A stretch of 48,119 nucleotides of DNA, filler included, from Catajapyx aquilonaris (Eukaryota): assembly GCA_000934665.2 (NCBI GenBank). It is 2 parts of 2 records of this genome, joined end to end, with 100 filler letters (N's around TTAATTAATTAA, not from the genome) between each part and the next. Parts side by side here need not be neighbours in the genome. Positions count along the whole stretch, not along the records: positions 1 to 23,980 come from JYFJ02005587.1; 1 more part is not named here. The stretch is one strand, 5' to 3'. The notes under the pieces are model-generated. The model saw only the letters and a program-made list of their open reading frames with translations, had not been told where the DNA came from and made no database searches. Every line of letters starts with the position of its first letter. The stretch's first letter is position 1. Both the position numbers and the translations under genes were made by a program. Of this stretch, positions 1 to 48,119 are shown one piece after another.

Positions 1-1305
1 TCAATTGTTTCCAGCCAGATCCGGGATATTTGTTGTTAGGGTCAAAATAATGGGGCGGGAGTTTACAGTTGGAATTTCAAACGCGTTTTTTTGATTAGTA
101 TATTGCTGCACAGCAGACAAATAAAACTGCGAATGTGGAGCATTGTTGTAAATTTTTTTATAGTCGATTTTATGCGGTGCATTGGCTACAGATAGCATGT
201 AGATTACATTGTTGCGATGTGCGTAAAAGTGTCGTAAATTTATTATCTATGTTACATAAAAGGATGACCTTAATTTGTATCGAAAAGTACCTCCTACTCA
301 TATGTACAAGGTGAACCAAAAATCACCCGTCATCAATTAAATCGGCTGTATTGTTAACCTTGGTTTCGCCTATTTGAACTTTACATCTAATTGACCCGGA
401 TACGTCTCGCGGTTCGTGGTTTTGAGCGGGAAAGTTTCGTCTTCGGCAAAATTTTTGGACTTACCCAGCAGTTTGAAGACCATTTCACCCATGCAGCGAC
501 CACCTTTTTGGGGGAGGATGACCTGCACAGGTCTCCTGGAGGATACCAACTGGCCCAGGTGGAAAACCTGAAGAATGCCATTCCAATGTTTGGGGGGTTG
601 AGGGGAGGTTGGGAGAGGGTGGTAAGGAAGGAGGAAGGCGGAAATGTGTGCTAAGTGGATGGATGGATGCCCTACTTTGTGGGCAATCCTCCACTTCCAC
701 TTCAACAGCCAGGCTGGTCCCCCCCATCACCCACCCACCCCTTTTTCTTCTGCACCCACTTTTCAAGTTGCCCCCTGCTTAGACAAGAGAAAGGTGCTGG
801 TACAGGAAGGAAGGTGTTGGCTGGTCCACAGGTACCAACCAAAAAAAAAAAAAAAGGTGTCATCTAGAGTGATGTTTGTGCTCTTGAGACCAAGGCCAAT
901 CAGAAAGAGTTGATGGAACAATCATGGAGTAGTTTCTGGACCAGGTCGGACCACTTTTACCATCCTTCTTTTTTATCTCGTACCTGTTCAAGTACCCAAA
1001 GTGGGTCGAGCCGACGCGGGTTCAAGTTGCTGTTGTGCAGCGAAGGAAGATTTCACATGGCATTGTACAATGTCGATGTCACTGACACATGTAATTTGCT
1101 GCCATAATGAACTATTCTGCTTTCACCAGGCGAAAGCAGTGCTTTTGTAACTTGATCGTGTAATTACTTTATGCCCAAGGGCTGCTAAGCTCTGCACTTG
1201 GGTGCTGGTTAAGCTGCAATTGTAGCAAATAGCACTGGTTCACCTTGGCCTCCTGAAATCAAACTCATGCTATTCAATGACTACAACTGGCTATTACAAA
1301 CAATA

Positions 1306-1311
1306 TTTATT
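1306..1311 (-). terminator. Candidate APPBP2 polyadenylation signal AATAAA
   Basis: AATAAA on the minus strand ~300 nt downstream of the stop codon; not verified by transcript data. Confidence 0.4.
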
Positions 1312-1611
1312 AAATTGCTTGAATTTCAGTCACGCTATTTTACACTCGACCACCTGCTATATGTAACATATTCACATGATCACCATATATCACACCAGCC
1401 TTAGTCTTAGCACACCCGTGATGGCTGAACCTGAATGCAATCCATTCGATCTTCCAGTTTCCACACTGAAACGCTCTACAAAAACAGCCGCTTAGTTTGG
1501 CCTATATGGGAAACACAACAAAGCTATTCTTCAAAAAATGCACAGAAATATACAGATTCAACCATAATTAATTTACAACTCTTCAGCATGCCTGTCACTG
1601 GGCTCATTCAA

Positions 1612-1850
1612 CTAACATTGGTCCATGCTAAAGAACTTGTCCACTATGTCCTGTATAGGTTGTGGCTGCTCGGAGGGATTGAGAGGTGGTGTGTCCAGCT
1701 GCGCATTCTGTTCTCTGAGCGCCTTCCACTGGTTTAGAATGAGTGTGTACTGAAGTACTTTGTCCAGGCTCTCCTCCCTGCTGTAAACTTGAAGCAAACC
1801 CCTGTAGTCATACTCCAATCCTGAATACGTATCGCCAAAGAGCTTGCGGC
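1612..1850 (-). CDS. APPBP2: APPBP2 terminal coding exon 6
   Basis: (G)RKLFGDTYSGLEYDYRGLLQVY...VDKFFSMDQC*; acceptor GTCCTCAG; the six exons join in frame to 1758 nt = 585 aa + stop. Confidence 0.95.
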
Positions 1851-2386
1851 CTGAGGACAGAAGTTCATAAAAGTTATTTTTTAAACTAGTCGTTGTTTGG
1901 AAATCAGTTACTCTTTATATGCGATGACACCAGGCACATGCAATCGTACGTAATATTTTGGACTAGTTTACATCATCTGGTAATTGTGTCGTAAAGGTTA
2001 CATGATGCGATCGACAATCATGAGTTGTCTGTCAATTTGGATTCTAGAAGTTCTTGAATGCATGAGGAATATCTCACATTCACAACAGCGCTGCCTAATT
2101 ATGATACTGTACAGGTTATTTTTTACTTCACATTAGTTTCAGTTCACAGTTGACAGTCGTTAAGTGCCTTCATTAAAACGAGCATCGGGAAATGTGGGCT
2201 GTGAAGGTTAATACTACAATAGTTAAGTGATGATGTACAACAGTTATTTAAATGCTCAATTTATCACAATGGTAAAACTTCCCCTGCCTACAAGAATCAC
2301 TTGTTACTATACATTCGAACATTGTTGTATAATATATTATGGGTGACTATCAAGCTCCAATAACACTCTTGGACCTATGCTACAAT

Positions 2387-3050
2387 GGGGAACTAGCCTT
2401 CATTTTGGAAACTACATAATAAATTCGCCCATATTTTTGGGATTTTTTTGGCATATTCCGTTTTAAGATATCAGTTCCCGTTCCGGAGTAATTGGGGTTT
2501 TTATGTAGGGAAATGGTGACGTCACTGTTTCCCTAGAAAATGTTGACGTCACGCGAAGTGAAATGAACGCAAAAATGGTGTTATAGAACGCGCCCTGTCA
2601 TTGTTGTAAAATGCTTCGCTGTGGTTAGCAACCGTCCCATTCCGTGAGCAAGATAGCGGCCGGGGCGCGTTTTTACTTCACGCCGCTCAATCAGCTAAGG
2701 GGCTGGCAGTGGTGCCAACTGGTAGGAATTATCTGTCACCCGAATTCGGCACATGAAGGCCCCTTTTCTCCACCTCGATGGCCTACAGCCGCCTTGCGAA
2801 TGCTTTCCGTCGCGTCCGCGGTTAATTCAAAGTCAAATTCCTCATATCTCGCAGTCAACCAGGCATTTCGGTGTACCCTTTCGATTGGCCTCCGCGTTTT
2901 TCCCGCCAATTTTGAAGGCACTTTTAAATGTGTCGTAATTTATCCAGTAATGTCATTTTGATGCAACAGAGTGATGGAATGTATGTTTACAGGCCTGGGC
3001 TAGCTAGTTATGAACAAAAATCCCAAATCCCAGACCAAGGCTAGTTCCCC
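2387..3050. mobile_element. Non-autonomous TIR element, ISL2EU/PIF-Harbinger-superfamily-like
   Basis: Perfect inverted ends GGGGAACTAGCCTT / AAGGCTAGTTCCCC, each flanked by AT (putative TSD); internal minus-strand FKVPSKL..RRPIERVHRNAWLTA weakly resembles a THAP fragment. Confidence 0.7.
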
Positions 3051-3762
3051 ATTTGCAGAACACTAGTCGCACTTTCACCTGGCAGAAATCCTTTCCCCTT
3101 GCATACAGATAAGTTATCATGTTAAGATGGCTTATGTAGAAGTGGTATTGGCAGATTAGACCTTATGATACTGGGGACACCTCAATCACTTATTTCAAGT
3201 ATCAAAACAAGACAGAACCAGATTCCAGATTAGGCCTACTGTGAGTGCAACAAGAAAATATAACAATTCACATAGATTAGAATGCGAGGCACCGTTTTTA
3301 TGCCAATTTTTGCTGTGTACATGACAGAATTATGAGGAAGTTCGAATTGTTACACCAAGATGTGTTGCACTGCCTGCGTTAGGAGTATAGTTCTTGGCAG
3401 ATATATCTCTTGTCATGTTAGGAGCAAAAATAGACAATGATTCAAGACATGCAATAAAACTTTCCATAATTTGCCACAAAACACAACTTGGTAGTAATTG
3501 CAATATCTTGTCCTTGGATAGGTTCCAAGAGATGGTTTCAGAGGAACATCTTTTGTTGCCTTGACTTGCAAATAATTACCCAATTATTTTTTTTCTTCAG
3601 CTCTTACTCAATACGTTTCACATTATAATTCACATCCAGCCGCTTCTATATCTACACTAATTGCCCATTAAGTACGAAGTATAACTATTTTTACCCCCAC
3701 AATCGCATTTCTGATCTACAGCCTCCAGGCCCCATGTTGTTATTCACACTAGCTTTTATTAC

Positions 3763-3928
3763 CAATTGCTATTGATCGGAGATACAGCTGCTCCGCCTTC
3801 TTGTATTGCATCATGTCATAGTTGTAGAGACTGGCTAGGTGTCCGACAGAAAGCGCAACTTCATAGTCCTCTGGCCCCAGCAACTTCTCCTTTATTTCGA
3901 TCGCCTTTAGATGCATCACCTCCGCTTC
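3763..3928 (-). CDS. APPBP2: APPBP2 coding exon 5
   Basis: Hand-translated EAEVMHLKAIEIKEKLLGPEDYEVALSVGHLASLYNYDMMQYKKAEQLYLRSIAI; acceptor TTTTTTACAG, donor G|GTAATA (phase 1). Confidence 0.96.
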
Positions 3929-5431
3929 CTGTAAAAAAATAAAGTGTCTGATTCATAATTCATTATGAATGGGGCAAAGCACTACGTTCGAAACCTTGAC
4001 AGTGCACCTGAGGAAGGGCAAATATGGGTGAAGGTCATAACCACATAAAAGTTTTTTTTTACACTATAAGTTGGCCTTGATGCCAATGATAATTGTTACG
4101 CAATTGGTCATGGAGGTATAAGCTCTAACCGGTTCTGCAGCATTGACTCTACTTACTCGCCTTCTTACAAAGTAATAGTTTAATATCGTTAGAAATACAA
4201 CTTAGGCCTGTTGAATGAATGCAAATTAATTGAAAAATCTCCAATTATGCAGATGTATTAACATACAGAGGTATTTTCTCTTGAGTTAATAGAACTGGCC
4301 CTACATATAATGCAAATTTCTCAATTATTGGCACATTTGATCTCCACAACTCTTAAAAATCTGCTGAACTGCACATTGCATGGTGCAGTGAAAATGTGCT
4401 CAATTATAGCCATTAATCTACCAGAAAAAAGTAGTTTTAAGACTTTCCCAGGATCATTATGCTAGTTGGTATCATATTCTCACCAACCACTTATTTTGGT
4501 AGCAAGCGTTCAAAACCTTATGACCTTGAGCCACATGCAGACATTCACTTAAAATTATGGATGCTGAAAAGAACTAGCAGTCCTTGATAATAATCAATAT
4601 GGCACTAGCCAAGTACTAACTAACATGAAAACCGTGGTCATCTGATTCACTCATATTGCGCACCAAAACTGGCTTGACTATCGAGTATGTGCCTATGCAA
4701 AAACCCACTGCATGCCTCATATGCAGAAGCACTGGTAATTAACCACACTTTCTCACACTGGTATCTTATTCCCTAATTGCCACGTTGCAATGAGGAAAAA
4801 ATACTCTGGGAATTCCAAACTGCCTGTTCAGTACAGAAAATATTGTGGCCTGCAATACATGTAGGTTTCACTGCATACAGTGTTTTTATGATACAAAGAA
4901 GAGGTGACATAGACAAAGTGACGAATAATTCACACCTGGTCTGTATTCAAACTCCAGATCAGACCTGGCACACGTTTAGGGTCTTTACCTTTCTGCCTGC
5001 CACTCGCGTTGTCTACAGGGGATAATAATCCATAATCCTTCCCTGGGCCCCCTTTTGGGCAGTGAAACTCCCTCCTGCAGCAATGATACCTATTGGTAGG
5101 TTTATCAAGCCACACTGTTCGAGTCAGGAAACTATAATAATCAGATCTTTCTCCCAGTTGGGAACCTTCGTGCAACATGTTTCAAGTGTCACAATTTGTT
5201 TCTACTTGCCAATACATAGTTGTTTTTTTTCTATTCACAGTCAGCACATCTGGTTGGAACAAGGCAGAAGCAAATGGATATCTGGCTGACAATTTCTTAT
5301 GCCATGGTTTCTTTAAATATTCTTCAAAAAATTATGGTTACCGTATCACTAATATCTAAATTTCCTCAATTCATTGGCAATATTCCTGATGCAGAAAAAA
5401 ATTAACTATCCTTCAAACTATAACTGCTCAC

Positions 5432-6103
5432 CTCAAACTTCTTCATACTTTGGTACAGCCTGCCCATGTTCCCATAATGCTTTGCAGTCTGCACATTCAT
5501 CTCACCAAAGTTCTTGGTAACCAGGTTAAGAGCATCCAGATGGAGATCGTGAGCATCTTGCAACAATGTCCTCCATTCAGCTGAGTCAACTCCGTGTGTG
5601 TCAATGGCTATTTCCTCCAAGATCAACGCTTTGACTCGCTTGGATGAAGCAAGCAGCAAGTGGTCTTCAGCCACCAACCTCTTCATAATGCTGAGGGCCT
5701 TCTCTGCATGGTCCCTGGCACAACTGAACCTTCCTGAACTATACTCATGCACATACAGTGCATAAGCCAAGTCTTCATGGGACATGGCCACATGTAAATT
5801 TAGACCCCCAAACACTGACTGTTGAATGGCCAAGGCAGTCTGGTAGACATGGACACTATGATGAATGGAATCCACATTAAGTAGGTAAAATCCGTAGTCC
5901 TGCAGGGTGTTAGCATATAGGGGATGGCGTTCCCCAAAGACCTCCCTCGCCAGGCAAACTGCTTGCTTCACAAGAAGTTCAGCTTTGCGGAATTCCCGCT
6001 TCACTACACATGACTTTGCCGCCTCACGCAGAACTTCAACAATTATGCGAGCTGGCAGGCTTGCGTTCAGTTCAGAAAGGGCCTTCACACTCCATCTGTA
6101 TGA
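5432..6103 (-). CDS. APPBP2: APPBP2 coding exon 4 (TPR repeats)
   Basis: SYRWSVKA...CVVKREF...DYGFYLLNVD...HEDLAY...HLLLASSKRVKALILEEIAID...NVQTAKHYGNMGRLYQSM; acceptor TTTTTCACAG, donor GAG|GTGAGC. Confidence 0.97.
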
Positions 6104-6501
6104 CTGTGAAAAAGAAAAACTTGATCAAATTATGTTTTAAAATAAAATGTTTAGTCTAGCAGCATGTAAATGGGATGCCTAGGATTACACTCGACAAGAA
6201 TTTCCTGTGGTAGGGTAGCCCCTTATTTTGCATTGCTTATTCACACCTCATAATTGTCACAATTGGCATAAAACCAACATACCCAGAGACAATCTTAAAG
6301 TGGTACAAGGTAATAGATAATATATTTAATCATTGCTGACTTGAAGGTCATCCTGAATTGTGGTTCTAGTTTTCTTAGAAGGAAACTCACTGTCAGTGTT
6401 GACAGCTTAAGAAACAAAGTCAGGGTGAAGTACACTGAACAACTCAGCTGTACCTTGTATAAAAGATATTTGCTGTTTGATACCTACCCATGACTGATAA
6501 T

Positions 6502-7146
6502 TAGAGAACGGATTTCTAGGTTTTTACCTACTTTTTCTTTTGTAGGCAGAACACCGGAACCAAAATATCTATCCGTTTCATAACACAAGGACCTCAAAAA
6601 TCGCAGTTTTATAGAACCTAAAAATGCCTATTTCGGGTGTTGGGACCTAAATGGCCTATTAGCACCTATTTCGACCTTTTTCACGCCATTCGGTAAGATT
6701 TTCGAGAATTCTGCGGGTTTTCCGTTCAAGGAATCCCTCCCACTTCAACCTGTGACAAGCGAAGAAGCGGTTGATCGGCAAGGTCCCCGGTAATATGCCA
6801 TTAACAGCTATTGCGACTCGAAATAACTGTTATTAATAGCCGTTAAATAAGCTGCTATATTCGGCCCGACGGATTTTCTATCGGTCATATCGGCTCCCCG
6901 TGAGGGAGCATCTTAACTGTCACCGAATAACTGCAATTAACAAACGAAAATATGGAATAACTGCTGGTTCGTTACTGTTCTGCAAAATTCCATGGCCAGG
7001 AGTAGGCTGTAAATATGTGCAGAAATTAAAATAAATTAGAACCAGGTTGATTTATAGTGCCTATTTAAGAGCCTATTTTGACTGTTTTCAGGGCCTAAAT
7101 GCCTACCTATTTGAGGGTTTTTTAGAACCTAGAAATCCGTTCTCTA
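6502..7146. mobile_element. Non-autonomous hAT element (MITE)
   Basis: 19-bp TIR TAGAGAACGGATTTCTAGG / CCTAGAAATCCGTTCTCTA; perfect 8-bp TSD CTGATAAT (6494-6501, 7147-7154); subterminal (G)CCTA repeats. Confidence 0.92.
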
Positions 7147-7306
7147 CTGATAATGTTTGTTTATATCAACATATCTGACAAACGGTCATGAACCTTGAGA
7201 AACCACCAGTTCATCTCCAGCTGAGTGTATCCAAAACGAGAATGTTTAACACAATCGGACAAATATTACACATGAGTCATTGAATGTTTTCTTTGCAGCC
7301 ACTCAC

Positions 7307-7726
7307 CTCATCATAGTGACTTTTATAGAAGTATAGCCCTGAATACATTGAGTAAAGGCTGGCCAGATTAGGCAAGTCGCCGAGCCTCCTGAGATCCTCG
7401 ATGATCCTCTCTGCCACCTCAAATGTCTCCTGTGCCTGAGCAAAGTGGCAGAATACATTTTGAACATGCAGCAATCGATGGCAGCAATTGAGGGTCATGC
7501 GCTTGTGGTCAGGATCCTCTGTAGTCCTACACATCTCTAGGCAGTGCTTGAGAACATCTTCCGAAGCTGCATACCACCCAGCATCACTCAGGAAGGATCC
7601 CAAGCGGAGGCCCAGCTGGATGTGCTTGTCCCACGATGCAAAGTCATAAGGGGAGAGGCTGGTGCAGCGACGGGTGTAGGCCATGGACAGTTCCTGAGTC
7701 ACTTTGGTTCCATGATCCATCAGGGA
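7307..7726 (-). CDS. APPBP2: APPBP2 coding exon 3
   Basis: SLMDHG...LGSFLSDAGWY...RLLHVQN...KSHYDE; acceptor TTCTCTTAG, donor GAG|GTGAGT. Confidence 0.96.
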
Positions 7727-8120
7727 CTAAGAGAAGGATGGGATGTTATTTCAACCATGAATTGAACCTATTTCTCAAAGAAAAAAGGGGGATGTCATTT
7801 CCTTCACACCCTACAGCCTGACAATTGCTACTTCCGCTAACCACATTTCATGCATGAGAAAATTCACGGCATTTGCATGTGGCTTCCTTATACGCCTTCA
7901 TTCTTGGCCATCAAGATAGCATTAAAATAATACAACTTGGGTGTGAAGATCATGCTTTGTGATACACACTACAAAGTTGCACACTGCATTGATTAACTGA
8001 CTGGGGTTTTATAGTGCAAGAGCAACTATGGTCATGCTGTGAAAAGAGAGGATTGAACTTGACATACACATGACGGGATTAGTTAATCAATGCTGCTGGA
8101 CCTGCAGCCTTTTGTAACAA

Positions 8121-8253
8121 CAGTCCAAAAAGAACTGTCCCAGTCATCCTGATGTGTGTGCTGCCCGCTCGACACACACCATGTAACTTACATGGTGTGT
8201 GTCGAGCGGCCAGCCCACACGTCAGGATGACTGGGACAGTTCTTTTTGGACTG
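8121..8253. repeat. 133-bp near-perfect palindrome (probable miniature foldback element)
   Basis: Two 66-bp arms with 3 mismatches around a 1-nt centre at 8187; termini CAGT...ACTG. Confidence 0.85.
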
Positions 8254-10286
8254 ATGATACAAGTTAATGGTATCAGTGTTACCCCTCTAATCAATGCAAT
8301 AATACTGCCTGCCTGCCTAGGATATTAGCACAGTTCGTAACTACTGCCTGAGTGATCGTTGACATTTCTCAACATCCATTTACTCTTCATTATTTCTCAA
8401 TTCTTCCATAATTGTCAAGCAAAACTGGTGGATGCCCTTCAGAACCACACCTGTTTCTCAGTTCACTGTCTACAAAATTGCATCATGAAAGTGCATGCAG
8501 TGTGCACAATACTTTTGTGAAAGTCTCAGCAAACAGTTGCAGAAAAATCAGTCAATCTGACCATTCTGCAACATTATTATGACCATTTTTTTAGCAACGA
8601 GTAAAGGACATTGTTACACATTGTATGAGATTTCCATTGCGGCATTTTTAAGCACACCAGCAACTTTCTAGCAGGAAGAAATTTTAAGCACAGATAACAT
8701 TTAAAAATATAGGAGACTAGGATCAAAGATTGTTACAAAGCAAAAAATATTTAGGTAGAAGTATGCTGAAAACCAAATATTTATGAAGTTATTCATTGCA
8801 TGCAAAAAAAACTGCGCTGTGGTTTCCAACAATGAGTATCAAGGTCAAACACTCAGATGTCAGTCTACTTGTGCAACACTGTATATCTAGATGACTACAG
8901 CAAGACCTAAAACAATGCACACACGGGAGATGTAGCAGATTGCTTACTCCAAGAGAAAAATTCTAAATCAAACAAAAAAATATATTGATAATGCCTTTCT
9001 GATAGTTGCTTCTTTATAAAGTTTTTGGAACATACTCTTCATCACACGTCCCTAGCTTCAACTGTTGGAAATACCACTTTGGGGAAGGTTTCACACAAGC
9101 ACTCTGTACATAAACATGGGAATTTTATTTTATGGTGAGAATCTTTTCAAGCCAACAACAGGTGGCCTTCCAGAGCTTTTGTATTTCTGGATTACTCATG
9201 GTAGTGACCCTTACAAATCATACTGTGACCATCAAGCTGTTAGGTCAAAATGTGATTGCATAAAATAATCCTGCAGCTTTATACTTCATTTCCTTCTAAA
9301 CATATAATTAATACTCCCATGATATATTTTTTCCCAGGCACTGCACGAGGCATATGAAAGGCTATTATTATTGTTACTCTGGCAGCCACCTCTCTGTATG
9401 CGTATTTTGCTCTTCCGAATCTCTAAGTACTTGTTGCATTTGGTTTGAAAGTTTAGGCAAAATCTTATCAGGTTTTACAAGACACTGCAAACTTTGCAGT
9501 GCAAATTTAGGGTGGATAAAACTTTTTCTTTCTTTTTTCTCTTTTTTTTTTTGGTAGAAGCAGCTGTCTTTCACTCTACTTGCCTGCTTCGCAACTGGAA
9601 AAGATCCAAAATCCAAAATGCATTTGTGTCACCACCATGCTCAACTTTTCTTCATTATTATAAACCAGCAGACCACAAAAAGTCGTCCTTCCTCACCCTA
9701 CATTTCAATTGTCAAATTTGCAAAATGGAATTATAACACTGTTCGAATGTCACTCTGGGACACTAATGATGCAACAGGTGTAATTTTACCTGCAAAAGCT
9801 TCTTAGAAATTAACTTTAATGACACAAAAGCCCTAAATTTCAACAAATAAGTTGCACTAAAAATTGGTCCATTATTCTGTGATAATCTGCATCTACATGG
9901 GCTCATCACTAATTATCGTCTTGTCCTTGACTAATAATAATGAGATATGGGAATTTAATTGTGCAAGTTAAAAATACTTTTAAAGACTGCATTAAGGGTA
10001 AGAGTATTTATGGTTTTCTCTACAATACAAAAGAAACACAAACACGTCAAGCATGCAGCATTACCACTCTCTCTTTCTGCCTCCAGCAGGGCCTAATTTT
10101 AGGGCCAACAATATCTATCAATTACACAGCATGTCATGAGTAGTGTTGCATCACCCATTGTAATCAGAATGTTTGGTCTGCACAAAGTGAAAGTGTGTGG
10201 ATGTGTGACCCGCTCAGCATCCCTTGCGATTTTTGGCCTTCTTAAATAACGACTCCACCCCATGTAGTTCTTATATTTGTCTGTAC

Positions 10287-10400
10287 CTGGAAACATTGGT
10301 GCAGCAGGTGCCGCTTGCTGACCACCTTGAGGATGCGGGCAAAGGTATCCAGGTTGCAAATTTCGACCCCCAGCTGGCATAGTCTGCCTTGCTCGTGCAG
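10287..10400 (-). CDS. APPBP2: APPBP2 coding exon 2
   Basis: Hand-translated LHEQGRLCQLGVEICNLDTFARILKVVSKRHLLHQCFQ (not shown in the ORF track); acceptor TTACAG, donor CAG|GTACAG, phase 0/0. Confidence 0.95.
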
Positions 10401-12687
10401 CTGTAATATAAAGGTGTGTCAAGGTCAGTTCTTGTTCTCCTCAACAATACTGGCCTTGGACTACCTGACGTTTCACCTCTTTTAGCAGCCCTTCAAATCC
10501 GTTTACTTTTACTTCTTGCAGCAGTCTCCCTGTCATTATCACCCTGCCATTTCCATTAACATTCTCATTATATGATAAAACTCTGAATCATGGAGGTAAG
10601 CGACTTATTAACCCTGTTACAGAAACATGCAAAGTTCTTAAATGTCAGACTGTCTGTCTCGCATGCCAGTCTGCATGCCATTTAATACCGTGCAAGTACC
10701 AAAATGACCAAAACCTGTCACATGAAAATAAATGAGATTCATTCATTTTCATTTTACATTTTTTCTTAAGCACAGGCACATCTTCAACTTGATGTTAATG
10801 GTTCCTTCATTAGCGTATGTTACTGTACAAGTGATAATTAATGAAGAACTGTCCTTATATAAGTAACTCATCATGACCTTCGCACCAACTCGCCACAATA
10901 AATCAGGTGTGAATGAATCCCCACGTGCTTGCAGCACATTATCATTATATCATCACATTATTCCAGTTTTTGTGCTGCCTAATGAATATAATTACGTATT
11001 GTAGCCACTACTTTTTATCAGATTGGGCAACATTATAACCACAAAAACCCATTCCATGGTCTGTGGCAATAATGCAATGAATGGCAATAAAGTGAATTGA
11101 GGAAACAGAAATGACACCTCAGCACTTTTATTTCTTATATTTTACCCTCAACAGTGCACTCATATGCAATCCTGAATCTCAAACATTGTTCAAAATAATG
11201 TACTTACTTCACTATGAACAACAATAATAAATGCTGATATATAAAACTGATGCAAGCATGTTCAATGCATGTTTTTTGTGTAACGCCTACAATAATAGAA
11301 TTTGATGAGTCACAGAATATCAAGTTCATTCAGGCTGAACTATGGCATAGATAATCTTTTGGTCTGGAGGAGCTCTGATACTAGCCAGCACTGACATCTA
11401 ACTATATTTATAAAGAATAGAAAAACACTGAGCAAAAGTCAAGAGCAATCAACTGACTGACATTCCCCTTAATTTCAAAGTGATCTTTCTGTATTTGATG
11501 CGTGCCATTCATTGGAAATGTCTTGTCAGATCTCACATATCAACTGTCATGACCATGTCTGTTGTTTTATTTAGTATATTCCAGCTGTTTTCTCACTCAT
11601 CCCTACTCTGCTATGGCTGAACTGAGAGCAGATATACAGTTTGTTCCAAATGAAATGCCAAAGAGGTTAGCAAAAAATTTTTTTTGCAATGAGCTGCTTT
11701 TTAAAAGTTATTTCGGAAGTTATTTCTCGACAAAAGTCACCAAAATTATTAGCTACTAATGACAGTCAATTGGATCATCCATTCAAGCTTAATAGTTACA
11801 ATGAATTTCCAACTGGGAATGACCCTTGGGAACTATCAAAATCTCAATGAGAACCAAAATTTTGCGTGCATGAAAAAATAAGAAACATTGTGAACTTTTA
11901 ATATTCCACACTTGTGGTCCAACCGTCAGAATTTGTATAATTTTTATCCCATATAGCACAACCAGTGACTATCCAGTGTGTATTATCTTAGTAACATTGG
12001 CACCTCACTGGAATTAGGGGATGATCCCTTATTGGAACAATGTACTTTTCCCCTTACACTTGTCTATTGACATTGTACATAACCCATACATAGTACTGTA
12101 CTGTGCCATGGCCACGATATGAGGTTACACATGTTACACGGCATGTACCAATATTATTTATTCAAGAAAGTATCAATAACTGTCATGGATTACAGTGAAG
12201 CTGAAAGGCCAGGGTGTACCCCTTCCAGTATATCAAAAACGCTGCATTTCTCCTTGTCATTTATCATCGTTATCAAGAATTAATAACAAAATGAAACACA
12301 CTGTTTTGATACACAATGAGCGGTGCAGCCAAGCCCCAGTCCGCATACTAGTATCCTCATCAACTATTCATCAACAGTGCCGTACACCAACTCAAAATCC
12401 ACCACAGCAGTCCCATCCCCTGCCAACAAATGCTGGCGGCCCAATGCAAATAATCTGAAATGACGGTCATTGACATGCCCTCCGTCCTGATTATCCCTCA
12501 TCCACCAACTGTAAACAACTGATAAGCCCTAATCAGAGAGACCCTGCTCCGAGCAGGCCGTCTGTCCATGCACATCACGACAGCTTAATTTTCACATGCG
12601 CCAATATTGTTGTCGTCACTACGGCAGCAGTCACAAGACAACAGTGGTGTGTTACCCTCACTTGATTGAAATGAGAGGCATATTTAC

Positions 12688-12834
12688 CTTGTGGTAGACA
12701 TCAAACTGCACGTTTTCAGGGAGCACCCTGAGGTCCCTCCTGACGTCGTTGAAGCAGCAGACGACGGCGGACACGGCCAGGGAGTAGAGGGAATCGGGCC
12801 GTGGTGCCTGGTCCTGGTGCTGATCCGACGCCAT
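12688..12834 (-). CDS. APPBP2: APPBP2 (amyloid protein-binding protein 2 / PAT1) coding exon 1
   Basis: ATG at 12834; MASDQHQDQAPRPDSLYSLAVSAVVCCFNDVRRDLRVLPENVQFDVYHK resembles the APPBP2 N-terminus (..P.TLY..AISAVV....RRD.R.LPEN.QFDVY.K); donor AAG|GTAAAT. Confidence 0.93.
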
Positions 12835-13169
12835 GTTTCCAGCACTGGGGGCCAGCCACGGGGCTGCGACGACACGGCCGTCACCCACAGACTACGGGCT
12901 GGTTGAGGCCGAACGACACCACCCAGCCGACAGGCAGGCGGACAGCCGGGGAACAGAAGAGCAACTCAGCAGTCAGCAGCAAGGCGAATCAGGCCCCGAA
13001 GGACGACCCCGTATTTTCAGCCTTCAAAACATGGAGGAGGAGGATATGTGTGGGTGGGGAGGGAGGTAGGGAGGGAGGGCGATCAAAAGAGTGGGTGGGG
13101 GGAGGGGGGAGAGGAGATAAACGTGGGTGGGAAGAGGNGGGGGGGGAAATCCATGGAAGGATACAATAA

Positions 13170-13700
13170 ATAAAAACAATTAACGACCATTTAACGTACT
13201 CACGACGTCGGGTTTTTAATTGACGTATTTGATGAAATAATCTGGAAGTACAGACGATGGAGCAGTACGCAGCAACAAGAGGCGGTCATTGGTGGAGGAG
13301 AAACGCCACTGCAGAATGGGCCAGTTAATCGCGCTTGTAAGTGAGTAGGAATACAGCGTGTAAATTCAGCAGCGATTATTTCAGGATTGAAATTAGCAAT
13401 AAGCAGAAATAGGCACATTTGCAGTGCTGTACAAACTTAGGCATAATAAGAAAACACTAGCGACCTCCGCTGCAGGATATTCTGAGATTGATGTAACAAA
13501 AAATTAGAGTTGGTGTTTAGCATGCTTGCAAGTCGTTGCAAGTACATGATAACATGTTGAGTACTGTAGATTGCTACCTAATACCAAGGAGGTTACTGCT
13601 ACAATTATAATAGCTATGTTATATACGGTTGCATCGTGCATCATCCGTCACAATCTGGCAACGTTGCTTCGGCAGAGCCGTTCGCCATATTGGATTCTTC
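13170..13700. promoter_or_regulatory. Probable bidirectional promoter between APPBP2 (-) and SPT6 (+)
   Basis: Genes diverge; CpG-rich segments on both sides (12700-13300, 13630-13910); YY1-type CGCCATATTGG at ~13683 and RFX-like CTGGCAAC at ~13655; exact TSSs not determinable. Confidence 0.55.
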
Positions 13701-13910
13701 GCGTAGGAAAAGCTTCGTTTCTACGCTGACAAGACGAGGAGGATCGACTTGCAGTACCTGCGCCCTTTTTATTCAGTTGGCTGCATCGACTGGACGGTTC
13801 TGTAGTGCAAGGAGTGGGTTCTCCTCGTCCCAGATAATTCGCCGGATGCTGGTAACGGCGCAGTAGAAGGGAAGGAACTCGCATTCCATCGGTTTGCCCC
13901 GGAAGAGGTG
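13660..13910 (+). other. SPT6: Probable non-coding first exon (5' UTR) of SPT6
   Basis: CpG-rich segment ending at donor TG|GTATGT (13911); the ATG-bearing exon has its own acceptor (TTTTTCCACTTCTGAAG, 16037), so an upstream exon is implied; start position approximate. Confidence 0.5.
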
Positions 13911-14162
13911 GTATGTTGTTTCTTCCGGTTGTATATTTTGAAACCCGTACATACTGCGTCGCTCCAGTCAGTCTTTAGTACGTACTTTGGTAAGCAGTAT
14001 AGATAAATTTAATTACAGTAAGGAATGTTACTCCATGGCTTTGAAACCCTTCTTTCTTGGTCTACTACTCCAGTCTTAGTTGGGACTTTTGAGTAAACTG
14101 TTTAAACCCCTGTGGATTGCGTTCCAATCTGGTTTTTACTTGCGCAATGTATGGCAAAGGAA

Positions 14163-14288
14163 GGATGACCCATGATGCTAATCACTGCGCAAATCTGAAG
14201 AGGCAGATGCAGGAAGCTCCATTTTAATATAAAAATGTTGAGTGCCCGTCTGCCTCACTGTTAACAATTTGTGAAGTCTGAGGCCACC
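14163..14288 (+). ncRNA. Intronic box C/D sno/scaRNA candidate, copy 1 (U4 snRNA-complementary guide)
   Basis: Variant box C ATGATGC 14172-14178, guide CACTGCGCAAA 14183-14193, D' CTGA 14195-14198, hairpin 14200-14256, box D CTGA 14278-14281, imperfect terminal stem; paralog at 18052-18176. Confidence 0.65.
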
Positions 14289-14691
14289 AGTATTTTATGC
14301 TGTTTCTGCAGCTCTTTGTCAACATTTGTGTAATTAAGGCTTTATTTTGCTTTTAATGTTTCTGACCAATTTTGCAAGCAATTCTGGATGAACAGGTTGG
14401 CATTGGTAATGTGGAAAGTGCATTTAAAATTCACTCGATCAGCTGCCAATGCTGCAGATGTGCTTATTAAGGTACGTTCTCACTGGGTGATGGACCAAAA
14501 TGGGACGAAAATATCTGCAGTTGCTTTGAATTTCTAGATGTATTTAAGAGGTTTTGTGTGTCATAAAATTGGTTTTTTAAACTACCTCAATAAGCAGAGC
14601 TGCAAGTTAAAGTAATACTTTAAAAGTCACATTTTTATGGAATAAACTAAAATGTCCACATGAAAGGCAGAAAAATGCCCCCTGTGAATAA

Positions 14692-14866
14692 GGGCCTGTT
14701 TCTACCGGCATAATTTTTGAGCACAAAAAGAAAGGCACAAAAATTGAGCGCAAAATCAAACAAACTTTATTATTATTTCTTTGTTACTTTATTATTAATC
14801 ACCTAGCAACAAGAAATTGTTCTGGCTTGCATTTTGTCCAGAACAAAAATTATGCTAGTGTAAACC
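14692..14866. mobile_element. Decayed PIF/Harbinger-like MITE
   Basis: GGGCCTGTTTCTACCGGCATAATTTTTG ... CAAAAATTATGCTAGTGTAAACC imperfect inverted ends; TSD unclear. Confidence 0.4.
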
Positions 14867-14887
14867 AAAGAGTTCTGCTCTAATATA

Positions 14888-15423
14888 CAGGGTGTTTCCT
14901 GTAACTCTGTAAAGACTTGCAGGGGTAGTAGAGGGGACCAAGCACGGACCAAGACAAGTATTTTTGACATAGGAACCCGTGTCCGGAAACGCCATCTAGA
15001 GGGGGTTCATAGACAAGGAACAGGTGAGCTCAGACGCGTCAGGTGGGCGGCGTTAGCAAGCGGACCGTTTAGTTGCTAGGTGGCGCGCAGATTGTACACA
15101 CCTTCGTAATTCGCAATAACCTGGCAACAACAGAGTTGTGTATTATCTGCGGTCTACATGATGCTGACTTTAGTTGTTAGGTGGCTCTGTTGTTGCCAAG
15201 TTATTGCGAATTACAAAGGTGTGTACAATCTGCGCGCCACCTAGCAACTAAACGGTCCGCTTGATAACGCCGCCCACCTGACGCGTCTGAGCTCACCTGT
15301 TCCTTGTCTATGAACCCCCTCTAGATGGCGTTTCCGGACACGGGTTCCTATGTCAAATATGTTTGTCTTGGTCCTCTCTATTACCCCTACAAGTTTGTCG
15401 GTTGAATTCAGAAACATCCTCTG
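14888..15423. mobile_element. Tc1/mariner-type foldback MITE (TA|CAGGGTG), ~250-bp inverted arms
   Basis: TA-flanked; arms ~14888-15135 and ~15185-15423 are near-identical reverse complements; same family recurs at 24081-24229. Confidence 0.9.
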
Positions 15424-16060
15424 TAGTACTGTATACCTAGAGAGAGTACTCGAGGTGAAATGTAAGGCAGGCAACAATGCAGGCAACAATATGGGCCTAG
15501 TAAAGATGGTGGATGCCTGACATTATTGGACTAATTGTCGTCCCAGTTGCTAGGCAACTGTCAGAATACAATATGGGCCTAGTAAATATGGCTGCTGCCT
15601 CAGCCTGTCTAATGGGGAAGGATAGGGATATGATAGGAGTGCTTCTTCTAGGTATATTATAGCAGAACTCTTTGGTGGAAACAGGCCTTAGGTTCTTTTC
15701 CATTTTTATATGTAACCTAGTCTATTGTATGCCTGAGTTTCTACGGCAGGACATGTGGGCCACACCTGTGCTGCCAAAAGTGAAAACACAGTAACTCCAT
15801 AGGCGAGCAATGAGACTTACTGTGTTTTCGCTTTTGGCGGCAGACCTGAAGCACTTAATAGCTCCTAAAAATTTAGAAATTAAGATAAAATGAGATTTGA
15901 CAAAAATATTTAATGCCATAATGATAATTGCCTTACAGTAATTGTAAGTGTGAATATCAAGATTAGAATATGAAGTTTTTGACTCGTGGGACCCACAAAT
16001 GTCACAATTTGATTTATTTATTTTTCCACTTCTGAAGGAACAGAATAGATCAAGGCAACC

Positions 16061-16099
16061 ATGGCTGACTTCATTGACTCAGAAGCAGAGGAAAGTGAT
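16061..16099 (+). CDS. SPT6: Transcription elongation factor SPT6 coding exon 1
   Basis: Kozak-like ACCATGG; MADFIDSEAEESD resembles the SPT6 N-terminus; donor GTAAGT. Confidence 0.93.
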
Positions 16100-16161
16100 G
16101 TAAGTTATTGCAAATAACTTGTATTCATGGCATTGTCTTAATTATATTTGCCTTATTGCAG

Positions 16162-16243
16162 GAGGAGGAGGAACTGAATGACACAGAAAGGAGGAAGTTG
16201 AAAAAAATTAGGGCAGTGCAGAGTGATGATGAAGAGGAAGAAG
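16162..16243 (+). CDS. SPT6: SPT6 coding exon 2
   Basis: EEEELNDTERRKLKKIRAVQSDDEEEE; TTGCAG acceptor, G|GTGAGC donor. Confidence 0.9.
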
Positions 16244-16640
16244 GTGAGCTTACAACTGAATTATAAACACAGTGAAAAAACCTGATCAAAGGCCATCTTG
16301 ACTTACAAATTTTTAATGTTATAGAACCTACCCTAACCTATCATTAAAAAATTGCACAAGTGTAGGGCTGGTGGAAAAAATATGTTGAAGGCGTAATCAG
16401 GGAAAGGGACTTGAGTGTATATTTTGCATAGAGTTGGATATGAGTTCTGGGATGTTTTTTATCATGGCCTACAGCAACACCCTCCAACATGTGATTTTGC
16501 TACTTTTTGTTCTTAAATTTAGTTTGCCTAATCACAAGGATAAATAAGATGCTGGTTTCTAAATAATGCATGGCTGGATGCCCAGGCAATTTGTAAAATT
16601 GTTAATAGAGGAGGATCATCATAAATATTATGGTGAAGTA

Positions 16641-16773
16641 CAGTTCTGGACATTAATGGTAGAGTACTGACTGCTGCATGAGCCGCCGCTGCTAACGAGC
16701 GCATCGAACCTCATCGAACTGAAGAGTAAGATCAGATTGCCCTGAGTGACGCTACCATTTATGTCCAGCACTG
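16641..16773. mobile_element. Short MITE with CAGTGCTGGACA-type TIR
   Basis: TA|CAGTTCTGGACATTAATGGTAG ... CTACCATTTATGTCCAGCACTG; terminus shared with the 22167-23841 element. Confidence 0.7.
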
Positions 16774-16918
16774 CACTCCAGTCCCTTTCTTCCACTTTTT
16801 TCATATTCATGCCTGCAATAAGAACTAGTGTGCCATAAAAGTGTGTTTGGTAGGTGACAAGTTACTGAACAACTAGTTTGAAATTTAAAGGCAATTGACT
16901 ATGTAAACTTGGTCGTTA

Positions 16919-17073
16919 CCCTGTAATGCCCCTTGGGTCATATCTGGCTCACCATTTAGTGCAATTTGGCACTTACAGGAAGTATAAAAATTGCAAAAGT
17001 TGCGAAAATTGCACTAAATGGTGTGCCAGATATGACCCAGTGGGCATTACTTAGATTAGTGGGCATTACAGGG
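16919..17073. mobile_element. piggyBac-like MITE
   Basis: CCCTGTAATGCCC...GGGCATTACAGGG|TTAA with long internal inverted repeat (GGGTCATATCTGGC..ACCATTTAGTGCAATTT); left TTAA degenerate (GTTA); small duplication of AGTGGGCATTAC in the right arm. Confidence 0.7.
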
Positions 17074-17130
17074 TTAAGCCATCTGTAATATATGTACAAA
17101 CTGGCCCTTGTCAGGTTTTTCTACCATATA

Positions 17131-18033
17131 CGAGGCGCATCCAGAAAGTAAGTTCGGTTTTTTTATTAGGAAAACCACAATGCACCCCTAGAATTTTTAT
17201 TTGCAAATCTGAAACCGACGACTCTACATTTTTTCAAAATAGTTTCCAGCCAAATTGGGGCATTTTTCATTGAGTTACACAATATTTTGTATGCCTATGT
17301 CATAGAAGTCTGCCGCCAGCCATTTCCGCGATCCCTGAACACTGGATTGCAACTCCTCGTCATGGTCAATTTTCTGCTTTGCAAGCCATTTCTCCCTGTC
17401 CATGGACAGGTGGTAATCGCGGCTCAAAATCCCAGGTGGTCAAGAAATTCTCACTTTGAATTGTTGCGGCAGGGTTCCAGCAAGCAAGGCAGTACGCAGA
17501 GGGGCATTGTCGCGTAAGAAAACACCACGAAACTCAATATACTGATGCATTTCTTGTGATTTACCATCCTTAACTTCTGTAATGTCTCACAATAAACCTT
17601 TGGGTTGAACAAACATAGCAGCATATTGAGTTTTAGGGTGTTTTCTTGCACGACAATGCCCCCTGCATACTACCTTGTTTACTGAAACCTTGCCGCAGCA
17701 ATTCAAGTGAGAATTTTTTGATCACCTGGGATTTAGAACTTAGCGATTACCACCTGTCCATGAACAGGGAGAAATGGCTTGGAAAGCAAGAGGTTGACCA
17801 TGACGAGGAGTTGCAATCCAGCGTTCAAGGATCGCGGAAATGGCTGGCGGCAGACTTCTATGACATAGGCATACAAAATATTGTGTAAATCAATGAAAAA
17901 TGCCCCAATTTGGCTGGAAACTATTCTGAAAAAAAGGAGGCGGTAGTCGATTTCAGATGTGTAAATAAAAATTCTGTGGGTGCATTGTGGTCTTTCTAAT
18001 AAATAACCGAACTTACTTTCTGGATGCGCCTCG
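17131..18033. mobile_element. Non-autonomous mariner made of two inverted copies of the transposase 3' half
   Basis: TA TSD; TIR CGAGGCGCATCCAGAAAGTAAGTTCGGTT at both ends; each arm carries decayed mariner C-terminal motifs (HDNA, DL..SDYHL, KWL, FY..GIQ.IV). Confidence 0.92.
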
Positions 18034-18051
18034 TATGTACTTGGAAGAGAA

Positions 18052-18176
18052 GGTGACCCATGATGATAATAACTGCGCAAAGATCAAGAGGCAAAGCGTG
18101 TGCAGCTCCATTTTAAAAATAAAATGTTGAGCACCAGCTTGCCTCAGTGTGGACTAATTGTGAAATCTGAGGCCCC
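18052..18176 (+). ncRNA. Intronic box C/D sno/scaRNA candidate, copy 2 (U4 snRNA-complementary guide)
   Basis: Box C ATGATGA 18060-18066, guide ACTGCGCAAAGAT 18072-18084, hairpin 18088-18145, box D CTGA 18167-18170, ~80 nt upstream of the 3' splice site at 18252. Confidence 0.7.
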
Positions 18177-18252
18177 AGTAATCTTCTGCTGGGTGTTTAT
18201 TAACTGTTCTCGACAAGCAGAAATTGACAGGATTTAAATTTCTTTTCACCAG

Positions 18253-18434
18253 ATGATGATGAAGTACTGAAAGATCTTATTGATGACAATCCGATCGAAG
18301 AAGACAGTGACAACGAATCCGTTGGGTCAAGAAAACGGAAGAAGAGTGATGATGATGATGACGATTTTGATGATCGCTTGGAAGATGAAGATTATGATTT
18401 AATTGAGGAGAACTTGGGAGTGAAAGTTCAGAGG
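18253..18434 (+). CDS. SPT6: SPT6 coding exon 3
   Basis: ..[34 protein letters not shown], conserved SPT6 acidic N-terminal motif; phases consistent. Confidence 0.95.
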
Positions 18435-18624
18435 GTAATCATTTTTTTCATATCTTGTGGAACCACTGACAGCCTTAGAAAAGTTTTATCGAGGAAGGAA
18501 TAAAATTATGTGCTATGGTTGTAGTTGTTTTTAAAACTTCAAAGGGCTTTTTAGTTTAGAAGTGGATTAAGATCTCATTGAAATGAACCCTTCTGCAGTA
18601 AATAATACCCTTTTATTTCCTCAG

Positions 18625-18741
18625 AAAAAATTTAAGCGCTTGAAGAGAATCAGGGATGAAGACTCCGATGAAGAGGAGCAGGAAGCAGGAGGTGATGATC
18701 GAGCAGCAATTGCTACCCAGTTGTTCGAAGGTTCAGACAAT
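18625..18741 (+). CDS. SPT6: SPT6 coding exon 4
   Basis: KKFKRLKRIRDEDSDEEEQEAGGDDRAAIATQLFEGSDN; CCTCAG acceptor, GTGAGT donor. Confidence 0.93.
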
Positions 18742-18810
18742 GTGAGTTTTGAATTGGAAATTGATTGGGGTGGCTCTGATGTATTGTATTCATCCTGAAT
18801 TTTATAACAG

Positions 18811-18974
18811 GAGGAAGAGAGAGGGTCAGAACGGGAACGTGAGGAGGTAGAGGAGCGTCTGTCTGAGGGTGAATCAGAAGGCGAATACTCAGACACTGAT
18901 GGCTTCATTGTTGGAGATGATGGCAGACCTCTAGCAGAGAAACGTCGGAAAAGAAAGCCTATATTCACAGATGC
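18811..18974 (+). CDS. SPT6: SPT6 coding exon 5
   Basis: ..EYSDTDGFIVGDDGRPLAEKRRKRKPIFTDA; TAACAG acceptor, GTAAGT donor. Confidence 0.93.
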
Positions 18975-19076
18975 GTAAGTTGAGGTTATCTTGGGTTAAA
19001 ATAATCCACAAGTTTGCTCCTTCCCATGAACACAAGATTGGAGGTCCTTAACTTGGGTAAATCTTAACAATTACAG

Positions 19077-19341
19077 TGCCCTACAAGAAGCTCAAGACAT
19101 ATTTGGGGTTGACTTTGACTTTGATGAGTTTGAGAAGTATGATGAGGAATACTATGAGGAAGAGATGGACGAGGAGGATGAGTATGAGGAGGAGATAGAC
19201 GGGGAGGAACATGCTACTGCTACTAGTCGAAAGAGGAAACCTAAAAAGAGACCCAAGAAGAAGCCTACCAGGAAGTCCATCTTTGAGATATATGAGCCCA
19301 GTGAGCTTGAGAGAGGGCACTTTACTGACCTGGACAATGAG
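19077..19341 (+). CDS. SPT6: SPT6 coding exon 6
   Basis: [21 protein letters not shown]...[29 protein letters not shown] acceptor, GTAAGG donor. Confidence 0.96.
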
Positions 19342-19853
19342 GTAAGGATTTTGAGGATTTCGAGCAGTTGTAACTGATCATTAGCATGGAGTTTTAGTAA
19401 ATTCACATTTACTATGACTGGTGGTGGTGGGGGGGAGTTGTTTTACGGTGAGTGCTTTTATATTTCGTGCTGATTTTCTAAAGTCCTTGTAACAGCACAT
19501 TATCCAAAATGAAAATTCATCAGCAATGGTATTAGCATATCTTTACGAGCTATTGTCAAAGAAGAATAGGATATAAGCATAACCGTAGGATCTGGTGATT
19601 TTTAAAAACTATGTCACCACATTTTCTTGACATATGACTCCAGCATACTGTCACTTGTTAATGTCACTTGTGATTGTATTCTTCCATTCAGTTGCTTTTC
19701 TGATTTGCAGGAAATTGCCAAGTCTTTTTAGCTAGGGCACACTTTCGAAAGACAAATGTGTATTTGGAATGGTGAAGGTTTTTTTTGTGTGTGTGTGTGA
19801 TAAGGCTTGGGAAAGGTTGTACCCCCATTAATTAAAACTTGATTCTTGCACAG

Positions 19854-19994
19854 ATACGCAACACTGATATCCCAGAACGTATGCAGCTTCGCAGTGTGCC
19901 AGTTACCGCTGTTCCAGCCGATTCTGATGAATTAGATGATGAGGCGGATTGGATTTACAAGCAGGCATTTAACAAGCCCACAATTACAAACCAG
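19854..19994 (+). CDS. SPT6: SPT6 coding exon 7
   Basis: [47 protein letters not shown]. Confidence 0.96.
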
Positions 19995-20080
19995 GTATAG
20001 TTTAGGAGTTACCAGTGAATCCCTTGCTATAGGTCTTGGAAACTGGTCCACATCTAATGGAATTTTAATGAACATTTCAG

Positions 20081-20281
20081 GAGGGTGGGAGAGATTCCGA
20101 TTCTCGTAGCACGGATCGTGCACGAAAAGGTCCACAGATCATTGGAAAGATTAAAAAAGCACTGGACTTTATGCGTAACCAACACCTGGAGGTGCCCTTT
20201 ATTGCATTTTACAGGAAAGAATATGTCCAGCCAGAGATGAATATTAATGACCTATGGAAGGTGTATAAGTATGATGAGAAG
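20081..20281 (+). CDS. SPT6: SPT6 coding exon 8
   Basis: ..[52 protein letters not shown] (SPT6 HtH region). Confidence 0.97.
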
Positions 20282-20366
20282 GTTGGTACTCCTTATTTAC
20301 ATTCTTGAGGGTTGTATTTGAAATAGTGATGATATAAAAATATATGTAAAATTTCTTCTTTGTTAG

Positions 20367-20871
20367 TGGTGTCAGCTAAAGCAACGCAAGGCCAATCTAA
20401 TTCGCTTGCTGGAGAAGATGCGTGACTACCAGGCAGAAGACCTGATGCGCAAGCCAGACCAGCCTATTCCAGACCGAGTGCGTGTCCTAAAGGATGAAGA
20501 CATTGATCGAGTGCGCATAATCCAGACAGTGGAGGAGCTGAAGGATGTATATCTTCACTTTCTGCTATACTACTTGGATGATGTACCTGCAATGCAGGAA
20601 GCCTGGAAGAAGAAACAGAAAGAAGAAGCTGATGAGGAAAGGAGACGAAGTCGGCTCTTTCAAGCTTTGGGAGGGGATAGTGGTGGAGGGGGTAGTGGAG
20701 AAGGAGGAGAGGGAACTGAAGGGGAAGGTGGAACACAAGCCGAGGGTCAGCCAGGGGATGGTGGAGCAGCAAAGAGGCCTCAGGTTGAGGAACTTCTTCC
20801 TGAGGAGAGAGAACCCAATCGTCACATGATCAGAAGTGGACCCTACCAGATCTGCCGAAAGGCAGGCCTAG
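20367..20871 (+). CDS. SPT6: SPT6 coding exon 9
   Basis: WCQLKQRKANLIRLLEKMRDYQ...ELKDVYLHFLLYY...PYQICRKAGL; TGTTAG acceptor, G|GTCAGT donor. Confidence 0.95.
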
Positions 20872-21365
20872 GTCAGTTGATTTCTTGATGTATAAGGGCT
20901 CTTGTTATGCAATGTTTTAAACTTATTCAGTGGACAGTTTTTAAATGCTGAACTGCTTCTTACAGCAGTTACTTTTGAGCACACACTTTGTAAAAGCTGC
21001 TAATATTGGTTCTAAGAGATGTCCCAATTTAGTGCTGCAAGGACAGATTTGCTGTGGTAGAGAATTCTGCTTCATGTTGGTCTGTTCATGTTCATTGTTC
21101 AATGTTCATGTTGGTCTGTAGCTTTGTCCCTGAAGAACATCCCTATAGCCTCCCATACGGCTCCTCTTTTCCACACATTCCCTCCATCCCACCTATTCAT
21201 CCTCACCCCCATATCACCTGTCTATGTATACCAACCAGAAATGGTACAATGTAACATTTACGTACAACTCCTAAAATTACTCTCATTACTTGACATTGGA
21301 GAGCCCTTGATTAAAGGATACAGGAAGCTGTGATGGCATTGTGCATGATTATATTTTGCTTGCAG

Positions 21366-21495
21366 ATGGCCTGGGCAAGAAGTTTGGCCTGACCCCAGAA
21401 CAGTTTGGTGAGAACCTTCGTGATAACTATCAGCGACATGAGGTGGAGCAATACCCTATTGAGCCTGCAGATGTGGCTCTGGAATATGTTAGTCC
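21366..21495 (+). CDS. SPT6: SPT6 coding exon 10
   Basis: [44 protein letters not shown]. Confidence 0.96.
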
Positions 21496-21570
21496 GTAAG
21501 TGCCAGTTGTCGTGTAGTGTCATTGACAATGCTTCAATATTAATCTTAAATGTGGTGTTTTTACATACAG

Positions 21571-21750
21571 GAAACTTGCAACTGCAAATGAGGTTTTAAA
21601 GGCTGCCAAGTTCATGGTGGCCACTCAACTGTCACGAGAACCCCTGGTGAGGCAGTGTGCGCGAGAGACCTTCTTTGAGAGAGCAAGGATGAGTATCAAG
21701 CCTACCAGACGTGGACAGAAAGAAATTGATGAGCATCATCCCATTTACAG
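21571..21750 (+). CDS. SPT6: SPT6 coding exon 11
   Basis: ..VLKAAKFMVATQLSREPLVRQCARETFFERARMSIKPTRRGQKEIDEHHPIY. Confidence 0.96.
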
Positions 21751-21823
21751 GTCAGTTGATCGACTCCGAAGAAATACTTCATGGGCTCTCTGTTCAGCTC
21801 TTTACTATTTTGATCTTTTACAG

Positions 21824-21989
21824 TATGAAGTACATCAAGAATAAACCAGTAGGTGACCTGTCAGGAGACCAATTTGTGAAATTGGCCATGGCAGAAGAGG
21901 ACAAACTTATTGTAATGAGCATTGGGGATCATATCAGTGGGATTACAGCAACCCACTATTTGGATGAAGTCAAGCAGCTGTATTACAAG
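21824..21989 (+). CDS. SPT6: SPT6 coding exon 12 (last exon visible; gene incomplete)
   Basis: SMKYIKNKPVGDLSGDQFVKLAMAEEDKL...YLDEVKQLYYK|GTGAGA; exons 1-12 join in frame to 724 codons with no stop. Confidence 0.95.
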
Positions 21990-22166
21990 GTGAGATATGC
22001 ATTTGAGTAAGTTAGGCTATTATTTCAAGTTGCTGCAACCAACAAGTTACATGCACACATTCCCAGGTATTTTGAGAGTCAGGGACATAAGCTTCCTTAC
22101 CAACTGGGAGAATATGTGATGTGTTGGGCTAATTTTCCAGTTCAGACCTGCAATTTCAAGCCTGTA

Positions 22167-23841
22167 CAGTGCTGGACACATTAGCCATCTCTGAATGTTT
22201 TTTTTTTTTTCCGTTGGTGACTGCGCGCGTTACCTGGCAACCCCGGCCGGCGGGCCAATTCAAACATCAGCATAAATGGAGAGTGCTTAGTGTTCTTTCC
22301 ATTGTTGCCATTGTTTACAAATTGAGTGAGTGACGCGGATGACCCAACGACGGGTCTCTGCCTGCTTACACAGTATCTGCAGCTGTGGGGATACACAGGA
22401 AAAAACAGGAAAATACTGCTGTTAGAAGCAATCCACTTTGGGAAAATTATCCTTGGACTCAAAGGCTATTTTCACACGAGACCACCATGGCAGGGCTGCC
22501 GCATAAATTAGGTGGCACTGCTTGTCGCAAGAAAAGTCACGTCTCGTGTGAAAGGCCTCATATCGTCGGCCGGCGATCAAAACCTCGTAACTCCATTTTG
22601 CGCGAAAATTGACTTACGTACCTCGTAAGTCCCTTTGCACAACTTTGCAACGGTGTACATGAATTCAACATCATCCTCATAAAGGTAAGGTTTACGTTAT
22701 GCTATACTGTAGGAATAATTGTCAGCATGAACAGAAAACATGATTTTACAAAATGTTTTTTGTCCCACCTGTAAAATTTGGTCTTGAGGAGTTACGAGGT
22801 TTTGATCGCCGGCCGACGATATGATTCAATGCAAACACGTGGCGGCACAGCCAGCTGGCAGAGGCTGGCAGCGCCGAAAGTCGCCCTGCCCGCCACCAGC
22901 ATTTCTGGCGGCGCATGGGCAGCGCTGCCAACCACCATGTGTGAAATGGCAGCGCGTCCATGGTGGCCTTGTGTGAAAATAGCCAAAGAAAGGTTTTCGT
23001 CCACAGCACACAAAATATATTCCACCCATGAGGAGAGGGTGTCAATTAAGATCAGGGGTGTGCTAATTGAAAGTGCGTCAACTGACCGATTCTTTCGGTT
23101 TTTGTCTCTTTTCCGCGTAATTCGACCACCGCTAAGACGAATGGAGACCATGCCCTGTATGTCAGAACCCCATCTGTCTCGTAATTTGTCCCCATAAGAC
23201 GTCATATTTCAAAATGGCCTCCTCATATACGAGTACGTGTCAATTGCGTCATATTACCGCCAGGAAAATCATCCTGGTGCGAATATGACGCGAATGACAC
23301 GATGTACAGGACTAACATGACATCACGTACAGGGGTTGGACAGGGGTTGTACAGGGGTTGGACACAATAATAGGTGAGACTGACGCGGTGTCTTGACATA
23401 CGGGGGGCATGGTCTCCATTCGTCTTAGAGGTGTCGACTTACGAGGGAAACGACACAAAAACCGAAAGAATCGGTCAGTTGACGCACTTCCAATTAGTCC
23501 ACCCCTCTCCTATGCCGGATGGAATTTCGTGGATGGAAACCTTTCTTTGAGTGCAGCAGGGAACATTTTCCCAAGGTGGCTTGCTTCTAACATCATTATT
23601 TTACCGTTTTTTCCTGCATATCCCTTGCTACTGATGTGTAAGCAGGCAGAGACCCGTCCGTCACTGGGTCGTCCGCGTCACTCACTTGATTTGTAAACAG
23701 TGGCAACAATGGAAAGAACTCTTAAGCACTCACCATATGCTGATGTTTGAATTGGCCCTCCGGCCGGGGTTGCCAAGTAATGCTCGCCGTCGCCGATGGG
23801 AAAAAAAAAACTTTCAAAGACGGATAATGTGTCCAGCACTG
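22167..23841. mobile_element. Long-TIR (foldback) non-autonomous element, TA-flanked, CAGTGCTGGACA ends
   Basis: Left arm 22167-22463 plus 22988-~23190 pairs with right arm ~23380-23841; TA at both sides; no transposase ORF. Confidence 0.88.
22464..22984. mobile_element. PIF/Harbinger-like MITE nested in the left arm of the foldback element
   Basis: TIR GGCTATTTTCACAC / GTGTGAAAATAGCC, 3-bp TSD AAA, long internal inverted arms; removing it restores CTCAAAGAAAGGTTT, complementary to the right arm. Confidence 0.85.
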
Positions 23842-23843
23842 TA

Positions 23844-23980
23844 CAGTGCTGGACAAATTAGCCGTCGCTGAATGTTTTTTTTCCGTCCGCGTCGGCGCTG
23901 CGTTACCTGGCAACCCTGTCCGGCGGGCCAATTCAAACATCAGCCCATGGAGAGCGCTTCCATTGTTGCCACTGTTTACA
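23844..23980. mobile_element. Start of a second copy of the CAGTGCTGGACA element, cut by the gap
   Basis: Directly abuts the first copy across a single TA; aligns to 22167-22320. Confidence 0.85.
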
Positions 23981-24080
23981 NNNNNNNNNNNNNNNNNNNN
24001 NNNNNNNNNNNNNNNNNNNNNNNNTTAATTAATTAANNNNNNNNNNNNNNNNNNNNNNNNNNNNNNNNNNNNNNNNNNNN
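23981..24080. other. Artificial assembly spacer (44 N + TTAATTAATTAA + 44 N)
   Basis: Exactly 100 bp and symmetric; the core gives stop codons in all six frames. Confidence 0.97.
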
Positions 24081-24229
24081 CTCGCGTGACGCGTCTGAGC
24101 GCACCCGTTCCTTGTCTATGAACCCCCTCTAGATGGCGTTTCCGGACACGGGTTCCTATGTCAAAAATACTTGTCTCGGTCCCCTCTATTACCCCTGAAA
24201 GTCTTTGCAGAGTTACAATAAACACCCTG
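24081..24229. mobile_element. Right arm of a CAGGGTG-family MITE (same family as 14888-15423)
   Basis: Aligns to ~15275-15423; ends AAACACCCTG|TA. Confidence 0.9.
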
Positions 24230-27200
24230 TATATCATCAGTGCGAGACGATTCATCGACTTTAGTAGTGCCTTCTTGGATAACCTGAGAGTACAATCCTG
24301 CTCGAATTTAGCATCACTGGAATTTGAGTGAAATTACGAGCAACTTTCCAAGAAGGAAATAACAAAGAACTGACGGTCATAACATGCCCTTTAAAAAAGC
24401 AATGAGACTTATGATGGAAAAGTGGCTTCAGCCTAGCTATCTTATTACTTCGTTCAACTCCTGTACACCATATGCACAATATATTATTGCAAATTCGGCG
24501 GCCTGCTGTGTACTTGAACCAAATGAAGTCTAAATATCTGTATGCTGGTTGCCAATGGAGCAGGATTCGAGCGTGATCCCAAGCAGGGATTGATGATGTG
24601 AGTGTGAGTATATAAGGCTATACTGTGAGATGTGGAATCGTTCGCAGTATAATACCAATCAAGCTGCTGTACGTACTGTACCATCACTAGAAATCTCGGG
24701 AGGTGCCAATCTGCCTGGCTATATCATGTGTTACCGTGTCATCATCTCCTGTGTCTGTAATAGGGGCAAGGAAAAAAAGTAAGTCACATTAACTTAATAA
24801 TTAGATTAGCAAATTTTACAAATGTCTTTAGTGAGGCCAAGTTACAAAACAGAGTTGGGAAAGGAGAATACCAGCATGCAAGCGACAGCTCAAAATGGCC
24901 GAATTTCGACATGCATCTCAACATCACGGGACAAAGGAACAACACGCGGGCATGACCGAGTCTTATAGTACTTTACGGGATAAATTTAAACACTATTGAT
25001 AATAAAGTAACTATGTCACATTTGCACTCTACATTCAACGTTACTTTATCTGATTAGTGTCCGTTTGTCGGGTATATGACACAGAGTACCACTAAGTTAG
25101 GTCAACGAGTTCAGTGCTTTCCTATATATGGTGGCATTTTACAGCAATTGTTCGTTTGTTTGCCTGGTGGGAAGGAGCCAAAGCAGATTACGATGTCTGG
25201 CTGCAAGGAGATGCAAAGCTGGGACAATCAAATTATTATTATTATTATTATTAACTTATTATTATTATTAAACCACTATTCGTAATGGCGACAGAGATGA
25301 TGCGGCCGGCCCAAAGGATGTTGCAGAGAAAACAGTTAACTTGTGATTCACGCTAATTATGTCTTCTTTCAAATCCATGTTTAGTGAATCTCCTGTAGCT
25401 GCCCGAGCGTCTTTGACACGAAAAAACATTCGCTGTACTAATACCTGCCTGATGCATTGAGAGATGTCATATTGACAGATAATGCAGACATCATAGAATG
25501 ATATATTCCACAGAAACTGACACCAACACTGGCGCGCAGAATTACCTGTGTTTCCTTTTAATACGTATATTATTCAGTCTCATAAGACAGCTGAAACATT
25601 TCGTATAGTAAAAGAGTATAGTAGCTAATGGGGAGGCGGACTATACCAGGATTATTATAATATAGGCCTACTATATTTATTATTATTGCTAAGAGTAGTA
25701 ATATTATATATTGGACTCATAACAGAGTGATATTAGCACAAGAAGGTGCTGAAATATATTAGCCTTCGTGGTGAGAATCACACCTAGCTTTCAGCACAAC
25801 CAGCGAATGTTTGAATGGGTTGATCTCCTTTTAAAGCAGTCTGCCTTCTGAATTTCTACTGCGTTTCTTATATAGCGAACAATTTGCTATTATCCGACAA
25901 AATGAAAAACTATTGTCATATATCATTTCGTAATGCTATTGTTGATGGAAAGGTCCCAACTCAGACGGCTCGTAGATGTCATTATTCTATGCTGCGCAGA
26001 ACGATTTGAAGACACAAACAGGCCTGAAAAATGAGAACTGGAAAACCCCAATAATATTTTGACGCTAAATCACGCTCATCATGCGTGACTGGACAGCTGC
26101 AAATATGAGCAGGAGTACTGGTCAAAATATATCATCCACTGAAGATATTGAAGGAATCCGATGGCCTTTATTCTAGTGGAGGTATAATATATTATGCAAA
26201 TGAAAAATTTATTGTCTCATAATTATATAGGATAGGCGACACATAAACCGTCGTTGAAATTCTAAAGAAGTAACAGACATGAGCCCCGACCAATATCATC
26301 ATATAATGGACAAGATAGTTCTACTTGCGACAAACAAAATAATGGTGCAGTCGCAAGCACGATCGCTTATACGTACGACGCGACGTACGCACTCCCAAAG
26401 CCGAGTTCATGCTGCTTTTGTAATTATTCCTGCAGACGGAGGTATAGGTCCCGACTCTATAATGTGCATCAGAGACAGCAGATTCGACCTCCTTCTCAGA
26501 CTTCATTTGGCTCCGATATGACATCGATATAGGGTTATTTTGATACCGTACTTGATACTTTATAGGCCTCCAGGATTTACCAATTATATACTTGCGGATG
26601 TATGGCCGGTTCTCTCTGAGGAATGGCGCTTTTAAATCTGAAAAAGCAATCACGACGCGACGTTCCATCTATCCCCAATATTTTGCGGTGTATCACACCC
26701 ATGGGAAAAAATACCTCTTTTGTCTTAGAGCCCAGCTACTTTCTTCGCGTATAGCATAGTTATAAGGACAGACATTTCGGAAATTCTATCCAGTAGGCCT
26801 ACCTGCACGAAGTATTTTAACCATCGCTATATAAGAATAATTATTAGCAAGCAGAGTTAGGACATTATTTTCATGCATAAAATTTAATTTCAGTTCACCG
26901 GGACTATACCTTGGGCAGGCGTCATATTAGGTGAATCTCAGAGACAATACCCAAGTCAACCTGCTCCCGCGCCATGATGTGGAAGAAGCCAATTTAATTA
27001 TTGCAGAGCAGGAGAAGACCAGTATCAACTGGCCAAGGAGCAACGATCACTGCACTGCCATGCCATCATGGTCAAAAACTGTTCGCATTTGACATTATTT
27101 TGCAGGTCTTTACACTGTGTTTGCTAATATACTGCACATCAATAAATGCCACGAATAGATTGCGCCTTATTACACAATCATAAACACCTTGGTCATTAAA

Positions 27201-30200
27201 TGCACCTTTGACCGAGAGATGATGAAACATTTTATATTACAGGTATCGGTTATGTTTATTTTTCTAACTCTCAAACATTTCTTATGCATATACAGTATAG
27301 CCTACAACATGTGGTAGAATATTCACCTCATCAAACTATATACAAAGGTTCTGACAAAGAAGGTAGCTATGGAGTAGCTTTGGAGTCAGTCTCCTTCACT
27401 GCGGATTGATAGAATCAGCATGACCAAGAAAGCGTACAGGAATATCCTTCAAGACGCCATGTGGCCGTTTGCTTGCAAGAAGTGTCTGACAACGACCCAA
27501 AAGCACTTTTCTGGTCTCATCCACACCTGGCCGCACCATAATATAATATAGGGTGGCCGTAATGAACTGGCCAAGCCAATCTCCTGACCTATAAATCCAA
27601 TCAACAATAACCTCCGGGAGGATCTGTTTCGTCATCTCTGAAGAACAATACAGCAACAGAAGCCAAACCCTGTATTATACGCATAATACAGCATACATTT
27701 ATAAACACACACATACGTAGTATATACCGTTCCTATAATACGTATGATGAGTTTAATTTACAAATTATACACGTTTAGATATCAATAATAAAAGCATCAT
27801 AAACAAAGCAGGATAATTCGTAATGACAACAATTCGTATGACAACAACAAATCTGTGCCAGGACGAGGTTATACATTATTCTGAACCTTCAGAATATTCT
27901 TCAGTCACAATAAGCGCCACTTCCCGTGCTTCCAGATAAATAATCAATCATTATTATTTATTGCACTCGGCGATTTAAGAACTTAATTTAAAGAGATTCA
28001 TCTCTCTTTATGATGCAAGAAACACAAGATAGAAACAAGACTGCTGTGGGAGGATGACTGCCGAAGTTGCTAAAGGAGTGCTTGGCCCTGGTTGTAATCT
28101 CCTCTCTTGCCAAACATTTCGCAGTCAGAGTATAGTGTTGTTTTCCGAATAATCCTTAATTTGTAAGTTTGTTAAACAATACATTTTGCCAATATATTGA
28201 TGGAAACAATAAATTATGGGAGTACTGTCCTGATAATTGGCATCACGTTAGTGGTTAGAAATTTCTTGGAACTGTGAGGAAGCCTTCCATTCATAATAAT
28301 AATATTGTTTCATATTAATTACTTGCATAGTAGGGTTTGGCTACCATCCACACACACACCCACACCCACACACACTATTATCATCATTATCATCACCACT
28401 ACAATAAAAATGATGGTCTTATTCACGGACAAAGTTTTATTCAGAGAAGCAGCTGATGGTCCAGCTATCTATACCGGTACTTGTCGTGCAGAATCAAGTC
28501 CGCAGCATCAAGACTTCTAGATATATAGGATCGCTTTCGAGAGGCTATTCTTACAATAAATAATATATGATGCGACATCCCCATACATGATGGAAGGGTT
28601 CTTATCAAAGCATCATAAGCAGCCGGAGAATATGTGCCAGTTCCATGACCTTTCTCCCGGTGCAGGCATAATCGTCTGCAATAATAATGTGTCACTGAAA
28701 ATCACCGCATGCCGCACTTTGAATTGGGTGCAGTCTTGTAATCAGATCTGATCAAATCAGAGTAATAACTGATAATTATCACCTGGATTGAGCCAGTAAT
28801 ATATTATTCAACGGACCATAATATACTAACTTGTGCTAACTTATGAGAAGGGACAGGGTCTACATTTTGCAATAATATCCCTATATACACAGCATTCGAA
28901 GCAAGATCAAAAAAGGCGAGAATAAGGTTGTTTCCGTCATACTCGCAGTTCAACTTTTGCCTGATCATATAGCTATACAGTGCAACATGTGATTAAAAAA
29001 ATAAATAAACCGATTCGCAAGTGGCAGCATGATGACGGATTCGCAAAACATCTGACGCAGCACATGAACCCTTGAGGCCGCTATACCTATTGAATCCGAA
29101 GAGCGAACCAGTTTTACAAAGCTGACGACGTCAATGTAATATTACTTTGGCTCGCCAACGCATTCACGATTATAATAACATAAGCATTCAACATAAGTAT
29201 TCGACATTCATATGTCGAATGCTTATGACACAATATTCCAGCCATATTATCTTTCCAAACACATGCCAGATGGCCACTCTTCTGGAGCTCTTCTAACAAC
29301 CCAACCGCAAATGGAGAGAAAGTGCAGGCAGAAGTTACAGCTTTCACCAGTCAAGTTAGGAGTTACAAGTTGGCTGACGCTTACATCAAGGATTAATATC
29401 AATAGCATAGAGTTCTATTTATAACTATTAACAACCCCATTCATAGGTTTTCGAGTGATGGAGCCAACTTCCACAGTTACTGCCACTTACCTTCAGAGGC
29501 ACATAATCTGACATGGAATTTCAATTGAAGCAACTCTGTGTCCCTTGAATATATACTTCATTATCGCTTGGTAGTTTTTGGTTTAGCAAGACCTGACGAC
29601 ACTATAATAGTGACATAATAATAATAATAATAATGCGAGTAAGGTATATATCCATATTGCACTCTACAAAAAGGAGAAGTCTCATGGTTCCAGTGAGGTG
29701 ACCCATGGCCGAGCTATAACCCTTCACTGCAAGACTGTGAGAACTGATTACCCTTTCCGACAGGTCCCGACTCACAACTCAGCGAAGAATATTATTTTGA
29801 AGCCGATTCAATTACACGCTCACTTGGTATATCCAGCTTCTGACGGACATATTCGCTGACTTGGGTGATGGTCACCACTCACCAGAAATCCAGGCATTAT
29901 GTTGGCAGGTGGAGTGTGAGATGGACATGCTTCCCACTGAAGACGACATGAAATAATGATAAAGATTGCTCAGACCGCATTCTCCCACACGTTTCTATGC
30001 CTTCGATGGACAAAACCTTATTTTTGCGAATGCCGAGTGAGGGGGGCCTAGTAGGGCTAGAAACATCGCACTAGGACTTTCTCAGATCCTCCTTCACATG
30101 TTACGCCACTATATAGGTTGAGTTCTGCATAGCGGACACAACGATCTCACTTTGATGGCCGTGTTGCAACTAACATGAAACATGGTGGTTAGCCATCATG

Positions 30201-33200
30201 GAAGGCGATAATGTATAGTTCAGATTGAGAAGGGGCCTACTGTCCAGCTGCTCCTGTCCCCGAAGAACTTTCCTTCAGCATAATCCATGTCCATCTCGCT
30301 ACTGGTAAGTCAGCTCATCAGATCTCATTTTTTTGTTGCAACATTAAGCATAATAATGGAGAATTTTCCTATATAGTCTCTTGATACGCATTACATCAAT
30401 CGCTCCTGCTGAGAGATCTCTATAGGATGTCCCAATAATATTACCTGGGCAACTGACACTTTCATATCACCAGATTTAGAGCGAGGGAAGGTTCTTGTGA
30501 AGACAGACTGATACTGACCACGTTCTTTGGGCAGCATGGCAACTATATATACATCGACCAAGTGCTGAAATGAGGGTTACCTACACATCCACTTCGACTT
30601 TCTTTCCGCATGTTGCCCCGCTTTTAAAGCCTGGCGTATTCTGTGGGAGAGTAATAACACTGTAATCATCACATTTAATCGCAATTTGATGCTGTGCGTA
30701 CTTATTCCCACACAGAATAACGAAGAACATTTCAAGTCCATCGACTCACTTTGCATCATTGCTAACAATGCGCATTTTTCTATAATATGTAGAGTACTCC
30801 TTACATATTACTGTGTATTACTATACTGTATTTATTTATCTAAATAGTGTACATGTGGCATCAGATCCACGCACTTGGCGTTGCAAAAAAGGACGTATCA
30901 TTGACCATCATTCTGCTATTTAATATGACATGGTGCACCAACTCATCGTTTATAATTAAATGTAAAATGTCCCAGTTTGTTACTGGAAAGAATAAACAGC
31001 AGACCACACCAACAGCATTACAGGGATTTCTTCTGATCGGCATTAGACGACACCTGGACGACACAAAAGTAAGTTGCACATCCTCCCCCCGCCCCCCCCC
31101 AAGTATATATAGCCTATACACTCCATTCTCCATGCTGGCATCATATATAATCCCACAATCACATATAACTTATACCGATGAAGCAAGAGACAATATTGTT
31201 CTGTATTGCATCATTAATCTCTCCACCCATCCGGAAATTATTGTCGGTACATTTCCACCAGTACTGAAATCGTAACCTGACGATTCAGTCTGCAATGAAT
31301 ACAACCAGCAGCGGGAAGCCGAGACTGCCCGACTGACCTATGCCGGACATGACCGCGGGTTATTTGCCCGAGTGATGGCAAAACACTGTAAATCATGTTT
31401 ATGATTACCTTCAATAATGGGTGTGTCACATCTGGAAATAAAATACAATAGGGTATATTACTCCACTACACTCGTTTGTGAGCCCAACACTTATATTTTT
31501 ATTAATTATAATTACATATATAACTCTATACATTATAGAGTGTCGAAATCAGTTATAATATTTATCTGGCCAACTTCACAAATCGAATATAGCCTACTAC
31601 TCGCCAAGGGAGCACGAGATGCGTTAAAGGCATGGCCACCGGTCGCAGGATCATCGCCAGAGCTGGTAGCACACATCAGGATACACAAAAAGACGTAACT
31701 GTGACTTGGGATTAACCCAATATCTTACACTTTTCCATTGCAGAACGTTACACCCATTACAACCCATTTGACGTTACACTAGTAGACCACAAGTACGTAG
31801 GGTACATTTGATGACAAATTGTGGAGGAAAACGCATTCTATTCACATTATTTTATTACTGATTCACCATCACCTACCTGGCTCACTGAATCAGACTCTCC
31901 CACTCGGCAATCATCATCTTAGCAATCTAATGGCCTCAAATTCTCCATGTGATAGGAATGTAAGTCAGTTTACAGGTACTGCGTTAATTGCGACAGTGAA
32001 CAATGTCGCCGATATAAGCTCAGGGTGATATCTCCCCCAATGGATTTATTTACTCCCTTTCGTGCTGCTAACATCCCCCCCCCCNGACTATATTTACGGA
32101 AGCCTACAATGGCAACGACTTAATAATTAGTGTGACTTGCACGTCAGTAGTGACATTACACAGGTGGTGTACACTTCAAAATGAGACATCGCGAAATAAA
32201 CAAGGGGCTGCTACTTGACTTGAAAATTACGTATGATTGCGCCACTCTTACTTAACACGAGGATGCAATACCCTGCTGCTGCATCACGAGTACCTACTTT
32301 CGTTCATGCGATGATAATTATCATTATAAAAATCAGGAAGATAATCTCTGATCAATCCTTGCAATATTCTTGCGATGCTCCTCTGCGATCGAGAACAGAG
32401 ATATCCCAAGATCAGTATAAGATACTGCTCCCAAGCAAAGACGTAGATCTTGCTCATAATAACTATAATATATAATATTCTGCACCACTGCAATGGACCA
32501 TTCAAAAGCACACTATAGAAAACATATAACCGGATTTGTGCCAGATAATCGCATATTAAATAATTGTAGAAATCCAATTTTCCAGAGAATGGAGGAGGAG
32601 GAAAAAAATCTCGACAACACAGCAGTCTATATACTCGATTCTCAGACCACGCGCAGGCCACCTTGGGTGCCAACCATTCTTTATAATCACCCTTCATCTG
32701 ATTGGACTGCTTGATGCCCCGATCAGAAGAGAGACGAATCACCACGTAGTACGTCACCTATATATGTAAGAGGAGATCTTACGAGACACAAACAATAAAT
32801 ATTTTAATAATGGAAGCGTTTGGGTTCACTGCTAAACATTATTGTCGTCACTGAGAGAATCAACATAATGTTCGATCAACAGCCTTGTTTACATTTTTCA
32901 GCCGCATTGAGATTTTCAATGAGGAAAATGTTGTCAACACAAGTATAACCATGGAAACTATATAGAATCAGAATAATATTCTGGAAAGCACCATCTTATA
33001 GTAACAAAGATATTATAACACTCTTTGCAGGACATCATGTTTGGACTATAGTAGAATGTATATTGCATCGATTACCCAATGCACAGTACTGTATATGTTG
33101 CTCTGGCATATTGACATAACTATACAGCGGCAGATGCTTCTATATTACCGCCGATGATAATTAATAACATTTTCTGTATCCAAAAAGTACTGCTGGGTTG

Positions 33201-34707
33201 GCTATATTTGAACTCAACGTAACAGAGGCCAACCAACACTCTTGAGACCTATTGCTGATAATCACTTTTTGCCCTTCGTATAGCTGTACACATAAACAGG
33301 GTTAAATTAACTCGGTACCGTGGTGTATGGGATCAGCAGCAAAGATGATGAAAGCCATCACCTCTCCCATCAGCATTATTCTTCGCACGTCCATTCTCGA
33401 CCGCACCTGCTGTTCAACTGATTCGAACACTTTGTTGATTTCAACTTTTCCAAAGTATATCCCGTCGCCCATGGAGATCAAAACAACCAGTCCTGCCAAC
33501 GTGAATGGAACTCTTGCTGATTCTCGTGCACGGATGCCAACAGCGCGGGTGTGTGTGTTGCCATGGACGACGACTGTTGTTTGGTGATGGTGACTCTTCT
33601 GCTGTTCCATTCGAGGGTCTGAGGTCATTCGAATCGGATGTGCTTGGTCGTGTCGTCTTTTAAATAATTTTTATTCCATCTCGTATCATGGTCGCAGTGC
33701 AACAACGTGTTTGGTCTGGTTTGATGGTTGATTGATGTTCGAACGGCTTCATTTCGGCAGGTATAGCGTAGTGCTGTAGAACTGTTCATTAGTGTGGGTG
33801 ATTGCAATATGTCGCCATGCATCTCAGCCTGGTTTGCTTGTGACAGGGGGTTGCCTCAACAAGCTCTCAGTTCTCTCTGGTGTCCATTTTCTGTGGTCCA
33901 GCCGGTTCCCTATTCCCATTTGGTTCTATAAGAAGGTTCAATGATCGTCCTCGCAATATTTATTATTTGTGTGGCTCAACTTTACAAGTGTGACACGGCC
34001 TGTGTGAACCAGTCCCAGTAGGTGGTCCATGGTGCTAGGTTGTGTGTATCAGTGTATGGTAGAGGCCTACTATATTATTAAATGAACGTTCTGTCAGCAC
34101 AGTTGGGTTAATTTCCTAATATTCTCTCAAACTATTTTTTTTCCACATAATTCCACTCTGAATACCAGAGGTATAGCCTGACACAGTGTAGAAGGCTGTT
34201 TTGTATCTTTGCATTGTATATGATCCCATCCCGTCCAATGTCTGAATGTCGGCTACTGAAGGCCACTGCTTACAGAAAGATTCAGTGTGGTGAAATGTTG
34301 CTTGTTAACATTTTCACACTGAAGCAATCATCCGCGAGTAAATATTAAGTGTAGGTAAATATGGCGACCTAAGGGACCCCAGGAGAGCATATGTCATTCT
34401 CCAGTCCTATGATTCAGCTATATATAGTTGATGACTTGCCACGAATCTGTGTTGGGATGTTGCACCAGACAAACCTTCTCTCTCTGAGCTGGCCTTGCCC
34501 TCCATCCAGATATTATCCTTTCAGTTCAAATCCATGGAAAAGATGGGTCCAGCATTTCCCAGCTAGATTATTGTGTCGTAAAGTGAGAATAATATCCAGT
34601 AGTGAAATTCTGGAAAAACTTTGCACGTCGCCGTCGTCGTATAAAAGTTACGAATTGTATAAAAGTGTGGATGGCGTTCATATCACACAACGTCTGCGGT
34701 GAAGAAG

Positions 34708-34708
<1 letters not shown>

Positions 34709-34804
<96 letters not shown>
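34709..34804. repeat. (AAT)n microsatellite, ~32 units
   Basis: Direct reading; explains the poly-I and poly-L ORFs. Confidence 0.98.
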
Positions 34805-37249
34805 CGGTGCGAATAGGACGAATTGCAAACTTTTTTGTTTCCTTGTGGCAATGAGTTCAAAAGGAGAATGCTGCTTACTGAGCAACAAAATGGAACCTGA
34901 ATGATTATAATTTTACTTTTCCATGAACTATATACTGTAGTAGGCCTTTACCAAGTGTTTAGCTCTTAAGTTTAGGTCACTATTATCAGGCACGGTATCT
35001 CTTATCATGGGTCATACCCAGGCTGAGTCTGTGGTTAGTGTGGACGTACGTGGTTCTGTGCAGGAAATCTGAATATCAGTGCGTGCCGTCTGTCCTGGAA
35101 ACACCGACATGAGGGTCTAGAGAATCATATTCAAGTGTACTATTACCAAGGACAAGCCGATGTCTTGTGTTCGGTTGTTAATAGGCCTATCTGTAAAAAG
35201 ACATAATGACATAAATCAAAAATAATTTCTTAGAAAAGAGAGATTTATGACAGTTCAGAGAAGTGCGAAAAGTGCTAATGGTTGTAAGTGATGGAAAATG
35301 TCTAATGGAAATATATAAGGACCCATTGTTTAGTGCAAGTCCGTTATGGGTATTGCGATATACGACATCGCATTTAGTACAGAAGACCCTTGCATTCAGC
35401 AAAATAATAATGAGTTTATCAAAATGTTACGCTCATGTCGTCCCATGTCGTGTATACATCATGCTCATCGGGGAATCTGAAACCACAAGGAAGGAATTCG
35501 GGTTAAATCTGACAATACGCTCGTACGTATATAGTAACATTAATTTGACAGAAAACTCGATCTCAATTAATTTAATTTAATAATACAAGTGCAATAATTT
35601 CTGTTGTCTTATATGACATGAGATCTGGTCAACAAGTTAGTGAAGGCCATTCCCCAATATACTCTCAATGTGCAACAGCAGAGGCAAACAAGTCAGGTTT
35701 TCTCACGTTGCTCCATACGATACAATCTCAGTTAATTTGTGTGTGAAGAAACACGGCCTATATAAATGCAGATTAGACTTACAACTGGAAGGATAGGAGG
35801 GTATTTTATAGTAAACCCCATTTCAGGTGAAATACAGCACGTTGTTTAGTGTTTTATGGAGCCAGAGTGACGGTGGCTGCAGACCCGAAACACCTGCTGG
35901 AGCTGGACAGATCAGGATTTAATATGTGCAGGGTGTTGTTCGAAACACTGATATTATTTGGAGAAGAAGCCATACGGATAATATTTTGGGATCATCTCGG
36001 GGGTTCAAACATATAGTCTTAGGCCTCCATAATATTATCAAAATCGTCTTGTTCACTTTTAAAATGCCATTGCCATTATGAAACCTGTCGTCACGAGCAA
36101 TTCCCTGGATGATGCATGGCACGAGTCTGTATAGGAGCATGCGGAAATTATCGGGCCTTATAATCGAAGGTCTCACTATAACTTAATATAATTATGTTAC
36201 AATAGTGATTGAAAAAATGGCACGGCTGTTGGTTACACGATTTTTGTCAGCCAGCACAGCTGCACAGGTGCCTGTCGCTAGGATTATATTTCTGCTTATC
36301 ATTGAATGACGCCATTCATGTCTCCTATGTTACATTTCAAATAAGAGGTCCACATCATCATTCTATACATATAAAGATGGTTTAGTCTTTTCCTCAGTTT
36401 ATTTTAAGAATAAAAGAAAGTGTTCTTTATGATATAGCTGCGTCTGAAGGGAGCAATATTATTTGATACTTGTTCGTTCCTTATTATTATGTCTTCTATA
36501 CCTATAACGGCTTACAGTGTTTTCGGTGACGATTCACATAACATTCTGGTGTTCGCAGGTGTAGCTATCCATCATATTATATCTTGAGACTTGGCGGAAC
36601 AGCTGGACGTAATAATATTGGTTAGTGGTTGACACTATACTTGATGGGCAATGGGGGTAATAAGCCATCCTTCTGCGCCTGATTTAACCGAACAAGTTAA
36701 AAGCAGAAAATATACCATTTTTTCACTGGGCAGACATACGAGGTTAGTTCGCCCCATGCAGTGTGTTCCAATTAGTGACGTGTTCTGAGTGGTTAGTGAT
36801 TTTGGAACAAAGCTGCTTATTCCAAATATGCTTCATTACAGCAGCATTGTCAATATTACCGGTATACACTCTGTAATTACACGAACCCACGTGGTGTTTT
36901 ATTCAAGTTTGGCCAAGAAAATATAGGCTATCTGCCAAAAAAAAGCGTTAATTAATATTTTTCAATACATATATTAGTTTTAGCATTTTGTGCGATTTTG
37001 TGTTTTGAGGAGGGATATGATAATCCTCCTTGGCCTGGTATACGACATCAGGCTGCTTCCCCCCACCTTATTGTTCGGTACTAGATTGGCCATGTTTGGC
37101 ATCGTCTTCCTATAGACTAATACTGTACAATGTGAGTTCCTCATATTGAAGTACGGCCGTGGTTGTAGACTTGTAGTATTCGCTCGTGGTTATTGCGTTG
37201 CGTTGGTGCAATACATTATACTTGTGACACTCGCGCCTATATTTCCCTA

Positions 37250-38260
37250 CTAGCAGGATACCCGGCGTTGCTCTGGCAATGAAATACTTTTCCATTAGAG
37301 TAACTGATTGATTTGGTGTAGTTACTTTGCAACAATTATGGCTATATACAATGTTGGCACATCCAAACATGGAGCATATTGCATGTGCATCAAGTCCCAA
37401 CAACACACTAGTACACTACAGATGTCAGATTGCACCTTAAAAATCCAGAAAAAGTTTATAATGAATAATTTAAGGTTGTGCAGTAAATAATGTAGAATAA
37501 CATTGCGCCACCTCTCTTAGTTATTCCACAACCCCAAAATGGCCAATCTGTGTGTGCAGGCAGCTATGGGGTCACACTATAGCTATAGAGAACTGAAGGC
37601 CCACCACGTGATACAATAAACATCCTCTCCATGCACACAGATAAGGGGATGCTGAAGGGCGTCATAATATGATCAGTTCGTCTCGGAAATTCTCTGGAGA
37701 CTGTTGTCGCGAAGCTTCAACACAATATCCTTCTTATTGCCATGCTCCTGACCACTCATGATGACAGCAATCTCATTGCAAGAAGGTTGATTGAATCGAC
37801 CATCGCGATTCTCACCTTGTGGTCGCTTGTCTGCATCAATGACCAAGTCAAATTCCAGAGGAGGATAAGGCTCTCAAGTTTGAAGCTTTTGACGTAAGTG
37901 TGAGTGGAATGGATCATATCCTGAAGTTGCAGTATGATGTCGAGGCGTGTGCTGTTTAAATAGGTGCAACGGTATTCCGCCTGCTGTTGCATGTTCCCCA
38001 CGAAGTGTACGTATAGTTGCAGAAACCGTGGACTCTCATTTTCTGAAGGAAGGAGTGATCCCATGTGATGGTAAATTATTTTGACCTTGCACTTTGAATG
38101 TAGGCATGAAGCCCCCTTCTCTTATTACAACGTTGGCCCCAAAAGATGTCATCTGGAAAGCCGAATTGTATAATTTTTGACGGCCTTCAAGAAATGTCTT
38201 GAATTAGGTGATGTAACCTAATATAGGAGGATTTTTTTTTTAACCATTGGAGGGAACGAA
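37250..38260 (-). mobile_element. Internally deleted Helitron remnant
   Basis: Frameshifted YNSAFQMTSFGA..GFMPTFKVQGQ..HMGSLLP..SPRFLQLY..VIDADKRP..RFN.P..NEIAV..LQRISET (Helitron RepHel N-terminal region); minus-strand 3' end GCAACGCCGGGTATCCTGCTAG|T at 37250; 5' end not located. Confidence 0.9.
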
Positions 38261-41200
38261 GCCCTTTTAGGTGGGTGAATTACCACCATATTTTTTTCTT
38301 ACGAATTTTCTTTCGCGTTTTTCTCTTCGGTGCAAGGGATTTGTGAGGAGAGACTGAACGAAGATTGAACTCAGTTCATGGCGCCCTGTCCATTCTGAGC
38401 TTCCGGATTCATGTTGGGGTCCATGTTCATTGTTCAGCAGGTCTAGGGTTCTGCGGATTTCTGCGACCTCTTTGAGGCTAGTTCTTCCGTGCATGCGGCT
38501 GGCCACGGATGGCGTATATAATATGATTCCTTGAACGGTGAGCACCGTACTTTTAGGTATTGACTATATCATTTAAAAAAAGTGACATTGATATTACTGT
38601 ATCAGCAGGTCGGCCGAGTGTTCCATGCCTGGAGATAGCACTGTTGGAGATGGCCAAGTGCACTGGGGATTGGGGAATAATTATTACTGGAAGCCTGAAT
38701 AGGTGACTCCGTGTGTCTGATAAGAGTCTCATTCGTTGTCTAAAGTCGTGGATTTTGCAGCTCGAGGAGCCATTCTTGGATTACCCGAAAAACTGGCTTT
38801 ATTTGATTGCAAGTGTGGTGCGTTTCTGCACTTGCAGCACTTGAGAGGTGCGGCCAAAATGTGAGTGTATAAGACCTTTTGAGAGGGTGGGAATAAAAAT
38901 ATCTCTCAGAAAGGGTTCTTTTCATTGACATGCACCACTGAGGGTACTGCGTCGGGGGAAGTATATGCTATATTAGTGTTGCTATAGAAATAATTATTAT
39001 ATTAAGAAGAAATGATACACGTACTTGATGGTGTAAATAGGCGTATAAATATAATTCAAAACGGTCAAAAGTGGACTTTTGGTTCAAGACTAAATTATTT
39101 CAATATCTGCAGACGATATACAAGGCCTACAATATATTATTGCTGATGTGATTTCATTGCTGTTATGCGCAGAATATAGTTGGAAATGTAAGAACAGCAG
39201 GTTCACACTTGGTCGCCGTTCTATAACCATAAGAATAAGTCACTTGTTTCTTAAAAATGACCGGAGTCCACAGCTAGGTCGGTCGACCTCGAATGTGAGC
39301 AAGCAGACCGAGGCGCGGTGCATAATGTTGTAACACTCTTGCACGTATAGTGTTAATAATGTCAGGTTGTGTCATCGGTCCGAGTTTCGATCTGGTTTGC
39401 AGACGTCATGGAAAAATACTTAAAACCTGTGCAGTGTGCACTTATTATTTCATAGGTCGTGTGTGATTGTGTGACCAAAATTCTGAAAAGCCAAAAAGGT
39501 TGAGTGACTTACATAATTTTTTGTGAAATGTATTTAAGCTACGAGCAGGTATAGTGGACGATGCGATGGAAGTATGTGTACGTATCTCATCAGAATTATG
39601 ATGCCAGATATAGACAATGTAGGAAATTGTGTAATGATTCCTTCGTTGCTGCCCTGGATTTATAAAGCGATACAAGAATATTATGGTTATGGCGAAAATA
39701 TTAAATTTCCAATTGATTTGGACAATTCATCATACTTGAGGATGGTTCGTGGATTTTTTTGAGCAATGGGGATAAAAGTGGTAAAACATGGCTCGAAGAG
39801 GAATCGCTGTCCTGTTTTCTTCTAATCCTGCGAAAAGATTAGACGTCAACAATTATTTTGTTAAACAATGGCTGTCACCCTGGGTTTTCTTGAAAACATA
39901 TTTCCCGCCGTCTTCTTCAGTATATACCGTCTGGGTATTGCATCTCTGTCGCTGGAGACCCTATAAAATTCTTCTATTCTTTCAGTCAGAATTCAGTGCA
40001 TTGTGAACACAGCTGAACACATCTGAACAGTGCAAGGCAGTGCAGCGATGTGAAACTATACAAAGTATAGCCTAAGCATATATCAGGTCAGGTCTGGTTT
40101 GCCGGGGAGACCAGTTCCATCATTTGAAGATCGGAGGTCAATCGAATCGGATCAGTTTCTCTTCCTGATCGTGGCTGTTGGTTTATTGTTTGGCAGCATC
40201 TTTTTGAGAACCTCGGGCGCAACACTGGATGAAAATGACTGGCCTTCTTCTTCTTGAGAGAGATGGAGCATGGTTTAATGGTTGCGGATGCAATACAATC
40301 GGTGCCAGGGAGAAGGCCACATTATTTGTTAGTGTATAGAGAGGAGAACAACGAGGAAATGGAAAAGGTGGGGGGAAATATTTTCCAAATAAAAGTGACA
40401 ATTCGCCATTAGGATGCTATCGTACAAACAATATTATATGGGCCGATTATTATATCATTATAATCACAACGAACCAGATCAGGCGTGTCTTTGCTAAGCC
40501 CAGGATATCTTTTGAAAATCAATATATGCATGCCTTAATATACGGTATAATTATACTAGTATTATTATCAAATAAAATATCATGTTTTAAAATAGGCCAC
40601 TCTTTATCATATAGTTAGCTTAAATATTGATATTTTGGTTGACCTTTCTCTGACAGTCGTCCTTTCCTCCTTTCGTTTGTCTTCGACATGGAAGAAAGTA
40701 GCCCTACCTGAGCCTTCGTACCCTATACCTCAAAATAATGTCATTCCAAAGTTTTTGGGAATTGCACCGAGTTATTAATCGAGCGCCTTAGTTATACATG
40801 TCTTATTATTCTGATACCTAATCATATATTTTATCTGATTATCCGTAATGATTATAATTATAGTCTGCATGTCAAAAGTTAACCTCACTCCCGGTCTCCA
40901 TCAGCATGCTCCTGTGCCGTATACTTTTCGGTACTGTGACTACTAACATTTTTCCAGTGGCATATACGCCATACACCTAGACAGTATTGATGTCATGTCG
41001 ACCGAATGTTCATGCTTGCAAATGCCTGCCTTACCATTTTTTTGCAAGTGAGGGCAACGATGATTACCAGATGGCTGAATCGTACCTATAGATCCTCTTT
41101 TATGCCGAAGAGGGTCTCATCTATCACTCAGAACATGATATCGTGGATTTCGCAGTTATCTTTGCAGGAGTTGCATTGTTGTGATTTTGGATAGTCAGCA

Positions 41201-41750
41201 GTTCCACTTTCAGGTGACATGCAAAAATTCTATATACTTTTCTTCTGATCAAGATTATCATTATTTCCCATCTTTGTCATAATGTTCCGAACAACACTCT
41301 GAAATTGTGAGTGGGGCACTCATAGTGTACAGAACAAGGATAATGTACGTACACAAGTTCAAATTATGGAGGTGTAAGTAATGAATGAAGTTGGCGAACA
41401 ATATACTTAGTGTCAAGAAATAGACGTATCGTGAATGTCTCTCACCAGAGGAATCCTTCTCCTCTTCCTCTATACGGCGCGGCGAGGTATAGTCTCATTG
41501 TGGCGTCCAGCTATCGTCATAGCACTAAGAGAATACACTATAAGAATCAAGGAAAAATTAATTAGTAGGGCCTACAGGTGGTGCTTACTGACCGAAAAAT
41601 GCGGAAGCGTGCGGAAGCCTTCTCTGTCAATGTCCAAGACTTAGTGCCGGAACCCGGAAGTAATAAAAGAAATAAGGTTGAGCACTCTCAATGGTATTTT
41701 GTAGTCTAATATGCACAGTGATATAATTATGCGCAGCGACAATCACTTTA

Positions 41751-41813
41751 ACAGCAGCAGCAGCAGCAACAACAGCAACAACAACAACAACAACGATGAT
41801 GATGACGATGACA
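41751..41813. repeat. Compound trinucleotide microsatellite (CAG)n(CAA)n(GAT)n
   Basis: Direct reading. Confidence 0.9.
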
Positions 41814-42373
41814 GTATATTTTCCGCCGTGCTGTTAGCATATAGTACAAGGCCTTGGTTAGCATACATATCTGTTGTAGTTTCGGCCCGTAAGTTAGTGC
41901 CTATGATACATACAAGAAATATTTCAGACTATGAACCTCAGGCCTTGACCATTGGTCTGTACCACGATCCGCCATCTCCTGCATGTTTCCACACAGTCAT
42001 CGGCGTCTCTCTCTCTCGTCTGGCCACCATCAGGCACGATTATTGTTCATCTCCATCATTAGGACAACTCCATCAGCAGACGGGGGTTCCAGACTTCCAG
42101 TGCCAATAATAATTTCCCTTCCCTTATTCATGTCCACCTATAGAAGTGGGGCAATCACCCTTGCCCAGTGAGTGCGAGGCCCTGACCAGCAGGAACCGTA
42201 CTACTTGTACTACGGTATACCACTTGTACCTTGTGGTATATAGTTGGCGAATGCTGGTCAGAAGCCAGTTTGAATCTGCCCGGCGCGGCGTCCCAGTGCG
42301 TCACCTGAAACGTCACGGTCACGTGTCCATTTGCCGCTTTCTCCCTCCCCCTCCCCCCCCTCTCCCTCCCTCC

Positions 42374-42919
42374 CAGAGTTGCCAATCTCGTACGGTAATT
42401 GTGGAGGCATACGGTATGTACTCCTTTGTAAGGACATGAGCTGCATACGGTAAAATCGCTTTTGTCTACTCAAAATAAAATAAAAATAACTTATAATAAT
42501 ATACTAATATCTGACGTGGTTACAGTTGTATAGGAGGATTCCATTGTCTAAGCTTATTATTGTGCCAGCCAGCACCTTGAACCCAAGAAACTTCGCCAGA
42601 GGCGGTCGTCTTTTCCCCACATAGTGATCATCTCGTTCTTCGTCGTTTATTTGCAGCGGGTTGCACATGCATTTTGTTTGTGCGGCTCTGAAAATTCCTT
42701 ACTTACAAATATTCACGTAGTGTATCCTAATATTTTCCCTGAATGTTATTTCGTTCCAAAAATGGGGTATGTTTTCAAAATGTACGGCACAAAGAGCTTA
42801 TTAATGGTACGGCACACTTTTAGCCATTTTAGCCGAAATACGGTAATTTTGACCTCTATAGACAGTCTCGAGGTACGCAGGTACGGCGTAGCTTCTAAAG
42901 GGTCAGGTTGGCAACACTA
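42374..42919. mobile_element. Decayed hAT MITE
   Basis: TIR CAGAGTTGCCAA / TTGGCAACACTA; subterminal TACGG repeats; flanks CTCCCTCC / CTCCCTAG (6/8 TSD match). Confidence 0.7.
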
Positions 42920-43656
42920 CTCCCTAGACAAGAAAAACAACAGAACTTCAACGAGCGAAAGCAACGACGGACGAGCAAATAAAGCGGAGCAACCTTTGCA
43001 TGGCTTTGTTTGTAGTGGGAGGTCTCTCAGGGAATGATGGAATGCTGAGAAGGGGAAGAAAGAAGGGATAGCACAGGAGATTTCGGGCCTGCCTGTCCCC
43101 AGCTGCAGCGTCGCTGTTCGAGGCACACCCGATCCTCCGCTGATGCTGGTGCCCCAGGCCTGGCTCCTGCTGCGGCCCTAGCTGGTAATGACAGTTGTGG
43201 TGGTCGTGGTGGTGGTGGTGGTAAGCACTCCTGGAAGCCACACTCTTTATTCATTGTTGCTAGGGAGGGAGGGACTACTATAATTGTGTCCAACCGTGTA
43301 CAGCAGCTGGTGTTGCTTACATATTGGAAAAAAATGTTCCGAATGGGTGGCGTCGTGTGAGTCCGAAAACGGTCTCGTGCAGCATTACAAATATGGTTGG
43401 TAAGTAAGTACACTGGGTACTCCCAGTTACACGGGTGCGGATTATCCATGCAGCGCTAAAAATAACAGTCATCATTAAAAATGTCAATATGTCTCGCAAA
43501 CAAAGAAATATAAGACGTTTCTCATAAGACAAACTAAAAATTATTTAAGATAAGCTTACTTATTTTGATTCTAAACTAAACTAAATGAAACTAAACTTAT
43601 TTTGATTATACCTTGCGTAGCATCATGCACTAGGTATACAGTAGTTCATTTAAAAC

Positions 43657-43950
43657 GGTTGGTTGGTTGGTTGGTTGGTAGGAAGGGTTACCTAGCTTGT
43701 ATGGCTCTGTCTGAGTCGAGCCTTGGCAGCCGGGGGTAGGAGAGGAAGGTGTGGGATTGCAAGGTAGGGGTGGGTGAGAAGGGCGGGGGAGAGGAGGGCT
43801 GGCCCCGGCTGTACTGCAATGCCGGGTCCAACCCAGGGACGGGGGTGGGATATTCTCCCAAGCACCCCGTCCGACCAAGAAATGCGAGTCAGGTCCGAGG
43901 ACCGCTCGAGGAAGAGAGTACCGTCGCTGGCGAACCAGCCGGGACCTCAT
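43657..43950 (-). mobile_element. GC-rich retroposon 3' end (SINE or 5'-truncated LINE) with (CCAA)n tail
   Basis: Sharp GC-rich block in AT-rich DNA ending in tandem CCAA on the minus strand; several hairpins. Confidence 0.55.
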
Positions 43951-44582
43951 ACAACCCCATTAATTATTCTTAGTTCATTTAAAACCTATGGACAACTCAT
44001 TTTCACAGTGTCTAGGACCATTTCCAATAAATTATCCATGTTAGCAATAATTTTCCGGCGACATTCGGGCAGTCATTAGCCTGGATAATCGGGAGTACAG
44101 TGTATTTCACTTATCACATTTTTATGTGATCAATGCATTTGTGCACCCAACACTTTCTAATCATGCTGAGCCTCTGCTCTGCCTTTTCTTCTTTTATCCC
44201 ATCAAGTATTTTTAAAACTAATTTTGACGTAAATTTTTAACAGCAAAGTTGAAAGCACTCTTGCCAATGACCTACAACTACCACAAAATTGGCCACCTCT
44301 ATGTTCATAGTTCATAAAAATGAAGAATTAGGTTCGTTTGCTTTTGCATAATCTTCTTCCTAATGATATATGCTATCGGGTAGAGATGTCATGCAAATAC
44401 CGGTTATCAACACTGCTGGATTCAAATAGGTCAGCAACAAATCAGAAATCTGTGAGTGTCTGAAATATGAGCTCGTAGCTGACAGTTCAATATTAAGGAT
44501 GAGAAAGCAGTGTAGAGGCTCTTCTCCAACAAGGAGAGATAACCGTAGGCCAAGAGCATGGATCTTCAATATATATTCAGTC

Positions 44583-44624
<42 letters not shown>

Positions 44625-44961
44625 TTTTGTGGGCCATGTTTTCACCCTTACAGAGGTATATCGCAAGGACCTTTATTACATTTTGAGTTGTTCAGTGGTG
44701 CCTATCTAATGAAAGCCCGGGCCCACGGGCTGGGTGACAGGAGGGGATGTGCATAGTGCAGTGTAATGTCGGTGCTGTGGTCATTTTGTGAACTCCCCTG
44801 GGTGGTTTGTCTTAACGGAGATTCCACCCGGGACAAAGGGCTCCAGAGATGACCTCTAACAAACTCTGCATGAGATGAAGGGGGGAACCCCGGGCGGGAT
44901 ATGATCCCGGGACCTCAACATCCGTGGGCGCATACGTTATCGCAGCGCCACTTCGCCTCCC
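44583..44961 (-). mobile_element. tRNA-derived SINE with (ATT)n tail
   Basis: Minus-strand head GGGAGGCGAAGTGGCGCTGCGATAA..CCACGGA..GGGATCATATCCCG with degenerate Pol III A/B boxes; trinucleotide tail 44583-44623; TCAATATA near both flanks. Confidence 0.7.
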
Positions 44962-45281
44962 TCAATATACAGTATATGTATTTGATTGCTCATTATTAGG
45001 GAGTATCTCAGGATTCCAAAAGCGCAATGATGCTTGCCAGCTTCTCATCTGGCTGATCTAACAATGTTTGTGTTGGTGTAGTTGTGTGCTTGTGATACAT
45101 GAATACACCGCTACTCTCTGTCGTGTGGCCCTCGGTCCGTCGCATAGCCTGGTGAATTTAGTTAGATGCAAGAGTATTGGGTTTGAATCTGCAACATCTC
45201 TGTCCTATCCTGAATGTGTACACTGCAGGCTGCGAATGAATGTTGTTGTGGCTTTGGAAATATTCGGAGAGGGCCATGTAC

Positions 45282-45775
45282 TTATAAAAGTTTAGTGGGA
45301 AGTTTCGAGGGTCCTTTTAATAAGTTTTGGCTATTGAGTTGATAGGTGTTTATCAGTGATGAAGCCTGATGCACGTGATAAAATCTGCGGGAATCCCCCC
45401 AAAAAACCCTGAGCATAACCTCCCCCTTCTTCGGTGGTGGTGAGTTTTGAGTGTTTCCACGTCTTGTTCTGTAATTTGGTCTCTGGGTCGTAATGGTACA
45501 CCCAACATTCGTCCATGATGATTCGGTTGAAAAATCGCCATCTTCGGGGAGGAACATGGCCAACATTTCCTTAGCCTTACCGATGTTGAAAACATTTTTC
45601 AACCGCAAAAAAGTGTCGACTTCGGCAATAATGGTGTCCACAGGTTGTGCATCACTGGGAAAAATGTGTGGCTTCGCACGGTTAATATAGAGAGAAGGAC
45701 TAATACATGTGTCCAATTCGAACCGTTTCTCTCATTTATCTTCAACCCAAAGGCGAAAACTTTATGAACAGTATT
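45282..45775 (-). mobile_element. Decayed mariner transposase fragment
   Basis: Frameshifted DECWVYHYDPETKLQNKTWKH, SPPPKK and VMLRVFWG match mariner DETWVYHYDPE..SP.PKK..VM..VFWD motifs; ends approximate. Confidence 0.85.
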
Positions 45776-46754
45776 TAAAATTCAAGTTGCTTATTATGAA
45801 AAAGTTACTCTCAAATGGTGATGCTTGGGGGCTGTAAAAAATGGTTGCCCTTAACATTAGGTTGCATGGAAAGCATATTTGAGGGTCAGTTTCACATAAC
45901 ACCCCTGGCGTGTTACTTACTGAAATGAGGGAGAAGCATCAGTCCGCAGGGTTTATTCCTTTTATTAATCATTGCATTTTGATGATCACACTCCTTTGGG
46001 AGTCACTTGGATGGCATTCTGCATCTTACGAGGAAGGCATTGTACATGGAGTTGCTGAATGAAACTTGGTCTGTGGTGATGATCTCAGGGTTGATGATCA
46101 TTCTGGTTACTATAAGGTAGGCTCCTCGAGCAGATGTTCCTTCCGGAAGAATATGTTCTGAAAAAGTTCTGTGCACCGCATTTTCGTCTTCTTCAATATA
46201 TTCAAACTATCCGGCTCTTTTCTCCATGACATTTTCTTCCACTAATTCCAGTACGGTACGGTAAATGACCCTGGATGTGGTCAAGCGTTGCGGTGCTGTT
46301 GAGGTCATAACCATGGATTGTTTTTGTCAGTTTTCAAGAGATCCAAGGTGAAGTTTCTTGGAACCATTTTTGAGGGATCCACGTCTATGGTTAAAAGTTG
46401 ACTATATTGGATCATACCATGGGGTTGTAAGACTGGTTTGGTGGTTCCTCTTCTGGAAGAGGTGACAGTATTCCTGGAAATGCTTGGATCAATTCGCTAT
46501 GTAATTAACTCCAATTGGTTTTATCCAAAGTACTCGGGAGACAAGGGTAGATAGTATGGTGACTGGTACCCATCTCCGGTGTTGACTGCTGAGAGGGCTG
46601 GACCTTCCTCTGCACTTACGACGCTGCTGGCGCTAGTAGCCGCCAACCCGATAGGTGCGTCTTCACGGTAATATGGTGAAGGTAATGCTAGATCCTCTTC
46701 TTCCATTGCCAGTGGAAGAGGTGGAGGGCTTGACAGTGGACTAAGCAGTGGTGG

Positions 46755-47388
46755 TGAATGAAATCCATTGATATCCTTTCAAAAGGTTTCGACACAGGTG
46801 GATATTCTTGGAGGAGTGAATCTCCTCTTGCCTTAGCCTGTTTTCTCTTTTGGCTTTTACTAGTATCTGGTTCGACTCCTTCACTTGAAACAACATGGCC
46901 AAGGTACTTGACCTCTTTCCTCAAGAAGTGGCATTTGAAAGCTTAAGTTTGAGACCAGCTGCCTTGAGTTTGTCAAAAACTTGGACAATTCTCTCTATGT
47001 GCTCATGTAGAGTTTTTGAGAAAATAATTATGTCGTTTAAATAAACAAGACAAACCTCGTTTTTAATCCGGCGAAGGGTGTACATCGATTCCCCTTGGAA
47101 ACGGTCTGAGTATGATTTTAAGACGCTCATAAGTGCTTCCTCTTCCTGTGAACTTAGACCACCCTTATTCAGTTTACTCCAATCTACAACAGGACTATTT
47201 GTAACGTCAATCTTTGGGTGGGAAAGGTATGGAAATGCCTTTCCAAAAATGGTGTTTTTAGGAATGCCAATTTTGGTGTTAGAGGTGTTTAGCACCCTGA
47301 TATATGTGTCACCATTTGAAGACGTAGTTAGCAGGGTTGTGAACCAAACCGAACCTTTGCTTCGTGAACCCGATAACATTGGAGCCAC
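46755..47388 (-). mobile_element. Ty3/Gypsy LTR-retrotransposon pol remnant
   Basis: VCLVYLNDIIIFSKTLHEHIERIVQVFDKLKAAGLKL and VKYLGHVVSSEGVEPD (RT; YLDD changed to YLND), then LQEYPPVSKPFERISMDF (integrase core start); frameshifts and deletions. Confidence 0.92.
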
Positions 47389-47691
47389 TCCGGAGCAGTA
47401 GAGCTGGGTCCGGAGCGAGCATCGGAGTTTGGTTTGGGTTCGAGCCGGTTCAGGAGCAGAGTGGAGCCAAGGTCGGAGGGGGTCCGGAGTTTGGTTGGGA
47501 GCTTGCCAGCTTGCTCCAGAGTTTGGTTCAGGCTAACAGCTCCGGAGCGGGTTCGGAGCGGTTCAGAGCTTGGTTAGGTACAACATACATACAACGCAAC
47601 AGGGGGAAGGGCAGAAGAACCACTGGATTTACTCCAGCGAATGCGTCATGTTTTCATGGTGGGAGAATGACATTTCCAAGCACCCGCAATA

Positions 47692-48022
47692 CAGGGTGTA
47701 CCGCAAATGTCACATTTTCATGTCATACGCATTTTTGTATCTCACAATAATGTCATACCCATTTTTTGGATGTCACATTCTCATGTCATACGCATTTGTT
47801 GTGTCACATTTTCATGTCATACGCATTTTTGTATGTTACAATATATCACATTGTCAGTTCACTTTCTTAAGAGCCTTTCACAATCGTCCTGGGGGTGGTG
47901 ATGGGTTTTTCCTCCCCTCCCGCCCAAACCCCTCCTGACTACCCACCCATCACCACCCCCAGGACGATTGTGAAAGGCTCTTAAGGAAGGGAACTGACAA
48001 TATGACATATCGTAACATACAA
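47692..48022. mobile_element. TA|CAGGGTG-ended foldback MITE with subterminal tandem repeats; right arm interrupted
   Basis: Repeats TGTCACATTTTCATGTCATACGCATTT at 47708-47830; hairpin arms 47829-47906 / 47945-48022. Confidence 0.75.
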
Positions 48023-48119
48023 GTGTAGTTCCTAGGGATTGGAGGGATGCTATTATAGTACCTCTGTATAAGGGTAAGGGAGATGTGTGTGACTGCAAGA
48101 ATTATCGTGGCATTAGTTT
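48023..48119 (+). mobile_element. 5'-truncated non-LTR retrotransposon (RTE-like) RT fragment running off the window
   Basis: Hand-translated VVPRDWRDAIIVPLYKGKGDVCDCKNYRGIS, the typical LINE pre-RT motif (P.DW....I.P.YK.KGD...C.NYRGISL). Confidence 0.92.

Follow-up and report, generated by a model that had tools for sequence, protein, structure and literature searches.

The window analysed here, a 48,119-base stretch of DNA from Catajapyx aquilonaris, raises the question of whether the SPT6 gene carries in its introns a duplicated RNA that guides modification of the 5′ end of U4 snRNA. The sequence-only reading of this stretch had described two related copies, and both are present on the + strand where it had placed them, each about 130 nt long (copy 1, 14160-14292; copy 2, 18048-18180). 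A BLASTN comparison of the two copy regions, taken with 500 nt of flank on each side, paired 14160-14302 with 18049-18191 (143 nt at 78.6% identity, E 4.8e-27); no other match was significant, the runner-up having an E-value of 0.16. The mean column identity in a MAFFT alignment of 14160-14292 with 18048-18180 is 88%. The similarity had been said to run from just before box C to just past box D; it leads box C by about 10 nt, and the BLASTN match continues roughly 20 nt beyond box D (to 14302/18191). No third copy was found in the window. Stem and box C (9/10), guide core (10/10) and the segment TCTGAGG (7/7) are tightly conserved between the copies, whereas the D′ region (3/6), the hairpin (43/58) and the second guide region (14/20) are looser; boxes and guide together are identical at 26 of 27 positions despite 21% divergence. 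The guide core, ACTGCGCAAA, is the stretch after box C that both copies had been said to share. It occurs twice in the window, at 14184 and 18072, both on the + strand; shuffles give an expectation of 0.03, and none of 100 reached a count of two. The copies are paralogues that probably arose by duplication inside the SPT6 gene.

The host gene was identified by Pfam matches on the + strand to SPT6_acidic (E 4.4e-10; 40.2 bits, the cut-off being 24.4) and HTH_44 (E 1.3e-12), which agrees with the claim that the copies are sense to SPT6. The exon with the start codon lies at 16038-16099 (+; ATG at 16061, MADFIDSEAEESD; acceptor AG at 16036-16037, donor GT at 16100). It is followed by coding exon 2 at 16162-16243 (+), with the phase-1 donor AAG/GTGAGC, and by coding exon 3 at 18253-18434 (+), with the acceptor ttcttttcaccag, where G+AT restores the frame; exon 3 encodes the acidic N-terminal region that matches SPT6_acidic. 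Copy 2 falls within the coding intron 16244-18252. Its box D (CTGA, 18167-18170, +) is 82 nt before exon 3, and a branch-point-like TTGAC with its A at 18227 lies downstream of the copy. The 3′ splice site typically follows an intronic box C/D RNA at about 65-85 nt, although this is not absolute, and Hirose and Steitz reportedly found in 2001 that such a distance is optimal for the processing of these RNAs. The ATG exon begins downstream of copy 1, whose distance to the acceptor at 16037 is about 1.75 kb, and reading of the sequence revealed no supportable acceptor near this copy. Upstream of copy 1 is a CpG-rich, promoter-like zone (12500-14000) with observed/expected CpG ratios of 0.65-1.16, against 0.10-0.45 in most flanking 300-nt bins, and a strong donor (CTT/GTAAGT) at 13340. 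From this zone and donor we infer that copy 1 lies in a 5′-UTR intron of SPT6. The earlier statement that the copies occupy different SPT6 introns thus stands for copy 2, whereas for copy 1 the intron is a putative one.

A third member (L001) came from a pattern scan of metagenome contigs that gave six matches, the other five of which served as controls. It is eukaryotic, intronic and C/D-like. Its host is a mollusc-like U2SURP gene (bivalves are the best named matches for this gene, at 87%), in which it occupies, in sense orientation, an intron of 224 nt, with 77 nt between box D and the exon. The same pattern had no match in 596 Gb of prokaryotic genomes. A covariance model (R1) built from copy 1 and copy 2 scores 160.8 and 161.2 bits on them, matches that follow from its construction. 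With filters off it scored the mollusc-like member at 39 bits (E 2.5e-6), and among the five controls it gave 10.6 bits (E 3.3) for one and nothing at E up to 10 for four. Outside the 23 bases forced by the pattern, the mollusc-like member and copy 2 are identical at 58 of 108 positions, compared with 48-55 for the controls, and their raw identity was equalled by 28 of 500 shuffles. Because raw identity is barely above that of the controls, the homology rests on structure, spacing and context. The family spans phyla, with arthropod and mollusc-like members. Since the mollusc-like member is in U2SURP, the host gene is not conserved within the family, and the proposal of a guide family hosted by SPT6 fails as a description of the family; the location suggests that the family is old but ordinary.

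All three members have the architecture of box C/D RNAs, as the sequence-only reading had proposed. Box C is the canonical ATGATGA in copy 2 (18060-18066, +), reads AUGAUGA in the mollusc-like member as well, and is the variant ATGATGC in copy 1 (14172-14178, +; C for the last A, 6/7), where CCC precedes the box. Box D is CUGA in all three; in copy 1 it lies at 14278-14281 (+) and is followed by GG, which pairs with the CC ahead of box C. This CC/GG pairing is invariant in the three members. The terminal stem of the window copies is short because an A.C mismatch follows the two pairs; that of the mollusc-like member is longer (six pairs including two G.U, by hand count). The internal boxes are weaker. 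As had been noted, copy 1 has a canonical D′ box (CTGA, 14195-14198, +), 1 nt past the antisense element, and copy 2 has ATCA at that place; the mollusc-like member has TTTA, so that D′ is canonical in one of three members. Box C′ is degenerate in all three. Degenerate C′ and D′ boxes are common among working eukaryotic guides. The second guide region, ahead of box D, lies at 14257-14277 (+) in copy 1 and has no conservation in the mollusc-like member.

A conserved internal hairpin of 57-58 nt, which the earlier account had missed, separates the D′ position from the second guide region. In copy 1 it occupies 14200-14256 (+), between the D′ and degenerate C′ positions, with TGAG at 14239-14242; in copy 2 it occupies 18088-18145 (+), with TGAG at 18128-18131. 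Its core, CUCCA...UGUUGAG, is kept. Over the three sequences the hairpin has 23 pairs with 95.7% of cells paired, and seven pairs have changed on both sides; none of 500 shuffles reached this statistic, and slid controls were 35-45% paired. The pairing is maintained by compensatory changes. The spacing from guide to hairpin (AAA, 5 nt, AGAG) is identical in all three members. UGAG is present in every hairpin, at a position predicted to be bulge and stem, not loop. RNAs specific to Cajal bodies accumulate there and bind WDR79. Known Cajal-body elements are the ugAG CAB box, the fly C/D-type cgaGUUAnUg and a G.U/U.G wobble stem (PMC4041459). By hand count, the window copies agree with the fly-type consensus at 5-6 of 10 positions and the mollusc-like member at 7 of 10; no GU-repeat stem of the wobble type was found in the RNAs examined.

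The hairpin bears on two other accounts of the locus. The copies might not be RNA genes of this kind at all: an intronic regulatory element could have been duplicated here, or a hairpin could be read from the minus strand, as in a miRNA-like precursor, given that the minus strand can form the central hairpin too and that R1 scores 14.2 and 10 bits on the hairpins in reverse. We find this highly improbable. Five hairpin pairs use G.U in some member, where the opposite strand could not pair, and the + strand is therefore favoured; conservation is highest in parts that do not belong to the hairpin (box C, box D and the terminal stem); and neither copy has an Rfam miRNA match. Alternatively, a snoRNA-derived segment, now duplicated, could have lost its expression or function, and the copies would then be relics or passengers, perhaps with one of them still functional. 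The variant box C of copy 1 and its distance from the acceptor, the missing D′ box of copy 2, and the large foldback repeats inserted in the same introns would all suit such decay. The near-identity of boxes and guide in so diverged a pair and the compensatory changes in the hairpin speak against it, as does the canonical 82-nt distance that copy 2 keeps despite an 850-nt palindromic repeat that stops 42 nt upstream. We regard decay as improbable.

What the RNAs would guide depends on the element after box C. Human U4 begins AGCUUUGCGCAGUGG (PMC13253345), and pairs were counted by hand against the human sequence printed there. The element of copy 1, TCACTGCGCAAA (14182-14193, +), forms 11 Watson-Crick pairs and one G.U with nt 4-15, which bears out the 11 bp originally claimed; that of copy 2, ACTGCGCAAAGAT (18072-18084, +), forms 11 pairs with nt 3-13. 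The latter count would be 13 if the U4 of Catajapyx aquilonaris starts AUC, as the sequence-only reading assumed. In the mollusc-like member there are only nine contiguous pairs, the conserved guide core being 9 nt there, and the two window copies lengthen the pairing on different sides of the core. Copy 1 has an antisense of at least 10 nt that ends 1 nt before D′ (11-12 pairs, then U, then CUGA); in the other two members the D′ position is non-canonical. The +5 rule leads to U4 G7 and not C8 in all three members, the fifth nucleotide being a C that pairs with G7, because there is one extra A before D′ or the spacer. This had been raised as a caveat for copy 1 and applies equally to the others.

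We found the closest vertebrate counterpart of this arrangement in RF00283, an 83-position C/D scaRNA model for U4-C8 guides of the U91/MBII-119 type, labelled SCARNA18 in the Rfam copy searched. Its consensus reads AUGAUGACguGACCACUGCGCAA, with CCACUGCGCAA after box C, and the antisense at the same place is CACUGCGCAA in copy 1, ACUGCGCAA in copy 2 and CUGCGCAA in the mollusc-like member. The proposed resemblance to a vertebrate U91-type guide is borne out by this shared element. The covariance search that had been proposed for SCARNA17/U91 did not support membership: RF00283 matched copy 2 at 11.4 bits (E 7.9), over box C and guide only, against a gathering score of 40, and did not match copy 1 or the mollusc-like member at E up to 10. 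No copy reached the gathering score of any Rfam family. In none of the three members does the fifth nucleotide upstream of D′ pair with U4 C8. The human U4 Cm8 guide is scaRNA17/U91, given as 83 nt (PMC7960923, PMC6984369). These results bear on whether the RNAs are genuine C/D guides for some other target containing UUUGCGCAG, for instance rRNA with a 9-12-nt match, the fit to U4 being incidental. The 9-nt core of the mollusc-like member and the failure of the +5 rule to reach the known U4 site would allow this. It seems unlikely, however, given that a curated scaRNA model from vertebrates has the same element after its box C, that the vertebrate U4-C8 guide is counted as an RNA of the same length as that model, and that the window copies extend the U4 pairing to 11-12 pairs on different sides of the core.

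Our preferred reading, to which we give a probability of roughly 0.6, is that the copies are putative intron-encoded box C/D guides for 2′-O-methylation near U4 G7/C8. Following the established pathway of box C/D RNAs that come from introns, the spliced lariat would be debranched and then trimmed. The core proteins, which for this class are fibrillarin, NOP56, NOP58 and SNU13, would assemble on the kink-turn that boxes C and D form and that the CC/GG stem closes, and an RNA of about 115-125 nt would remain. The invariant element after box C (core CUGCGCAAA) would pair with the 5′ end of U4, its core on nt 4-12, and this pairing would be lengthened to 11-12 pairs in both window copies. Otherwise this strand of U4 has U6 as its partner, in stem II. 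The next step would be 2′-O-methylation of U4 by fibrillarin at the D′ position, with G7 predicted by the +5 rule; a register of +6, or a D′ box read one nucleotide earlier, would shift the target to the adjoining C8, which is the vertebrate site. The conserved hairpin may place the D′ position beside the degenerate C′ (UGUnnA), and its UGAG may serve as a Cajal-body (CAB-like) signal.

The same anatomy could belong to a C/D RNP that attaches to the 5′ end of U4 but leaves it unmethylated, either as a mimic of U6 stem II that would hold free U4 or chaperone it, or as one of the regulatory RNPs that have been suggested for the human mgU4-8 fragment. D′ is non-canonical in two of three members and C′ degenerate in all, and the guide has CUGCGCAA in common with U6. 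The mgU4-8 5′ loop contains eight U6 bases, and regulatory RNPs have been proposed (PMC5612246). Against this, working guides often have such degenerate boxes, and the exact guide-to-hairpin spacing suits the needs of a measuring D′ site; we consider this reading, a chaperone role included, doubtful. A broader form, which we also hold to be a long shot, is an ancient pan-bilaterian C/D RNP family whose U6-like element occupies the stem-II strand of U4 and whose main role is not methylation. Its protostome members would lie in introns of transcription and splicing genes (SPT6, U2SURP), and most members would have lost a working D′ while keeping the exactly spaced UGAG hairpin. The RNP would hold free U4, or hand it over, ahead of U4/U6 annealing. 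If this were true, the supply of spliceosome parts would be coupled to host-gene expression.

Returning to the methylation-guide reading, we know of U4 5′-end modification guides described in vertebrates only. A protostome RNA that is conserved, is encoded in introns and carries the same antisense would be a candidate U4 5′-end guide for arthropods and molluscs. Such a guide would then predate the protostome/deuterostome split, or the 9-nt element would be convergent. If this is a conserved protostome guide, it would add another example of a snoRNA that has changed its host gene. The value lies in annotation and snoRNA evolution, and the accepted working of such RNAs is unchanged. In Drosophila, at least seven snRNA modifications are still without a guide (PMC3884663).

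Among known systems, U91/mgU4-8, the 3′ domain of SCARNA17 (mgU12-22/U4-8), is like the copies a box C/D RNA with (C)ACUGCGCAA shortly after box C, and because only a few nucleotides separate it from the box this is the 5′ (D′) guide. Its assigned target is U4 C8 (PMC7960923, PMC6984369). Human U91 belongs to a tandem Pol II gene that is transcribed on its own and yields a capped RNA (PMC4041459), whereas the copies are single intronic domains that lack the U12-G22 guide of SCARNA17 and have one extra A before D′. They are also longer (~125 nt against 83) because of the 57-58-nt internal hairpin. U6 snRNA has CUGCGCAA in its strand of U4/U6 stem II and pairs with the same U4 nucleotides (PMC13253345); it is a Pol III snRNA without C/D boxes, unlike the copies, and the resemblance reflects a common pairing partner and not homology. 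Drosophila mgU4-65 and other fly box C/D scaRNAs are, as here, intron-derived arthropod guides for Sm-class snRNAs (PMC3884663), but mgU4-65 targets U4 A65 and not the U4 5′ end, for which no fly guide was found in the accessible parts of the fly C/D scaRNA literature. The fly RNAs carry the extended CAB element cgaGUUAnUg (PMC4041459), of which the window copies keep only UGAG. SNORD94/U94 in PRPF8 differs in its target (U6 C62) and its host, but is like the copies a spliceosomal-RNA guide in an intron of a transcription/splicing-machinery gene, one per intron. The SPT6-intron pair would be a further example of this known class of RNA, the intron-encoded box C/D guides.

Two box C/D-like RNA units are found at SPT6, copy 1 at 14160-14292 (+) and copy 2 at 18048-18180 (+). 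The sequence-only reading had described them as a diverged pair, an observation that is confirmed and extended here. Mean column identity is 88% in a MAFFT alignment. A BLASTN of the units with their 500-nt flanks gave a single significant match, 14160-14302 against 18049-18191 (143 nt, 78.6%, E 4.8e-27), and all remaining matches have E-values of at least 0.16. Each unit carries CCC and a box C that reads ATGATGC in copy 1 and ATGATGA in copy 2; a 5-nt spacer and ACTGCGCAAA follow. One nucleotide further come the four bases of the D' position, CTGA in the first copy and ATCA in the second, and an A, then a 57-58-nt hairpin, about 21 nt, and finally T, CTGA (box D) and GG. Identity between the copies is unevenly spread: 9/10 in the stem plus box C, 10/10 in the guide core, 7/7 in TCTGAGG, 43/58 in the hairpin, 14/20 in the second guide region and 3/6 in the D' region. 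The element ACTGCGCAAA is present at two places in the window, each on the + strand (expected 0.03; 0 of 100 shuffles reach 2). We did not find a third copy in the 48-kb window using R1, a covariance model built from the two copies, which both match by construction, with filters off; the next-best score, 14.2 bits, comes from the hairpin's own reverse strand.

SPT6 is encoded on the + strand. The Pfam SPT6_acidic domain matches the exon following copy 2 (E 4.4e-10), and 20072-20305 gives a match to HTH_44 of SPT6 (E 1.3e-12), in an exon for which the named proteins among the matches listed are all from insects (best 93%), in keeping with an arthropod source. The first coding exons were placed by reading the sequence: 16038-16099 (+; ATG at 16061, acceptor 16036-16037), 16162-16243 (+; phase-1 donor) and a third at 18253-18434 (+; acceptor ttcttttcaccag), which is back in frame through G+AT. 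An alternative start of the third exon at 18231 was rejected, as it breaks the reading frame. Copy 2 therefore lies in sense orientation within the intron 16244-18252, its box D 82 nt upstream of the exon and 57 nt upstream of a TTGAC branch-like site. Thus, the earlier placement of both copies in SPT6 introns stands for copy 2. Copy 1 is upstream of the ATG exon, and probably within a 5'-UTR intron, since the ATG exon has its own acceptor and a CpG-rich zone (12500-14000) and a strong donor at 13340 precede the copy. No acceptor near copy 1 could be supported from the sequence; an exon guessed to begin about 80 nt after it was dropped, and the AG at 14310-14311 is only ~30 nt past box D.

Several other features share this region. 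A minus-strand ORF at 12658-12834 (MASDQHQDQ...), without a Pfam match, is head-to-head with SPT6 across the CpG-rich zone, which is probably a bidirectional promoter. In the putative intron of copy 1, 14800-14888 (+) is a weak Rfam match to the Drosophila scaRNA PsiU2-38.40.42 (23 bits vs 88, E 0.7). A large palindromic (foldback or MITE-like) element spans 17159-18006 and stops 42 nt short of copy 2, which lies downstream. In it, the arm 17224-17420 faces 17743-17939 (94% complementary over 197 nt), and 17159-17222 faces 17943-18006. The same introns hold two more near-perfect inverted repeats, at 14946-15374 and 16923-17050; the arms are 190 nt long (97%) in one and 45 nt (93%) in the other. 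In Rfam their hairpins match miRNA families of plants and animals below threshold (MIR5070, 47 bits vs 100; mir-992, 35 vs 79), and they are most likely transposon hairpins. Dispersed direct repeats (92-96%) are also present in SPT6 introns, at 15279-15394 / 24087-24202 and 22162-22271 / 23839-23944, and adjoin the N runs 23981-24024 and 24037-24080 (assembly gaps).

A pattern of CCATGATG, 5-9 nt, CTGCGCAAA, 65-95 nt and CTGAGG gave no match in the prokaryotic genome collection and six in metagenome contigs, five of them in contigs of 53-61% G+C without further features. The sixth is on the + strand of L001, a contig of 4748 nt and 46% G+C. It occupies an intron of 224 nt (3152-3375) that is flanked by two exons of U2SURP/SR140, a gene whose best named matches are bivalve and other mollusc proteins (87% and below). 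A long G homopolymer at the contig end (4600-4748) is probably an assembly or sequencing artefact. Box C of this member is AUGAUGA, the antisense element CUGCGCAAA follows 6 nt after it, the spacing (AAA, 5 nt, AGAG) equals that in the window copies, and box D is 77 nt upstream of the exon. The basal stem of its hairpin is fully covarying, the middle retains CUCCA...UGUcUGAG, and the terminal stem has 6 pairs. R1 scores this member at 39 bits (E 2.5e-6, filters off). The 23 bases forced by the pattern do not explain that score, since the other five pattern matches reach at most 10.6 bits (one at 10.6, four with nothing at E up to 10). Raw identity was rejected as a homology test because it is uninformative: outside the forced bases L001 is identical to copy 2 at 58/108 positions, the controls have 48-55, and 28 of 500 shuffles do as well as L001. 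L001 and the window copies have unrelated second guide regions. Our conclusion is that C/D RNAs with the 5' element form a family, present in one arthropod and one mollusc-like animal in differing host genes. Hosting by SPT6, which had been proposed for the family, is thus not a conserved trait.

In the alignment of the three members, the differences in the hairpin are mostly compensatory. It holds 23 pairs with 95.7% of cells paired, compared with 35-45% in slid-register controls, and seven pairs are altered on both sides; 0 of 500 shuffles reach this level. With three rows fitted to the model, these figures are descriptive support and not a probability. An RNA from the + strand is favoured, as five positions of the pairing involve G.U, which the opposite strand would turn into A.C. 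A K-turn within the hairpin was rejected by eye for want of a GA in the 5' strand.

The conserved element was proposed to be antisense to the 5' end of U4 snRNA. Human U4, as printed in the methods of PMC13253345, starts AGCUUUGCGCAGUGG. Counted by hand against this sequence, which is from another species than the host, copy 1 forms 11 Watson-Crick pairs plus one G.U (nt 4-15), copy 2 forms 11 (nt 3-13; 13 if U4 starts AUC, as the sequence-only reading supposed) and the L001 member forms 9 (nt 4-12). In all three members G7, not C8, is the partner of the fifth nucleotide 5' of the D' position; the register follows from one A more than in the vertebrate guide as given in that reading. The antisense element corresponds to the strand that U6 contributes to U4/U6 stem II, and PMC5612246 describes eight U6 bases in the loop of human mgU4-8. 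No convincing target of the box D guide was found by hand. Its region (14265-14277 and 18156-18166) resembles U6 AAAUUCGUGAAG in the sense direction (10/11 in copy 1, by hand), and the RNA of the window copies would have two U6-like stretches, in U6 order. The likeness to AAAUUCGUGAAG is absent from L001, and this second stretch may be due to chance.

Possible Cajal-body signals were also compared. PMC4041459 gives ugAG for H/ACA scaRNAs, cgaGUUAnUg for the C/D scaRNAs of flies and, for intronic C/D scaRNAs of vertebrates, G.U/U.G wobble stems. A UGAG is common to the hairpins of all three members, predicted beside a bulge and not in the loop. Of the 10 positions of the fly consensus, the window copies match 5-6 and L001 matches 7 when counted by hand, and a GU-repeat stem is absent from all three.

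Family membership in Rfam, suggested as a check, did not hold, as neither copy reached a gathering score. The whole window gave nothing at the gathering threshold, 13900-18400 at E up to 10 matched neither copy, and narrow scans of the copies gave sub-threshold C/D matches only. One of these is to RF00283 (11.4 bits vs a gathering score of 40), an 83-position box C/D scaRNA model whose printed consensus begins UggcCgAUGAUGACguGACCACUGCGCAA. The search tool labels it SCARNA18. The supplementary table of PMC6984369 lists scaRNA18 as an H/ACA RNA and U91, part of scaRNA17, as an 83-nt C/D RNA guiding U4-C8, so we treated the label cautiously and relied on the consensus. Human U4 Cm8 is likewise assigned to scaRNA17 in Table 1 of PMC7960923.

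Within partial literature coverage, neither an invertebrate guide for the 5' end of U4 nor a small guide RNA hosted by introns of SPT6 or U2SURP is described, and both absences are weak evidence. Mouse Supt6h hosts a mirtron (PMC3482243), which is unrelated to the window copies. In the passages of PMC3884663 covered, mgU4-65 is the only fly U4 guide among known scaRNAs, and at least seven fly snRNA modifications are without a guide.

The window copies are very likely real box C/D RNA genes. The most likely reading is that they are paralogous intron-encoded guides for the U4 5' end, and the full mechanism has a probability of roughly 0.6. They are proposed to work like vertebrate U91/mgU4-8, yet by score they fall outside RF00283. 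In humans, mgU12-22/U4-8 is transcribed by Pol II from a gene of its own and is capped (PMC4041459). On this reading the window copies are intronic single domains, whereas U91/mgU4-8 is a capped tandem gene. Unlike U91/mgU4-8, they carry a large conserved internal hairpin, and the register of their predicted site also differs.
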